Shown here: positions 1 to 64,000 of the stretch, one piece after another
Layout of the letters: each line of letters starts with the position of its first letter
How positions within the stretch are numbered: position 1 is the stretch's first letter
Assembly (NCBI GenBank): GCA_963704905.1
Contig: CAVPHZ010000001.1
Coordinates: 643,438 to 707,437, forward strand
Source of the DNA: Candidatus Chisholmbacteria bacterium
GTDB taxonomy: Bacteria > Patescibacteriota > Microgenomatia > UBA1400 > Chisholmbacteraceae
Length of the DNA: 64,000 nucleotides
Direction of reading: 5' to 3'
Notes under the pieces: model-generated
Databases searched by the model: none
Seen by the model: only the letters and a program-made list of their open reading frames with translations
Told to the model about the DNA's origin: nothing
Position numbers and translations under genes: made by a program

Positions 1-4
1 CGGT

Positions 5-394
5 ATGAGTAAGTATGTTCGCGATATTAATCTCTATTGGTCATTGGGTCAGTGGTTTGTGATTGTTCCTTTAGTTTCTCTGATTGGTTTTGTAGGATTT
101 GCATGGGGTCAGCTGCTTACTTCTGTTATCCTTATTATCCCAATCCGACGGCTTAAGAGGAGAATACCTCTTTCGCTATCTAAATATATATTACCCTATA
201 TTATCATTTCAATAGCTAGTGGTTTATTGGTCAATGGTTTGCATCGATTGGTTCCTGTGGAGAATATTTATCAGCTTTTTTTCTATGCGTTTATTGGAGG
301 GGTTAGCTATCTTGTGCTTGTTTTCGCTTTTCGAAGGAGAGAGGTTTTTGAGAATGTTTTGAAGGTAAAGACGTTTACATTTGAGAAAGGTTAG
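5..394 (+). CDS. Small 4-TM membrane protein, GtrA-like (polysaccharide synthesis/flippase-associated). Possibly 5' truncated at the window edge.
   Basis: 129 aa with about 4 hydrophobic helices and basic loops; size and topology typical of the GtrA family; sits next to a GT-C-like membrane protein. Call rests on topology only. Confidence 0.4.
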   Translation: MSKYVRDINLYWSLGQWFVIVPLVSLIGFVGFAWGQLLTSVILIIPIRRLKRRIPLSLSKYILPYIIISIASGLLVNGLHRLVPVENIYQLFFYAFIGGVSYLVLVFAFRRREVFENVLKVKTFTFEKG

Positions 395-444
395 ATTGCT
401 GCTAATTTTTCTTTTTCTTCGTCCAAATTATTTACGATAGTGAT

Positions 445-1665
445 TTACTTGGTGTTCGGCTTATTACCTTTAAAAAGCGAATGGAATACAACTGCGAAGG
501 CGATGATATTAATGCTTAGTACTGCAAACTCCCAGAGTGGATTGTAGATAAAGAATGATACGAAGATGAGGAATGCATAGGTTGTTGCGAAAGCTGGAAA
601 GTGATTTTTTCTTCGTAAGGTATCCCACAGCATGAGGAAGACGAAACCTGGAAGATGGTGTCGGAAGAATACCCATTTGCTGAGGATATTCGATGCAAGG
701 AGTATGAGTGTGGTAAGGCCGTAGATCTCTAGTTTATCAGACGTTCCTTTTCTGAGCTTGATGTAGAGTATTGACAAAGTGGTGATGGTTGCTAGCAGTA
801 TCGTATTTGCCAATATTGTTAGTGGTTCTGAGAAAGTGTTTATGAGTAATACTCTTCTGGATATTGCATCGATAAACCACCAGAGGCTCGGACCGCGAAT
901 GATCATTTGCTGAGTGTAGCCAATGATTCCGTACCAAGTTTCTCTTGGATATATCAAGAAAAAGGGAGCTACAAATGCAAGGAAGGTGAGGGATGTTGCT
1001 ATTCCTAGTCTTATCGAATTGTTTAGATTTCGGTTGGCTAACAGCATCCAAATTGGGAGAAAAATAAAGATTGCAGATTGCTTTGCAGCAAACGCAATGC
1101 CAAAGAGTAAACCAGCCAGCCAGTAGCGATGGATATCAAGCGTCTGAATAGCAAGAAGAGAAAAGAATACTACCAGTGTTTCGGGATGACCCATAAAGCC
1201 AGAAGTGAAGAGGTAGAAGCCAGAGAAGAAGAGCAGGATGATTACGGTGTTTATTGTTGAGGTTGATAACGTTGGACGGAATTTTTTGATTATCTTGGTG
1301 ATAAGGAAGATGGTTGCGATATCCACTAGAAATAACGAACTACTGTACACCTGGGTAACGAGTTCTTGTGACCAACCAAGTTTTCCCCCGATGATTACGA
1401 ACGGATAGATGAGTAATAATAATAGTGGAGGACAGCAGTACCCTGCACCGTTTGGTGGCGCTATCGAAATAATGCGTAGGTGTGACCAGGGATCAAATGT
1501 GGGTAGGTAGTGAGAGAGGGCTACTAGCCAGGCTTTGTCTTGATGTTGCCATCCCATAAGGTTTGCGAGTGTGCCGACCATGAAATACAATATTGCTGTT
1601 ACTCCGAAGACCCCTGAGGAATTTGAGTAGTATGTTTTCTTGGTTTTCACTTTTCTATGGTTCAT
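445..1665 (-). CDS. Polytopic membrane protein, GT-C-like glycosyltransferase (DUF2029/GT87-like)
   Basis: 406 aa with more than 10 predicted TM helices and conserved acidic/aromatic loops; located in a glycosyltransferase cluster. No strong named motif recognised. Confidence 0.45.
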   Translation of the reverse strand: MNHRKVKTKKTYYSNSSGVFGVTAILYFMVGTLANLMGWQHQDKAWLVALSHYLPTFDPWSHLRIISIAPPNGAGYCCPPLLLLLIYPFVIIGGKLGWSQELVTQVYSSSLFLVDIATIFLITKIIKKFRPTLSTSTINTVIILLFFSGFYLFTSGFMGHPETLVVFFSLLAIQTLDIHRYWLAGLLFGIAFAAKQSAIFIFLPIWMLLANRNLNNSIRLGIATSLTFLAFVAPFFLIYPRETWYGIIGYTQQMIIRGPSLWWFIDAISRRVLLINTFSEPLTILANTILLATITTLSILYIKLRKGTSDKLEIYGLTTLILLASNILSKWVFFRHHLPGFVFLMLWDTLRRKNHFPAFATTYAFLIFVSFFIYNPLWEFAVLSINIIAFAVVFHSLFKGNKPNTK

Positions 1666-1863
1666 GCTTATGTGTTACCCATATATACCATGCTTTTTTG
1701 TAAACGTGCATTCGACTTTTTCTTCTTTCTTGGCAAGCATGTTTTTGGTAAGTTCATGTTATACAAGTTCGGTATGATATTAATCTCATTAGTCAAGTGA
1801 TTGGAGTACGCAAATGCAGGTTCGTAAGCATTTATTAGATCGAGTAGTAATGGTAGGTCTAAA

Positions 1864-2781
1864 ATGAAATCATCACGAATTCCGACTGTGTCTATTATTA
1901 TGCCTAATTATAATGGTAGAGCGGTAGTTGAAGAGTGCCTGACTTCTCTTAAAGCAATGGCCTATCCAAAGAATAAGGTTGAGACAATCATGGTTGATAA
2001 TCACTCCTCTGATGATTCTGTTGAGTTTGTCAAGACGCGTTTCCCTTGGGTAAAGGTTTTAGCACTAGAACGAGGATATGGATTAGCAGGGGCTCTTAAT
2101 AGAGGCGCACAGATTTCCAAAGCTGATTATTTGTTACTGATTAATAATGACATTGTTGCTGATCGATCAGTATTGAAGTATTTAGTGCAGACTGCTCAGA
2201 TGCAGTCGGATGTTGGAGCGGTAGGGCCTATGGCTTTTACCTACCACGATCGAAGTCTCATCGAGAAAGCTTGGGGGAAGATGGATCTTTCGTCTCTTGA
2301 GATTGAGTCAGTTGGGAGAGGGGAAAAAGATACCGGACAATATGATCAAGTTGAACTCGTCGATGCCTGCATTTTCATTACCGTGTTAGTTCCGAGGGAT
2401 GTGTATATGCGGATTGGGCCGTTGAACGAGCGATTTTTCATTTATTATGAAGACAATGATTTCTTTTTTCGCCTCCGAGCTGCAGGCTTGAAGTGCTATC
2501 TTGCAGCTGGTGCGAAAATTTGGCATATGGGGAGCAAGTTAAGTGGCCCTTCCAGTCCACAGACGATTTATTATCTTTCTCGAAACAAACTTCTCTTTCA
2601 AAGTACTCTGCGAGCGTTTTCAGTTGCAGAACACTTGAGAAACGCTCGGTTTTTTGGTTCGTCTTTGTTGCTCTCAGTATTGCGACAGAAAGAGAAGAAG
2701 GAGCATCTCTCAGTTGCTTTGGGTATCATAGATTATTACAGAGGTAAATTTGGAGAGCGAACACTTCGGTTTACAACATGA
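1864..2781 (+). CDS. Family 2 glycosyltransferase (GT-A fold)
   Basis: N-terminal 'VSIIMPNYNG' then 'VDNHSSDDS' (DxD-type) and 'YYEDNDFFFR'; typical GT2 layout. 4-nt overlap with the next GT2. Confidence 0.8.
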   Translation: MKSSRIPTVSIIMPNYNGRAVVEECLTSLKAMAYPKNKVETIMVDNHSSDDSVEFVKTRFPWVKVLALERGYGLAGALNRGAQISKADYLLLINNDIVADRSVLKYLVQTAQMQSDVGAVGPMAFTYHDRSLIEKAWGKMDLSSLEIESVGRGEKDTGQYDQVELVDACIFITVLVPRDVYMRIGPLNERFFIYYEDNDFFFRLRAAGLKCYLAAGAKIWHMGSKLSGPSSPQTIYYLSRNKLLFQSTLRAFSVAEHLRNARFFGSSLLLSVLRQKEKKEHLSVALGIIDYYRGKFGERTLRFTT

Positions 2782-3617
2782 GGAAAAAACTATCGGTTAT
2801 CATTCCGGTTTACAATGAAGAAAAGTACATTGGTGTGTGTCTCTCCTCGATATGTAAGCAGTCACTTCTCCCTGATGAGGTGATCGTTGTAGATGATGGT
2901 TCTACTGATAGGACTGTGAAGATTCTGTCTGAGTTTGAAACACCAAAGTTTCGGTTTCAAGTGTTTCAACAGACGCATCAGGGATCTGCCGTGGCTAGGA
3001 ATTTAGGAGCCAGACGCTCCTTTGGGGATATTTTGATATTTGTTGATGGAGACATGCGCTTTGATAAGCATTATCTCAAGAAATTAGTTGCACCCATCAT
3101 AAAAAGGAAAGCAAAGGCCACGTTCACCAGAGAAGAGTATGTGGCGGATTCTGCTAATGTTTGGTCTAGGTGCTGGAGTGTTAACAGTTATTTACCTCAA
3201 GACCTTCACATTGATCCGAACATGCCTGACGAGACGACGAATTTCCGGGCGATTACTCGAGATGTGTTTTTTGAAACTCAAGGTTATCTCGATACGGGTT
3301 ATGGTGGGGATGTAACAGTTTTGGAGCAATTGCCTGATATCCGAGCCAAAGCGGCTGAAGGTGCGGTGTGTTATCACTACAATCCTTCGTCTTTGTGGGA
3401 AGTTTTCATATCATCGCGGTGGATGGGGAGGGGTGAGGTTATCAGTGCGCGTTGGCGATCGTTTCTGATTTATTCATTGCCCAACTCGCTCCGGAGGGGC
3501 GTTTGGGAGGCTTTTAGGAGGCGTTTACCCTGGTTTATTCCATTCAAGATCGTGGTGGATTTTGGAGTGTGGATAGGACTTGTTGAGCAGAGATTGGGAA
3601 GAGCGCATTATAAGTGA
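2778..3617 (+). CDS. Family 2 glycosyltransferase
   Basis: 'LSVIIPVYNEEKYI ... VVDDGSTDRT ... FVDGDM' GT2 signature. Confidence 0.8.
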   Translation: MRKKLSVIIPVYNEEKYIGVCLSSICKQSLLPDEVIVVDDGSTDRTVKILSEFETPKFRFQVFQQTHQGSAVARNLGARRSFGDILIFVDGDMRFDKHYLKKLVAPIIKRKAKATFTREEYVADSANVWSRCWSVNSYLPQDLHIDPNMPDETTNFRAITRDVFFETQGYLDTGYGGDVTVLEQLPDIRAKAAEGAVCYHYNPSSLWEVFISSRWMGRGEVISARWRSFLIYSLPNSLRRGVWEAFRRRLPWFIPFKIVVDFGVWIGLVEQRLGRAHYK

Positions 3618-3830
3618 GCTTTTATTTATTACTGATATATTAGTGCTACATTCTTTGTAATATTATCTATTACTATATACTATTATATTGTTATATATGA
3701 GGAGTTGGAGACGGATTAGCAGAGAGATGAGTATTTTCTTTTTAGAAAATGTTTTTTTACACTCACGGTCCATTGAAACAATCTGCATTAGGAACGGGGA
3801 TTATTTCGTCTAGTCATTTCGGATTGTTGT

Positions 3831-4706
3831 ATGCATGGTGGTTTTTTCAAGAAGAAGCTGCTCTCTACTATCTGGGAGAAGCCTAGTTACGCACGGGCTA
3901 GTGAGAAAGAAATTCAGAAACAACTTTCGAGTAATCTGGGTCACTTGAGGTTATTGGAGTATTCGAAGAGAGCATCTCTTATTCTCGATTGCGCTTGCGG
4001 TGATGGTAGGGTTCTTTTCCACCTTTGGAGGAAGGATGCGAGATTTTGTGGAGTTGATCTCTCGAGTCGAGCGATTCAAGCAGCAAGAAAACGCCTTGGA
4101 AGGAAGGTGAATGTATCTTTATTTGTTGGAGATGTGGAACGGGTTGCAGTGAAAGGCGGGCTTTTTGATTTGGTGTATAGTTCTTATGCTTTAGAACATG
4201 TTGATGATCCCAAAATGGCAATATTGGAGATGATTCGATTGTTAGCTCGGGGTGGAACAATGATTATTGTCTGTCCTAATTATGGCTCTCCTTTTCATCC
4301 GTCTGCTTCCAGTCCTCCTCCTCGAATGACACTTTTTAGCAGAGCAATGAGGATATTTTTTAAGAGTCATGGAGCTGTGGTTGTTGAGCCACGAAGCTTG
4401 GGTTGGATGAAAGTTCAGCCGAAAGCGATTGTTGAGGGGAGATGGGAGCAAGATTGGGATACTACTGTAGAGCCGTATGTTCAGACATTGCTTCCTTTTT
4501 TACGTAGGAATGGTGTGGAGATTCTTGAGTATTCGTCTGGACTTGAGCGGAGAAGCGAATCCAGCTGGGATGATCTGCGAGGAGTTTCGCTTCAACAATT
4601 GATTTTGAAGATATTTCGGAAGTGGTTTGAATTTCTTGGAAGAATTGGGATTGTACCGTATCTATATTATGGACCAACTTTGTTTGTGGTTGGGAGAAAG
4701 ACATAG
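3831..4706 (+). CDS. Class I SAM-dependent methyltransferase
   Basis: Motif I 'ILDCACGDGR', motif post-I 'GVDLS', 'LVYSSYALEHV'. Confidence 0.7.
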   Translation: MHGGFFKKKLLSTIWEKPSYARASEKEIQKQLSSNLGHLRLLEYSKRASLILDCACGDGRVLFHLWRKDARFCGVDLSSRAIQAARKRLGRKVNVSLFVGDVERVAVKGGLFDLVYSSYALEHVDDPKMAILEMIRLLARGGTMIIVCPNYGSPFHPSASSPPPRMTLFSRAMRIFFKSHGAVVVEPRSLGWMKVQPKAIVEGRWEQDWDTTVEPYVQTLLPFLRRNGVEILEYSSGLERRSESSWDDLRGVSLQQLILKIFRKWFEFLGRIGIVPYLYYGPTLFVVGRKT

Positions 4707-4711
4707 TCCTG

Positions 4712-5944
4712 ATGCGTCTGGATCAACGCATGAACCAGGCAGAGCATGAACCAGGCAGACTCTTCCATTTCGGCGGGTTAGGCACGGATGACACGAATGA
4801 TATTTATAACCTTTCAGTCGCGTCAAGAAAAGAATATATGAATGCTACGAATAGCAAAAAGAGACCAAAAATTGCAATTCTTGTGCCAAGATATGGATTA
4901 GTTGAGCGGGGAGTGGAGAATTTTACCTCTGGATTGGCAGGTCATTTAAAGGGGGATTTTGAATTTACTGTTTACTCTCGGGTTAAAACCCATGAAGACA
5001 CGGAGAAGGTATTTGCTGTGCCTGAGTCCAAAGGTTTTCTTCAGAGTATATATCGTACTTTTCCAGCTGCAAAAAAGTTGATGGATAGGTATTATTTGGA
5101 TCCTCAGAGTGTTGAGATGTTGAGTTTTAGTCTCTCTGTTTTACCAAAGCTGTTATTTGGAACGCATGACCTTTTGTTTCCTCAAAATGGAGTATGGGGA
5201 GCGATGGTTTGCAGAATAATACGAGCAATGAAAGGAACGCCTTTTATTTACCGAAGTGCGGGAGGCAAGGAACCGCTGATTGTGCGACAGAAGCCGGATG
5301 TATATGTTGCAACCACCCCTGAGAATATGAAGTTTATTCGAGAATACCCGAGAGATGTGAAGGTGCAATTGATTCCAAACGCTGTGGATCTTGTGCATTT
5401 TTCACCTCGAGTGAAACCGGTTGATTTACAGATTCGGAGACCAATTGTACTTTGTGTTGGGGCACTGATTCCCTCGAAAAGACATGAGTTGGCGATACGA
5501 GCTGTTTCTAAGTTATCAGAGGGTAGTTTGGTAATTCTTGGTGATGGGCCACTGCGGAGGAATCTTGAGAAAGATGGCTTAAAGTTGTTGGGGAAGCAGC
5601 GATTTCTTTTGCGTAGGGTCAAGCATGCGGATATTGCTGGTTATTATGCTGCGGCTGATGTTTTTACATTGCCTTCGCGGGAAGAACCGTTTGGTATTGT
5701 TTACCTTGAGGCGTTAGCGTCGAATCTTCCGGTTGTTGCTCCTGATGATTCAACGCGACGATATATTATTTCTCGGGCTGGGTTTTTGTACCCACCTGGG
5801 GATGATAATTCTTACGTCAAGGCTTTAGGGAAAGCACTTGGGAAGAACTTTGGTTCTTTGCCAAGGAGACAGGCGGAGAAGTTTAGTTGGGATCGGGTTG
5901 GCAAGGAGTATCGGAAGCTTTTTTATGAACTTACTTCTGCGTAG
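4712..5944 (+). CDS. GT4-family (GT-B) glycosyltransferase. Likely true start is the ATG at 4838 (MNATNSKKRPKIAILVP).
   Basis: C-terminal 'EPFGIVYLEALASNLPVVAPDD' retaining-GT4 EX7E-type motif; N-terminal 'KIAILVP' typical GT-B start. Confidence 0.75.
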   Translation: MRLDQRMNQAEHEPGRLFHFGGLGTDDTNDIYNLSVASRKEYMNATNSKKRPKIAILVPRYGLVERGVENFTSGLAGHLKGDFEFTVYSRVKTHEDTEKVFAVPESKGFLQSIYRTFPAAKKLMDRYYLDPQSVEMLSFSLSVLPKLLFGTHDLLFPQNGVWGAMVCRIIRAMKGTPFIYRSAGGKEPLIVRQKPDVYVATTPENMKFIREYPRDVKVQLIPNAVDLVHFSPRVKPVDLQIRRPIVLCVGALIPSKRHELAIRAVSKLSEGSLVILGDGPLRRNLEKDGLKLLGKQRFLLRRVKHADIAGYYAAADVFTLPSREEPFGIVYLEALASNLPVVAPDDSTRRYIISRAGFLYPPGDDNSYVKALGKALGKNFGSLPRRQAEKFSWDRVGKEYRKLFYELTSA

Positions 5945-5964
5945 TGTGTTGGTTGAGCTGGCCA

Positions 5965-6696
5965 CTATAGTTTGAAGTTATTGATGACGCTGTTTACCTT
6001 AATAACGGCGTCCATGGTTCCGACATCAAAATAGTTTGAGCTCAGCTTCACTGCTTTGAAATTGACCTTTCCCTCTTTTGCTAATACATTGAAACCAACT
6101 CCAAGGAGCCGATCTCCTCTAGTTTTTTGGCTCATTATGTGTTTTTTAAGCTTTTTGAGAGTAGCTACATTTGCCCCCCATATTCCCCAAATCCAATTGC
6201 TGAGCGGGGGGGACTTTTTTACTAACACTCCTCGTACCCGTCCAGCTTGATCAATGCGTACGCTATCATATCTACTTCCGTCGGGCACCTTAAACACCCC
6301 TAAACAGATATCGGCACCATGGAGGAGTTGCCTTTTAAGTCTTACAAAGCTTGCAAGTGGAGAGAAGATTGTATCTGGTAGTCCAAATAAACAGATGTCA
6401 TTGTCGTTGAGATTTGAGATTGGATAGAGGCAAGATTCGGGGAGGGAGGGGGAGTTGTAGAAAACCATGCTGATGTTTGCATTGTAAGTAGCGTATTTTT
6501 TTACGATATCGATTTTCTCCGGATGGATGACGAGTTTAATTTCATCCACCTTGGCGTGTTGCAGCGCGCGTATAGAAAACTCCGAAATTGCATAGTGGCG
6601 ATTCTTGTATGCCACTGGATAGAGCTCTTTTGAAAAAGCAATTGGCTGCAATCTCGAACCTTTTCCAGCCATTGGTAAAATTCCGTAGCATTTCAT
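5965..6696 (-). CDS. Sugar-1-phosphate nucleotidyltransferase (NTP_transferase fold). The ORF extends to 6771, but the start is probably the internal Met at 6696 (MKCYGILPMAGKGSRL).
   Basis: G-x-G-x-R-L pyrophosphorylase motif 'LPMAGKGSRL' right at the proposed N-terminus. Confidence 0.6.
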   Translation of the reverse strand: MKCYGILPMAGKGSRLQPIAFSKELYPVAYKNRHYAISEFSIRALQHAKVDEIKLVIHPEKIDIVKKYATYNANISMVFYNSPSLPESCLYPISNLNDNDICLFGLPDTIFSPLASFVRLKRQLLHGADICLGVFKVPDGSRYDSVRIDQAGRVRGVLVKKSPPLSNWIWGIWGANVATLKKLKKHIMSQKTRGDRLLGVGFNVLAKEGKVNFKAVKLSSNYFDVGTMDAVIKVNSVINNFKL

Positions 6697-6847
6697 CGAT
6701 AAGTTCCCCGTTGTTTGGTGGTTGATGGATATGTGTATCTTAGCAAATTCATCCGCTTGATCACTTGGCATTTGATATTTGACCGATTGTGTTTGGTCAT
6801 AAACCTTTCAGAGATGGTCTTAACAGATTTAGAAGGGTCGATTTCTT

Positions 6848-7183
6848 TTGAAAAAAGTTCCTCATCGGGAAGTTGTTCGCTACTATGCGGTTGCGGATGT
6901 TTTTACGCTTGCATCTAAGGATGGGCTGTTTGGAATTGTGTATCTTGAGTCAATGGCAAGCAATTTACCAGTTGTTGCACCTGATGATGAGAGTGGAAGG
7001 TCCATTTTAGGAAAGGCTGGAGAGTATTTTTCTTCTAGGAGATTTATTGAATATTCTGAGGTGTTGCAAGAGGTTGTTCGAAAGCAATTTGGCCAAAATC
7101 CAAGAAAACAGGCGGAGAAGTATAGTTGGGATGTTGTCGGGAAGCAGTATCGTCAGTTGATTCACATTCTTGTTTCAGCGTAG
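6848..7183 (+). pseudogene. 3' remnant of a GT4 glycosyltransferase (C-terminal ~110 aa only), paralogous to the C-terminus of the 4712..5944 gene
   Basis: 'YYAVADVFTLASKDGLFGIVYLESMASNLPVVAPDDE...RKQAEKYSWDVVGKQYRQL' aligns with 'YYAAADVFTLPSREEPFGIVYLEALASNLPVVAPDDS...RRQAEKFSWDRVGKEYRKL'. Frame opens only at 6833 after a TAG; TTG start; no N-terminal GT-B domain upstream. Confidence 0.6.
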
Positions 7184-7244
7184 AGAACTCCAATTTGTGT
7201 TATTCTAGTTGAGACGTTCTCTCCTAATTGAGGTAATTCTGCCT

Positions 7245-10200
7245 ATGAAAAATACTCGAAAGAAGAAGGTAAAGAATACAGTTTTAAATAGACTTTTTTC
7301 TTTGGCTCTTCACATGCCACCAGTGGCTATCGTTATTTTTGCGTGGTCAATTGTTGCCCGTTGGTATTTTACTCACTCTCCAGCCCTTGGTGTTGATCTT
7401 TTTAATACTGCTACCTATGTGACTTATCTATCGAAAAATTATGTCCCTCGCTTATTTGCATGGAAATATATCTGGTGGTCTGGCCACCCTCTGGTTGGGG
7501 AGTATCCAACGCTTCATGCCTATCTTATTGCTCCGTTTGTCCATTACTTTGGAGCTGTTACAGCTGTACAAGCTTATATGTTAGTGCAGCTTCTTTTATT
7601 TTTCTTGTTTATGTACCTTCTCTTTTCTGAAATATCTAGGAGTCGATATCTTTCGAGCTTTTTGGTCGTGCTGGCGGTATTTTCTATTGGGACTTATGGC
7701 GCCCTCGTATGGGGAGGTTCGTTACCTTACTTTGGTACGCAGACGTTTCTTCCTCTAGTTCTATTTTTGTTTGTCCGATTCCTTCAGCAAAAAGATAAAC
7801 GATCGTTAGTGTTATCCGGAGCTTTGACCGGGTTGAGTCTTTTTGGTCATCCTCAGATCGCAATTGTCTATATTCTTCCAGCGGTGTTTTTACTGTTAGC
7901 GTTATGGTCCGATAAAGCAATACCATTTTTATCGAAGAAAAAGATAAAGATTTTTGCGCTATTTTCCGGACTCGCTGCATTTGTTGGGTATTTTGAAATG
8001 TATGGAAGAACAGGAGTAAGTTTGCTGTTGCTTCCATTGTGGATAGTTAACTACATGCTGTCGTTTTTCGGTTCGAAGCTCCCTTCTTTTGTTCCTGCTC
8101 AAATTACTGAGGGAAATGTGAGCATAGGGGTAGGACTTTCCGCAACACAACTCGCTATTTTAAAAGTACAGCATGAGCGAATTTATTTACTTTTTAAAGA
8201 AATTCACCCTGCTTTTTTTGTCATGATGGGAGTGTTGCTGATCGTCGCACTTGTACTTATTCTTATTTCGAAAAGTAAAAAGCAGTTATTGCGAATGGTG
8301 CCGTATGGGATTCTCAGTTTGTATTTTGTCTTTTACATCTGGCTATATTCCAGAGGAATATCATTTTTTCATGGAGGATGGTATCGAGTATTCTGGTCAT
8401 TTCCACTTTTTTTTGGAATGTTCATTTCTTGGGAGTGGAGTGTTGTTCAACAAGCGGTGAAGAGGTTTGTATCAAAATCTCCGCGGAGAAGTATTCTTAT
8501 TTTCGGATCAGTAATCTTTATTGGAGTGACAATCTGGGTGTTTATTCAGAGTCCAAGAAATTTTTTTGAAAACATTGATAATCTTGATTTAGCCTACAGC
8601 GTACAGAGTAGCGCTTTTCCGGCACCTTTGAACTTTTTATTTCGAGAGCATCAAACAGATCAACTTAAGGAGCAGCTTGTTCCAGGGTGGCTTGAAGCAA
8701 ATAATCGAGAATTTCGATTATATGAAGCAGATGCACAGGTGAATATCTGGTGGAATACGATGTTTGATATGCCAGTTCAACGTGGTTATATTGATCCACC
8801 CATTGGAACTGAACGACGGGGTGGATACTTCTGGTTAGACATTGCCATGAAGGCTGATCAACTCGTAACAGAATTTGAAGTGCCAGAAGATATTGCACTT
8901 CAGAATGCACTGTTTTTACTCGATTGGTTTGGAATTAAATACATCGAAGCAGGACATTCGAGTGATTCTTTTGCTCCACTTTCTTCATACTTACAGAGTG
9001 CTGATCTTTTTTCTAAAGAAGAACGACTTTGGTATCCAGATAAGAAACGCTTTTTTTCATATTATCTCGATCATGAACCAGTTCCATTACGAGCAATAAA
9101 CAAACCACAACTGCTATTTGTGGGAAATGAACCTGCGTATAGAGCAACTGTTGAGGCTCTGCGTACTTCTGCTACGAATCCAGACTTTGTAATTATTCGT
9201 GGCCCTGATTACATTGATCGATTGTCTACGAAAGGATTGCAAAAATATGATGGTTTGATTCTCTATGATTATGCTTATCGAGATTATAGTAATCAAGATC
9301 AAGCGTATGCTGTTGTAGCTGACTTTCTTTCTAGTGGAAAAAATGTGTTTATTGAGACAGGTGGAGGGGTATACGAGTCTGACAGTTTACGAGGGCAGTC
9401 TTTTGCATCAGTGCTTGCCAAAGGAAGAGCATTACCTTCTCTGTTTCCTGTTCTTGCAACTGAAAAGGATAGCTTTGGAGATGATTGGGATCTCACTGTG
9501 GAGAGGAAAAGTTTTCTTGAGGGTGTGAGCGTAGATCAGTTTGCTCCACCATTGAGTTTAAGTACTGAAGGCTCTGAAGACAATGCTCCATGGGAAGTAT
9601 CTTTTGCTGATGAAAAGGCAGTTGATCGTGGAGCTACTGTTTTGATACGCAATCACGGAATACCGGTTGCTGCGGAGAAGCGGTTTGGTGAAGGCAGAAT
9701 TATATGGAGCGGGCTTAATCTTGGTGTGCATGCAGAACAATACCAGAATTATAACGAGCGGTTGTTTTTATCAAATATGTTGCTGTCACTGTATGATTTT
9801 CAATCGCGAATGCAGCCAGAATATGAAGTGGATTCGAAGGCACCAGGTCATCTTTCCGTATCAGTTCATGGAGATGCAAACGGTATTTTCTTAGCTCAAG
9901 AAACCATTGAAGGTTGGGCAGCAACTATCGAAGGGAAGGATACTTCTTTGATACAAAGCCTCGAATTCCCTGAGCCAGGGTTATTTATTAAACTTCCAGC
10001 GAAGGAGTGGAAGAATCTTGATGTAGAGTTTGTCTACCAGGGGAAACAATTCCTTCAGTACTACGAACTAAAGGATGAGTTCAGCTCACCTATATTACAT
10101 CCGACGAACGCATCTGTTATTGCTGTAGTTGGAGATGATAATTCGTATGAGACGTTTTTTCGAAATCTGGGAACGAATAATCTCAATTCAAAAAAGATTA

Positions 10201-11186
10201 TTCCGTTGAAAATTACTGATCCAATAGATTCCCTCAGCTTGGACGAGCTTCGTCAATTTGATGCTGTTGTACTTTATGGGTATCGTTACAAGAATCATGG
10301 GAAAGCATGGAAGCTTTTGGATGCATGGGTGAGAGAAGGTGGAAAGTTGTTTATTGAGACTGGGAGTACTGTGCGTGAGACGAATATTCAATCTGATTCG
10401 TATCCTAATGCTGAGTTGCCTTCCGTCTTTCCTTTATCTGAAACAAAGAAAGATACAATTGGTGATGAGTGGAACTTGACTGTCGAGGATGAGGAGGTAT
10501 TTTCTCGAATAGATGAGGAGCTGTTTGGCCCACCCACGATTGATGGAGAGCCTTGGGAATTTTCATTACCCGTGAGTGAGGATTCATTGCGAGAGGATGC
10601 TGAAGTGATTCTGCGTCATCAAAATATTCCACTCCTTCTCAAGCAGACACTTGGAGATGGTGTGGTTTTTTGGAGTGGAATGAATTTGCCATATCATGCC
10701 ATGGTTCATAAAAGTGCAATGGAGGGACTGTTTATTTCTGAGATTTTGGAGCAGTTAGTATCATTGGAATCAACGTCAATTCCCGAAGATTATTCAGTTG
10801 AACGGAAATCGCCCCAGCAAGCAAGTATCACATCAAAACCGGCTCGGGGAGTACTTTTTCGTGAACAAGTGTATTCTTGGAATGCAAAGCTGGACTCTCC
10901 GAACAAACGCGGGAAACTTACCATTTATAAGACAGGACCAACGTTTCACGGGTACAGTTATGTCTTTATACCAGAGGAAGTCGGAGATGATCAGTTCACT
11001 GTTCATTTTACCTACGGGAAGGTTACGAGTGAGTACTTTTATAGTCTCTTGAGTATCATAACTATGATTATTGTCGTCGAGTATTCAATCTTGGATGGGA
11101 GGATGTTTTCGAGAAGAATGACCCCGATTGTTTTGAAAGGAATGAAAAAAGTTTCGAAATGGTGGGAAAAAGAGGATGAGTATTAA
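7245..11186 (+). CDS. Giant GT-C-like polytopic membrane protein (YfhO/STT3-like architecture): N-terminal ~13-TM domain plus ~850-aa extracytoplasmic domain carrying a tandemly duplicated ~210-aa module. The ORF extends to a TTG at 7209; ATG 7245 with an upstream GAGG is preferred.
   Basis: Conserved acidic first-loop motif 'GVDLFN'; 'GGWYRVFW' and 'NIWWNTMFDMPVQRGYIDPP' shared with two paralogs; C-terminal 'FREQVYSWNAKL'. No named family confirmed. Confidence 0.6.
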   Translation: MKNTRKKKVKNTVLNRLFSLALHMPPVAIVIFAWSIVARWYFTHSPALGVDLFNTATYVTYLSKNYVPRLFAWKYIWWSGHPLVGEYPTLHAYLIAPFVHYFGAVTAVQAYMLVQLLLFFLFMYLLFSEISRSRYLSSFLVVLAVFSIGTYGALVWGGSLPYFGTQTFLPLVLFLFVRFLQQKDKRSLVLSGALTGLSLFGHPQIAIVYILPAVFLLLALWSDKAIPFLSKKKIKIFALFSGLAAFVGYFEMYGRTGVSLLLLPLWIVNYMLSFFGSKLPSFVPAQITEGNVSIGVGLSATQLAILKVQHERIYLLFKEIHPAFFVMMGVLLIVALVLILISKSKKQLLRMVPYGILSLYFVFYIWLYSRGISFFHGGWYRVFWSFPLFFGMFISWEWSVVQQAVKRFVSKSPRRSILIFGSVIFIGVTIWVFIQSPRNFFENIDNLDLAYSVQSSAFPAPLNFLFREHQTDQLKEQLVPGWLEANNREFRLYEADAQVNIWWNTMFDMPVQRGYIDPPIGTERRGGYFWLDIAMKADQLVTEFEVPEDIALQNALFLLDWFGIKYIEAGHSSDSFAPLSSYLQSADLFSKEERLWYPDKKRFFSYYLDHEPVPLRAINKPQLLFVGNEPAYRATVEALRTSATNPDFVIIRGPDYIDRLSTKGLQKYDGLILYDYAYRDYSNQDQAYAVVADFLSSGKNVFIETGGGVYESDSLRGQSFASVLAKGRALPSLFPVLATEKDSFGDDWDLTVERKSFLEGVSVDQFAPPLSLSTEGSEDNAPWEVSFADEKAVDRGATVLIRNHGIPVAAEKRFGEGRIIWSGLNLGVHAEQYQNYNERLFLSNMLLSLYDFQSRMQPEYEVDSKAPGHLSVSVHGDANGIFLAQETIEGWAATIEGKDTSLIQSLEFPEPGLFIKLPAKEWKNLDVEFVYQGKQFLQYYELKDEFSSPILHPTNASVIAVVGDDNSYETFFRNLGTNNLNSKKIIPLKITDPIDSLSLDELRQFDAVVLYGYRYKNHGKAWKLLDAWVREGGKLFIETGSTVRETNIQSDSYPNAELPSVFPLSETKKDTIGDEWNLTVEDEEVFSRIDEELFGPPTIDGEPWEFSLPVSEDSLREDAEVILRHQNIPLLLKQTLGDGVVFWSGMNLPYHAMVHKSAMEGLFISEILEQLVSLESTSIPEDYSVERKSPQQASITSKPARGVLFREQVYSWNAKLDSPNKRGKLTIYKTGPTFHGYSYVFIPEEVGDDQFTVHFTYGKVTSEYFYSLLSIITMIIVVEYSILDGRMFSRRMTPIVLKGMKKVSKWWEKEDEY

Positions 11187-11232
11187 ATTCAATGATCAAT
11201 TATCAATGATTAAGGTTCTAACCATTTGAGCA

Positions 11233-14200
11233 ATGAAACATAGGAACAAAGAAGAACAAGTACCATCGGAAAAAGAAATGCGGCAGCATCTTGTAAAGAA
11301 TAGGCTTTTGAGAATTGTTGCGGTGGTGTTTTCATTGACCTTGCATGTTATTGCGGTGTATGTAATGTACAAGGTTTGGCAGCCGATTGCTGAGTGGTAT
11401 CTGTCAACATTTCCGATACGGGGAATTGATTTTTATAATACCGTGACCTATGTGCGGTACCTTCGAGATAATTCTGTGCTTCGATTTACTGGATGGAAAG
11501 ATATTTGGTTTTCAGGAGCACCTCTAGCAAGTGATTATCCCGGGCTTCATTTTTATCTCATGCAACCACTGGTTAAAACCTATGGCTTGATACGATCAGT
11601 TCAGTATTACATGCTTGGGAGCATCTTTCTGTATGGAGTATTTTCATATCTTCTTTTTTGGAGGATTAGCAAGATTCGGGCGTTAGCTTTAGTCTTAGCG
11701 TTGGCGGTTGTTTATTCCGTTTCTCCATATGGGGCACTTGTATGGGGTGGATCATTACCCTTTTTTGCAACCCAGATGTTTTATCCGTTAGCTATTTTCT
11801 TTCTTGTAAGCTATTTACAAACCAAAAACCGGCGGTGGTTTTACTTGTCTGCTTTGACTACCGGAGTGGCTGTTTTTGGCCATCCGATTGTGCCAATGAT
11901 TTACATGTTGCCGACAGCCGCAGTTTTGATCCTATTTTGGATGGATGGGCAAACGCGACTGTTTAGTCTTAAGAAACTGAAGGATATAACGATCTATGTG
12001 ACCCTTGTGTTTGCAGTAAGTTTTATTGAAATTCGCTATCTTTTAGGTGATGTTGTACGTTTTACATTCGGACGTTTTGCTTCAATATTTCAAATTCTTC
12101 TAGGTGACCTGGGAATGAATCCATATAATACGGAGCTTAATGTTGCTGCTGAAGGTTCTACGGCTGAGGCAGAGTTTGCACGAAATCAGCTTTACTCTAT
12201 CATCTCACAAACGAATTTTACGATATTTGCATTCGGTTCGGTTTTTGCTCTTTTGTTTGTAGTTACGATTATTTTACGGAAGAAAAAGGTTCGATTATTT
12301 TGGATTCTCCCGGGTTTTGTTCTAGCTGCGTATCTCGTGGGTTATATCAGTCTCTATGCATTTGGAATCCCATTCTTCCACGGAGGTTGGTATCGTACAT
12401 TTTGGGCCGTACCAGTAGTATTTTCGTTATTTGTTGCCTGGATGGGTGGTGGGGTAAGAGAGGCGATTAGTGAACGTTTTGGTGTCCTTGCGAAAAAGAA
12501 GGGAATCATTGGTATCTTGTCCGTGGTGCTGGTAAATATTGTAATTCTTGTGGCTGGCGTGTATGCACTTCAGATTTTTTCAACATCAACATTTGAGGAT
12601 ATTGACTCTCGAGGTATTGCATCAAGCGCTTTTCCTGACCGCTTAAATATTCTTACCTCTGATGAAGAGCTTGAGGAGATGAAAGACATTCTCCTCCCAT
12701 CATGGATTGATCCGAATGATCGAAACGTGCGTCTTTACACCATTGACGCTACTGTCAACATTTGGTGGAACTCGCTCTATGATATGCCTCTTGCAAGGGG
12801 ATACATTGATCCCCCGCTTAATACTGCTGAGCGCTGGGGATTATTTTGGCTGGACTCGGTGATGAGTCCTGGTTCGGAAAGCCATCGTAGCAGTCTAGAG
12901 GTCGATTGGGAAGTTCCGGAAGGTGTTGTTAAGAACAACACGAAATTCTTATTTGACTGGTATGCAGTTCGGTATTTAGAAGGCAATCATTCAAGTACTG
13001 GAAATTCGGCATTTGCAGAGCATGTAACGAGCGATGAATTTGTTAATAAACGGGACTCGGCGACATCGTCTGGGTATCTAAAGCGGTATGAAACGTACAG
13101 TGGAAAGGAAGAGTGGGATGAGAAGGGGAGGCAAACACTCAATTACTATCGTGTTAAGAAGAGCTTAACTTCGCCAATTGCTTCTGCAAGCCGGGTTCCA
13201 GCAGTGCTTTTGATCGGATCAGAGGTTGCGTATGACACCTTGATGCGTGTGTTGGGCATGGAAAACCTTAATTCTCAGAAAATGATTCTGGTTAAAGGAC
13301 CCCAAAACATTGATGATGTTGAGCTTTCAGATCTTACCGGTTTTGATGGGGTGATTCTTTATGAGTATGACTATCGAAAGCACAGCAAAGCATGGGCTGC
13401 GATAGATGGATTCGTAAAAAATGGTGGGAGCGTATTTGTTGATACTGGTGCAGAGGTGAAGGAGTCAGACTCCGTTAATCTTCCTGACCGATTTCCAACT
13501 CAATTGCCTGGAATATTTCCACTATTGCGCACGAAACGTGAGGATTTGGGTCGTGATTGGCAGATTGAGGCAAATGAAAGTGAATTAACGAAGGGTGTTG
13601 ATTTTAATGAGTTTTCTCCGCTGGATTTCGATGGTGAACCGTGGAATATTTCTCACCCTCTAGAAAGTGGAGATATTGCAGATGGAGCAGAGGTAATTTT
13701 ACGGCATCGGAGCATTCCAGTAGTGGTGAAGAGTAGTGAATTGGGTGGTGAAGTAATTTGGAGTGGATTTAATCTTCCATATCATATTATTCGCGACTAT
13801 AACGAACAAGAAGCGCAGTTCTTCAGAAATATTCTTTTTGATCTTTTTGGTGTGAATAAACAACTTGTTCGTCCTGATGCGGAGGTTGATTGGATATCAC
13901 CTCAGGAAGTTGTAGTAAAGACGAACGGAGCAAAGGCTGTGCTGTTTAAAGAACAAGCATTTCCTGGATGGACAGCCCGGGTACAGTCGGGCGGGAAGAC
14001 ACAGAATGCAACAATCCATTTGGTTGGGCCGACATCCCCGGGGTTTATGTACGTACGTGTTCCTGAGACTGGTGAGGCAGAGGTTCGATTTAGCTATCAT
14101 GGGGATCCAAGCGTTAAGCGAATCATGATAGTGAGCGCAGTGATTGTTTTGTATCTTCTGGATGCAATTGTGTTTAATGGTGGGGTGCTAACTCGGGCAA

Positions 14201-14271
14201 CGCTGGCTGTTAAAGCGGTTATCAGAAGAATTCTTCGTCGTTGGTGGCAGAAGGATGATGATTATGAGTAA
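11233..14271 (+). CDS. Giant GT-C-like polytopic membrane protein, paralog of 7245..11186 with a single extracytoplasmic module
   Basis: Same motifs: 'GIDFYN', 'GGWYRTFWAVP', 'NIWWNSLYDMPLARGYIDPP', 'FDGVILYEYDYRKHSKAWAAIDGFVKNGG', 'FKEQAFPGWTARVQSGG'. Overlaps the convergent GT4 gene by 10 nt. Confidence 0.6.
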   Translation: MKHRNKEEQVPSEKEMRQHLVKNRLLRIVAVVFSLTLHVIAVYVMYKVWQPIAEWYLSTFPIRGIDFYNTVTYVRYLRDNSVLRFTGWKDIWFSGAPLASDYPGLHFYLMQPLVKTYGLIRSVQYYMLGSIFLYGVFSYLLFWRISKIRALALVLALAVVYSVSPYGALVWGGSLPFFATQMFYPLAIFFLVSYLQTKNRRWFYLSALTTGVAVFGHPIVPMIYMLPTAAVLILFWMDGQTRLFSLKKLKDITIYVTLVFAVSFIEIRYLLGDVVRFTFGRFASIFQILLGDLGMNPYNTELNVAAEGSTAEAEFARNQLYSIISQTNFTIFAFGSVFALLFVVTIILRKKKVRLFWILPGFVLAAYLVGYISLYAFGIPFFHGGWYRTFWAVPVVFSLFVAWMGGGVREAISERFGVLAKKKGIIGILSVVLVNIVILVAGVYALQIFSTSTFEDIDSRGIASSAFPDRLNILTSDEELEEMKDILLPSWIDPNDRNVRLYTIDATVNIWWNSLYDMPLARGYIDPPLNTAERWGLFWLDSVMSPGSESHRSSLEVDWEVPEGVVKNNTKFLFDWYAVRYLEGNHSSTGNSAFAEHVTSDEFVNKRDSATSSGYLKRYETYSGKEEWDEKGRQTLNYYRVKKSLTSPIASASRVPAVLLIGSEVAYDTLMRVLGMENLNSQKMILVKGPQNIDDVELSDLTGFDGVILYEYDYRKHSKAWAAIDGFVKNGGSVFVDTGAEVKESDSVNLPDRFPTQLPGIFPLLRTKREDLGRDWQIEANESELTKGVDFNEFSPLDFDGEPWNISHPLESGDIADGAEVILRHRSIPVVVKSSELGGEVIWSGFNLPYHIIRDYNEQEAQFFRNILFDLFGVNKQLVRPDAEVDWISPQEVVVKTNGAKAVLFKEQAFPGWTARVQSGGKTQNATIHLVGPTSPGFMYVRVPETGEAEVRFSYHGDPSVKRIMIVSAVIVLYLLDAIVFNGGVLTRATLAVKAVIRRILRRWWQKDDDYE

Positions 14272-15431
14272 TTCTGTCGCAATAGATTTCTGAATTTGTT
14301 TCCAATTTTATTTATGTCAAACTCTTCCGCTTGAGATTGTGCTTGGATAGCGAGTTTCTTTCTTGACTTATTATCTTTTAAATATCTTGAAATTTGGCGA
14401 GAAAACTCTGTGGTGTTTTTTAATGGGACTGTGACGAATCCTTTTTTGAAGACTGAACCGAAGATGGGGTTTTGGTAGGCAACGATTGGTAGGCCGCAAG
14501 CCATAGCTTCGGCGGTGGCGAGGCTGAAACCAGCTTCGAGATCGGTCATGAGGAATAGTTTGGAGGACTTTAGAATATCATAGAGCTTAGTTTCTGAAAC
14601 AAAGCCTAGAATATCGATATTCTTCTCTAGCTTTTTTTCCTTTATCAATGATTTAAACTTTTCCTTTGTCTGTGTTCGAGCTTCGCCAATAACTGCTAAC
14701 TTGGCTCTCGAATATTTTTCTATTACTCGTTTCCAGATTTCTGGAAGATCGAAAACTCCTTTAGCAAAGTGAAGTCTGCCAAGAAAAACCGCATCGTAAT
14801 CGTAGTACTTTTTAACTTTATGACTTTTGATTTTCTTAAGATTGATACCTGCTCCGATGGTTTTTACCTTTCTTGTATCAAAATTCATTTTTAGCAGTGT
14901 TTGATTTAGTGGTTCATTAAGAGCAATGACCGCATCGGCCTTTCTTTTAATCATATCTAGGCTAAGTTGTTGAAGAATGTAGGCAGCGGTGTTTGAAAAC
15001 AGATTGCCTGCACGTCTATGGGGGAGTGGAGAGAGATGATGTATACGTACAATCCACTTGATGGATGGATGGTTCATTTTAAACAAGAACGCTGGAAGGA
15101 TGTCAGTAATAATGTTGTTGGTGCTGAGAATTAGGTCGGTTTGAAAACCTTTTAGGGTATCAGATGCTTTTGTCATTCGATAGATGTAAGAAATGAAGTA
15201 TGAAAAGTTGTCGTGTAATACAAGTGGATCGGGTGAGAGCTCAAGAAGTTTTATAGAATTCGTTTTTTTTATCTTTTTCCAGTGGTTTGCAGCGATATTT
15301 GGTATGAGGACAGTGATGTTATAGTCTTTTGTCATGAAGGGTATGAGTTGGCGGAGTAGCGTGTCACCACCACTAACCGCATCTGCTGATAAGTGTCCTA
15401 ACTCCAGGGCTAAGAGGTCTTTCTTTTTCAT
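14262..15431 (-). CDS. GT4-family glycosyltransferase
   Basis: C-terminal 'GFSLATAEAMACGLPIVAY' GT-B nucleotide-sugar binding motif; N-terminal GT-B like. Confidence 0.7.
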   Translation of the reverse strand: MKKKDLLALELGHLSADAVSGGDTLLRQLIPFMTKDYNITVLIPNIAANHWKKIKKTNSIKLLELSPDPLVLHDNFSYFISYIYRMTKASDTLKGFQTDLILSTNNIITDILPAFLFKMNHPSIKWIVRIHHLSPLPHRRAGNLFSNTAAYILQQLSLDMIKRKADAVIALNEPLNQTLLKMNFDTRKVKTIGAGINLKKIKSHKVKKYYDYDAVFLGRLHFAKGVFDLPEIWKRVIEKYSRAKLAVIGEARTQTKEKFKSLIKEKKLEKNIDILGFVSETKLYDILKSSKLFLMTDLEAGFSLATAEAMACGLPIVAYQNPIFGSVFKKGFVTVPLKNTTEFSRQISRYLKDNKSRKKLAIQAQSQAEEFDINKIGNKFRNLLRQNYS

Positions 15432-16576
15432 GAACTGGTGTTGATAATTTTTAACAATCCGGTCGTGTGGTGTTTCCAGGTGTAGTTTTGCTTCACCTTT
15501 TTCCAGGCTGAATGGCCCATTTTCCAGGCAAGACGTTCGTTGTTTATAAGTTTAGTTATGAATGGAAGATAGTCTTCAAGGGATGGGTTTTTTGGGAAAA
15601 AACCATGTAGCCCATGCTCAAAGAGTGATGCAACCCCGGAATCTTGCGGCATGATGATGGGGGCGCCGTGACTTGCAGCTTCTATGCCTCCCATTCCAAA
15701 CGCTTCACTGTTCGGATGAATCCAGACTCTGGCTTGCTTGAAGAGTTTTTTTAGTTGTTTGGTATCAAACTTTTCGATCACTGTGAGTCTTTTACTGACT
15801 CCAAGATGGTTGGCTTGTTGTTTAAACTTGAAGAGGTCGTTAAGGTTTGACCAATTTCCGGCAATGGTTAGTTTTGCTTTGGGTAGTGCTTTGAGTATTT
15901 GAAGCAGGAGTTGGGGGGTTTTTTCTTTTTGCCAACGGCTGATAGCTAGGAGTTGATTACCTCGACGGTTTGGTATATTTTTCAATGGTTTTCCAGCCAA
16001 GGGAAGAATGTGTGGTTTTTGACCATAAGTTTTTTTTATTCTGTTAGCGTGGAAAGTGGAATCGATAACTATTTGTTGGGCGGTTGTTCCAATTTGTTTT
16101 TCAAAGAAATGAGCCAGCGGAAAGAGTATTGGAAAGAGATTGGATAGGGGAGTTTTGACATATGCTTTGGTGAGAATGTATGGAATGGGATCATGGATGA
16201 CGGCAATATAGGGTATGTTTCTCTTTTTTAGTATTGCTTGAGCGGTGAAGCAAGTTGAAGTGCCGTGAGAAAGGATTATATCGAATTCTTTTTTTTTGAT
16301 TAAGCGGGTTGCAAAAAATGGGGTGATGAGGTGAGCTGTGGAGAAGAAGGAGAAAAAGGGAAAACTGTTGGGAGTTTTTAGTGGATCTGGAAGTTTGTCG
16401 GATAAGAAAGTATGTGAAGTCGCTTTTACTAAACTTAGATGATGGCGGCTTTTTTTTCGAGTTAAGATAAGGAGTTGGGCTGAATGACCAAGTTTGTTGA
16501 GTTCTTTGGTTTGTTCAATAGCAGTAAGTTGGACACCGCCTGGTATCAAATAATCTATGAGAATTCCTATCTTCAT
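15428..16576 (-). CDS. GT4-family glycosyltransferase (start taken at MKIGILID; ORF extends to 16603)
   Basis: 'EAFGMGGIEAASHGAPIIMPQDSG' GT4 motif; 4-nt overlap with the downstream GT4. Confidence 0.7.
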   Translation of the reverse strand: MKIGILIDYLIPGGVQLTAIEQTKELNKLGHSAQLLILTRKKSRHHLSLVKATSHTFLSDKLPDPLKTPNSFPFFSFFSTAHLITPFFATRLIKKKEFDIILSHGTSTCFTAQAILKKRNIPYIAVIHDPIPYILTKAYVKTPLSNLFPILFPLAHFFEKQIGTTAQQIVIDSTFHANRIKKTYGQKPHILPLAGKPLKNIPNRRGNQLLAISRWQKEKTPQLLLQILKALPKAKLTIAGNWSNLNDLFKFKQQANHLGVSKRLTVIEKFDTKQLKKLFKQARVWIHPNSEAFGMGGIEAASHGAPIIMPQDSGVASLFEHGLHGFFPKNPSLEDYLPFITKLINNERLAWKMGHSAWKKVKQNYTWKHHTTGLLKIINTSS

Positions 16577-16578
16577 GG

Positions 16579-17274
16579 TTACCCTTTTTTTGCTGCGATC
16601 CAAAAGCTGTCACGAAAAGTGGAGAGTGGGGAGGAGATCATTATCCAAGTTAGCAGATATTGTATAGAGTGAGGCAGATTTCTGGCTGGAAGCGGGAGGT
16701 GCCAGTCAAAGGTGACTGTCTGGTCAATTTTGAACTTCAGCTTGAAATCTGTGAATCCATTTTTTTTGAGGAGTATGGCGAGCGTGCTGGGTGTGTAATA
16801 GAAGATGTGAGTAGGGTCTTTGTACGCGAACCAGTTTTTACCAAGAAGATAGCGTAGCGGACTGCTCCAATTGGGTGTGATCAGAAATATCCAGCCATCG
16901 TTTTTTAACACACGGTTTGCTTCACTTATGAATAGTTTACCTTGCGGTTCATTCAGGTGCTCTATGACTGAGATTGACGTGATAAGTTCAAATGAATTTT
17001 TTGGATAGGTAAGTCTGGTAGCGGAGCACTTTTTTATAAGTCCTTTTTTGTTTAATTTCGTTGCAGTCTTTACTGCCTCATCCTCAATGTCGCAACCGCT
17101 TGCATCAAATCCATGGCTGTTGAGGAAAGAAACTAATCTTCCCGTACCGCAGCCGACATCTAAAATCCTGCTTAGCTTATGTTCTTGAGCAAAGATACGG
17201 ATAGAATTGGCGATATGAAGGTCAAGATGATCGCGATCGTCGAAATACTTATTGTCGTAATGAGCGTCAGACAT
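16579..17274 (-). CDS. Class I SAM-dependent methyltransferase
   Basis: Motif I 'ILDVGCGTGRL', 'SGCDIEDEAV', 'FELITSISVIEHL'. Confidence 0.7.
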   Translation of the reverse strand: MSDAHYDNKYFDDRDHLDLHIANSIRIFAQEHKLSRILDVGCGTGRLVSFLNSHGFDASGCDIEDEAVKTATKLNKKGLIKKCSATRLTYPKNSFELITSISVIEHLNEPQGKLFISEANRVLKNDGWIFLITPNWSSPLRYLLGKNWFAYKDPTHIFYYTPSTLAILLKKNGFTDFKLKFKIDQTVTFDWHLPLPARNLPHSIQYLLTWIMISSPLSTFRDSFWIAAKKG

Positions 17275-17291
17275 TTGGTTGAGTATACCTG

Positions 17292-18785
17292 CTAGTTTTT
17301 CTCCAATTCAAACTCGTAGATTTCGATGTTGTCATGTATTGATGATGAGACAAGTCTGGAGCGATGCGATAATTCACTAACAGTTGATTGTACATCTTGC
17401 GGTGGGCTTAGGAATGTAATACCAACAAACCAGATTCGATTGTATTTTTTTTCGAGATCTTCTATCGGAACAGCTTGTCCTCCAATTTCTTTAAGTGTAT
17501 TTTGACTCAGTCCTGACTTAAAAATTAGAAACTCGTTCTGGTTATCATTGTGGTAGTAGCGGAATGGGAAATAGGAGTAAATGCTTGCATGGGCGATGAC
17601 ATCACCTTCTTTGTAATCAATGAATGGTTTTTGACTGACTATTTTGATTGGATTTCCCTGAAAAATTGGATTCGTTTTCATGAAGATTAGAATAATGATG
17701 TTTAGAGTAATTATTACTCCGAGAATCAATTTCTGGGTTTTTCTTTCAATAAACTTTGTGATGATCAGTGAGATGGTTAGGAAGTAAAAGGGAGAGAAGA
17801 TAGAAAACGAATTTAATGAGTAAATAGGGTAAATGAAGGAGATAAATGTGGCTACGCCAATTGGAAACAGGATAAAGCTTGCTGGCAGAAGAATATTTGT
17901 ATCTTTTCTTTTTTTTGATCCATTTTTGTTGTTGTAGATTGCACTGACTATTCCATAGGCAAAGATTGCAAGGAGCCATAGGGAAAGGATTATTCCTACG
18001 ACTTTTATGTACAGATATGGGCTGTCGAGTAATATGATTTTTAAATTATTTGGCGCAAGGCCTCCCATGCCGTAGGATGCAAATGTGGCTGGGATGATTT
18101 TTGTGAACTCATAGCGCCAAGGTTGAGGGTGATTGTTTATGCGGAATACCATCATCCAGGGGAGGTAGAGAAACAATATAGCACCTTGAAGATACATCCA
18201 TTTCAGGAGTTTTTTTCTTTGACCACTATATTGATAAAAATAAATGAGACTCGCGAGTAGCCAGCTAAAGACAAAGTAGTAGTGGGTGTAGAGCCCGATA
18301 AGCATTGCGATGCTCCAGCCAAATCTCCATTTTCGGTTATCTGTTCTGAGGACTTTAATGAAAAAGAAAAACATAGCGAGATTGAGGAGTATTGCGAGTG
18401 CGTACATTCTGGTTTCTTGGGAGTAGAAGACGTGAAGCGGCGCTGTAGCGAGAAGGGTGGTAGCTATGACTCCTACTTTATGAGAGTGAAGTGTTTTTCC
18501 TGTGAGATACATTACTGGAAGTGCAAGTACTCCGAATATTACAGAGAGTGATCTTAGTGCAATTTCTGAGATTCCAAATATCTGCCAATAGTGCAGAAGG
18601 ATGTAATAGAGAGGCGGGTGATTGTCCGCAGCTGTTGCTCGGATGAGACCAGGGATGTCTCGGTTTGAGACAAAAAAGCTAAACGCTTCGTCAAACCAAA
18701 TGCTTCTTACCGAAAGTGAGGTTGCTCTTATAGCAAAGCCAATTGCGGTGATGGTAATAACGGTAATAATGGTTTTATTTTTCAT
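17292..18785 (-). CDS. GT-C glycosyltransferase of the ArnT/PMT type (GT39/GT83-like)
   Basis: About 12 TM helices; first-loop 'SIWFDEAFSF' (DE motif) and 'ADNHPPLYYILLHYW' characteristic of the ArnT/PMT_2 family. Confidence 0.65.
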   Translation of the reverse strand: MKNKTIITVITITAIGFAIRATSLSVRSIWFDEAFSFFVSNRDIPGLIRATAADNHPPLYYILLHYWQIFGISEIALRSLSVIFGVLALPVMYLTGKTLHSHKVGVIATTLLATAPLHVFYSQETRMYALAILLNLAMFFFFIKVLRTDNRKWRFGWSIAMLIGLYTHYYFVFSWLLASLIYFYQYSGQRKKLLKWMYLQGAILFLYLPWMMVFRINNHPQPWRYEFTKIIPATFASYGMGGLAPNNLKIILLDSPYLYIKVVGIILSLWLLAIFAYGIVSAIYNNKNGSKKRKDTNILLPASFILFPIGVATFISFIYPIYSLNSFSIFSPFYFLTISLIITKFIERKTQKLILGVIITLNIIILIFMKTNPIFQGNPIKIVSQKPFIDYKEGDVIAHASIYSYFPFRYYHNDNQNEFLIFKSGLSQNTLKEIGGQAVPIEDLEKKYNRIWFVGITFLSPPQDVQSTVSELSHRSRLVSSSIHDNIEIYEFELEKN

Positions 18786-19902
18786 TGAGAATAGATTCGA
18801 ATATTGTTATATATGCTTGAGCAGTCTTTTGCCAATTGAATTGTGTTTCTGCTCGATGCTTGGCTGCTTTTCCAAAACTTATTAATAGGTCCTTTTTGTG
18901 AATGAGTCTCATGATGTGGGTTTTGAGCTGATCGGTGTTTTTTGCTACCAATCCAGTTTTGTTATGTTCGATTATCTCTCTGGCTGCACAGTAATCTAGT
19001 GCTAACGCAGGTTTTCCATAAAGAGCTGCTTCGAGGATTGGCATGCCGAAAAATATATATTGATCGCAGGTGATGTAGAGATCACACTTCTTGTAAAGAT
19101 TGGAAAGCTCTTGGTCGGAGATGTTGGGAAGGATTTGTGTGTGATTCGTTTTAATTTCCTTCAGATACTGTAAGTAGTAGGGATTTTGAGAGGATCCTGC
19201 AATTGTGAGATATATTGGTTTTGCTCGTTTCTTCTCAATTTGTTTCACTGCCTCGATTAAGAAATGGAAGCCTTTGTAGGGAGTAATGCGGCTGATTGAG
19301 AGGAGATGGGGATGTCTATTGGTTTGTTTATTTTTACTTTTATTAAGAACATTTGCGCCAAGATGAATTGTGGGTATGTCATATCCGTACAGCGTATGAG
19401 CTTCTTGTGCCGTGTAGTTTGAGATGGCTACTTGTTTATCAGAGAGCCAAAATTGAAGTTTGTCTGAGAAGAGGATAAGCGCATTCCCAAATGCGTTTAC
19501 GAAAATGTCTGCAGTAGAATTTTTCTGGCTGGGAAGTTTTTTTTCTAAATAGCCGTTTAATTGAGTGCCGTAGTAGGTTTTTACAATTGGTATACTGGTG
19601 AGTTTGCAGGCGAGAAAGGTCGGAAGGGTTCCGTGGAAGGATATCAAGTCAAAATTTTCTTCTTTAAGGTATGAAATAAGTTTGGGGATGGCAATGAGTT
19701 TTGCGTTGAATGAAGGACTGCTTTTGATCAACTTGATATTTATATTGAGTTTGTTTAGACCATTTTCAAGCTGTCTGTTGCGTTGGAATGTATACGCAAT
19801 TATTGAAATCTTATGGTGATTAGCGAGGTGTTTTGCTAGTTCTATTGGAGCTCGGGAACCGGAGTGGGTGTTGAGAATTTCAGTGACGACGGCGATTTTC
19901 AT
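18775..19902 (-). CDS. GT4-family glycosyltransferase
   Basis: 'FFGMPILEAALYGKPALALD' motif; GT-B architecture. Confidence 0.7.
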   Translation of the reverse strand: MKIAVVTEILNTHSGSRAPIELAKHLANHHKISIIAYTFQRNRQLENGLNKLNINIKLIKSSPSFNAKLIAIPKLISYLKEENFDLISFHGTLPTFLACKLTSIPIVKTYYGTQLNGYLEKKLPSQKNSTADIFVNAFGNALILFSDKLQFWLSDKQVAISNYTAQEAHTLYGYDIPTIHLGANVLNKSKNKQTNRHPHLLSISRITPYKGFHFLIEAVKQIEKKRAKPIYLTIAGSSQNPYYLQYLKEIKTNHTQILPNISDQELSNLYKKCDLYITCDQYIFFGMPILEAALYGKPALALDYCAAREIIEHNKTGLVAKNTDQLKTHIMRLIHKKDLLISFGKAAKHRAETQFNWQKTAQAYITIFESILNEK

Positions 19903-19938
19903 ATTCCCTTAAGAATGTTTTGTTTGTTTTTTCTTGCT

Positions 19939-20826
19939 TTACGAGTAGATTGCAGGTTTTGGAAATTCCAAATTAATGCGTTGATTTGAGCTTTCAAGAG
20001 TGTCCAGGTGTTTTGTGGACCGGTTGTGAGAAGGCGATACATCGGTACAAGTATGAATTGGACAGGGAAATAGGTAAGCATTTGGAGTGGGGCTGCGTTT
20101 TTTTAGAACGCAACGGAAGCGACCGCGGAAGTGATTGAAGATTGAAGAATAGTTTTCACCAGCCATTTTTCCAGTTCTTCGAAACCCATGATGAATAACA
20201 GCTTTGGGTGTGTACATGATTTTGTAGCCAACTTGTTTGATTGTGAGTGAGAGATCGTAATCTTCACCAGCAAAGAAATACCCCTCGTCAAAGTAACCGG
20301 CTTTTTGTAGTGCTTCTTTTTTCATCATCATTCCAGGACCGGAGAACCAATCTGATTCTCTGATTTGATCTTCATTTGAAGTATCGTAAGGTTGGTAACC
20401 GAGCCAAGGATTGAGACGGAAGCCAGGCCAGGCTGAAGTGTCCTTTGGTTTTAGATAGAGCAGTTTGCCACTTACCATGCCGATTGATGGATCTGAGATT
20501 AAGAGCTTAACTAACTCTTCGATGCAGGTTCTATTGAATGTAGCGTCGTCGTTGGTAATAAAGATTAGTCTACCTTTGGCTTTTTTGGCTGCAATGTTGA
20601 GAGCAGGAGCGAAACCGAGGTTGTGTTTTTTTCTTATGATATCGGCATTAGGGTAGTGCTTTTTAATACTTTGCACAGTTTTATCTGAAGATCCATTGTC
20701 GACGATAATAACTTCAATCTTGTTTTTTGGATATGTTTGTTGCTTTAGTGAATCAAAGAAATCTGGGAGGAGTTTGGCACTATTGAGTGTTGGAAAAATG
20801 ACTGATATCAATGGCTTCTTGTTCAT
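19939..20826 (-). CDS. Family 2 glycosyltransferase
   Basis: 'LISVIFPTLNSAKLL...IIVDNGSSDKT...FITNDDATF' GT2 signature. Confidence 0.8.
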   Translation of the reverse strand: MNKKPLISVIFPTLNSAKLLPDFFDSLKQQTYPKNKIEVIIVDNGSSDKTVQSIKKHYPNADIIRKKHNLGFAPALNIAAKKAKGRLIFITNDDATFNRTCIEELVKLLISDPSIGMVSGKLLYLKPKDTSAWPGFRLNPWLGYQPYDTSNEDQIRESDWFSGPGMMMKKEALQKAGYFDEGYFFAGEDYDLSLTIKQVGYKIMYTPKAVIHHGFRRTGKMAGENYSSIFNHFRGRFRCVLKKRSPTPNAYLFPCPIHTCTDVSPSHNRSTKHLDTLESSNQRINLEFPKPAIYS

Positions 20827-20866
20827 GTGACTTATGTTGTCACTTTACTGGAGATGATAGTTGGAA

Positions 20867-21649
20867 TCAAGAATTCGGAATTACTTGAATTGCGTGTTTT
20901 ACCATGAAGCGGAGTTTGGATTTATACCAAATGAGATATTTTTTCCAAGAGGGAAAGGCATCAAAGGATTGGCTTTGGCCATGGTAGAAGATAATTGTTG
21001 GATCGTATACAACATTCCATCCAGCTTTTTTTGCTCTCAGGCAAAGGTCAGCATCTTCGAAATAGATTGGGAAAAACTTTTCATCAAAAAGACCGATTTT
21101 ATCGAGGACTTTTTTACTTATCATCATGGCTCCACCATCAACCCAAAGTGGATTTTTTTCAATGTCTGGTGAGCGTGGGTCATCTTTAACTAGTCCAAGT
21201 AAAAAGTTGAAGTCGTGTCCATGAGAAGCAATTATTATTGGTTTATCTTTGAAATATATTTTTCCTCCAAGAATACCAATGTTTTTTCTGTTTTCCATTT
21301 TACTTACCATTTTCTTGATACTATTGGGTGTTACTATTAAATCTTCATTGCCGACGAAAATGTATTTTCCGTTACTCTTTGTTATCCCTAGATTTACAGC
21401 TTTGGCAAAGCCAAGGTTCTTTTTAGGAGAAATGAAAATAACTTCAGGAAACTTATTTTGAGTTTGTTTGGGTAAGGCATGAGAGTTGTTAAAGATGATA
21501 ATGATTTCAAGCTTTTCTTTTGGATAGTTCAATTTCTTTATTGACTCGTAAAATTCTTTAAAGTCCTTGCTCACTTTCATGATCGGACTGATAAGGGTTA
21601 CTTTTGGGAGATTAGATGAGTTGGTCTTTCCAAGTGGCGGGTGTTTCAT
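20867..21649 (-). CDS. Family 2 glycosyltransferase
   Basis: 'VTLISPIMKVSKDFKEFYESI...IIIIFNNS...FVGNEDLIV' GT-A layout and 'YFEDADLCLR' motif. Confidence 0.7.
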   Translation of the reverse strand: MKHPPLGKTNSSNLPKVTLISPIMKVSKDFKEFYESIKKLNYPKEKLEIIIIFNNSHALPKQTQNKFPEVIFISPKKNLGFAKAVNLGITKSNGKYIFVGNEDLIVTPNSIKKMVSKMENRKNIGILGGKIYFKDKPIIIASHGHDFNFLLGLVKDDPRSPDIEKNPLWVDGGAMMISKKVLDKIGLFDEKFFPIYFEDADLCLRAKKAGWNVVYDPTIIFYHGQSQSFDAFPSWKKYLIWYKSKLRFMVKHAIQVIPNS

Positions 21650-22634
21650 TGGTTTCGAGTTCTAGCTCTTTTAGGTATTTAAATTTCTGTGGTCCTAACG
21701 TTTTTGCCCATTCTACAGTCCTTTTGATACCTTCTTTTAAGCTGACTTCTGGTTTGAAACCAAGAAGTTTTCTGGATTTCTTATCGGTACAATACGCGTT
21801 TTTTACTTCCAGAGGTCGGTCTGGTCCGTGAATTGGCTTGAGATGATCGTGGATAGTTTCACCTCTAGTGAAGTGTGTGAGCACCTCATTTGAAATGTGG
21901 TTGATCGTGTGTTCTTCTCTTGGTCCGATGTTGATTATTTCTCCATTGGTTCGACGAAGAATTCCTGCTTTGGCGATGTAGGGAGTGACATCAGTGATGT
22001 AGCTAAAGGCTCGTTTTTGTTTTCCGTCACCGTAGATGTAGGGTGGTTTTTCTTGGAGTATACGATTAATAAAGATGGCAATGACATTTCTATACGGATC
22101 GTCCATTCTCTGGCGTGGTCCATAGACATTGTGAGGGCGAATGATGGTGAATTCAATCCCGTAGACTTGTGAAAACACTTTGGTCGCATGTTCCATGGCA
22201 GCTTTGGCGATGCCATAGATATCAACGGGTTTGGGTGGAAGACCTTCATGGAAGGGTGGTTCTTGGTTTCCATACACACTCATTGAAGAGGTTATGACAA
22301 CACGCTTGGTCTTGGCTTTAACAGCACCAACTAAGAGGTTGAGGGTGGCGATGTAATTTCGCTGCGTACAGGAGATAGGAGTAAATTGGCTGCGGCCTTC
22401 GGTCGCGTCTGCAGCCAGATGGTAGATGATTTCTGGTTTGTACTTGTTGATGGCTGAAATGGTTTTGTTTTTGTTTCGAAGATCGATCTTTTCAAAGGTG
22501 CTCTTTTTGTTGATGTTGATTTTGAAGCCACCTGAAAGATCGTCGATGCCAATGACTTGGTGATCGTTATTGATGAGATGGTCAACTAAGTGGCTGCCTA
22601 TGAAACCGGCTGCGCCTGTGACAAGGATTTTCAT
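21612..22634 (-). CDS. NAD-dependent sugar epimerase/dehydratase (extended SDR; UDP-sugar 4-epimerase or 4,6-dehydratase-like)
   Basis: Rossmann 'MKILVTGAAGFIGSHLVDHL', catalytic 'SMSVYG...YGIAKAAMEH' (S...YxxxK). Confidence 0.8.
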   Translation of the reverse strand: MKILVTGAAGFIGSHLVDHLINNDHQVIGIDDLSGGFKININKKSTFEKIDLRNKNKTISAINKYKPEIIYHLAADATEGRSQFTPISCTQRNYIATLNLLVGAVKAKTKRVVITSSMSVYGNQEPPFHEGLPPKPVDIYGIAKAAMEHATKVFSQVYGIEFTIIRPHNVYGPRQRMDDPYRNVIAIFINRILQEKPPYIYGDGKQKRAFSYITDVTPYIAKAGILRRTNGEIINIGPREEHTINHISNEVLTHFTRGETIHDHLKPIHGPDRPLEVKNAYCTDKKSRKLLGFKPEVSLKEGIKRTVEWAKTLGPQKFKYLKELELETNETPATWKDQLI

Positions 22635-22661
22635 ATTACTACTTTTGACTATAGCACAGGT

Positions 22662-23501
22662 TTATTTGTGGCAGATTGCGTGGATGTTTCCACCAAGGAG
22701 GTAGAGTAGGGTAGTGACTAATCCTGATGAAGATAGCCAACCAGAATTTGAAGAATTTGATTTTTTCAATATAGCAGTTGGGCCGAAAGGGAAGACAGTG
22801 AGCGTTGCTTCAACTTTTTTGAATTTGTTTAGAGCGTTTTCCCAAGCGGGAAGGTCAAAGCTGGTTTCGATGATGCCAGCATCGGTCTCTGATTTTCCGA
22901 TTTCTGATATGAAATGAAGGAGGCCGATCCATTTCAATGGTTTTTCCCACCAGCGGAGTTTGGTGGGGCGACGCCAGAGTTTGAGGTTGAATTTTTGCAT
23001 GACCGGTTCCTCGTTAAAGAAAAATACCCCTTTTGGTTTTAGTACTCGATATGCCTCTTCTATGATTGGCTCTGGATCGGGAAAATGATGAAGGGTTTGG
23101 TAGATGAAGACGAGTTCGAACGAGTTGGACTTAAACGGCAGTTTATATGCATCGGCACTGATCGGTTGAGGAATTTTATTCAGTTTTAGGGTAGATTTTA
23201 TTTCTCTGGATTGTTTGAGGCTTTCGTATGAAAGATCGAGCATGATGCCTTGTTCGCCGAATTCTGATGAGAGAAGCATGGCTCGTTGGCCTCGCTCGGC
23301 TCCAATTTCAAGAAATGGTGATAAGTCCCGATCCTGTCGTTGGAGCTCTTGAAAGTCAAGACGAGTTTTGTTGTTTCGATTTCGTAGTTCCTGAACAAGT
23401 TCTACCTTAGTTGGTTCAGCGTCTTCATACCCGCCTTGGTTGAGGTTTTTACGATAGGTGATTTCGGCCTGTTTTTGTTCCGGTGTCTGATATCTGGTCA
23501 T
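22662..23501 (-). CDS. SAM-dependent methyltransferase (type 11-like). The ORF extends to 23594 but overlaps the upstream gene, so the start is placed at Met 23501 (MTRYQ...).
   Basis: 'FLEIGAERGQRAMLL' motif I variant, 'FELVFIYQTLHHF', 'RVLKPKGVFFF'. Confidence 0.55.
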   Translation of the reverse strand: MTRYQTPEQKQAEITYRKNLNQGGYEDAEPTKVELVQELRNRNNKTRLDFQELQRQDRDLSPFLEIGAERGQRAMLLSSEFGEQGIMLDLSYESLKQSREIKSTLKLNKIPQPISADAYKLPFKSNSFELVFIYQTLHHFPDPEPIIEEAYRVLKPKGVFFFNEEPVMQKFNLKLWRRPTKLRWWEKPLKWIGLLHFISEIGKSETDAGIIETSFDLPAWENALNKFKKVEATLTVFPFGPTAILKKSNSSNSGWLSSSGLVTTLLYLLGGNIHAICHK

Positions 23502-24286
23502 TTTCTTCGCGAGATGATGAAATAGGCACTGGGTGGGTTTAACGATTGCGGAAGAAATGGCAGAAACAGACGAAGATTGGTGGGATATGTCCAAAATCCG
23601 TGGAAAATTATTTTAAGATTCGCTCGATCATACATTGTCTTTATTTCTTTGAAATAAAAGGGCATTTCGATAGGCTGCTGCTTGATGTTTTTGAGTTTAG
23701 CTGCTAATTTTCTGAGCTGGCGGGCAAATGGAAATGGAAGCTCACGGTGGATGGTTTGGACTTGCATTGGGGCGATGCGGGCCATTTCGTGGAGGGCTTT
23801 TTGTGGATCAGCGAAATGCTCAAAGCTACCAGCACAGAGAGCAATGTCGAAGTGATCATCGGGGAAAGGGAGATATTCGGCGGCACAGCAGACAAGATGT
23901 TTTGCTCCGTTCTTTTTAGCCTTGAGGAGGGCATTAAAAGAGAAATCTGATCCAAGTGTGGTTGGTGAGAGATGCTCAATCCAGCCTTCTCCGCAAGCAA
24001 TATCCAACGTTTTGTTCCCACGAGCAATTGCAGCGAGTGCTTCGTATGAACCGTCATCGACTTTCAGCCAGTCATCTTCATAGAGTCGGTCGTATCCGTC
24101 CAGGCTGGTTTTTAGAAGTTTGTCTCTGAGTGCTTTTTGTGGAAGGAGGATAGGGATACCCATTTTAATGGGGTAAGATTCTTTGCAATTAGTACAGACG
24201 AGTTTTGAATTGTTCTTTTTGAGTGGCGTGTGGCAGTTGGGACAGACAAGCATGTGTATTGAAGCGTCGTTTTTTTTGGTTACCAT
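23498..24286 (-). CDS. SAM-dependent methyltransferase with N-terminal Trm112-like zinc-ribbon
   Basis: 'CPNCHTPLKK...CTNCKESYPIKMGIPILLP' (CxxC...CxxC) followed by 'LDIACGEGW' motif I and 'FDIALCAGSFEHF'. Confidence 0.6.
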   Translation of the reverse strand: MVTKKNDASIHMLVCPNCHTPLKKNNSKLVCTNCKESYPIKMGIPILLPQKALRDKLLKTSLDGYDRLYEDDWLKVDDGSYEALAAIARGNKTLDIACGEGWIEHLSPTTLGSDFSFNALLKAKKNGAKHLVCCAAEYLPFPDDHFDIALCAGSFEHFADPQKALHEMARIAPMQVQTIHRELPFPFARQLRKLAAKLKNIKQQPIEMPFYFKEIKTMYDRANLKIIFHGFWTYPTNLRLFLPFLPQSLNPPSAYFIISRRK

Positions 24287-24314
24287 GACTACTTTAGTTT
24301 ATCAGAGTTGGAAT

Positions 24315-27122
24315 CTAGTATTCGTTTGACCACCAGTTTCGCATCGGATTTGAGACTCTTTTTTTCAATAGTTTTCTGAAAGGTTCAAGAGGTTTAGTGG
24401 TAAAGCTGAGGGTAATAGTAATGATGATTGTGAGTAGACTCATAGTCGGCAACCCCCAAGTTGTGAGGTTACCTCTAAATCTGAGATCGACTTCTATCGA
24501 ACTTTGCCAAAGGTCTTTTGGAATTGGAATGTACATGAAGCCAAAACTTGCTTTAAGAATTGGAGCTTTGGATCCATTTACCGTTGCCTTCCAGCCTGGA
24601 TGGTAATTTTCTTTAAACATGATACCGGTAGCGTTGGTGGTTCTGATATTGACTGTTGAGGGGTTTGGACGCTCTACGAGGAAATCTCCGGTGGTGATGT
24701 CTGTCTGTGCCACATCTTCCATGATGTTGGCAAGAAGTTCTACCTCTTCAAAGTTGTTGTAACTGATAATGTGGTAGGGCAAGTTGAAGCCCGAGAAGAT
24801 AATTTTACCTTCACCGATAGTACCTTCTGAGAGAATTGGACGGTTGTTTTGCAGAAGCACTGGAGTGACCCATTCTTCAAGCTGTGTTTGGCTAGAAGGG
24901 GCTACGATTTTCCAGGCATCTTGTCCGTAGCGAAGCGGAGCAAATTGGGATTTGTTTATGCCTTGGATTAGCGGTGAGTTCAGCTCTTTGAGCTGCCATT
25001 CTGATTCTTCATCGTACAGCTCAAGCGATTCTATTCCAGGAACTTGCGGTATATTTGTGCCATATTTTTCTACAGCTCCAATATCTACATACACAAGTCC
25101 ACCATTTTCGATGAATGTTTCTATGGTTTGCCACTCGGATCCGGTGAATTGATATAACACCAATGCGTCGACTTGGTTGAGGAGCTGTTGATTTAGATCA
25201 TTTATTGATTCAGGTCCTTTGATGAGGATGAGATTTTTTAAGGCTGGATAAGTAAATGAAAATGCCCGTAACAAGGTGTCGTAGCCAGATCGGTCTGTGA
25301 CGGTGAGGACACGACCTGCATTGGTTGGGGTGATTATTGGGGAAGTGTACTCTCTGCTCAGCTCGGAAAATGTCCAATTCTTGAGTTTTTCATCCTTTGC
25401 AATTAGACCTCTCATCCCAATGATATCGGAGTCGTATCCCACGAGATCTGCACCTACCGATTCTGATGACTCATGGATGTAGCCGATCCCATATGCTTCC
25501 AGAAGTGAGAGACCTCGATTTTTTCTCAGCCTTTCGGGAGTTTGGTCGTCAGGAGTGGGAGTGAGCAGGGACTTTTGGAAGAAAAAGAGCCAGTCTTGAC
25601 CGGATTCTGGAGGAAGGTTGGCGTACCCCCTTATTGAGGGGGTATTTGAATACGCATTCCACCAGATATAAAAATTGGGACGAATGCTTTCAACACGCCA
25701 GTTATGATCATTTACAGGCATCCAATTGGGAATGACTTCTGAGGTTGGAGACTCTTGATATTTTTCAATAATATATTTTTCAAGCCCGGCTGGAATTGTG
25801 GCGGAGATGGGAGTGACTCGAGTAATGTCAAAGCGAAGCGTGTTTGAAACGATTGGTAGCGAAAGCGCGATGAGAATGACAAAGACAGAGCTAGTCATGG
25901 TTGCGATTTTTTCGTCCAAGGATTTAATTCTTCCAAAAGCCGTTGCTGCTAGGGTGAGAATAGATAGACTCAGAGCCCAAAACATTTGTTGAGGGGCAAA
26001 TTCTCCTGAAATGTTGTTGATAAGCTTGAGTTTTGCGAGCATCACGAAGGTTACCAGCCATACGATTATGATCGTTAGACTTTTTAGTTGACTTGGTGTT
26101 GAAGTGCGTTTTTTCCAGATGAGATAGATCAATGGCAATAGGAATGTTGCAACTGGAATAAGCATTGTGAGGCTAAACCAGCGAAGGTCTTCCGGGTAGT
26201 TACCCCAGCAAAGAAGATTGTTACATGGACCAGCAGTTGTGCCTGCGATTTGGCCGTTTATTAATTGAAATGAGACTGGTAGCGAGGCTAGTATGGCAAT
26301 ACCTAAAAACAAGACAATCTGACTAGCCTTTGTTTTGAATGGCTGTTTGTCTGAGAAAAAGAGAAATATGAGTACCGGTATGATAATGGTTATGATGGCA
26401 GAGATTGGATGGAGGAGGAGAGCAGCTGCAGCAAGTAGTGCAGCGGTAGTGAGATAGCCATGCTTTCGACGAAATGAGAATTTACTGATGAGTAGGAGGA
26501 TGATTGGAAGTAGCAGAGCGACACTTGAAATAGGAATTGTTCCCTTGACAACGACGTTGAAGTAGGTAGCAGGAGTGATAAGCAGAATGAAGGTGAATAT
26601 GAGAGCAACGAGAATGCTTCTACTCTTTTCAAAAAAGAGGATGATCGCACTTATTAGATAGAAAAGGATCATCAGCATTGCAGCAAGTTGCAGGCTGGTG
26701 ACAGTGTCGAGAAAATGGGTAAGTGGTGAAATGAGATAGTAGAAGAGTGTGGGGTAGCCACCAATTACTGGCACACCTTCATTCCAGAATGACATCCAGC
26801 CGGTTGGAGGAAATGGTTTTTGTTGGGAGATGAATTTGAACAGTGTTAGGTCGTTGAGGAACAAGCCGCCGAAGACCTGGTTTGCTTCAAGGTAGGGTTT
26901 GGCAATTCTAATGTACCAGATGACAGTGATGAGGATTGCTGAGCATGCCAGAAGTACTAGGTTGAAACCTTCTTTGGCGAGTGATGCGAGTAATTTTTTT
27001 TTAAATTCAGTTTCGGATTGTTGCTCAACTTGTTTTGTAACAGCAAGTTTTGAAACAAAGGTTCTGGTACGTTGTCTTCGATTGAATGATCTTCGCTTCG
27101 TCATACTTTTGTTGTTTTCCAT
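24315..27122 (-). CDS. Giant GT-C-like polytopic membrane protein, third paralog of the 7245/11233 family
   Basis: Acidic first-loop 'FLNDLTLF', 'NFYIWWNAYSNTPSIRGYANLPP', 'VDALVLYQFTGSEWQTIETFIENGGLVYVDIGA', 'FKENYHPGWKATVNGS'. Confidence 0.6.
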   Translation of the reverse strand: MENNKSMTKRRSFNRRQRTRTFVSKLAVTKQVEQQSETEFKKKLLASLAKEGFNLVLLACSAILITVIWYIRIAKPYLEANQVFGGLFLNDLTLFKFISQQKPFPPTGWMSFWNEGVPVIGGYPTLFYYLISPLTHFLDTVTSLQLAAMLMILFYLISAIILFFEKSRSILVALIFTFILLITPATYFNVVVKGTIPISSVALLLPIILLLISKFSFRRKHGYLTTAALLAAAALLLHPISAIITIIIPVLIFLFFSDKQPFKTKASQIVLFLGIAILASLPVSFQLINGQIAGTTAGPCNNLLCWGNYPEDLRWFSLTMLIPVATFLLPLIYLIWKKRTSTPSQLKSLTIIIVWLVTFVMLAKLKLINNISGEFAPQQMFWALSLSILTLAATAFGRIKSLDEKIATMTSSVFVILIALSLPIVSNTLRFDITRVTPISATIPAGLEKYIIEKYQESPTSEVIPNWMPVNDHNWRVESIRPNFYIWWNAYSNTPSIRGYANLPPESGQDWLFFFQKSLLTPTPDDQTPERLRKNRGLSLLEAYGIGYIHESSESVGADLVGYDSDIIGMRGLIAKDEKLKNWTFSELSREYTSPIITPTNAGRVLTVTDRSGYDTLLRAFSFTYPALKNLILIKGPESINDLNQQLLNQVDALVLYQFTGSEWQTIETFIENGGLVYVDIGAVEKYGTNIPQVPGIESLELYDEESEWQLKELNSPLIQGINKSQFAPLRYGQDAWKIVAPSSQTQLEEWVTPVLLQNNRPILSEGTIGEGKIIFSGFNLPYHIISYNNFEEVELLANIMEDVAQTDITTGDFLVERPNPSTVNIRTTNATGIMFKENYHPGWKATVNGSKAPILKASFGFMYIPIPKDLWQSSIEVDLRFRGNLTTWGLPTMSLLTIIITITLSFTTKPLEPFRKLLKKRVSNPMRNWWSNEY

Positions 27123-27907
27123 TTAATGACTAGAAGCAACTTCACAGTGAGAAAAGCAACAGTATGGAGTGGTTGGCGCATTAGCTTTAACTTGTGTTTC
27201 CATAAAGGTGCCAATCGGTGTATGAAATTTGACTGCAGGTTAAATACCCTTGGGTGTTTGTCAGCGTACATTTTGATATGTTGGGTGTAGTACCACTTGC
27301 GACTGATATTTTTTTGCAATCCTACGGGCTCGTGATGAAGGAGATGTTGTTTAGATCTCGTGATCGATGCTTTGTCGTTTTGAAGACGGAGACATAAGTC
27401 CCAGTCTTCACCGGCGATGAGGTTTTCATCGAATCCGTCAAGTTTTTTGAAAACGGTTTTTTTTATGAGACGGGGAGATTCTATGAGTGGATCGCCTTGA
27501 TAGCAGTTGCGCTCCAAGGCTATGGATTTTCCCCAGAAATCATGACCAATTGCTTGCTCTGGAATGATCACTGCATCACTATTTATTTCGGCTAGCTTCT
27601 CAAGTTCATGCAATAGTTTATGCGGGAGTTCCATGTCTGCATCCAAAAACAGGAGATATTTGCCTTTGGCTTTGGCTGCCCCTTGGTTTTTTTGTGTTGA
27701 GCGTTCGGGACCGAGGTTGACTATAGAATATGGAATATTGAATTTTGCATGTTTAATAAGTTTCGTTGCCTCTGAAACTGTTTTGTCAGTTGAGAAGTTA
27801 TCTACGATGATGATTTCTTCGGGGAGCACTGAACTTTTGAGGATACTTTTGAGAAGGCGGGGAAGATTCTGTTGCTCGTTTTTGGTGTTGATGATGATGG
27901 AAATCAT
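27101..27907 (-). CDS. Family 2 glycosyltransferase
   Basis: 'MISIIINTKNEQQNLPRLL...IIVDNFSTDKT...FLDADMELP' GT2 signature. Confidence 0.75.
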   Translation of the reverse strand: MISIIINTKNEQQNLPRLLKSILKSSVLPEEIIIVDNFSTDKTVSEATKLIKHAKFNIPYSIVNLGPERSTQKNQGAAKAKGKYLLFLDADMELPHKLLHELEKLAEINSDAVIIPEQAIGHDFWGKSIALERNCYQGDPLIESPRLIKKTVFKKLDGFDENLIAGEDWDLCLRLQNDKASITRSKQHLLHHEPVGLQKNISRKWYYTQHIKMYADKHPRVFNLQSNFIHRLAPLWKHKLKLMRQPLHTVAFLTVKLLLVIKWKTTKV

Positions 27908-27932
27908 GTGAATTACAGTTAATTGCCAGTGA

Positions 27933-29060
27933 TCAGTGATCAGCAGTTTTATTTATTGCATTTAGAAACTCATCCGTGGTTCGGCTCCATGTGAATTGGG
28001 TGGCATAGGTTATGGCATTGTTGCTCAACCTGGCCCGTAATTTTGGATTGTCAATAAGTTTATTCATCAGACTGGCTACTGATTGAGGTTTATTTTGCTT
28101 AGAGAGCAAACCGGTTCGATTATTTTGAATCGAATCCACTATTCCTGTGACTACATAGGCAATTGATGGGGTGCCGAGGCTGGCGGCTTCGATGATGTTT
28201 AATCCCCAACCTTCTTTTACTGAAGTAGAGAGGATTGCCCAAGAGGAGGCGAGCAGTCTGCGTTTGTCTTCCTCGCTCACAAAGCCGTGAATTTGGACGT
28301 TGTTGTTGAGGTTGAGCTGATTGATTTTATCTTGTAGAAAGCGGATGTAGCTAGGCTTTCCTCGGCCGAGTATGTGCAGTTGGGACTGTGGCGTTTTCTG
28401 TTGAACAATGGCGAAGGCTTTGATGGTTTCTTCGATCCGTTTCATGGGGGTGATTCGACCGAGCGAAATGAACGTTGGGCGTTTCGATTTTGTGTGTGTG
28501 CTTTTTCGTGGGAGAGTAATTCCGGGGGTGATGGTGTGAACATTTTTAACTCCTAGTAATTTAAACTCACTAGCTACTGAGGCTGAGATGACGATAAAGT
28601 GGTGGTTTTGAAATTTGGCTATGTAGGTTCTTTCAAGCATTTTACCGATGAGGTTTCCTGGAAAGGGGACCTCGTAATCCCAGATTTTGTCAGCAAACTC
28701 GAGAGGAAAAAGGATCGTTGGTATGATCGAATAGAGAGGGGTGAAAGAGGGAAGGCCGTGAATTTGATCGACGATGATGTCTGGATTCGGTTCATGAGAA
28801 CGGATAATTTTTCGTACTTCAGATAAGAATAGTGGCCAGCGAAGGTAGCTGGTGAAGTTTGTGGGATAAAAATCTGTAGGACGGATAATACTAACACCAT
28901 TGATTGATTCGCGAGCACTCGCATTCGGATATTTACCGCTGACAATGGTAATTTTGTGACCTCGTTTAACCAACCTTTTGGCAATCTCGTGCGTGAGGAT
29001 TTCCGCTCCACCTGAGAGCGGGTTTTTTATGTCTCGCCATGAGGTAACGAGGATGTGCAT
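27933..29060 (-). CDS. GT4-family glycosyltransferase (start at MHILVTS; ORF extends to 29105)
   Basis: 'EGWGLNIIEAASLGTPSIAY' GT4 motif; GT-B N-domain 'ILVTSWRDIKNPLSGGAE'. Confidence 0.7.
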   Translation of the reverse strand: MHILVTSWRDIKNPLSGGAEILTHEIAKRLVKRGHKITIVSGKYPNASARESINGVSIIRPTDFYPTNFTSYLRWPLFLSEVRKIIRSHEPNPDIIVDQIHGLPSFTPLYSIIPTILFPLEFADKIWDYEVPFPGNLIGKMLERTYIAKFQNHHFIVISASVASEFKLLGVKNVHTITPGITLPRKSTHTKSKRPTFISLGRITPMKRIEETIKAFAIVQQKTPQSQLHILGRGKPSYIRFLQDKINQLNLNNNVQIHGFVSEEDKRRLLASSWAILSTSVKEGWGLNIIEAASLGTPSIAYVVTGIVDSIQNNRTGLLSKQNKPQSVASLMNKLIDNPKLRARLSNNAITYATQFTWSRTTDEFLNAINKTADH

Positions 29061-29110
29061 GGTGGGGCGATTGTAACACGGCTTTTTCTCGTTTGTTATA
29101 ATCAAGTCAT

Positions 29111-29476
29111 ATGGGTGAGGAAGAGAGCATAGGGAAACAAGCTTTTAACTTTCGTTGGGCAACTAATAGTCAGAAAGAGAAATTTGCGTATGTGGACGAT
29201 GAAGCCAGGAGTCTTCGTTTGTTTGTAAAACCTATTCGAGGTCCAGGTGGTAGTGGGGAGTTACAGATTGCACTATTTAGGATAAAGGATGGACACGTGA
29301 TTGATGAGCTTGGAAATGTATTTGAAAAGGGTACAGAAGAGGATGTCGCCGAAGCAGTTGATACCTATATGGCTCGGCTTGGCCAAGTAAAGAAACCTGA
29401 GGATATCTTTGAAGACTCCTATGAAGCTACGCGTCTGTCCTTAAGAAAGATGGCAAAACAATTTGCTGATGAATGA
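29111..29476 (+). CDS. Hypothetical acidic protein (121 aa)
   Basis: Single ORF on the opposite strand inside the glyco island; no motif recognised. Confidence 0.35.
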   Translation: MGEEESIGKQAFNFRWATNSQKEKFAYVDDEARSLRLFVKPIRGPGGSGELQIALFRIKDGHVIDELGNVFEKGTEEDVAEAVDTYMARLGQVKKPEDIFEDSYEATRLSLRKMAKQFADE

Positions 29477-29480
29477 AATG

Positions 29481-30407
29481 CTAGCTTTGTTCGGCAGAGA
29501 AGATGATGCCGCTGGTGGGGATTTCTATGCTTGATGGGGTATCCAGTGAAGGTTCTAAAATTCTGCTCTTTTTCTCTTTAGCGGATGGTTTAGGTTTATC
29601 TGGAAATATAAACACCTCGGAAGGTGAATCATCTACATATTTGCCATTGATCACGGGGATTTTCTGTAGTTCGTCTTGCGTTAGTTCCCGATTATAGAAT
29701 TGGAGGACGTTTTTTCTATAGAAAATTGCCAGTGTCTCGGTGAGCATGTTCAAAACAACTCTCCAGTTGATGTGTGACTTTCCTGGTTTCCAGTTCATGT
29801 GGACTGGAGCCTCAAGAATTTTATTGAATCCTAAGTGGCTGGCTACTACCAGAATTTCCAGGTCGCAGGTCCACTTTTTCACTATCAGCCGAGGCATGAC
29901 CGCTTTGAGGACATGACGCTTAAACATTTTCAGACCAACCTGCGTATCGGTAACATTGAGATTGAATATCATCCTGATGAGCTGCTGATATCCCCAAGAA
30001 TACAAGCGCCGACGGGGGCCGTACTCAACTTGGCTTAAACGATGGCGTTTGCTGCCAATGACTATATCGATATCAGCAAAGGTGATGAGGTCAATGTACA
30101 AAGCAATTTGTCTGGGATGAAGCTGGAGATCTGAGTCCATAAAGCAAATAAGATCTCCCTGTGATTGCTGAAACCCATAGCGCAGGGCAAATCCTTTCCC
30201 TTGGTTTTTGGCGTAGATGAAGGTTCTGAGATGCGGGAGGGAGAGGCTATTTAATTGGGTTGTGGTGATGGCATCGGAACCATCATTGACCGCGATGATT
30301 TCGTAGGGAAGTCCAGTGCTTTGCAGTTCTTCATCAACAACAATAATATTCTTATGAATTTTGGGTTCATTATAGACAGGAAGGATCAGTGAAACCTTCG
30401 GTCTCAT
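29481..30407 (-). CDS. Family 2 glycosyltransferase, polyprenol-phosphate sugar synthase-like (Dpm1/GtrB-like)
   Basis: 'VSLILPVYNEP...IIAVNDGSDA...FMDSDLQ' plus basic C-terminal extension as in Dpm1/GtrB-type enzymes. Confidence 0.65.
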   Translation of the reverse strand: MRPKVSLILPVYNEPKIHKNIIVVDEELQSTGLPYEIIAVNDGSDAITTTQLNSLSLPHLRTFIYAKNQGKGFALRYGFQQSQGDLICFMDSDLQLHPRQIALYIDLITFADIDIVIGSKRHRLSQVEYGPRRRLYSWGYQQLIRMIFNLNVTDTQVGLKMFKRHVLKAVMPRLIVKKWTCDLEILVVASHLGFNKILEAPVHMNWKPGKSHINWRVVLNMLTETLAIFYRKNVLQFYNRELTQDELQKIPVINGKYVDDSPSEVFIFPDKPKPSAKEKKSRILEPSLDTPSSIEIPTSGIIFSAEQS

Positions 30408-30515
30408 ATTACCGAGAGCTTAACAGAGTAGTCGACCATACTTCAAGTCTTCTAGTAAGAATTATGGGGGTACAATATGCTTTCATTTGCCGGAAAAGGG
30501 TATAATTTTCAAATC

Positions 30516-31412
30516 ATGAAGAAATATCTGTTAGTCATCGCTAGTTTACTTTTATTGGCTTTTGTTCCTCAGTCTTCCTATGCTCAGGAATCTGAAGAGC
30601 TCTTGATGACTGAGGCAACGGAGAGTGCGGAAGCGACACCAGCTTCTATTCTTGAAAGTGAGTTGGAAAAACTCAAGGAAACTGATTTGACTGAGCCAAC
30701 CGGTCCTGCGCGGGGAAAGCTTGAACAGTACATGCTTTCGAAAGATCCCGGCCCGTTAGGCATAACCAATTTTTTACAACATGCGATGCGCCGGTCAGTT
30801 GAGCTGGGAGTGCCGGCTACTACTTTGGTACTCTTGCTGTTGTTTCCAATCGTTGGTGCCGTTATTGCTGCAGGCAGACACTTGATTGGATTGAGAGGAT
30901 TTGGCTTGTTTACGACTGCGGCTTTATCAATTGCTTTTTTGGCAACAGGAGTGAAAGTTGGCCTGATCATGTTTATCTTTATCATGTTGGTGGCAAATTT
31001 TGGTCGTGTGATGGTGAGAAGATTGCGTTTGCAATACCTCCCGCGTATTGCACTCCTTTTATGGTTTGTTTCGCTGGGTATTTTTGCATTGCTTTCTATC
31101 TCTCCATATCTTGGAATTTTAGAGCTGATAACTATTTCTATTTTTCCAATTTTACTTCTAGTGCTGTTTGCAGAGACGTATATCGGTGCACGGATTGGAG
31201 TGGGATTTCGAAGATCTATTGAAATGACTGTTGAAACAATCGTTTTGGCTGTCATCTGCTATCTGATTTTGAGTTTGGATTCTTTGCAGCGGTTTGCCGT
31301 GCTTAATCCAGAGATGACGGTGTTATCGGTGGCGGTGTTTGATATCTTTCTGGGAAAGTATGTTGGACTGCGATTGCTTGAGTATTGGAGATTTCGTGAG
31401 CTGTTAAGCTAA
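30516..31412 (+). CDS. Secreted/7-TM membrane protein of the type usually fused to an inactive transglutaminase (7TM_transglut-like). The transglutaminase domain is missing here.
   Basis: Signal peptide 'MKKYLLVIASLLLLAFVPQSSYA', ~90-aa acidic ectodomain, then 7 hydrophobic helices. Immediately upstream of a RimK-like ATP-grasp, the gene neighbourhood described for this family. Confidence 0.5.
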   Translation: MKKYLLVIASLLLLAFVPQSSYAQESEELLMTEATESAEATPASILESELEKLKETDLTEPTGPARGKLEQYMLSKDPGPLGITNFLQHAMRRSVELGVPATTLVLLLLFPIVGAVIAAGRHLIGLRGFGLFTTAALSIAFLATGVKVGLIMFIFIMLVANFGRVMVRRLRLQYLPRIALLLWFVSLGIFALLSISPYLGILELITISIFPILLLVLFAETYIGARIGVGFRRSIEMTVETIVLAVICYLILSLDSLQRFAVLNPEMTVLSVAVFDIFLGKYVGLRLLEYWRFRELLS

Positions 31413-31421
31413 GAGGGGAAT

Positions 31422-32705
31422 ATGAGTATTACTTCGGATATTCTGGGACTCAATGCCAGAAATCATTTATACACCAGTCAATTTAATTCCCGAAAGGGGA
31501 AAAAAATTGCGCAGAGCAAACTGCTTACCAAGCGTTTTCTGAAGAAGCATGGTTTTCCTCATCCTGAGCTTTTTGCTGTATTTAAAAAATTGAATGATGT
31601 GCCAAAGTATGACTGGGGGAGTTTACGAAGAAATTTCGTGATTAAGCCAAGTGAGGGATACGGAGGAGATGGTATTCTTATCATCAAGCGCCGGATCGAC
31701 TCTGAACGATTTCAGACTATTCAAAATAAGGAACTATTGATTGATGACTTGAAACTTCATGTGCTTGATATTCTGGAGGGAAATTACAGCAAGTATGACA
31801 CACCGGATATCGCATTTATCGAAGAGCGTGTACCGAAGCATCCGAAATTTAAGCGTTATGCCTATCGAGGCACTCCGGATATCCGTATCTTAATTTTCAA
31901 CCAAGTTCCGATTATGGCCATGCTGAGATTACCGACGCAAAACTCAGGTGGGAAGGCGAATCTTCATCAAGGAGGACTGTGTGTGGGTTTAGATTTGGCT
32001 ACCGGAATTACCACGCATGGGATGATTTATGATCGCCCGGTTACTACTGTTCCAGACAGCAATTTGAAAGTTAATGGCCTTCGCATACCTCATTGGGACG
32101 AGATGCTTACCATTGCACTCAAGGTGCAGGAGAAGATTGGACTTGGATATCTGGCAGTGGATTTTGTCCTTCATAAAGACAAAGGGCCGATGGTGTTGGA
32201 GTTGACAGTGAGTGCGGGATTAGGAATTCAAATAGCCAATAGAGCTGGTTTGCGGAGAAGACTCGATCGAGTGGAGGGATTGGAGAGTGTCGGTGAGGGG
32301 CGGGGTATTCAGATTTCCAGAGCTTTGTTTGCAGAGCGATTTGCAGACAAAGTACTAGCCGAACGTGGGGCAAAGATTGTCAATATTCAAGAGACCGTCA
32401 AAGTCAAAAGTGCTAAAGGGAAGCGAGTTGAAGTTGAGGCAAAGCTTGATACCGGTGCTTTCCGTACGAGTATTGATAGAAAAGTGGCGGAGGACTTAGG
32501 TCTGTTGGGGAAGAAGAGCTATTTGTGGCATAAATATTATGTGAGTACCCTCGGGCGAGAACGACGACCGATTATTGAGTTGACGTTTTGGTTAAAAGGT
32601 CGTCGGGTAAAAACAGCAGCCAACGTATCGAATCGGATTCGATTTCGGGAGAAACTCCTGATTGGGCGAAGAGATCTCAAGACCTTTCTGGTTCGGGCAG
32701 AATAA
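31422..32705 (+). CDS. RimK-like ATP-grasp amidoligase fused to a C-terminal retropepsin-like aspartic peptidase domain
   Basis: ATP-grasp body ('VIKPSEGYGGDGILII', 'LAVDFVLHKDKGPMVLELTVSAGL'); C-terminal ~110 aa carries 'AKLDTGAFRTSI' (D-T-G-A catalytic motif, codons 32448-32456). Confidence 0.65.
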   Translation: MSITSDILGLNARNHLYTSQFNSRKGKKIAQSKLLTKRFLKKHGFPHPELFAVFKKLNDVPKYDWGSLRRNFVIKPSEGYGGDGILIIKRRIDSERFQTIQNKELLIDDLKLHVLDILEGNYSKYDTPDIAFIEERVPKHPKFKRYAYRGTPDIRILIFNQVPIMAMLRLPTQNSGGKANLHQGGLCVGLDLATGITTHGMIYDRPVTTVPDSNLKVNGLRIPHWDEMLTIALKVQEKIGLGYLAVDFVLHKDKGPMVLELTVSAGLGIQIANRAGLRRRLDRVEGLESVGEGRGIQISRALFAERFADKVLAERGAKIVNIQETVKVKSAKGKRVEVEAKLDTGAFRTSIDRKVAEDLGLLGKKSYLWHKYYVSTLGRERRPIIELTFWLKGRRVKTAANVSNRIRFREKLLIGRRDLKTFLVRAE

Positions 32706-32709
32706 TTCT

Positions 32710-34179
32710 ATGATTTCAATTTCTTCATTACCTGAAGCGAGAAACGCATTGCATGGTATTGGGAAAGTCGTAGGATTGGGAGTCAATGCTTTTCCTCGCG
32801 TTGGCATTATTCCTTTCCTTGATGATTATCAAATTATCGCTATAACCGAAACTGCTGATCTTTCCATCATTCGCAGAGATGTTTCAGTTGTAACCGTGAA
32901 TGGTGATTTTCGTGGGAGGACGAAGAAACTTAATACCCTCTCGCTACTTCAGCACCAGAAAGTGCAACAGCAGTTGAAAAAACAGAGTAAAGGAACCGGT
33001 GTTTTTATATATAAGTCGTCAAAACGAATTGAAGAGATCGTTGACCGCTTGGGTTTAAAGCTTCTGTCAAATCGCAGTGAGGTACGTGATTCCTTTGAAG
33101 ATAAATGGAAGTTTAGACAACTGGCACTGATTGCCGGATTACCCATCCCGGCAGGTGCGCAACTGTTAATAGATGAATTTACTCCAGAATGGTATGCAAC
33201 TGCGCGGAAAGCGTATGGTTCTCAATTGGTTATCCAAATTACTGATTACTCAAAAGGTGGAGGAATCGGAACCTTTTTCATTTCGAGTTTGGAGGATGTA
33301 CGAGAATTTCATGCATTTGTTAGCCGTCGGCGTAAGGCAGGGAGAGATTTACAGCGGATGAATATCACGACGCGTATTGATGGTGAGTCGGCGAGCATTA
33401 GTGCTTGTGCAACTCGTCATGGAATACTTGTTTCTCGGGTACAACGGCAGATTGTGGATGTCCATGATGTGGTTGGATATCACGGCAGGAGCGGTGTTTT
33501 TTGCGGGCATGATTGGGGAAATCGATACGGAGATGCAATTCAAAAGGAAGCCAGTAAGATCGCCCAAGATGTTGGTAAGCTGATGTTTTCCAAAGGATAT
33601 CGGGGGATATTTGGTGTTGATTTGGTTGTCAATCAACATACCGGTGATATTCATTTGATTGAGGTGAATTCTCGGTACACGGCGGCATATCCTGTATATA
33701 CCATGATGCAGCTTGCGCATGACGAAATTCCCTTAGATGCTTGGCATCTTTTGGAATTCTCTGATATTGAATATGAAATGGATTTTGATGAGATCCAGCA
33801 ACTGTATGAGCGGCCAAAGGTTGGGGCCCAGCTTATCTTGCATAACCTGGAACGAGCCTGGGTGAATGTAGGTGGAAGTGTGAAAGCAGGGGTGTATTCA
33901 TTTAGGTCAAATGCAAAAGGTCAAAAATTAAAATCCGACCTGGAATGGGTAAGGGAAGGATATAGATTTCAAGATTTGAAATCTGAAAGTGAATTTGTGT
34001 TGACAGATGGTGTGCCTAAGAGAGGATCGAAATTAAAACCAGGAGCGAGGTTAGGAAGGTTGCTCTACAGACGAGAAGTCATGCAAGATGATCGCAACGA
34101 ACTTCAATCAGAAATCAAGGGGAGTGTTCAAGCGCTGTACTCTTTATATGGTTTAAAAAGAGTTACGAAGAAAAAATAA
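32710..34179 (+). CDS. ATP-grasp ligase (start at ATG 32710, 5 nt after the upstream stop; the ORF track starts at 32662 in the same frame)
   Basis: 'GIFGVDLVVNQHTGDIHLIEVNSRYTAAYP' (E-x-N Mg-binding motif of ATP-grasp enzymes), glycine-rich 'KGGGIGTFFI'. Confidence 0.65.
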   Translation: MISISSLPEARNALHGIGKVVGLGVNAFPRVGIIPFLDDYQIIAITETADLSIIRRDVSVVTVNGDFRGRTKKLNTLSLLQHQKVQQQLKKQSKGTGVFIYKSSKRIEEIVDRLGLKLLSNRSEVRDSFEDKWKFRQLALIAGLPIPAGAQLLIDEFTPEWYATARKAYGSQLVIQITDYSKGGGIGTFFISSLEDVREFHAFVSRRRKAGRDLQRMNITTRIDGESASISACATRHGILVSRVQRQIVDVHDVVGYHGRSGVFCGHDWGNRYGDAIQKEASKIAQDVGKLMFSKGYRGIFGVDLVVNQHTGDIHLIEVNSRYTAAYPVYTMMQLAHDEIPLDAWHLLEFSDIEYEMDFDEIQQLYERPKVGAQLILHNLERAWVNVGGSVKAGVYSFRSNAKGQKLKSDLEWVREGYRFQDLKSESEFVLTDGVPKRGSKLKPGARLGRLLYRREVMQDDRNELQSEIKGSVQALYSLYGLKRVTKKK

Positions 34180-35155
34180 ACTTCAATAATTTTTCAGTAA
34201 CGGGCTGGGGTTTTCCACTATTTGGCCATTCATGAAGACGGAGCGAAGGATCAGAGTTGACTTCAAGAACCGCAATATTTAAAGGTTCGGAACCTTTAAT
34301 CGCTGGTTGGGTGTAGTCTTTGATAAGCGCGTCTATACCGCAGACTGTTAGTCCGGTTGCATGGGCAGTTTTCTCGATGACATCGATTATTGAGGTGTGA
34401 ATATCGTTTAATGAGATGGTTTCGACGGTCCCGCCCGCTTGGAAGTTGGCAATAGGGTAGGGTACAAGCTTCTTGTCTTTTGGGACTATTGAGTTCAGCG
34501 TCAGGCCTTGGTTTTCGATGTGCCAGATAATGCGAGGCCAGTTGAGCATGCGGTTTTGCATTCTCCTGCCAGTTTTCTTTCTTTCTTCTAAGAGTCTTTG
34601 GTTGTGAGTTTCTATAAGATCTTTGATTGTGTTGTTTCCGTCTCCTGTGAGCACTGGCGGATGACGGCGGACGACTCCGATTATCTTTCCGCTTAAAATG
34701 AAGAAACGAAAATCATCAGCCTTGATGTACTTTTGGATAATTAGTGAATTGGAATGCTTGATCGCCTGTCGAGCAGTATTTTCCAGAGATCGCCGATTTT
34801 TTATCCCTATGTAGACATCATGGCCTTTTTCCCCTTCGGATGGTTTTACAACCAGAGGAAATTTAGGTAGATTGACTTTCTCAAGATCTTGGATCGATTT
34901 CATCTCAGTCTCTTCTGGATAAGGAATATTAAGTTTGTCAAGGAGTTGGTGTGTGATTCTTTTGTTTCTTGTTTGTTTGATAGCTTTTACAGGATTGATT
35001 CCGTAGCTTTTTTTAGTGACGATGTGAGTTTTTCCGTCCTTGGTGAGTTTAAGCTTCAGCTTTTCTTCATCAAGAAGATCTACATTAATCCCTAGAGATT
35101 GCGCTGTTGCGATAAGAATTTGAGAGTTGGTGTTGGGAATTTTGGAGAGCAACAT
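34163..35155 (-). CDS. ATP-grasp ligase (cyanophycin-synthetase/RimK-like)
   Basis: 'LVVKPSEGEKGHDVYIG', 'IIQKYI', 'NIAVLEVNSDPSL' E-x-N motif. Confidence 0.65.
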   Translation of the reverse strand: MLLSKIPNTNSQILIATAQSLGINVDLLDEEKLKLKLTKDGKTHIVTKKSYGINPVKAIKQTRNKRITHQLLDKLNIPYPEETEMKSIQDLEKVNLPKFPLVVKPSEGEKGHDVYIGIKNRRSLENTARQAIKHSNSLIIQKYIKADDFRFFILSGKIIGVVRRHPPVLTGDGNNTIKDLIETHNQRLLEERKKTGRRMQNRMLNWPRIIWHIENQGLTLNSIVPKDKKLVPYPIANFQAGGTVETISLNDIHTSIIDVIEKTAHATGLTVCGIDALIKDYTQPAIKGSEPLNIAVLEVNSDPSLRLHEWPNSGKPQPVTEKLLKFIFSS

Positions 35156-35158
35156 TGA

Positions 35159-35716
35159 TCAGCGTTCTTGGTCAGGGTTTTCTTTAGACTGTTTTTCTTT
35201 CAGGGCACTTTCGAGTGTGGTCCACAGCTCCTTAAGTGCTCCTTTAGGCAATGATCTGACCGTTCGAAAGAACTGCATTCCGTTTTGGGTAAATTTTTCA
35301 ATGGTACCTGATTCAACCAGCTTATGTTTCTGATCTTGAATACCAATTGTGGCGTTTAGTGCGGTAACAATTTCTGCTTCTCTTTTTGGAAATTTTTCGA
35401 GTGTATGCGCTGCGGCGATCCAAGAAAATATCGTTTCAACCGCTAAGCTGTTTAGCAGCCTTTTTCCGTTTGGAAGAATAATATTTTCTGGCTCGATACC
35501 AAGCTGTTCTCGCAGATAGGCTTCCTGCCGGTCAGTATTGCTTGTACCTTTGTCTTCGATGTCTCTTTTTTTGAGCGGAACGACATAGTTTCTATCAGGT
35601 GAAGTAAGTTTTAGAACTTCTAGTTCCTGAAGATGTCTAATATCTTCAGCGGTTATCAGTCTGGTATTTTCAATCCGCTCGGCAATGGATTCTGGCTGTT
35701 GAGGTAACTCTGTCAC
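35159..35716 (-). CDS. Hypothetical protein (185 aa), translationally coupled to the downstream ATP-grasp
   Basis: Stop overlaps or abuts the next start (35159 vs 35155); no motif recognised. Confidence 0.4.
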   Translation of the reverse strand: MTELPQQPESIAERIENTRLITAEDIRHLQELEVLKLTSPDRNYVVPLKKRDIEDKGTSNTDRQEAYLREQLGIEPENIILPNGKRLLNSLAVETIFSWIAAAHTLEKFPKREAEIVTALNATIGIQDQKHKLVESGTIEKFTQNGMQFFRTVRSLPKGALKELWTTLESALKEKQSKENPDQER

Positions 35717-35786
35717 GCTAATATTCTATCTGATTAAGCAAGCGGTTGGTATAATTCATAAATCTGGTTGAAAGGATGTTTGTCTC

Positions 35787-36998
35787 ATGAAGAAATTTAT
35801 ACTTGTTCTAGGTTTTGGTCGGTCTGTGAAGCGGCTGTTTGATGTGATTGAGCGGGAGTTTTCTGAGCATACTCCTGTGTACTGTACTTATGGGAAGCGG
35901 CTGGAGTTTTTCGAGAAGAATGCGTTTTGTTTTCTAAAAAATGGGGAAGAGGAAACGCGGATTCGGACTGTTGTTGATGGAAAAGGCAAGGTGGTGGGGG
36001 TCGTAAACCTCACTGATAGTTACATTGATTTACATGGAAAGTTGGTTGATATCTTCAAGGTTCCCGGCCCTTCGTTTTCGGCTGTTAGTCTGGTGAAGAA
36101 CAAGGCTAAGTTGTTTAGGCTCATGGTTGAGAACGGTTTGGCCGACTTTCATCCCAAATCGGTGGTCATTGAGCTTAATGAGGTTGAGCACGAAATTGAG
36201 AGATTTGGCTATCCGTGCGTGCTTAAGCCGGTTGTGGGGAGCAAGAGCAGAGGAGTGTTTGTGATTCGTAGCTCCAACGGTCTTCAAAGGGCATTAAAAC
36301 GGCTCAACAAACACTTCTCGCAGATTACCATCCGTCGGAATTTGGAAGCCAAGAATGTACTTTTACAAGAGTATGTCACCGGTCAACAGGTTGCACCAGT
36401 TTCATACGTTGATGCTGAAGGTGAGCTGAGGATTATTGCCGAAGTAGACGTACTTTGTGGAACTGATGTTGGACAGCAGCATATGCAGTGTGTGTACCGA
36501 ACGACCCCTTCAGTGCTGGATAAAGCAATGATGCAGCAGATACAGCAATTACTGCAACAAATTGTGAAGGCCGCAGGGCTCAGATCGACACTGCTGGATC
36601 CTGAGCTGATGATTAGTGGGAGAGGCCTGAAACTGATGGAAATTAATGCTCGGTTGGGTGGATACCGGACAGAATTGTTTAAACCCGCATATGGGATTGA
36701 TCTAGAGAAAATGGTGGTTCAGTTGGCGCTGGGAGAGGAACTGGATATTGATTTGAAAAAGAAAGAGAGTTGTACAGCAGTTGAGGTATGGGAAGAGAAG
36801 AGCGGGAGACTCTTAGAATTTTCTTTTCCTAATCAGGATCAAGTTTATCATTATGAGCAGCTTATTCAGAAGGGTGAGGAGTATTTGGTGCCTCCTGAAG
36901 GAGATGTTCCGATTGCTTCATTTTATGTTCTGGCTCAATCAGACAGTTTGAAAAAAGCTCAGGAGATTCGGAGGACCATCTCAACCTCGATTTCTTAA
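35787..36998 (+). CDS. ATP-grasp ligase (PurK/Ddl/CPSase-type ATP-grasp_4-like)
   Basis: 'GYPCVLKPVVGSKSRGVFVI', 'LLQEYVTGQ', 'LKLMEINARLGGY' E-x-N motif. Confidence 0.65.
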   Translation: MKKFILVLGFGRSVKRLFDVIEREFSEHTPVYCTYGKRLEFFEKNAFCFLKNGEEETRIRTVVDGKGKVVGVVNLTDSYIDLHGKLVDIFKVPGPSFSAVSLVKNKAKLFRLMVENGLADFHPKSVVIELNEVEHEIERFGYPCVLKPVVGSKSRGVFVIRSSNGLQRALKRLNKHFSQITIRRNLEAKNVLLQEYVTGQQVAPVSYVDAEGELRIIAEVDVLCGTDVGQQHMQCVYRTTPSVLDKAMMQQIQQLLQQIVKAAGLRSTLLDPELMISGRGLKLMEINARLGGYRTELFKPAYGIDLEKMVVQLALGEELDIDLKKKESCTAVEVWEEKSGRLLEFSFPNQDQVYHYEQLIQKGEEYLVPPEGDVPIASFYVLAQSDSLKKAQEIRRTISTSIS

Positions 36999-37135
36999 TT
37001 CTAACATTACTCTCAAGATAAATAGGAGGCGATACGAGAAATGATTGAACGATGTTTGAGGAATATACGCTGAACGTTTGTGAACACTATATTTACTCTT
37101 ATGTTTACTTGCACGGCTTTTGATACAATGCTGTT

Positions 37136-38311
37136 ATGACTACTCGAGAAAAAGATCCAAAGACTATCCGAATCGCGGTGGGGATGAGCGGTGGTGTTGA
37201 TTCAGCTGTTTCGGCTGCGCTGTTGAAAGAACAAGGGTACGACGTTACTGGTGTGCACATGGTATGTTTTGACGAACCAGGGTGTCGTGCACCGGAGGAT
37301 CGAAAGGATGCGCTGGCAGTTGCCCTTCAGCTTGATATTCCATTTGATGTATTGGATTTTCAAAAGCCTTACAAGAAAAAGGTGATCGACTATTTTTACT
37401 CCGAATATAAAGCAGGTCGGACGCCGAATCCCGATGTGATGTGTAATAAGGAGATAAAGTTTGGACTATTTTTAGAGTGGGCGTTGAAGAACAAATTTGA
37501 TTATGTAGCGACTGGGCATTACGCTCGCATTCGAAGAATGCGGAAAATATCAAATCTCAAATCTCAATTACCAAAAAAGTCTCAATACTCAAATTCTAAA
37601 TCTAACAGACAATTTCATTACAAACTTCTAAGAGGAAAGGACCAGAAGAAAGATCAGAGTTACTTTTTGTATGTGATGACCCAAAAGCAGCTAAAGCACA
37701 CGCTGTTTCCCATTGGGGAAATGACAAAGACACAGGTGAGGAAAGAGGCAAAGAAACGGAAATTGTATGTTGCTGACAAACCTGACAGTCAAGGGATTTG
37801 TTTTTTAGGAGATATTGACCCCCAGAAGTTTTTGAGAAGAAGAATAAAAGAGAGAAAGGGTAACGTGGTGGATATGAAAGGCAATGTGATTGGAGAGCAT
37901 ACAGGTGTGTGGTTTTATACAATTGGTCAGCGGCATGGATTCAGTGTAGATCATGGGTTACAAAGATTAGATCAGCGAAAGAGGAATGATTTTCCTCCCT
38001 TATACGTGGTGGGTAAAGATGTTGTTCGGAATCGCTTAATAGTTGGGATAGAAAAGGAAGCTGAGCGTGATAATTTCAGGGTAGAAGATGTTCATCTAAT
38101 TAGTGGCGAATCTCAATTTATGAATCACGAATTAAAAGATTTGAAGGTGAGGATTCGGCATGGGGGAAAATTGATACCATTTGAACCTACCTTTAAGGGT
38201 TCAACCTTGCAAGGTGTGAGGTTGAAAGAAGCGCAGCGGGGAGTGGCGCCTGGTCAGAGTGCGGTGTTTTATGATGGAGAGGTGTGTTTGGGTGGTGGGG
38301 TGATTTCTTGA
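37136..38311 (+). CDS. mnmA: tRNA-specific 2-thiouridylase MnmA, with a ~25-aa low-complexity insertion
   Basis: PP-loop 'VGMSGGVDSAVSA', 'CNKEIKFG', 'KDQSYFL', 'DSQGICFLG' catalytic Cys region; insertion 'RKISNLKSQLPKKSQYSNSKSNRQF' encoded by tctcaa-type repeats at 37545-37620. Confidence 0.85.
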   Translation: MTTREKDPKTIRIAVGMSGGVDSAVSAALLKEQGYDVTGVHMVCFDEPGCRAPEDRKDALAVALQLDIPFDVLDFQKPYKKKVIDYFYSEYKAGRTPNPDVMCNKEIKFGLFLEWALKNKFDYVATGHYARIRRMRKISNLKSQLPKKSQYSNSKSNRQFHYKLLRGKDQKKDQSYFLYVMTQKQLKHTLFPIGEMTKTQVRKEAKKRKLYVADKPDSQGICFLGDIDPQKFLRRRIKERKGNVVDMKGNVIGEHTGVWFYTIGQRHGFSVDHGLQRLDQRKRNDFPPLYVVGKDVVRNRLIVGIEKEAERDNFRVEDVHLISGESQFMNHELKDLKVRIRHGGKLIPFEPTFKGSTLQGVRLKEAQRGVAPGQSAVFYDGEVCLGGGVIS

Positions 38312-38445
38312 TAGTTGGTGTAGAAAATTCTGTCTAGGATAGGTAAATCAATCCCTTGGATATCTAATACTCTTTTAACTACCTATAAACTACCTATAAT
38401 TGGAATTAGAAGTTAGAATGCTCAACTTTTTTTCATCTTACAACT

Positions 38446-38733
38446 ATGAGTTTTTTTGGACGTAAGGAAGCAAATCCTGCTAGACAAATGATTGAAGCAG
38501 CCAATGTTGCTCAACTTCCGGGTCATACTTGGCCTAGTGCCAATTTGAGTTGTGGTGGTGCTGGAAAGCCACCCGAGAGTGTCTCAGATAATGGTAAAGG
38601 GGAATACATCAATCAACTTATGGGTAACTGCGGGATGTGTGATCAGCTATTTATTTTTGTCAAATCTACAGGGGCATGGGTTACCGTGGACCAATTTGAT
38701 CAGGTAGTTGCTGATCCTCAAGCCAGTTGGTGA
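38446..38733 (+). CDS. Hypothetical small Cys-containing protein (95 aa)
   Basis: ORF only; weak. Confidence 0.25.
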   Translation: MSFFGRKEANPARQMIEAANVAQLPGHTWPSANLSCGGAGKPPESVSDNGKGEYINQLMGNCGMCDQLFIFVKSTGAWVTVDQFDQVVADPQASW

Positions 38734-38780
38734 AAGTTTTGAAGTCTTTGGTCAGGTGTGTTATGCTGAATCTGTTCAAG

Positions 38781-40874
38781 ATGGCAGAAGAACAGCAGCC
38801 TACTTCACAACCAGATGCAGTATCATCTCCGAAAGAGCCTTTTTTAAAACGGTTTATTGTTTTTCTTACGAGTTCGTTCTCGGGATTTTTAGTTATCGTT
38901 GCCGTAGTCGCGTTGATGTTGTTTATCTTTGGGAGAAAAGGCGGTTCAATCAGCATTCCTGGCTTTCCGTCTCGGCCAACAAAGTCGACTGAGCGGGTGG
39001 AAGCATTTTCTTCTGAGGAGGAATTCAAGGAGTATCTCAGTCAGGCAGAAGAGCTGATCCGTAGCGGTTTTGGTGGTGCGATGGTAAATATGCAAACTCG
39101 GGAAATGCAAGCGTTTGAAGAAGCTGGAGATTTGGCTGCACCACTTGCTTTAGAAGGCGCTCCTTCCAGTGTTGGCACAACTCCTTCACGAGTATCGGAG
39201 ACGAATGTTCAAGTTCGGGGGATTGATGAGCCAGACATATTAAAAACCGATGGGCAGTCGATATTCTTTTCGAGTAACCTGTTTTTTGCCCGACCGCTTC
39301 AATTGGATGCTCCGTCCTTTATTGAACCTGATGTTTTTACTGAAGAAGAGTCGATACTTCCACCTGAACCTGTACGCAATCAAGCTACAAAAGTAATTGA
39401 TGCGTTTCCTCCAGCTGATCTTGAAGTGATTAGCGGAATTGATAAGCAGGGTGAGATGCTGCTGGCTGATGATATGCTGGTGGTTTTTTCAAACAATGAT
39501 GTATTTGGATATGATGTTTCCAGTCCGGAAAGTCCGAAGCAACAGTGGACGATTGATCTGGACAGCAGGACTCAAATTGTGTCATCCCGACTTTTTAATG
39601 ATACCGTCTATCTTGTCACGCAGACGAGGATTAATTCGTTGGATCCTTGCCCGATTCCACTGAGAAGTGGCGGTCAAGAGCTGTTCATTGCCTGTGATGA
39701 GATCTTCCACCCTGTCCGTCCCATTCCTGCGGATTCGACGTTTACAGTATTGGCTTTTGATCCATCCACCGGAGATGTTGAAGCCCGGCAATCGTTTGTC
39801 GGTACCAGCGGGCAAAGCGTGGTGTATATGTCGCTTCACGGGATTTACATCACCTACAACTTCTTTGAGAGTCCGCTGAATTTCTTTTACGACTTTCTGG
39901 TTACTGAGGGAAGCGGGTTATTGCCCAAGATTCTGATCGATAAGTTGGGAAGCTTACGTTCACTTGAAATCAGCGCTGAGGCTAAGATGGTTGAACTTCA
40001 GAAGCTCATGGAAGAGTACGACGCTTCCCTTGACAGTGATGATCGGTTGAAACTGCAGAATGAGATGGAAAATCGAATGGAACGGTATATGCAAAAACGG
40101 TTGAGGGATTTCCAGCAAACAGGAATTGTGCGGATTGATGTACCGGACCTGAATATCAGAGCTGCGGGAAGCGTGCCAGGAATGCCGTTGAATCAATTTT
40201 CTCTTGATGAGTACAGGGGAAATTTACGTATAGCCACAACAGTCAACGATTCAATGTTCGGAACTGGGACTGAGAGCGCTAATGATGTCTATGTGCTCGA
40301 TTCCACACTAAGTGTGATTGGACAGGTTCAGGGGCTGGGACTTACAGAACGGATTTATTCGGCGAGATTTATCGGTGACCGGGGATATTTGGTAACCTTT
40401 AGGCGGATTGACCCTTTCTATGTTCTGGATCTCTCAGATGCGCGAAAGCCTGTCATGCGCGGAGAGCTAAAGATTCCAGGGTTTTCTTCTTACCTGCATC
40501 CTATTTATGAGGATGTGATCCTTGGAGTTGGCGAAGAAGGCAACAAAGTGAAGCTGTCATTGTTTGATGTGGGAGATGCGGAGAATCCAACTGAGTCAAG
40601 CAAGTACCAGCTGGATGAATACTGGACTGATGTGGCGAATACCCATCATGCGTTTTTGATGGATGCAAAGCATATGGTATTTTTCATTCCCGGAAGCCAA
40701 GGCGGATATGTGTTTAGCTATGCTGGGGATGAGCTGGAATTACTGCGAGCCGTAAGCGATATCAGCGCACGGCGGGCGCTGTTTATTGACGATTATCTCT
40801 ATATTGTGGGTGACGATAAGATTGTAGTTTTGAATGAGAATGATTGGACAGAGGTGAATAGGTTGGTGTTTTAG
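38781..40874 (+). CDS. Membrane-anchored secreted beta-propeller-domain protein (COG4880/Beta_propel-like). The ORF extends to 38727; start placed at MAEEQQ.
   Basis: N-terminal TM anchor 'FIVFLTSSFSGFLVIVAVVALMLFIF'. C-terminal region has 'YSARFIGDRGYLVTFRRIDPFYVLDLSDARKPVMRGELKIPGFSSYLHP', which I associate with this propeller family. Recognition is from memory only. Confidence 0.45.
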   Translation: MAEEQQPTSQPDAVSSPKEPFLKRFIVFLTSSFSGFLVIVAVVALMLFIFGRKGGSISIPGFPSRPTKSTERVEAFSSEEEFKEYLSQAEELIRSGFGGAMVNMQTREMQAFEEAGDLAAPLALEGAPSSVGTTPSRVSETNVQVRGIDEPDILKTDGQSIFFSSNLFFARPLQLDAPSFIEPDVFTEEESILPPEPVRNQATKVIDAFPPADLEVISGIDKQGEMLLADDMLVVFSNNDVFGYDVSSPESPKQQWTIDLDSRTQIVSSRLFNDTVYLVTQTRINSLDPCPIPLRSGGQELFIACDEIFHPVRPIPADSTFTVLAFDPSTGDVEARQSFVGTSGQSVVYMSLHGIYITYNFFESPLNFFYDFLVTEGSGLLPKILIDKLGSLRSLEISAEAKMVELQKLMEEYDASLDSDDRLKLQNEMENRMERYMQKRLRDFQQTGIVRIDVPDLNIRAAGSVPGMPLNQFSLDEYRGNLRIATTVNDSMFGTGTESANDVYVLDSTLSVIGQVQGLGLTERIYSARFIGDRGYLVTFRRIDPFYVLDLSDARKPVMRGELKIPGFSSYLHPIYEDVILGVGEEGNKVKLSLFDVGDAENPTESSKYQLDEYWTDVANTHHAFLMDAKHMVFFIPGSQGGYVFSYAGDELELLRAVSDISARRALFIDDYLYIVGDDKIVVLNENDWTEVNRLVF

Positions 40875-40974
40875 ATACTTATGACTGCCGTTGACTTTTC
40901 AGGGGTATCTGGTATTATACTTCATGCTTTTACTATGACCTAACGTGCCGACCAAGATTCATTTTCTTGAGGTA

Positions 40975-41003
40975 GAGCCTCGACTTGGTTGAGGCTTTTT
41001 TTG
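40975..41003 (+). terminator. Rho-independent terminator after the beta-propeller gene
   Basis: 'gagcctcgacttggttgaggc' hairpin followed by 'ttttttt'. Confidence 0.5.
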
Positions 41004-41071
41004 TCGGTAAAATCGCAGCTCGCTCCTTGACAATCGAATATTTTTTAGCCAGTAAGGTAATTTTTGTATTT

Positions 41072-41100
41072 TTGATAGTTTTAGATGTGATAGGATAAAT
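41072..41100 (+). promoter_or_regulatory. Candidate sigma70-type promoter for 16S rRNA
   Basis: 'ttgata'-17 nt-'ataaat' ending 9 nt before the mature 16S 5' end. Confidence 0.3.
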
Positions 41101-41107
41101 TTTTATT

Positions 41108-42597
<1,490 letters not shown>

Positions 42598-42689
42598 AAG
42601 GAGTTTACATAACTCACGCAAGGTTTGTCGGAGTCCTTGTCCCGCTCGGCGGGAGAAAGAAACCGACCCTATCACATCTAAGACTAACA

Positions 42690-42790
42690 AGAATTGGTTG
42701 GAATCAGATTAAAATCGGTTGAAATTAGTTAGAATTGGTTGGAATTAGTTGCAATTAGTTTAAATCAGTCGAAGTCGGTTGGAATTTGCT
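42690..42790 (+). repeat. Degenerate 10-bp tandem repeat (about 10 units of g/t-aat-y-r-gtt-r) directly after 16S
   Basis: 'gaattggttg gaatcagatt aaaatcggtt gaaattagtt agaattggtt ggaattagtt gcaattagtt taaatcagtc gaagtcggtt ggaatttgct'. Confidence 0.7.
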
Positions 42791-42796
42791 AGAGAA

Positions 42797-42822
42797 GAAC
42801 CGCTCGGGAGAGCGGTTTTTTT
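42797..42822 (+). terminator. Rho-independent terminator after 16S and the spacer repeat
   Basis: 'gaaccgctcgggagagcggtt' perfect hairpin plus 'ttttttt'. Confidence 0.7.
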
Positions 42823-42849
42823 GTGGTGTATGGTAAGATTCGGTGCTTT

Positions 42850-43935
42850 ATGCCAGATGCTGAGAAAAATTTACCATTTAGTGAAGAAGCTCTACCTACT
42901 CTGAGGAGAATGGTTGAGTATGAAGAGGAAATTGGTGTGAGAGATCCTGCAAGTTTAATGCCATTTTCTTTGTATAAGGCTGCTCTTCAAGCAGAGATTC
43001 AGAATGGACTATTTACTTTGGACGCTACCACTGAAGAAGAAAAGTTAGCTCAGGATTTATCAACCGAAGAGTTGACATTGGTTGGACCTTATCTGTCTGT
43101 AATTGCAGAAGCTCGTGTTTTTCGAAGAAAATACTATCCCGAGATTGCACGTTCAGCCGCTATCAGTACTGGATACTTCAGAGAGATTGTCTTTGCTGGA
43201 AGTGAAATTTTTCCTGACGCGTTATTGTATTTGGCAAAAAGTAAGGATGAATCAGTTGAAGAATTAATACTTGTGGAACGGTTGGGGGCATTAGCTGAAG
43301 ACATGCAAGTATATGTGGAAGATGTGATATCAAATATGCTTCTTCAGCAAGGAGCTATTCCTGAAGATCAGAGTGAGAAAGTTTATGATATTTTTGACGA
43401 TCCTCCTGATCATACTTCTGATATCTATACTGAACTTCGGCAATTATTTCTACTTGCATATCAGGTGGTTGATAGGCGAAGACCTGTGGCTATGCAAGAA
43501 AGTGAAAAGAGAACACGAGAGAGTTTTTATTTTGGAGATGAGGAGATTCAGTTAACTGAAGCGCAGAGGATAATTCTTGAACCTTTTGAAGATCTTATTG
43601 CGCAGTCTCTTAAGTTTAGAAGTGTACATAAAATTGTCATTGCTGATGATGTAATGCAGGGACCTTCCGGCTCTCAAAATTTTTATCAAGATATTTCTGA
43701 GCAGATAGCAACAGCATTACCAGATGGTATTCCTTTTTTGGTTGCAAAATATGACATTAGGGAATTTGATTTGGTATTGCCTCATCTTGATAAGATGGTT
43801 GGGCAAATGATAACTGTGGTAAAACCATATATGATTGAGGATGAAAGTAAAGATGAGCTTCGAGAAGATGCACCACCACATATCCAAGATCTCTTTGAAT
43901 TAATGAATTCTTCATTGGATGTGTTTTATTTGTAG
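42850..43935 (+). CDS. Hypothetical acidic protein (ORF extends to a GTG at 42823; ATG 42850 preferred)
   Basis: Long ORF immediately after the terminator; no motif recognised. Confidence 0.4.
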   Translation: MPDAEKNLPFSEEALPTLRRMVEYEEEIGVRDPASLMPFSLYKAALQAEIQNGLFTLDATTEEEKLAQDLSTEELTLVGPYLSVIAEARVFRRKYYPEIARSAAISTGYFREIVFAGSEIFPDALLYLAKSKDESVEELILVERLGALAEDMQVYVEDVISNMLLQQGAIPEDQSEKVYDIFDDPPDHTSDIYTELRQLFLLAYQVVDRRRPVAMQESEKRTRESFYFGDEEIQLTEAQRIILEPFEDLIAQSLKFRSVHKIVIADDVMQGPSGSQNFYQDISEQIATALPDGIPFLVAKYDIREFDLVLPHLDKMVGQMITVVKPYMIEDESKDELREDAPPHIQDLFELMNSSLDVFYL

Positions 43936-44086
43936 GAAAGGATTTGTGTTTTTTTGAACAGCTATAGAGGGCGGTTTTTTGGTGGATTTATTGATGAAGG
44001 AGCCAAGGCTGGAAAGGAATTCTCCAAAAGTTTTTGATATTTCTCGGGAAGCCAAGTATCTGTTATCATACTCATGAAGGATATCT

Positions 44087-44302
44087 ATGAAATTTTTTGG
44101 CGTGCTCTTTGTCATCACTTCGCTGGTTTGTCTGTTTCTGGGATTTATGGGGCTCAAGGGGGATATTGACCATGATTCCTACATTCGGAAGTGGACATTG
44201 TACTGGAAGGCATCGACTCAGTCCGGATATAAAATCATTGGGATTGTGTATTTGTTTCTGGGGGGGCTGCTTTACTTTGTGGCGTTGGCGATGTTGATTT
44301 GA
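44087..44302 (+). CDS. Small 2-TM membrane protein (71 aa)
   Basis: Two hydrophobic helices; precedes obg. Confidence 0.3.
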   Translation: MKFFGVLFVITSLVCLFLGFMGLKGDIDHDSYIRKWTLYWKASTQSGYKIIGIVYLFLGGLLYFVALAMLI

Positions 44303-44411
44303 GGGTTGGGTTGAATTGTCGTTTTGAGTCTCCTAAAAAGTCTGTATGCTTTTCAGGATAAACATGAACAATGATTTTCGGTTGTTATGGCTTCTTTATA
44401 GACTCTTATAG

Positions 44412-45458
<1,047 letters not shown>

Positions 45459-45540
45459 AGTGATTCTTCATTTAATCGGTCACGATACCTCTAAAGGTGA
45501 GACCTGGTAAGGTGCTCTATGGAGGAGGTTTACATTCTTT

Positions 45541-46467
45541 CTAGCTTGATTGTGAAGCGGTAGTTGTGACTAGGCAGCCGTTCCAGCCTCCGGGTCCGGC
45601 GAGGTTGGACCACTGCTGCCAGGTTCCAGACTCATAGAGATGATCCCAGCTAGTAGAGCCGCTGGAGCCGAAGTAACCTACAGGACCATTGCCAGTTTGA
45701 GCTTCGTCTCCCCAATACATGGTATGCCAACCGTTCCAGCCTCCGCTCCAGCTGATGGTGGTGTGATACAGCAGGGGATTACTACCATCTTGGTTGGCGG
45801 TGATGGTGCAGGATGGAGTTCCTTGGGTGGCTTCGACAGTGGTAACGACTTTGCATTGACCAACACCACCTGGACCATGGACATTGGTCCATTGATCCCA
45901 GGTTCCTGGATTGTAAACATGATCCCAGCTGACTGATCCGTATCGGCCATAGAAACCAACTGGACCGTTTCCTGTCTGACTTTCATCTCCCCAGTAAAAT
46001 GCGTGCCAGCCATCATAGGCCCGATCCCAACCAACTGTGGTGTGGAAGAGCTGCGGGTTTGAACCGTCTTTGGTGATGGAAATGCTGCAGGTGGCTGGAT
46101 CGGATTGACCCTCGATGGTTATTTTCAATACGCATTGGGCAGTTCCACCCGGTCCAGACATATGCGTCCATTGATCCCAAGTTCCCTGGTTGTAAAAATG
46201 ATCCCAGTTAGCTGAACCGCTAGAACCGAAATAGCCTATGGGCCCGTTGCCGGTTTGGGCTTCATCGCCCCAATACAACAGGTGCCAGCCATTCCAGCCG
46301 CCACTCCAACTTAAACTGGTGTGGAACACATGACGGTTCCCTGAATCTTGGTTTGAAGAAAGAGTACATTTTGGAGAATCAAGCGCAAACGATTTGGTGA
46401 TGAATCCAGTCGCTACTAGAAGGAGCGAAGTAAGTATTGCTGCTGCGATATTTTTTCTGCTGTTCAT
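45541..46467 (-). CDS. Secreted protein of three PKD-like ~95-aa repeats (start at MNSRKN; ORF extends to 46503)
   Basis: Signal peptide; three repeats of 'C..S.Q.....H.T.SW.GGWNGWH..YWGDE.QTGNGP.G..G..GS..WDH.Y..GTW.QW....GPGG...C'. Confidence 0.55.
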   Translation of the reverse strand: MNSRKNIAAAILTSLLLVATGFITKSFALDSPKCTLSSNQDSGNRHVFHTSLSWSGGWNGWHLLYWGDEAQTGNGPIGYFGSSGSANWDHFYNQGTWDQWTHMSGPGGTAQCVLKITIEGQSDPATCSISITKDGSNPQLFHTTVGWDRAYDGWHAFYWGDESQTGNGPVGFYGRYGSVSWDHVYNPGTWDQWTNVHGPGGVGQCKVVTTVEATQGTPSCTITANQDGSNPLLYHTTISWSGGWNGWHTMYWGDEAQTGNGPVGYFGSSGSTSWDHLYESGTWQQWSNLAGPGGWNGCLVTTTASQSS

Positions 46468-46562
46468 GTCTCGGGCAGCCCGAGTGAATGTAGTGTATTG
46501 CACCTTCAGTATACTGCATTGATCAAGCCCTGTTTTTAAAGGTTCGGAACCTTAGTTTGCCA

Positions 46563-46610
46563 AAAAAAGACAGCTCTGAGAAGTGAATCTCAGCAAGCTG
46601 TCTTTTTTAT
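46563..46610. terminator. Bidirectional rho-independent terminator
   Basis: 'aaaaaaagacagctctgagaagtgaatctcagcaagctgtctttttt': long interrupted hairpin flanked by an A-run and a T-run. Confidence 0.6.
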
Positions 46611-46619
46611 ATGGACAGA

Positions 46620-47567
46620 TTAGTTTTGGGCAGTTATTGTTTCGAGACAACCACCCCAGCCTCCGGGTCCTTCAAGATTTGACCATTGCTGCCAAGTTCC
46701 AGCATTGTAGAGATGGTCCCAGCTGGTTGAGCCGGATTGACCAAAGTAGCCGACTGGATCTGTACCAGTGACCCCTTCGTCACCCCAGTAGAACAGATGC
46801 CAGCCATCCATTGCACCATCCCAAGTAAGCGTAGAGTGGTACAAGAGAGGATTCCCACTATCTGCAGTTGTGGTCACTGAACAGACTGGCGGGTTCGGTT
46901 GTGGGGGAGTTACTACGGTGACTGTTTCAACACAGCCTCCGCCTCCTCCCGGTCCATCAACGTTTGCCCATTGCTGCCAAGTTCCAGGATCATATTCATG
47001 ATCCCAACTTGTCATACCATTTTTGCCAAAAAATCCTGGACCTTCCGCTCCTGTTACAGCTTCATCACCCCAGTGGAAGAGCGACCAATTATCATATGTT
47101 CCACTCCAAGTTACTGTTGAGTGATAGAGGAGTGGGTTGGTAGCATCTTGAGTTGAGGTAATGCTGCAAGTTGCAGGATCGGATGGAGGATATTGGGCGG
47201 TGACTGTTTGAATACAGTTTCCGTTGCCCCCTGGTCCTGAAAGGTTTGACCATTGCTGCCAGGTACCTCCGTTGTAGACGTGATCCCAACTAGACGTGCC
47301 ACTCGAGCCAAAGTAGCCGACCGGTCCGTTGTGTGTTTGAGCCTCGTCTCCCCAATGGAAAAGATGCCAGCTATTATAGGCTCCACTCCAACTTATCGTT
47401 GTGTGGTAGAGGAAAGGATCATTGGTGTCTTGGGTTGCAGTGATACTGCAGGTTGCCGGGTCGATAGCCTGAACTGTTTGTGCGAGTCCGGTGCTGCCGA
47501 TAAGAAGCAAGGTTGTTGTTCCAAGAATAACCGCTAATTTTGTTAACGATTTCATTATTCTTCTCAC
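46620..47567 (-). CDS. Secreted protein of three PKD-like repeats, paralog of 45541..46467
   Basis: Signal peptide 'MKSLTKLAVILGTTTLLLIGSTGLAQTVQA'; same repeat consensus ('WGDEA.T...GP.G.FG..G..SWDH.Y..GTWQQW....GPGG..C'). Confidence 0.55.
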   Translation of the reverse strand: MRRIMKSLTKLAVILGTTTLLLIGSTGLAQTVQAIDPATCSITATQDTNDPFLYHTTISWSGAYNSWHLFHWGDEAQTHNGPVGYFGSSGTSSWDHVYNGGTWQQWSNLSGPGGNGNCIQTVTAQYPPSDPATCSITSTQDATNPLLYHSTVTWSGTYDNWSLFHWGDEAVTGAEGPGFFGKNGMTSWDHEYDPGTWQQWANVDGPGGGGGCVETVTVVTPPQPNPPVCSVTTTADSGNPLLYHSTLTWDGAMDGWHLFYWGDEGVTGTDPVGYFGQSGSTSWDHLYNAGTWQQWSNLEGPGGWGGCLETITAQN

Positions 47568-49321
47568 CTCCTTTCTTTTGTAGAGGTGAAAAATAGCTTT
47601 GCCAAGCTATTTTGAACGTACTCGAGTGGGATGATAGCAGAAAAAAAGACTGGTGTCAAAATGTTATGGGGTTGAATGATATGCCTTTAAGGGTTCAACC
47701 TTTTAAGGTCGTAAAAAAACGGTAGACATGTGAAGTGAGAGGGGGAGAGCGATGAGTGCGGTGAAGGGGTTAACCTTCAAAGACTGGGTGCTCTGCCCGA
47801 CTTTTATTCAATGCTACCGTTTTTGTTTTGACCGAGGTTTCGGCCAGCGCAATGGTTTCGACAACGTGCGTCGAAGCTGCGCTGGCGAGAAATGATCTCG
47901 ATCAAGTTCCCCAGTTCCGGAGTAGTTTTGTTCCAATCCGGAACTGGGGGAATAACGGGTTATCCCTGCTTACCAGGGGGTACGATTGGGAATTCTCGGG
48001 TGGAGTTCAGGTCCTACCCAAAGTGACCCGGAACAGTCCAGGTAATATCTTTCAACGAGACCCCAATCAACTGTGAATTCTTCTCCTGGACTGTAGTAGT
48101 GGTTTTGCTCTTGGAGTGGTTCATGCACGAGTGCTCGACCATCGTCGAGTACAATGACAACGCCGATAAGGCGGCTGTCCACTGCGAAGGAACTATACCC
48201 TCCGACATCTACCCACTGACCATTGCTGGTCGGAGGGCACGGAGTGGATGTTACCTGTGCAGGAGCAGAACTGTTACCACCAACAGGCGTCTTACCATAT
48301 AACCCTTGTCATTATGAAGAATCTCTTCATCTGTTACTTCCTTCTCACTTTGCCTATGCTCTCACTGAGCACTTTTGTTACTTGCCCAGACAGTAATCGT
48401 CAGGGTTTTGGCAAAAGCAATCTGCGTTTCGCAGATTTTTGGTGCCTTCTCCAGTATCTTAGGAGCTTCACCTTCTCCCTTCCTCAGGGGGAGTAGGTGA
48501 TTTTTGGACGTTGTCCAAAAAAGACTGTAAGTGAGCAGAGGAGAAGAGACAACTTTATCTGATACTGTTGCTTCCTCTGTTCCGCTCACTTTCTGTGAGA
48601 AGCGAAAACAAGGGTATAACCCGCTACTTTTTTATTAAAGTGCGAACCTTTCAGCAATAGGTTTTTTCTTCCGCAGATGTGGAAGAAAAACGAGTACTGA
48701 GAAAGGAATGTACGATTAGTTTGTAAGATAAATATTCAGTTTAATTGTGTTCCACTTTCGTCCTTTTGGACTCTTCAGCTCCGATACACATCGGAGGAGT
48801 GGAACGGGTAGTCTAGATTGCTTGTTGGTAAAAATGTTGGGGTGTGAGTGAGACGATAAGTGTCTCAATCAACGATTGCATGTAATATGCCCAACAGATC
48901 TACGTTCAAGCAGTCTATATGTGACTACCCAGTTCCGACTTGACAGGGAATTCCCTTGCCGTTCCAGTCAAGCTTGTGCTTGATAGTTTTAACTAAGCGC
49001 GAGAGCGCGAAGTGAACGACTAATGGGAGTGTTTCCCATTCAAGTTTCCCAGTCCCGGGTGAGGGGTCCCACACCGGGACTGGGAGAACTGATGACAAGA
49101 TAAGTGCTGGGGAGATTGAACTCCAATCCAATAGCCTCTCGATACGCTGCTATTGATTTTCGTTCATTTTTTCCTGCTTGTAGAGGTAAAACGCTGCGAT
49201 CTCATGGCTCTCAAAACGCTCCATGGATCACGTATCTACAAGTGGATCTCCGGTTGGGGTGATTTCTAGCCTGTCAGGTTTTTTAGGCCTGATTTTTTCT
49301 AGAGGCTAGGGTTGATGCTTG

Positions 49322-52300
49322 TTACTGCGAAGCACCTCCTTGGAGTGCGGTTAACAGCGCGATGTTCTGCGCCATTGAGCCGATGTAGTCAGCAGCGCTG
49401 GCTACGATTCCAAGGTTGACTGCGAGGTCTGCGCGGGCGCTGAACGAAGCGTCCATGTCCGCTTGGACCAAACAGTCGACAACGGATACTCCCGAATAAT
49501 CTGCGCAGGCGGCTGCCTGTGCATCCGAGAGTGTTGAACTGTTCGAGCTTGCATCGATCGGTTGTCCCGTCAATGGGGCAGCCAACTCTTGCGAAGTAGG
49601 GGTAAGGCGGTCTGGAGACCACCAGCCGGGTTTGACACCGACCAGCGAATCCTGATTCAGACCTTCGAGTACTCGCAGCTCGGTGGGCAGACCTTCGTTG
49701 TCAAGCTCAGCAACATTGAGGTTGCCTTCGATGAGCATTACAACGTATCCACCACCGGGGCGAAACGCCAGTGATTCGGCGTCTGTGCTGAAGATTTTGT
49801 CATCGCCACTCTGCAAGTAGGGCTTTGAAACGAACTGCCCTGCCTGTTGCATCACCCAAGCTTCCTGGTCGGGATACCAGGTGATGCTGGTGGTTGCGCC
49901 TTCGACACCGAGGGCATCGGCTTCGAGAGCTGTCGCTCCGACCTCCGCTTTCTGAATAGAGGCGGTGTTCACGATGGTTTCGCAAACCATAACCAATCCG
50001 TCTGGGCTGACGACTGGTTTCTGGCAGTCCGAAGCCATGAGCTCCCGCTCTGACCCGTCGAGCTTGATGCGTTCGACTGTGTACTTTCCATCCCTCTCAG
50101 CAGTGAAGTAGACATGATTGTCGGTGCTAGTGAAGGGATGCAGTTCATTGACATCAGCGGTGTCGGTCAGCTGGTGAGGAGTTCCGCCGAACACGGGCAT
50201 AGAGTAGAGGTCACTTTGATCCTCTGTTTCGACAGAGAAGTCCCACTGGCAACCGTCCTTGGTGATCGAAATCACCGGGTCGGTGCTTTTACCATCCAAA
50301 TCGATTTTCACATCGACCTGGGGTTCGTGGGTGAACGTTCCGTCGGCAATCTCGTCCAGGATGTACGAGATCGTCATGCCCTGCTTCCAAAAGATGTGCT
50401 CTTCAGGAAGACACTGAGCTACCTGCGCGATGACTTCGGGCGGAGCTTGCGTTGTCGTCGGCGGTTCCTCAAAGGTGACGCTGTCGTTACAGGTAACTGA
50501 GCCACCTGGGCCGGTGACCGTAAAGGTCAGGTCGTAGGTTCCAGCGGAGGTGTACTGATGCTCGCGCATCTCCGTACCGCTCATACCCTCGAAACCAACC
50601 TCGGTTTCATCGCCCCATTCGAGGATTTGCCATCCCTCGCCATTTTCCCAGCTTGCGTTAGCGTTGATGCGCCGTTCCTCTTGCGAGGTGATTTCGGTGC
50701 TCAGACTGCAGGTGGGTGCCGGCGGAGGTGGCGGAGGCTCAAAGGTGACGCTGTCGTTACAGGTAACTGAGCCACCTGGGCCGGTGACCGTAAAGGTCAG
50801 GTCGTAGGTTCCAGCGGAGGTGTACTGATGCTCGCGCATCTCCGTACCGCTCATACCCTCGAAACCAACCTCGGTTTCATCGCCCCATTCGAGGATTTGC
50901 CATCCCTCGCCATTTTCCCAGCTTGCGTTAGCGTTGATGCGCCGTTCCTCTTGCGAGGTGATTTCGGTGCTCAGACTGCAGGTGGGTGCCGGTGGAGGTG
51001 GCGGAGGCTCAAAGGTGACCTTAGCCTTGCATGTTACCTTTCCACCAGGGCCATGAACAACCAAGCGCAGACGGTAGGTTCCAGCCTCTGGATACACATG
51101 GGTTTCCTCAAAGGTCCCATCAGTACCAGCGAAAGAAACTTGTTCGCCATTGTGGCCCCAGTACAGGGTGGTTCCATCCTCATAAGCGTTGCCATAGCTG
51201 CCACTGGCTACTGCCTCGTACAGGTTGTCAGTAGTGCTGACTTCCAAACTGCAGGTGGGTGCCGGCGGAGGTGGCGGAGGCTCAAAGGTGACCTTAGCCT
51301 TGCATGTTACCTTTCCACCAGGGCCATGAACAACCAAGCGCAGACGGTAGGTTCCAGCCTCTGGATACACATGGGTTTCCTCAAAGGTCCCATCAGTACC
51401 AGCGAAAGAAACTTGTTCGCCATTGTGGCCCCAGTACAGGGTGGTTCCATCCTCATAAGCGTTGCCATAGCTGCCACTGGCTACTGCCTCGTACAGGTTG
51501 TCAGTAGTGCTGACTTCCAAACTGCAGGTGGGTGCCGGCGGAGGTGGCGGAGGCTCAAAGGTAACTTCATCCGAGCAGCTTGTGGTGCCACCGGGTCCGG
51601 TAACCGTGAACTCTTGGACATACGTTCCGTAGTCCGAGAACTGATGCTCACGGGTCTCGTTGCCGGAAGCTCCTTGAAAGCCAACATCGGTTCCATCACC
51701 CCAGGTGAGGATGTGCCAGTCTTCATTACCGCCGTCCCAGCTCACGTTGGTGCTGATCTGCTTCTCGTCTTCGTTGACGACGGTGGTGTTCACCGAGCAG
51801 GTGGGTGCCGGCGGAGGTGGCGGGGGTTCCTCAAAGGTAACTTCATCCGAGCAGCTTGTGGTGCCACCGGGTCCGGTAACCGTGAACTCTTGGACATACG
51901 TTCCGTAGTCCGAGAACTGATGCTCACGGGTCTCGTTGCCGGAAGCTCCTTGAAAGCCAACATCGGTTCCATCACCCCAGGTGAGGATGTGCCAGTCTTC
52001 ATTACCGCCGTCCCAGCTCACGTTGGTGCTGATCTGCTTCTCGTCTTCGTTGACGACGGTGGTGTTCACCGAGCAGGTGGGTGCCGGCGGAGGTGGCGGG
52101 GGGCAATCCGGTTTGTAGATCGTTCCGGATGCGCTCCATGTATCGATCACGTTACCTTCACCATCATACCAGGTGACAGTTACGGACCAGTCCGCCGACT
52201 GTTGTCCATCAGCCCAGGTTCCGACGAGGTTCGAGCTTTCCGTTATTACACCTTCTTGGCCATTCCAGACGGTATTCACCTTGACTTCCCAGCCTTCGCA

Positions 52301-53041
52301 GGTGGGACATTCGGTGACGTCGCCGTGCCAGTCAGGAGTAACTGGAACGCAGCTTCTATTGTCCACCGTTGCGGTGGGGTTAAAGTTCACTGCGGTCTCG
52401 TCCATGCAGCCGGGGATTTCCACAGGCTCTACGGGCGGATACTCACAGCTCCCATTGTCCACCGTTGCGGTGGGGTTAAAGTTCACTGCGGTCTCGTCCA
52501 TGCAGCCGGGGATTTCCACAGGCTCTACGGGCGGATACTCACAGCTCCCATTGTCCACCGTTGCGGTGGGGTTAAAGTTCACTGCGGTCTCGTCCATGCA
52601 GCCGGGGATTTCCACAGGCTCTACGGGCGGATACTCACAGCTCCCATTGTCCACCGTTGCGGTGGGGTTAAAGTTCACTGCGGTCTCGTCCATGCAGCCG
52701 GGGATTTCCTTCGGAGGTTCCGGTGTTGGATCCTCTTTTGGGGGTTCCACAATCTCAGTGACTACTGGACCAACCTCTTCAGTAACAACAGGATCTCCAC
52801 TCCCATCATTAACTGGAGGCATTTCTGATGGATTGATAGGATCGGGCTCGCTGCCGCGATCCTTGTCCTCTGTGAGGACGGGCTGATCTACAACCACTCC
52901 CTCCGCGGGTGCGGGGGGATTGTTGTCCTGGGCAAAAGCCATGGGCACGAACGCGAAGTTCGATGCGATCATAGCAATCGCCAGGATTAACCCGATTATA
53001 TTCGGGGTTTTGCGGGATAACCGCAAGAGCTTGCTTTTCAT
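49322..53041 (-). CDS. Giant secreted surface protein (1239 aa). Signal peptide; Pro-rich region; 4x Cys-bracketed 32-aa repeat; 6 PKD-like domains as three exact duplicate pairs joined by 'EPPPPPPAPT' linkers; TolB-like beta-propeller region; C-terminal unknown domain.
   Basis: RBS 'aaggaga' 8 nt upstream of ATG 53041; 'MKSKLL...FVPMAFAQD' signal; PKD signature 'WHILTWGDGTDV...HQFSDYGTYVQEFTVTGPGG'; 'YFTAERDGKYTV...VVSPDG' propeller blades. Confidence 0.65.
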   Translation of the reverse strand: MKSKLLRLSRKTPNIIGLILAIAMIASNFAFVPMAFAQDNNPPAPAEGVVVDQPVLTEDKDRGSEPDPINPSEMPPVNDGSGDPVVTEEVGPVVTEIVEPPKEDPTPEPPKEIPGCMDETAVNFNPTATVDNGSCEYPPVEPVEIPGCMDETAVNFNPTATVDNGSCEYPPVEPVEIPGCMDETAVNFNPTATVDNGSCEYPPVEPVEIPGCMDETAVNFNPTATVDNRSCVPVTPDWHGDVTECPTCEGWEVKVNTVWNGQEGVITESSNLVGTWADGQQSADWSVTVTWYDGEGNVIDTWSASGTIYKPDCPPPPPPAPTCSVNTTVVNEDEKQISTNVSWDGGNEDWHILTWGDGTDVGFQGASGNETREHQFSDYGTYVQEFTVTGPGGTTSCSDEVTFEEPPPPPPAPTCSVNTTVVNEDEKQISTNVSWDGGNEDWHILTWGDGTDVGFQGASGNETREHQFSDYGTYVQEFTVTGPGGTTSCSDEVTFEPPPPPPAPTCSLEVSTTDNLYEAVASGSYGNAYEDGTTLYWGHNGEQVSFAGTDGTFEETHVYPEAGTYRLRLVVHGPGGKVTCKAKVTFEPPPPPPAPTCSLEVSTTDNLYEAVASGSYGNAYEDGTTLYWGHNGEQVSFAGTDGTFEETHVYPEAGTYRLRLVVHGPGGKVTCKAKVTFEPPPPPPAPTCSLSTEITSQEERRINANASWENGEGWQILEWGDETEVGFEGMSGTEMREHQYTSAGTYDLTFTVTGPGGSVTCNDSVTFEPPPPPPAPTCSLSTEITSQEERRINANASWENGEGWQILEWGDETEVGFEGMSGTEMREHQYTSAGTYDLTFTVTGPGGSVTCNDSVTFEEPPTTTQAPPEVIAQVAQCLPEEHIFWKQGMTISYILDEIADGTFTHEPQVDVKIDLDGKSTDPVISITKDGCQWDFSVETEDQSDLYSMPVFGGTPHQLTDTADVNELHPFTSTDNHVYFTAERDGKYTVERIKLDGSERELMASDCQKPVVSPDGLVMVCETIVNTASIQKAEVGATALEADALGVEGATTSITWYPDQEAWVMQQAGQFVSKPYLQSGDDKIFSTDAESLAFRPGGGYVVMLIEGNLNVAELDNEGLPTELRVLEGLNQDSLVGVKPGWWSPDRLTPTSQELAAPLTGQPIDASSNSSTLSDAQAAACADYSGVSVVDCLVQADMDASFSARADLAVNLGIVASAADYIGSMAQNIALLTALQGGASQ
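50472..52091 (-). repeat. Three consecutive pairs of perfectly identical ~270-276-bp coding units (PKD-domain duplications) inside the giant gene
   Basis: 50472-50741 equals 50742-51011; 51012-51281 equals 51282-51551; 51552-51821 equals 51822-52091 apart from one 6-nt difference. Read directly from the sequence. Confidence 0.8.
52345..52728 (-). repeat. Four tandem 96-bp units encoding 'EIPGCMDETAVNFNPTATVDNGSCEYPPVEPV'
   Basis: Unit 'actcacagctcccattgtccaccgttgcggtggggttaaagttcactgcggtctcgtccatgcagccggggatttccacaggctctacgggcggat' repeated head-to-tail; first and last copies slightly variant. Confidence 0.8.
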
Positions 53042-55162
53042 CGAAAATTCTCCTTAAAGTGAGTTACGAAGTGAGCTTCCATATCCATTGGGGAGAGCAA
53101 CCATACGAGGGTTGGATCTCCAGGATACTTCTGCTCCTTCTGAGGTTTTACCTGACTGTGCAGGGATAGAGATTTAACACCCTCTATCAGGGTAAAATTT
53201 TTGTTAATTCCCAAAGCAGTGATGTTGGTGTGATGAAGGGGAGCGTGGAGGCAAGGAACTACCCGCCACGTCTCCGCGCAGGTGCTTTAGAGGTTTTTTA
53301 GTCCTTTACCTCCACAATCCCCCTCACCAGCTGTTTCACTGATCGGGATTTCACTTTGGAGAAATCGATGAATCCACCATTTTTTCAGATGTTTTTCATC
53401 TTGTCATTCAGTTGTTAATGAGCAATCATCTCGGTCTCTAGACGTAATCTAGAGGAGATGACTTTGTCCCCATATCTTTCGGGACGGTTCTCCCGGCAAA
53501 TGTCGGGGGGTGTCCCAGATTGACCTAGGGAGGATTACCCACCTTGCGATGTCCAACTCTCCATAGGCCAAAAAAAGAGAAAACCACCCAGGGAGTCTAG
53601 TCTGACAAAAAAATACGAACACCGATGTATTAACATCATTTGGTATTGTATTGATTGTCAGGGACTTACCCTGGGTGGTGGATGGCGGTTTACTCTTCTC
53701 AAGCGGCATGAATGAAAAAAATTAAATAATTGCTTATTTGGTTTTTTTGCTTGAGATTTGTTTTTGCGTTGATCTGGTATTGAGTACGTTCCATGTAATA
53801 ATGGATACACAGATCGGGCGCAAAGATTGCGCTGATGCCAATGGGACTTTGAAAAAGTACCGTGCACCAGGGGGAGTTACCCCAACCGAGTCAGTTTTCC
53901 GAAGAAAATTGATTTGGGTCCGCTTGGGTTTCACATTGGCTCTCTACCTGTTTTTTTGGACAGTGTCCCAGATAAATTTGTGATTCCCATGACGTGGCGG
54001 TGTGGTACTTGATGAAAGTTGCCCGAAGGCAGATCTTTTTTCAATACCGAGGCCAACTATAGCCATCCTTTTTTAAAGAGCGACACACGCCTTCTGCAGG
54101 GGAGATGTTGCACCGAAGTGCGAGTCTCGAGCAGGTCCTGCAAATAGCAGGGGCGCGGTCTCTGTTCTCTGGACTGGTCCAGAGAGAACTGGAGAGAAAT
54201 AGGGATTCTCATCAGATCTCTTTGGAACAAAAGATTGCCTTGGAGGGTTTGGTTGTACCTGCTGGTTTTTCTTCGTTTGTCTTGAAAAATCAGGGTCAAA
54301 CCATAAAAAAGCCGTGAACCAAGGTCACGGCATAGTACACCAGATACAGTACTCTGGTAGGTACGTTTTTTGCCAGGATGAACCTGGCGTGATTCCTCGA
54401 GATAATTTGTTGCATTATCCCAGGATGTGACCTCTAAAGCATTTACCTCTAAAGCTTTTTAAAGAGCAGATGTGTCTTCTAGACTTTACCCTGGTAAGAC
54501 GCCGGAAAGGACTACCCTATGTATATTTTCACATAAGATATTTCACAGCCTCCCACCAGAGTGAAATCCAGAAGTGAGCGGCGAAAATCTGACGATTTTC
54601 ACAACCTATAATGATGTCAATGTGTCTCCTCGAGATTACTCGAGGGGAATACTGTCATTGCCTGGAATCCAGCTTATGAGTTACTTCTTTACTCACATAA
54701 AGAAGTAACCAAGAAAGTGTGCCCCAAGCTGTGTCGATGTCTTCACCTACGATTTTCGCTCGGGAAGTCCTTCCGAAATTCCCTTTGGTCAGTTTCGGTT
54801 TTCCTTTAGCGAACATCGGGTTCAGTAGAATCGACTCCGCTAAGGGTTTCTGCTCAGATTTTTTTATGTCAATTTGGCCAACCAAAAGCCACGATGTACG
54901 TGGCAGTTGGGAGTAAAAAAAATTAGCTTATTGGGCTAATTTTCTCTGTCCGAATTCTTGGGGCGCAGTATACTATAGTATTAGCAATTTGTCAAGGTAA
55001 CTGCTAGTAGCATAAACATACCGATATACTAGGCTAAGAGATACATATGTTTCAATTGGTATCTACACCTTTACGGTGTAGTCAGTTTGGGAAATATTAG
55101 TGCCGATGAGAATATTGATTGGCTATGGTAGGATAAGGAGAAATTAATAGAAATAAGGAATT

Positions 55163-55432
55163 ATGACTGAAGCTGAGGGAAGCGAGAGCAATCTATCCGC
55201 CGAAGGAAGACGAGAACTAGAAGGACAGATCGGAGATCTGGTCACTGGTCCGATGACAAGCGGGACAGAAGCCGAGCAACAAGAAGCACGGGGCTTAGCT
55301 GCTAGTATGAGTCGCCTTCTTGGAAGAGAGCCAGTGTTTAAGAGTGTACGAAGAGATGAGAAGACTGGCAGATTAATTGAGGAGAGCGGTACGATTACGA
55401 ATGAAGGAGAACGTAAGAAAAAGAAGAAATAA
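55163..55432 (+). CDS. Hypothetical small acidic protein (89 aa) immediately upstream of tRNA-Ile
   Basis: Good SD ('aagga' 6 nt upstream of ATG); ends in poly-Lys; no motif. Confidence 0.4.
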   Translation: MTEAEGSESNLSAEGRRELEGQIGDLVTGPMTSGTEAEQQEARGLAASMSRLLGREPVFKSVRRDEKTGRLIEESGTITNEGERKKKKK

Positions 55433-55439
55433 GATTTTA

Positions 55440-55515
55440 GGGCGAATAGCTCAGTTGGTTAGAGCGCAGTCCTGATAAGACTGAGGTCCATGGTTCGAAT
55501 CCATGTTCGCCCACC
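55440..55515 (+). tRNA. tRNA-Ile (anticodon GAU)
   Basis: 'gggcgaatagctcagttggttagagcgcagtcctgataagactgaggtccatggttcgaatccatgttcgccca': cloverleaf, anticodon loop 'cctgataag'; CCA not fully encoded. Confidence 0.9.
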
Positions 55516-55662
55516 TCGCTGCACTCAGTGCAGGCACTTCTTATTGCGTTCAGTAGAAGTACCTCTTGTATACCTTCTCAACTGTCCCGTTTTTGTGAAT
55601 GTTGTTTGATCTCAGCTTGACATGATTGTGAGACAATCGTACGCTATTGATAGAGGGTTTTT

Positions 55663-56076
55663 ATGTCCAATGGTGAGACTTCCAAAGATGAGTATATGCA
55701 GCTGTTCAATGAAATTATTCAGCAGCAATGCATTATTCTCGGTCCGGATATCTCAATCATTATCGCAAAGAAGGTCGACGGGCTGATTTTTTCTGAAGAT
55801 GGAAAAGTAACTGATTTTCAAGGAGATGGTCAGCCATTGTTGCAAAAACTTATCAATGGATTCGTAAATCTCTCTGGAATGATTGTGAGGAAAACTATCG
55901 AGCCGCTACTGGCTAAACATCCTGCTGCAGCTGCAAAAGTGACCGGGCAACCTGCTGGAAGCATACAGACTCCACAGACTCCGTTACCAAACCCACTGCC
56001 AGTTTCAGTTCAACCTCAACCTCAGCCTCAGCAACCTCTACCAAATGAACAGTCAGTCCCGAAGGAGGGATCATGA
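55663..56076 (+). CDS. Hypothetical protein with Pro/Gln-rich C-terminus (137 aa)
   Basis: ORF between tRNA-Ile and tRNA-Ala; 'QPQPQPQQPLP' tail; 4-nt overlap with the next ORF. Confidence 0.4.
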   Translation: MSNGETSKDEYMQLFNEIIQQQCIILGPDISIIIAKKVDGLIFSEDGKVTDFQGDGQPLLQKLINGFVNLSGMIVRKTIEPLLAKHPAAAAKVTGQPAGSIQTPQTPLPNPLPVSVQPQPQPQQPLPNEQSVPKEGS

Positions 56077-56645
56077 GAAGTGTAAAAGGATTTACACTTG
56101 CCGGTCTTCTAGTTTTGGTTTTTCCAGCATCGGTATTTGCGGTGGGGTTGGATTCGTCATCATTTCTTTATAGCTCAGATATTCTTGCTCCGCTTGACAT
56201 TAATATAGTCCAGGACATTGGATTAATTCTGCCCGTTGTTGTTGCTTGGTTTGCCATCCGTGTGGCTCGGCTCATGCAGGGTGGGAAGTTTGAGCGTATT
56301 TGGAAGCTGATTGCAGCAGGGATGGGTGTCCTGGCCATCATTAAAGTCGTTGATGGTTTGGAAAATTTGGGAGTACTGTATGTTGTGGGATTGCGGAATC
56401 TCTTGGAATTTGTGATGATCGTTGTCTTTTTTACGGCATTTTTGTACGGATACCGTTCGCTCATGCTGGCCATTCGGGGTCCAAGTATAGAAAAACCTGT
56501 CATTACCGTGCCCAAAGAGGAATTGGGACAAAGTGGTGCTGAGGAGAAACCAGCTAAGGAGGGTGAACCACAGGAGACTCTGCCTGCAGAATCCGAGAAG
56601 AAGACTCCGACAAAAGATCAGAAGAATAAAGATAAAACGAAATAA
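56073..56645 (+). CDS. Secreted/membrane protein (signal peptide plus ~4 TM) with Lys-rich C-terminus (190 aa)
   Basis: 'MRSVKGFTLAGLLVLVFPASVFA' signal peptide; hydrophobic helices; translationally coupled to the upstream ORF. Confidence 0.45.
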   Translation: MRSVKGFTLAGLLVLVFPASVFAVGLDSSSFLYSSDILAPLDINIVQDIGLILPVVVAWFAIRVARLMQGGKFERIWKLIAAGMGVLAIIKVVDGLENLGVLYVVGLRNLLEFVMIVVFFTAFLYGYRSLMLAIRGPSIEKPVITVPKEELGQSGAEEKPAKEGEPQETLPAESEKKTPTKDQKNKDKTK

Positions 56646-56742
56646 ACCTCTTATTTAAAGACTCCTCTTTGCGCGTTTGTATGCGCTGACACCTTTATTG
56701 CTGTAATCCGTTTGATTTTTGAATGTGATCGGATTGATATTG

Positions 56743-56771
56743 TTGACTTCTTTAGGGGTGTCTGTTAGGAT
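56743..56771 (+). promoter_or_regulatory. Candidate promoter for tRNA-Ala-23S-5S
   Basis: 'ttgact'-17 nt-'taggat' about 275 nt upstream of tRNA-Ala. Confidence 0.3.
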
Positions 56772-57046
56772 ACAGATTGCCAATTTTTTAGGCGAACTTT
56801 AGGAGGCTTTTTCTACAACTCATGAGAATATTTGGTTTACATCGATTGCTTCAGTGCCGTCTTCGAAGGTGGCAAACGTAGTCGCGACTCCTGATCCTCA
56901 TGTGTTGAGAAGAATCTCCGTAAGCGGAGATTTTTTATTGACATACCCGTCGGGTTGGACAGGGGCCTGTAGCTCCCTGTAAAAATTTATACGTTTCCAA
57001 ATTTTTACAGGGCGAGACGCTATCAGAAATTGCTGGCCTTTAAAAA

Positions 57047-57122
57047 GGGCCTGTAGCTCAGTTGGCTAGAGCGCTACATTTGCAATGTAGAGGTCACCGG
57101 TTCGAGTCCGGTCAGGTCCACC
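57047..57122 (+). tRNA. tRNA-Ala (anticodon UGC) with the G3-U70 identity pair
   Basis: 'gggcctgtagctcagttggctagagcgctacatttgcaatgtagaggtcaccggttcgagtccggtcaggtccacc'; acceptor gggcctg/caggtcc gives G3-U70. Confidence 0.9.
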
Positions 57123-57371
57123 TCGATTTGCTAAGCAAATCTCGGTGCGGGCACCTAAAAATAAGAAGCGTGTAAAGCATTTTTCGATGCGGGCACCTTT
57201 TAAAATAAGAACGAATCAAAGGTTGATGAGAGTTTATCTTTCATAAATATAAACTTTCGTGAGTCTTTGATCAGAGATGATCATATGAGCTCAGGCTAGC
57301 TCTTTGACAAGTGAATAGAATGTTTTGTCAAGTCATATTCCCATATGACTTGGTAGGACCGATCTTTGTAG

Positions 57372-60370
<2,999 letters not shown>

Positions 60371-60493
60371 TTACATTGATCGGTGCATTCTATTCATTTT
60401 TCAGAGAGCAAGCGAAAGCCACGCCACTATATTTGATGTGGTGAGGTAAACTTGGACAATTTACTCAAGTTTTAGAATCATATATAATACTAT

Positions 60494-60611
60494 TGCTGGT
60501 CTTTTGAGCGGGGTGGCCCTACCTCTTCCCATACCGAACAGAGTCGTCAAACACCCCAGCGCTGACGATAGTGCTACCGCAAGGTTGCGCGAAAATAGGT
60601 CAAGGCCAGCA
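60494..60611 (+). rRNA. rrf: 5S ribosomal RNA
   Basis: 5' 'ttgctggtc' pairs with 3' 'ggccagca'; internal 'cccataccgaacagag' loop C block; followed by 'tttttgtgg'. Confidence 0.8.
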
Positions 60612-60643
60612 TTTTTGTGGAGTTTTTGGAAATAAAAGTACAG

Positions 60644-60994
60644 CTAGATGCTTTTGCCAGTTAAGTATCTGAATGCACGAAGGATTGGTTTAATATGTTC
60701 ATCCGCCTTTGATGCTATTGCTTGCTTTACCGAAATTTCTACGGCTTCCTGTAATCTTTCCGTTACTTGCGCTATCCCCTTTAAGCCTTGAGTATACAAT
60801 TGGCCAGGATTGAGTTGTAAACAGGCTGCGATGACTTCGGGGATAAGATCTTGTTTTTCAGCCGCATTGAGAAGAATATCGGCTGTAGCGACGACAGCAG
60901 CTTCTGGGATACCTATATCTTGATCCTCTGCTATTTTCATCAACCCTTGTTTATACCAATATGTGGCTTGTGGTAGCTGTTTTTCTATTTGCAT
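60644..60994 (-). CDS. Hypothetical protein (116 aa)
   Basis: ORF only. Confidence 0.35.
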   Translation of the reverse strand: MQIEKQLPQATYWYKQGLMKIAEDQDIGIPEAAVVATADILLNAAEKQDLIPEVIAACLQLNPGQLYTQGLKGIAQVTERLQEAVEISVKQAIASKADEHIKPILRAFRYLTGKSI

Positions 60995-61065
60995 ATTATT
61001 TTTCTGAGAGAAATTGTATTGGAATTATACCCTATAGTAGAAATTTTTCATCCTGGTAATAAATT

Positions 61066-61089
61066 AGTCAAGGCCTGCTTTTTTGTGGG
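61066..61089 (+). repeat. Copy of the 5S rRNA 3'-terminal motif plus T-tract ('agtcaaggcctgcttttttgtggg')
   Basis: Matches the 5S 3' end 'ggtcaaggccagcatttttgtgg' (60597-60619). Confidence 0.5.
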
Positions 61090-61185
61090 TAATATTCCTT
61101 CCGCATTCTTTCTTAGATCAATGTCATTTCAAAGACACAAGCTTTTTCATTGCAAATGGTTAGTTGTATGTTTATAGTAGTAACT

Positions 61186-61794
61186 ATGAGTGAAACATCA
61201 GAAGGGCTTGAAAAACCACACACTTTCGGAGGTTTAGAGCAGGTAACTCCGGAAGGAAAGGATGATACTGGCGTGACGGTGGGGACTGAGAGTATTGGGA
61301 AGATTCCTGGAGAGCGGTTGGCCATCAAAGCCGATGAGCTGTTAGATAGAGCCAAAGAGTTTGGACAAGGCATGGTTGAACGTTTTCAAGGAGAAGAAGA
61401 TCAGTGGGATGAGGATTCGGTTGACGGACTCCGAAAGACGATGGCTGAGTTGGCCCGATCAAAACAATGGGATGAAAGTCGTTATGGCCAATTGACTGAT
61501 GTGATAAATGAAAAGACCGTTGCTCTAATTCAAGGTATTGGAAGCCGAATTCAGAGTGCGAGAGATTTTTTTGGTGATAAGGACATTTCGTTTGATCCAG
61601 AGCTTATGCAACACATGGAGACCAGGCGTGATAATTTACGAGCTCATTTGGAAGACCCACAGGAGCGTCGGCGTTATCCACTCCTTCAACCGTTAGCGCG
61701 GCTCACGACAAGATTGAAAATTAGAGCTGCTGAGAAAGCAATAGCACAGCAAGAAGCAGTACGATTGAAAGCACCCATTTTGGCAGGGGAGTAG
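61186..61794 (+). CDS. Hypothetical protein (start at MSETSEG; ORF extends to 61150)
   Basis: ORF only; acidic. Confidence 0.4.
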   Translation: MSETSEGLEKPHTFGGLEQVTPEGKDDTGVTVGTESIGKIPGERLAIKADELLDRAKEFGQGMVERFQGEEDQWDEDSVDGLRKTMAELARSKQWDESRYGQLTDVINEKTVALIQGIGSRIQSARDFFGDKDISFDPELMQHMETRRDNLRAHLEDPQERRRYPLLQPLARLTTRLKIRAAEKAIAQQEAVRLKAPILAGE

Positions 61795-61807
61795 TTTTTC
61801 GCTCAAT

Positions 61808-62113
61808 ATGACCAATAATTCGAAAGATCTGACAGTTGAAAATAGAGTGGAGATGAGCAATCTTCCACAGCCAACCAAAGACATCATTTTAAATCTTGTT
61901 CCGTTCATGGATAAGGATCCAGCGATAAAAAAACGAATCGTTGATCTGCTTCAACTAGAGGAGGATTTCGCAGCCTATCAGGCTCAAAAGACTGAAGATT
62001 TTGTAAGGGGACTTGAGGAACTAGAGAAGTATGCCAATCAAGTTGGAGGGAAAGCAAATCAAGTATCAGCTATAGGCAAGAATAAGTCGGCACTCTTCTC
62101 TAAAAAAGAGTAG
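61808..62113 (+). CDS. Hypothetical protein (101 aa)
   Basis: ORF only; 14 nt after the upstream stop. Confidence 0.4.
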   Translation: MTNNSKDLTVENRVEMSNLPQPTKDIILNLVPFMDKDPAIKKRIVDLLQLEEDFAAYQAQKTEDFVRGLEELEKYANQVGGKANQVSAIGKNKSALFSKKE

Positions 62114-62230
62114 GGTATTTTCGTTTTACCTCTCTTAATTCTCCCATTTTAAGTTATCAAAAAGAGATTCTGACGGTTTGAGCGGATGGTGCGGCGGACG
62201 AGCCGGTCGTTATTACTATTCAGTTATAGT

Positions 62231-62256
62231 GGTTCAAGGCCAGCTTTTATTGTGGG
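62231..62256 (+). repeat. Copy of the 5S 3'-terminal motif ('ggttcaaggccagcttttattgtggg'), preceded by a degenerate 5S-5'-like 'tttgagcggatggtgcggc'
   Basis: Direct comparison with 5S (60494-60611). Confidence 0.5.
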
Positions 62257-62333
62257 TAAATACGAGGTCGGACCTCGTATGCTCGTACACTCGATAAGTG
62301 AAGGATTCAGTACTATTCATCTTGCCGAAAAAG

Positions 62334-62358
62334 GGGTCAAGGCCAGCGTTTTTTGTGC
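62334..62358 (+). repeat. Copy of the 5S 3'-terminal motif ('gccgaaaaaggggtcaaggccagcgttttttgtgc', compared with 5S 'gcgcgaaaataggtcaaggccagcatttttgtgg')
   Basis: About 85% identity over ~32 nt to the 5S 3' end. Confidence 0.5.
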
Positions 62359-62422
62359 ACTTTCCTAATGGATCGACAACTATTTTCCAGCTCTGTGGTA
62401 CAATATAAATTGACAAATACTT

Positions 62423-62980
62423 ATGGGTCTTCCTGTTGTAGAGACAGAGCGATATTTTGTAGGAGTTGAGGAACGTTCAGATTACGAGGACGATCGCTTC
62501 CGGCGCTATCAAGATCAGAATGGAATTCTTCCAAAACCTCTTTATTCTCAAGTTCGAACACTTTCTTTATCCCCTGAATATTTTTACTCAGCCGTCTCCT
62601 CTGTTAGCACACCCACTCGCGCACAAGCCGAAACTATGATGGAAAGAGCAGGTGTTGAGGATGACGGTGAGGAGATCGTTGTGTCCTATAGCATACTCCG
62701 TAATAATACCCTATGGTTATTCGATGGGCCGGAAGAACCGGAACAAGACCTTTTACAGGTCGTGTTACAGGTCTTTGGTCACCGACTTCGATATTGGAAA
62801 AATGTTCCATCCTGGTGTGATCAGGAGGTGTTTGCCGAGGCACTGTTGATTCATGATAGAAATGAAGAACATCAGCGATTCACTGCCAGCCTTCCACACA
62901 TCTTTCCAAATGAGAGTGACAATGCTCTGCTTAATAGCTTGGTTTCACAGCTATCCAAGGAAACTTTCCCAGCTGGATAG
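62423..62980 (+). CDS. Hypothetical protein (185 aa)
   Basis: ORF preceded by an extended -10 'tggtacaat' at ~62395. Confidence 0.4.
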   Translation: MGLPVVETERYFVGVEERSDYEDDRFRRYQDQNGILPKPLYSQVRTLSLSPEYFYSAVSSVSTPTRAQAETMMERAGVEDDGEEIVVSYSILRNNTLWLFDGPEEPEQDLLQVVLQVFGHRLRYWKNVPSWCDQEVFAEALLIHDRNEEHQRFTASLPHIFPNESDNALLNSLVSQLSKETFPAG

Positions 62981-62997
62981 GTTTTTTGTGGATTTTT

Positions 62998-63933
62998 TTA
63001 ATATGAAGGCGTAGGAGGAATGTAGTCAGATGTTGGTTCTATGGGGAAGAGTTTGATTTCTTGCCAGGAGTTGATGAGGTAGCCGCTGATACCTACTTGA
63101 GAATTGAAGGTTGAATCAAGGTAGGTGTCGGAAAAGGCTTGGATTTCAAGTTTCACTGGAACCAATTGGTTGGTCGAGAGAGTGATGAGCTCCTCGTTTC
63201 GAGCGTCTGATTTGAGGCCGTGGACGGATAGCTCTCGCCGGTCGTCGGAGAGATCCCAAATTGTAAACGCAGCGTAGGGATTATCGGGATTGGCGCTGGA
63301 GATGTGCTTTGTAAGTATGGCATAGAGCGTATAGACTGTGCGATCTGGGTTGGGAGTAACATTTCTGATGTCTACGATTCCTGGCTGGTTTTGACTGAGG
63401 AGACTTTGGAGTGTGGCAGGTAGGTTGTCGGTGCGGTGCTGTTTGAACGTGTGGTGATAGGTGGTCAGATTTTGTGGGTAATAATTTAGATGAATGGAGA
63501 TGAACGGGTATTCAAAATCATAGAGAAGACGGTGTTCTTGTTCATACAGATCCACCTGATTTATTTCTTGAAAAGTGATGATGCTGTTGAGCAGATGATC
63601 AAGAGAAGAGAGATACTCCGGGTCCTCTGATTTGAGAGAATGAAAGGCATTTAATTCCGGTAGATTGTATTGGCGCCAGTCAGCATGGTTTCTTTTTATT
63701 TGCTCTTGGCGGTATTTTTCCTCTTCTTCGTCATGAGATTGACTGAACGCGTTTTGATCTAATCGGATGTCATTTTGGTAAAGATCGGTGTAGTTTTCAA
63801 ACTGCCAGTCGACATCAGCATATTTTTGGTAGAGCTTAAGTCGATGTTCTTTGAGTGTATGAAGGGCAAGCTTCAGACCCGCAAGTTGGGATTTTTCTAT
63901 ATCGGTCAGCTCATCTTTGGCAGTCAACTCCAT
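62998..63933 (-). CDS. Hypothetical protein (311 aa)
   Basis: ORF only; acidic, Tyr/Gln-rich. Confidence 0.4.
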   Translation of the reverse strand: MELTAKDELTDIEKSQLAGLKLALHTLKEHRLKLYQKYADVDWQFENYTDLYQNDIRLDQNAFSQSHDEEEEKYRQEQIKRNHADWRQYNLPELNAFHSLKSEDPEYLSSLDHLLNSIITFQEINQVDLYEQEHRLLYDFEYPFISIHLNYYPQNLTTYHHTFKQHRTDNLPATLQSLLSQNQPGIVDIRNVTPNPDRTVYTLYAILTKHISSANPDNPYAAFTIWDLSDDRRELSVHGLKSDARNEELITLSTNQLVPVKLEIQAFSDTYLDSTFNSQVGISGYLINSWQEIKLFPIEPTSDYIPPTPSY

Positions 63934-64000
63934 AACCTCGGATTCGAGCTGAGGAAGGAGTGATTGTTGCTGTGGAAATGCATCTGAAGATAGATGCTGG

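What the first reader, a model, noticed from the sequence alone, without database searches (positions are those of the whole stretch)
50472..52091. Perfectly identical 270-bp tandem duplicates inside the giant surface-protein gene
Three different PKD-domain units are each present as two head-to-tail copies. They are identical at the nucleotide level: 50472-50741 equals 50742-51011, 51012-51281 equals 51282-51551, and 51552-51821 equals 51822-52091. Zero divergence implies very recent duplication or ongoing gene conversion. It predicts copy-number (phase-like) variation of the surface protein. It is also a classic site for assembly collapse or expansion.
Basis: seen in the sequence. Interest (0 to 1): 0.6.

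Follow-up and report, generated by a model that had tools for sequence, protein, structure and literature searches.

The report
Doubled PKD domains in surface protein
A secreted bacterial protein gene carries three different PKD-type domains, each recently doubled into two essentially identical neighbouring copies, plus a fourth perfect repeat array; this is the familiar raw material for length-variable cell-surface stalks rather than a new kind of system.

Summary
The core observation holds, but the coordinates and details are partly wrong. The gene (49322-53041, minus strand, 1239 aa, not giant) has six PKD units in the order A A B B C C. Their periods are 276, 273 and 270 bp, not 3 x 270. 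A1/A2 match at 273/273 nt, with an extra Glu codon at their junction. B1/B2 match at 273/273. C1/C2 match at 269/270, the one difference being synonymous.

The unit types are old: 32-55% aa identity between types. The three closest relatives found carry such units only as single, diverged copies, so the doublings are recent and specific to this gene. Each unit is flanked by a conserved Pro-rich linker (12-42 nt direct repeats), which fits slippage or unequal recombination. All periods are multiples of 3, so any change alters protein length and does not switch the gene on or off.

The closest known kind is the "Periscope" variable-length surface proteins. No second strain or reads could be found, so copy-number variation and the exact copy numbers remain untested. 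The gene sits in a GC-rich, skew-free island inside a split rRNA operon. A hammerhead ribozyme-like element lies about 520 nt downstream.

The parts
49322..53041 (-). Complete gene, 1239 aa. Order of modules: signal peptide, acidic/Pro-rich spacer, 4 Cys-motif repeats, small beta domain, 6 PKD units (AABBCC), beta-propeller, small helical C-terminal domain.
   Evidence: ORF list; translation; Pfam. The exact protein is P0001, a singleton cluster on one 772,908-bp contig.
53050..53055 (-). Shine-Dalgarno-like AAGGAG, 8 nt upstream of the ATG at 53041.
   Evidence: Read from the sequence.
52931..53041 (-). Probable signal peptide (aa 1-37: basic n-region, hydrophobic core, AFA|QD). This is an inference from the sequence; no predictor was run.
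   Evidence: Translation.
52325..52708 (-). Copies 1-3 are 100% identical; copy 4 differs at 23 nt at its 3' end.
   Evidence: TRF. The motif accounts for the hundreds of hits covering about 10% of the query, many of them carrying the PF18962 domain (one named by NCBI as a T9SS sorting-domain protein of Bacteroidota).
52103..52324 (-). Pre-PKD region (aa 240-313). It matches the N-terminal region of P0122 only at borderline level (E 0.053).
51827..52102 (-). PKD unit A1 (92 aa, 276 bp). The last codon, GAA at 51827-51829, is absent from A2.
51554..51826 (-). PKD unit A2 (91 aa, 273 bp), 273/273 identical to A1.
51281..51553 (-). PKD unit B1 (91 aa, 273 bp).
51008..51280 (-). PKD unit B2, 273/273 identical to B1. 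The pair is flanked by a 42-nt direct repeat (ACCTTTGAG plus the 33-nt linker).
50738..51007 (-). PKD unit C1 (90 aa, 270 bp). Its linker carries the only within-pair difference (CCA at 50993).
50468..50737 (-). PKD unit C2, 269/270 identical to C1. The pair is flanked by the 12-nt direct repeat GTCACCTTTGAG.
49613..50410 (-). Six-bladed beta-propeller of the TolB/YWTD fold type. It is the module shared with relatives P0121, P0122, P0124, P0126, P0127, P0130 and P0271.
   Evidence: phmmer; AF2 model (pLDDT 74); Foldseek PDB; weak TolB hits.
49343..49483 (-). Small C-terminal helical domain (weak DUF3597 match). It is shared with P0122, P0155 and P0197. A role as a possible wall/surface anchor is an inference only.
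46620..47567 (-). Context: neighbouring paralogous gene with a signal peptide and 3 diverged PKD-like units, in the same GC-rich, skew-free island.
45541..46503 (-). Context: second paralogous gene with 3 diverged PKD-like units (55% aa identity to orf46620, about 30% to the target's units).

Best explanation
The gene encodes a secreted, probably surface-exposed, modular protein. A spacer of PKD (Ig-like) domains separates an N-terminal Cys-motif repeat region from a C-terminal beta-propeller. An ancestral spacer with single, mutually diverged units (A-B-C) has very recently undergone three separate single-unit, in-frame tandem duplications, giving A-A-B-B-C-C. The 96-bp Cys-motif array expanded separately. 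The duplications were seeded by replication slippage or unequal recombination between the short direct repeats that flank every unit: the conserved '...VTFE-PPPPPPAPTCS' linker, 12-42 nt identical at DNA level. Each doubling has now created 270-276 bp of perfect homology. That is an efficient substrate for further gain or loss of units, so the protein's length (stalk reach) is expected to vary between cells or strains without disrupting the reading frame. This would be a Periscope-protein-like length variator at an early stage. Shown here: the repeat anatomy, the domain identities, the divergence between types, the single-copy state in the three closest relatives found, and the linker homologies. 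Inferred: the slippage/recombination mechanism, surface location, stalk function and future copy-number instability.
For: Within-pair identity is 273/273, 273/273 and 269/270 nt. Between-type identity is 45-61% nt and 32-55% aa. P0270 has three single units that are 28-31% identical to each other, P0271 has two units 52% identical followed by the same propeller (colinear, E 6e-37), and P0272 has one unit. The two adjacent paralogous genes have three units each at only 63-71% nt identity. The identity run for pair B is 273 + 42 nt and for pair C 270 + 12 nt, meaning each duplicated segment is bounded by direct repeats. Linkers are 85-97% nt identical between types, with synonymous codons shared in 8-10 of 11 codons against about 40-55% in the unit bodies. 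All periods are multiples of 3, the ORF is intact and a good SD is present. Family members vary in precisely this spacer: a PT-rich linker in P0121, P0122, P0126, P0127 and P0130, 2 PKD units in P0271, and 6 PKD units here. The copy-specific junctions of pairs A and C each occur once. Published precedent holds that high DNA identity between tandem folded domains drives repeat-number variation in surface proteins (PMC8201768).
Against: No second strain, assembly or read set contains the gene, so not one length variant has been observed. Once a 273-bp perfect pair exists it should change copy number much faster than new pairs arise from 12-42 nt homologies. 'Exactly two of each' is therefore not the neutral expectation, and it is also what a minimal loop traversal by an assembler would give. 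The A1>A2 junction carries 3 extra nt (GAA) and no flanking homology, so that event was not a clean linker crossover. No cell-wall anchor motif (such as LPXTG) or TM anchor was identified, so surface attachment and stalk orientation are inferred. Identical adjacent Ig-like domains are generally disfavoured because of misfolding (stated in PMC8201768).
Confidence: 0.6

Rival explanations
1. Assembly artefact or wrong copy number. The tandem loops were resolved arbitrarily, for example by one traversal each, so the true genome has one copy, or more than two copies, of some units. The neat AABBCC pattern would then reflect the assembler and not biology.
For: Exactly two copies for all three unit types is the minimal loop-traversal outcome. 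Pair B, including its 42-nt flanks, has no copy-specific marker: the shared 42-mer occurs 3 times. A Logan contig from run ERR12037370 carrying the identical Obg and the two small PKD genes ends about 1.6 kb short of this gene, though the reason for that break was not determined. No reads are available to check.
Against: A-end is followed once by GAA+CCCCCG and once by CCT. C-start is preceded once by the CCG-linker and once by the CCA-linker. Such junctions cannot be invented by a graph mis-walk and require two distinct copies, or a strain polymorphism, in the reads. Assemblers usually collapse tandem repeats rather than expand them. The contig is 772,908 bp and runs through four perfect arrays and an rRNA operon, which suggests long reads or careful curation (inference).
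Confidence: 0.2
2. Old paired architecture kept homogeneous by concerted evolution. AABBCC is ancient, and frequent gene conversion or unequal exchange between the two members of each pair keeps them identical. Divergence between types blocks exchange across pairs.
For: The linkers of different unit types are far more alike at synonymous sites than the unit bodies, showing that some sequence exchange or homogenisation operates in this array. Zero divergence in three pairs at once is easier to explain by a continuing process than by three coincidentally recent events.
Against: None of the three relatives found has paired units (P0270: 3 singles; P0271: 2 diverged; P0272: 1). The neighbouring paralogues have diverged triplets. 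The extra GAA codon and the CCA/CCG difference sit at junctions and have not been homogenised.
Confidence: 0.12
3. A directed, unit-by-unit doubling process. The GC-rich, polypyrimidine Pro-codon linker would act as a hotspot (fork stalling and template switching, or a site-specific activity), so that each unit is duplicated in place as a regular feature of this gene family.
For: Every duplicated segment is exactly one unit bounded by the linker. Four independent arrays lie in one gene and no other exact repeats occur in 64 kb. The linker is conserved at DNA level.
Against: No recombinase, retroelement or other dedicated machinery was seen next to the gene. The three relatives and the paralogues with comparable Pro-rich linkers show no doubling. 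Ordinary slippage, which falls off with distance, already favours single-unit events.
Confidence: 0.04

Closest known systems
Periscope proteins (Whelan et al. 2021, PMC8201768: SasG/Aap, Rib/alpha C, Sgo_0707 SHIRT, Esp, CdrA)
   Same: Bacterial secreted or surface proteins in which tandem folded domains, mostly Ig-like, are near-identical at DNA level. This breaks the usual 'adjacent domains diverge' rule. The high DNA identity is proposed to allow intragenic recombination that changes repeat number, and hence stalk length, in frame.
   Different: Here the array is heterogeneous: three unrelated-looking unit types, each present only twice, plus a separate 96-bp array. Periscope proteins have one unit type repeated 3 to more than 40 times. 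No strain-to-strain length variation has been observed here. No LPXTG or other recognised anchor is present. The probable functional head (a beta-propeller) is C-terminal. The organism is an uncultured lineage with no close genome in the GTDB representatives searched.
Fibrillar adhesins with PKD/Ig-like stalk domains (Monzon et al. 2021, PMC8286594; PMC9210967)
   Same: Signal peptide, a run of PKD-type stalk domains and a globular non-stalk domain at one end.
   Different: No known adhesive domain was detected. The propeller matches TolB/YWTD only at fold level. At six domains the stalk is short.
Unnamed family of the relatives P0271, P0122 and P0121 (metagenomic proteins sharing the propeller)
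   Same: The same about 300-aa propeller (31-49% identity). P0122 also has the same C-terminal helical domain. P0271 also has the same Cys-bracketed PKD units directly upstream of the propeller.
   Different: The relatives have either a PT-rich disordered spacer or two diverged PKD units. None has duplicated identical units or the 4 x Cys-motif array.
Phase-variable contingency loci (simple-sequence-repeat ON/OFF switches)
   Same: Repeat-mediated, RecA-independent slippage as a source of heritable, reversible surface variation.
   Different: Units here are 96-276 bp and all multiples of 3. Copy changes keep the frame and change size, not expression state.

Membership tests
PKD domain (Pfam PF18911 PKD_4 / PF00801 PKD) | Profile-HMM score above the curated gathering threshold | tested here: met
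   PKD_4 scores 74.1 bits against a cut-off of 27, with 6 matched stretches. PKD scores 45.5 bits against 23.5.
Periscope proteins | Tandem array of folded domains with very high DNA-level identity between adjacent repeats | tested here: met
   Adjacent pairs match at 273/273, 273/273 and 269/270 nt. Identity holds only within pairs; between pairs it is 45-61%.
Periscope proteins | Observed variation in repeat number between strains or homologues of the same protein | not testable with these tools
   No near-identical homologue was found in 5.8e9 proteins, the GTDB representatives, JGI metagenomes or viral contigs. More distant relatives do differ in the spacer, with 0, 2 or 6 PKD units.
Periscope proteins | Cell-surface location: secretion signal plus a cell-wall or membrane anchor, with the functional domain at the distal end | tested here: inconclusive
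   An N-terminal signal-like sequence can be read, but no predictor was run. No LPXTG or C-terminal TM is visible. The C-terminal helical domain matches DUF3597 only weakly (20.4 bits against a cut-off of 29.8).
Periscope proteins | The repeat region forms an elongated rod | not tested
   No structure of the tandem units was predicted. The Pro6 linkers are compatible with an extended spacer, but that is inference.
Fibrillar adhesins | Stalk domains plus a recognised adhesive domain | tested here: inconclusive
   Stalk (PKD) domains are present. No known adhesive domain was found in Pfam or NCBIfam. The propeller matches only at fold level.
Phase-variable (ON/OFF) repeat switch | Repeat unit not a multiple of 3 within the ORF, or repeats in the promoter, so that copy change shifts frame or expression | tested here: not met
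   The periods are 96, 270, 273 and 276, all divisible by 3 and all inside the ORF.
TolB (Tol-Pal system) | Equivalog-level match to TIGR02800 and a Tol-Pal context | tested here: not met
   25.3 bits against a cut-off of 343. Only the propeller fold is shared (Foldseek E about 5e-9, 13-16% identity).

The most novel reading that the evidence does not exclude
The in-place doubling of every unit (A-A-B-B-C-C) is not three coincidental accidents. It would be the signature of a linker-directed, unit-by-unit amplification process, with the conserved GC-rich Pro-codon linker acting as a replication-stall or template-switch hotspot. Such a process would let a recently acquired surface-protein gene in a small genome tune its stalk length module by module.
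Probability: 0.05. Interest if true: 0.55.

Novelty: new member of a known kind. Interest (0 to 1): 0.3.

Why it matters
If the duplications are real, this gene is a snapshot of how a variable-length surface stalk begins. Diverged Ig-like spacer domains are doubled one by one at conserved linkers, creating the long perfect repeats on which recombination can then act. It would extend the Periscope-protein idea from cultured pathogens to an uncultured, poorly represented bacterial lineage. It would also provide a natural case of 100% identical adjacent PKD domains, which bears on the 'adjacent domains must diverge to avoid misfolding' rule. Practically, it flags 50.4-52.8 kb as a place where copy number in this assembly should not be trusted without long reads. 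Otherwise it is an ordinary phenomenon.

Tried and rejected
1. I looked for population or strain variants of the gene. I tried an exact-product lookup, a 5.8e9-protein search with the full protein and with the PKD part, GTDB genomes, JGI metagenome contigs and viral contigs. Nothing closer than 42-53% local identity turned up, so copy-number variation could not be tested.

2. I tried to name the organism. Obg used as a bait in GTDB gave at best 49% full-length identity across scattered phyla. The cluster lookup gave no names. Literature searches for ERR12037370 and GCA_015665585 found nothing. The lineage stays unidentified.

3. I considered whether the ORF-poor flanks hide extensions of a 'giant' gene or PKD pseudogenes. 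tblastn with all island proteins and relatives found nothing there, so I rejected this.

4. I considered a phage origin for the island. There were no viral-contig matches, so this is not supported.

5. I looked for the hammerhead next to relatives of the gene or elsewhere. It is absent from L081 and L082, from JGI metagenomes by exact 29-mer and from viral contigs.

6. I rejected the antisense ORF 50828-52828 (+, 666 aa) as a by-product of the GC-rich repeats. The Pfam and homology evidence lies on the minus strand.

7. I rejected a single event producing AABBCC. A duplication of ABC would give ABCABC, whereas each pair here has its own junction anatomy.

Full report
OBSERVATION. 50472-50741 vs 50742-51011 differ at 1 of 270 positions. 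The second and third stated pairs differ at 197 and 189 of 270. Tandem Repeats Finder shows why: the three arrays have periods of 270, 273 and 276 bp, confirmed by period-specific identity runs and by the repeat finder. In register with the encoded protein the units are as follows:
- C2 50468-50737 / C1 50738-51007: 269/270 identical. The difference is a synonymous CCA/CCG in the linker.
- B2 51008-51280 / B1 51281-51553: 273/273 identical.
- A2 51554-51826 / A1 51830-52102: 273/273 identical, with one extra Glu codon (GAA; TTC on the + strand) at 51827-51829.
It is 4 x 96 bp, with the first three copies identical and the fourth differing at 23 nt. These are the only exact repeats of 30 nt or more in the 64-kb window, so chance is not an issue.

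THE GENE. The repeats lie in one intact minus-strand ORF, 49322-53041, of 1239 aa. It is large but not giant. AAGGAG sits 8 nt before the ATG. From N to C the protein contains:
- a signal-peptide-like N-terminus (read from the sequence; inference);
- an acidic/Pro-rich stretch;
- four 32-aa 'GCMDETAVNFNPTATVDNGSC' repeats;
- a region of about 75 aa;
- six PKD units (Pfam PKD_4, 74 bits, six stretches) in the order A A B B C C, each starting with the linker PPPPPPAPTCS;
- a C-terminal 381 aa.
An AlphaFold model of the C-terminal part (8-sequence alignment, pLDDT 74) shows a six-bladed beta-propeller followed by a small helical domain. The propeller matches TolB- and YWTD-type propellers at fold level (weak sequence hits). 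It is not a TolB orthologue: 25 bits against a cut-off of 343.

HOW OLD ARE THE UNITS, AND HOW YOUNG ARE THE PAIRS? Types A, B and C share only 32-55% aa and 45-61% nt identity in their bodies, so the types are ancient. The best relatives of the PKD part carry such units only as single or mutually diverged copies:
- P0270 has three units that are 28-31% identical to each other.
- P0271 has two units 52% identical, followed by the same propeller. It is colinear with the window protein at 31% over 492 aa, E 6e-37.
- P0272 has one unit.
The two adjacent genes (45541-46503 and 46620-47567) are paralogues, each with a signal peptide and three such units, at only 63-71% nt identity. Other relatives of the propeller (P0121, P0122, P0126, P0127, P0130) have a PT-rich linker where this protein has PKD units. 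The segment between the N-terminal module and the propeller is therefore a variable spacer across the family. The doubling of each unit is specific to this gene and very recent.

MECHANISM (inferred). Every unit is bounded by '...(V)TFE | PPPPPPAPTCS', which is conserved at DNA level. Linkers are 85-97% nt identical between types. Synonymous codons are shared in 8-10 of 11 linker codons, against about 40-55% of identical-aa codons in the unit bodies. The identity run of pair B is 273 + 42 nt and that of pair C is 270 + 12 nt. The duplicated segments are thus flanked by direct repeats, as expected for replication slippage or unequal recombination between linkers. Pair A is 273 nt plus a 3-nt filler with no flanking homology, so that event was less clean. 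A single event cannot give AABBCC; three single-unit events are needed, plus the expansion of the 96-bp array. Because all periods are multiples of 3, any gain or loss changes protein length without shifting the frame. This would be size variation, not on/off phase variation. The perfect repeats of 270-276 bp now present should be much better recombination substrates than the 12-42 nt linkers that seeded them.

COMPARISON WITH KNOWN SYSTEMS. The closest described kind is the Periscope proteins. These are bacterial surface proteins in which near-identical tandem folded domains, mostly Ig-like, vary in number between strains and set how far a functional domain projects. The authors attribute this to intragenic recombination promoted by high DNA identity. 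They also note that it breaks the rule that adjacent domains diverge to avoid misfolding (PMC8201768). This gene meets the feature 'adjacent folded domains nearly identical at DNA level'. Its array, however, is a mosaic of three types present twice each, not one type repeated many times. No anchor motif was recognised, and inter-strain length variation could not be examined. I therefore say that it probably works like a Periscope protein at an incipient stage, without filing it as a proven member.

ARTEFACT QUESTION. No reads are available. Several points argue against an artefact. The end of unit A has two different continuations (GAA+CCCCCG... and CCT...), each occurring once. The start of unit C has two different upstream linkers (CCG and CCA variants), each occurring once. 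An assembler cannot invent these, so two distinct A and C copies (or a strain polymorphism) must exist in the data. Assemblers also tend to collapse tandem repeats rather than expand them, and the contig is 772,908 bp long.

Other points favour caution. Pair B has no copy-specific marker, since the shared 42-mer occurs three times. 'Exactly two copies of everything' is what a minimal loop traversal yields, and it is not the neutral expectation once perfect pairs exist. A Logan contig of run ERR12037370 with the identical neighbouring genes ends about 1.6 kb short of this gene, for undetermined reasons. My estimates are about 0.8 that tandem duplications of each unit truly exist and about 0.6 that the copy numbers are exactly as assembled.

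CONTEXT. The gene and its two paralogous neighbours form a compositional island. They have GC 0.50-0.57 (GC3 0.62 for the target) and GC skew near 0. The rest of the window has GC about 0.42 (GC3 about 0.40) and a + strand skew of about +0.2 regardless of gene orientation. This suggests recent acquisition. The island lies inside a split rRNA operon: 16S at 41102-42595, then Obg and the island, then tRNA-Ile at 55440, tRNA-Ala at 57047, 23S and 5S. The organism could not be named. Obg used as a bait retrieved nothing above 49% full-length identity among GTDB species representatives, though that bait search only finds genomes sharing exact 8-residue peptide words.

VERDICT. The repeats are real, apart from the coordinate and period errors and one nucleotide. 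They are best explained as recent, linker-mediated, in-frame duplications in the spacer of a secreted modular protein. That is a new member of a known kind of variable-length surface protein. The prediction of copy-number variation remains untested. Interest is modest.

Noticed in passing
window 48750-48804, minus strand: Hammerhead type III ribozyme-like element, about 520 nt downstream of the PKD gene's stop, on the same strand, inside an ORF-free stretch. Rfam RF00008 scores 35.6 bits (below the gathering score of 48.5), with E 5.9e-4 for the whole window. All core nucleotides are present (CUGAAGA ... GAAA, cleavage site UC). The MFE fold is exactly the three-way junction, z = -4.3. No copy was found next to relatives of the gene, in JGI metagenomes or in viral contigs.
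   Followed up: partly
window 41102-60611: Split rRNA operon. The 16S (41102-42595) is separated by about 12.8 kb of protein-coding and non-coding DNA from tRNA-Ile (55440), followed by two small ORFs, tRNA-Ala (57047), 23S (57385-60364) and 5S (60495-60611), all on the + strand. The intervening DNA includes the essential GTPase gene obg and the minus-strand PKD-gene island.
   Followed up: partly
window 45541-53041 (perhaps to about 54 kb): Compositionally foreign island. Three minus-strand genes for secreted proteins built from Cys-bracketed PKD-like units have GC 0.50-0.57 and GC skew about 0.01. The rest of the window has GC about 0.42 and skew about +0.2. This suggests recent horizontal acquisition.
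   Followed up: partly
window 47568-49321 and 53042-55439: Two unusually long stretches (1.75 and 2.4 kb) flank the gene and contain no ORF of 100 aa or more from a start codon. They show no protein similarity to island proteins or relatives. Apart from the hammerhead and the edge of the tRNA-Ile gene, they have no significant Rfam match. Around 47970-48320 (minus strand) a signal-peptide-like start followed by a stop-free 112-aa frame hints at a frameshifted small gene.
   Followed up: partly
window 1-64000: Strong positive GC skew (about +0.2) on the + strand across the whole window, irrespective of gene orientation: blocks of minus-strand genes at 14-30 kb show it too. Most predicted proteins have no Pfam match. 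The recognisable ones are glycosyltransferases, ATP-grasp enzymes, MnmA and Obg.
   Followed up: no
window 52325-52708 (aa 112-239 of the gene): The 32-aa 'GC[MTV]D..A.N[FY]..A..DDGSC' motif accounts for the large set of hits covering about 10% of the query. Many of those hits carry the PF18962 domain, and the one that NCBI names is a T9SS sorting-domain protein of Bacteroidota. The motif appears to have no Pfam model of its own; precomputed and direct hits fall weakly on PsaN PF05479, probably spuriously. P0057 (910 aa, on a 771,708-bp JGI contig) consists largely of this motif plus a PG_binding_1 domain.
   Followed up: partly
window 42690-42786: A 10/20-nt tandem repeat (GAATTAGTTG x about 7, 72-80% matches) begins about 95 nt downstream of the 16S rRNA gene.
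   Followed up: no
window 50828-52828, plus strand: A 666-aa antisense ORF runs through the repeat region. It is almost certainly a by-product of the GC-rich, repetitive coding sequence on the other strand and could mislead gene callers.
   Followed up: partly
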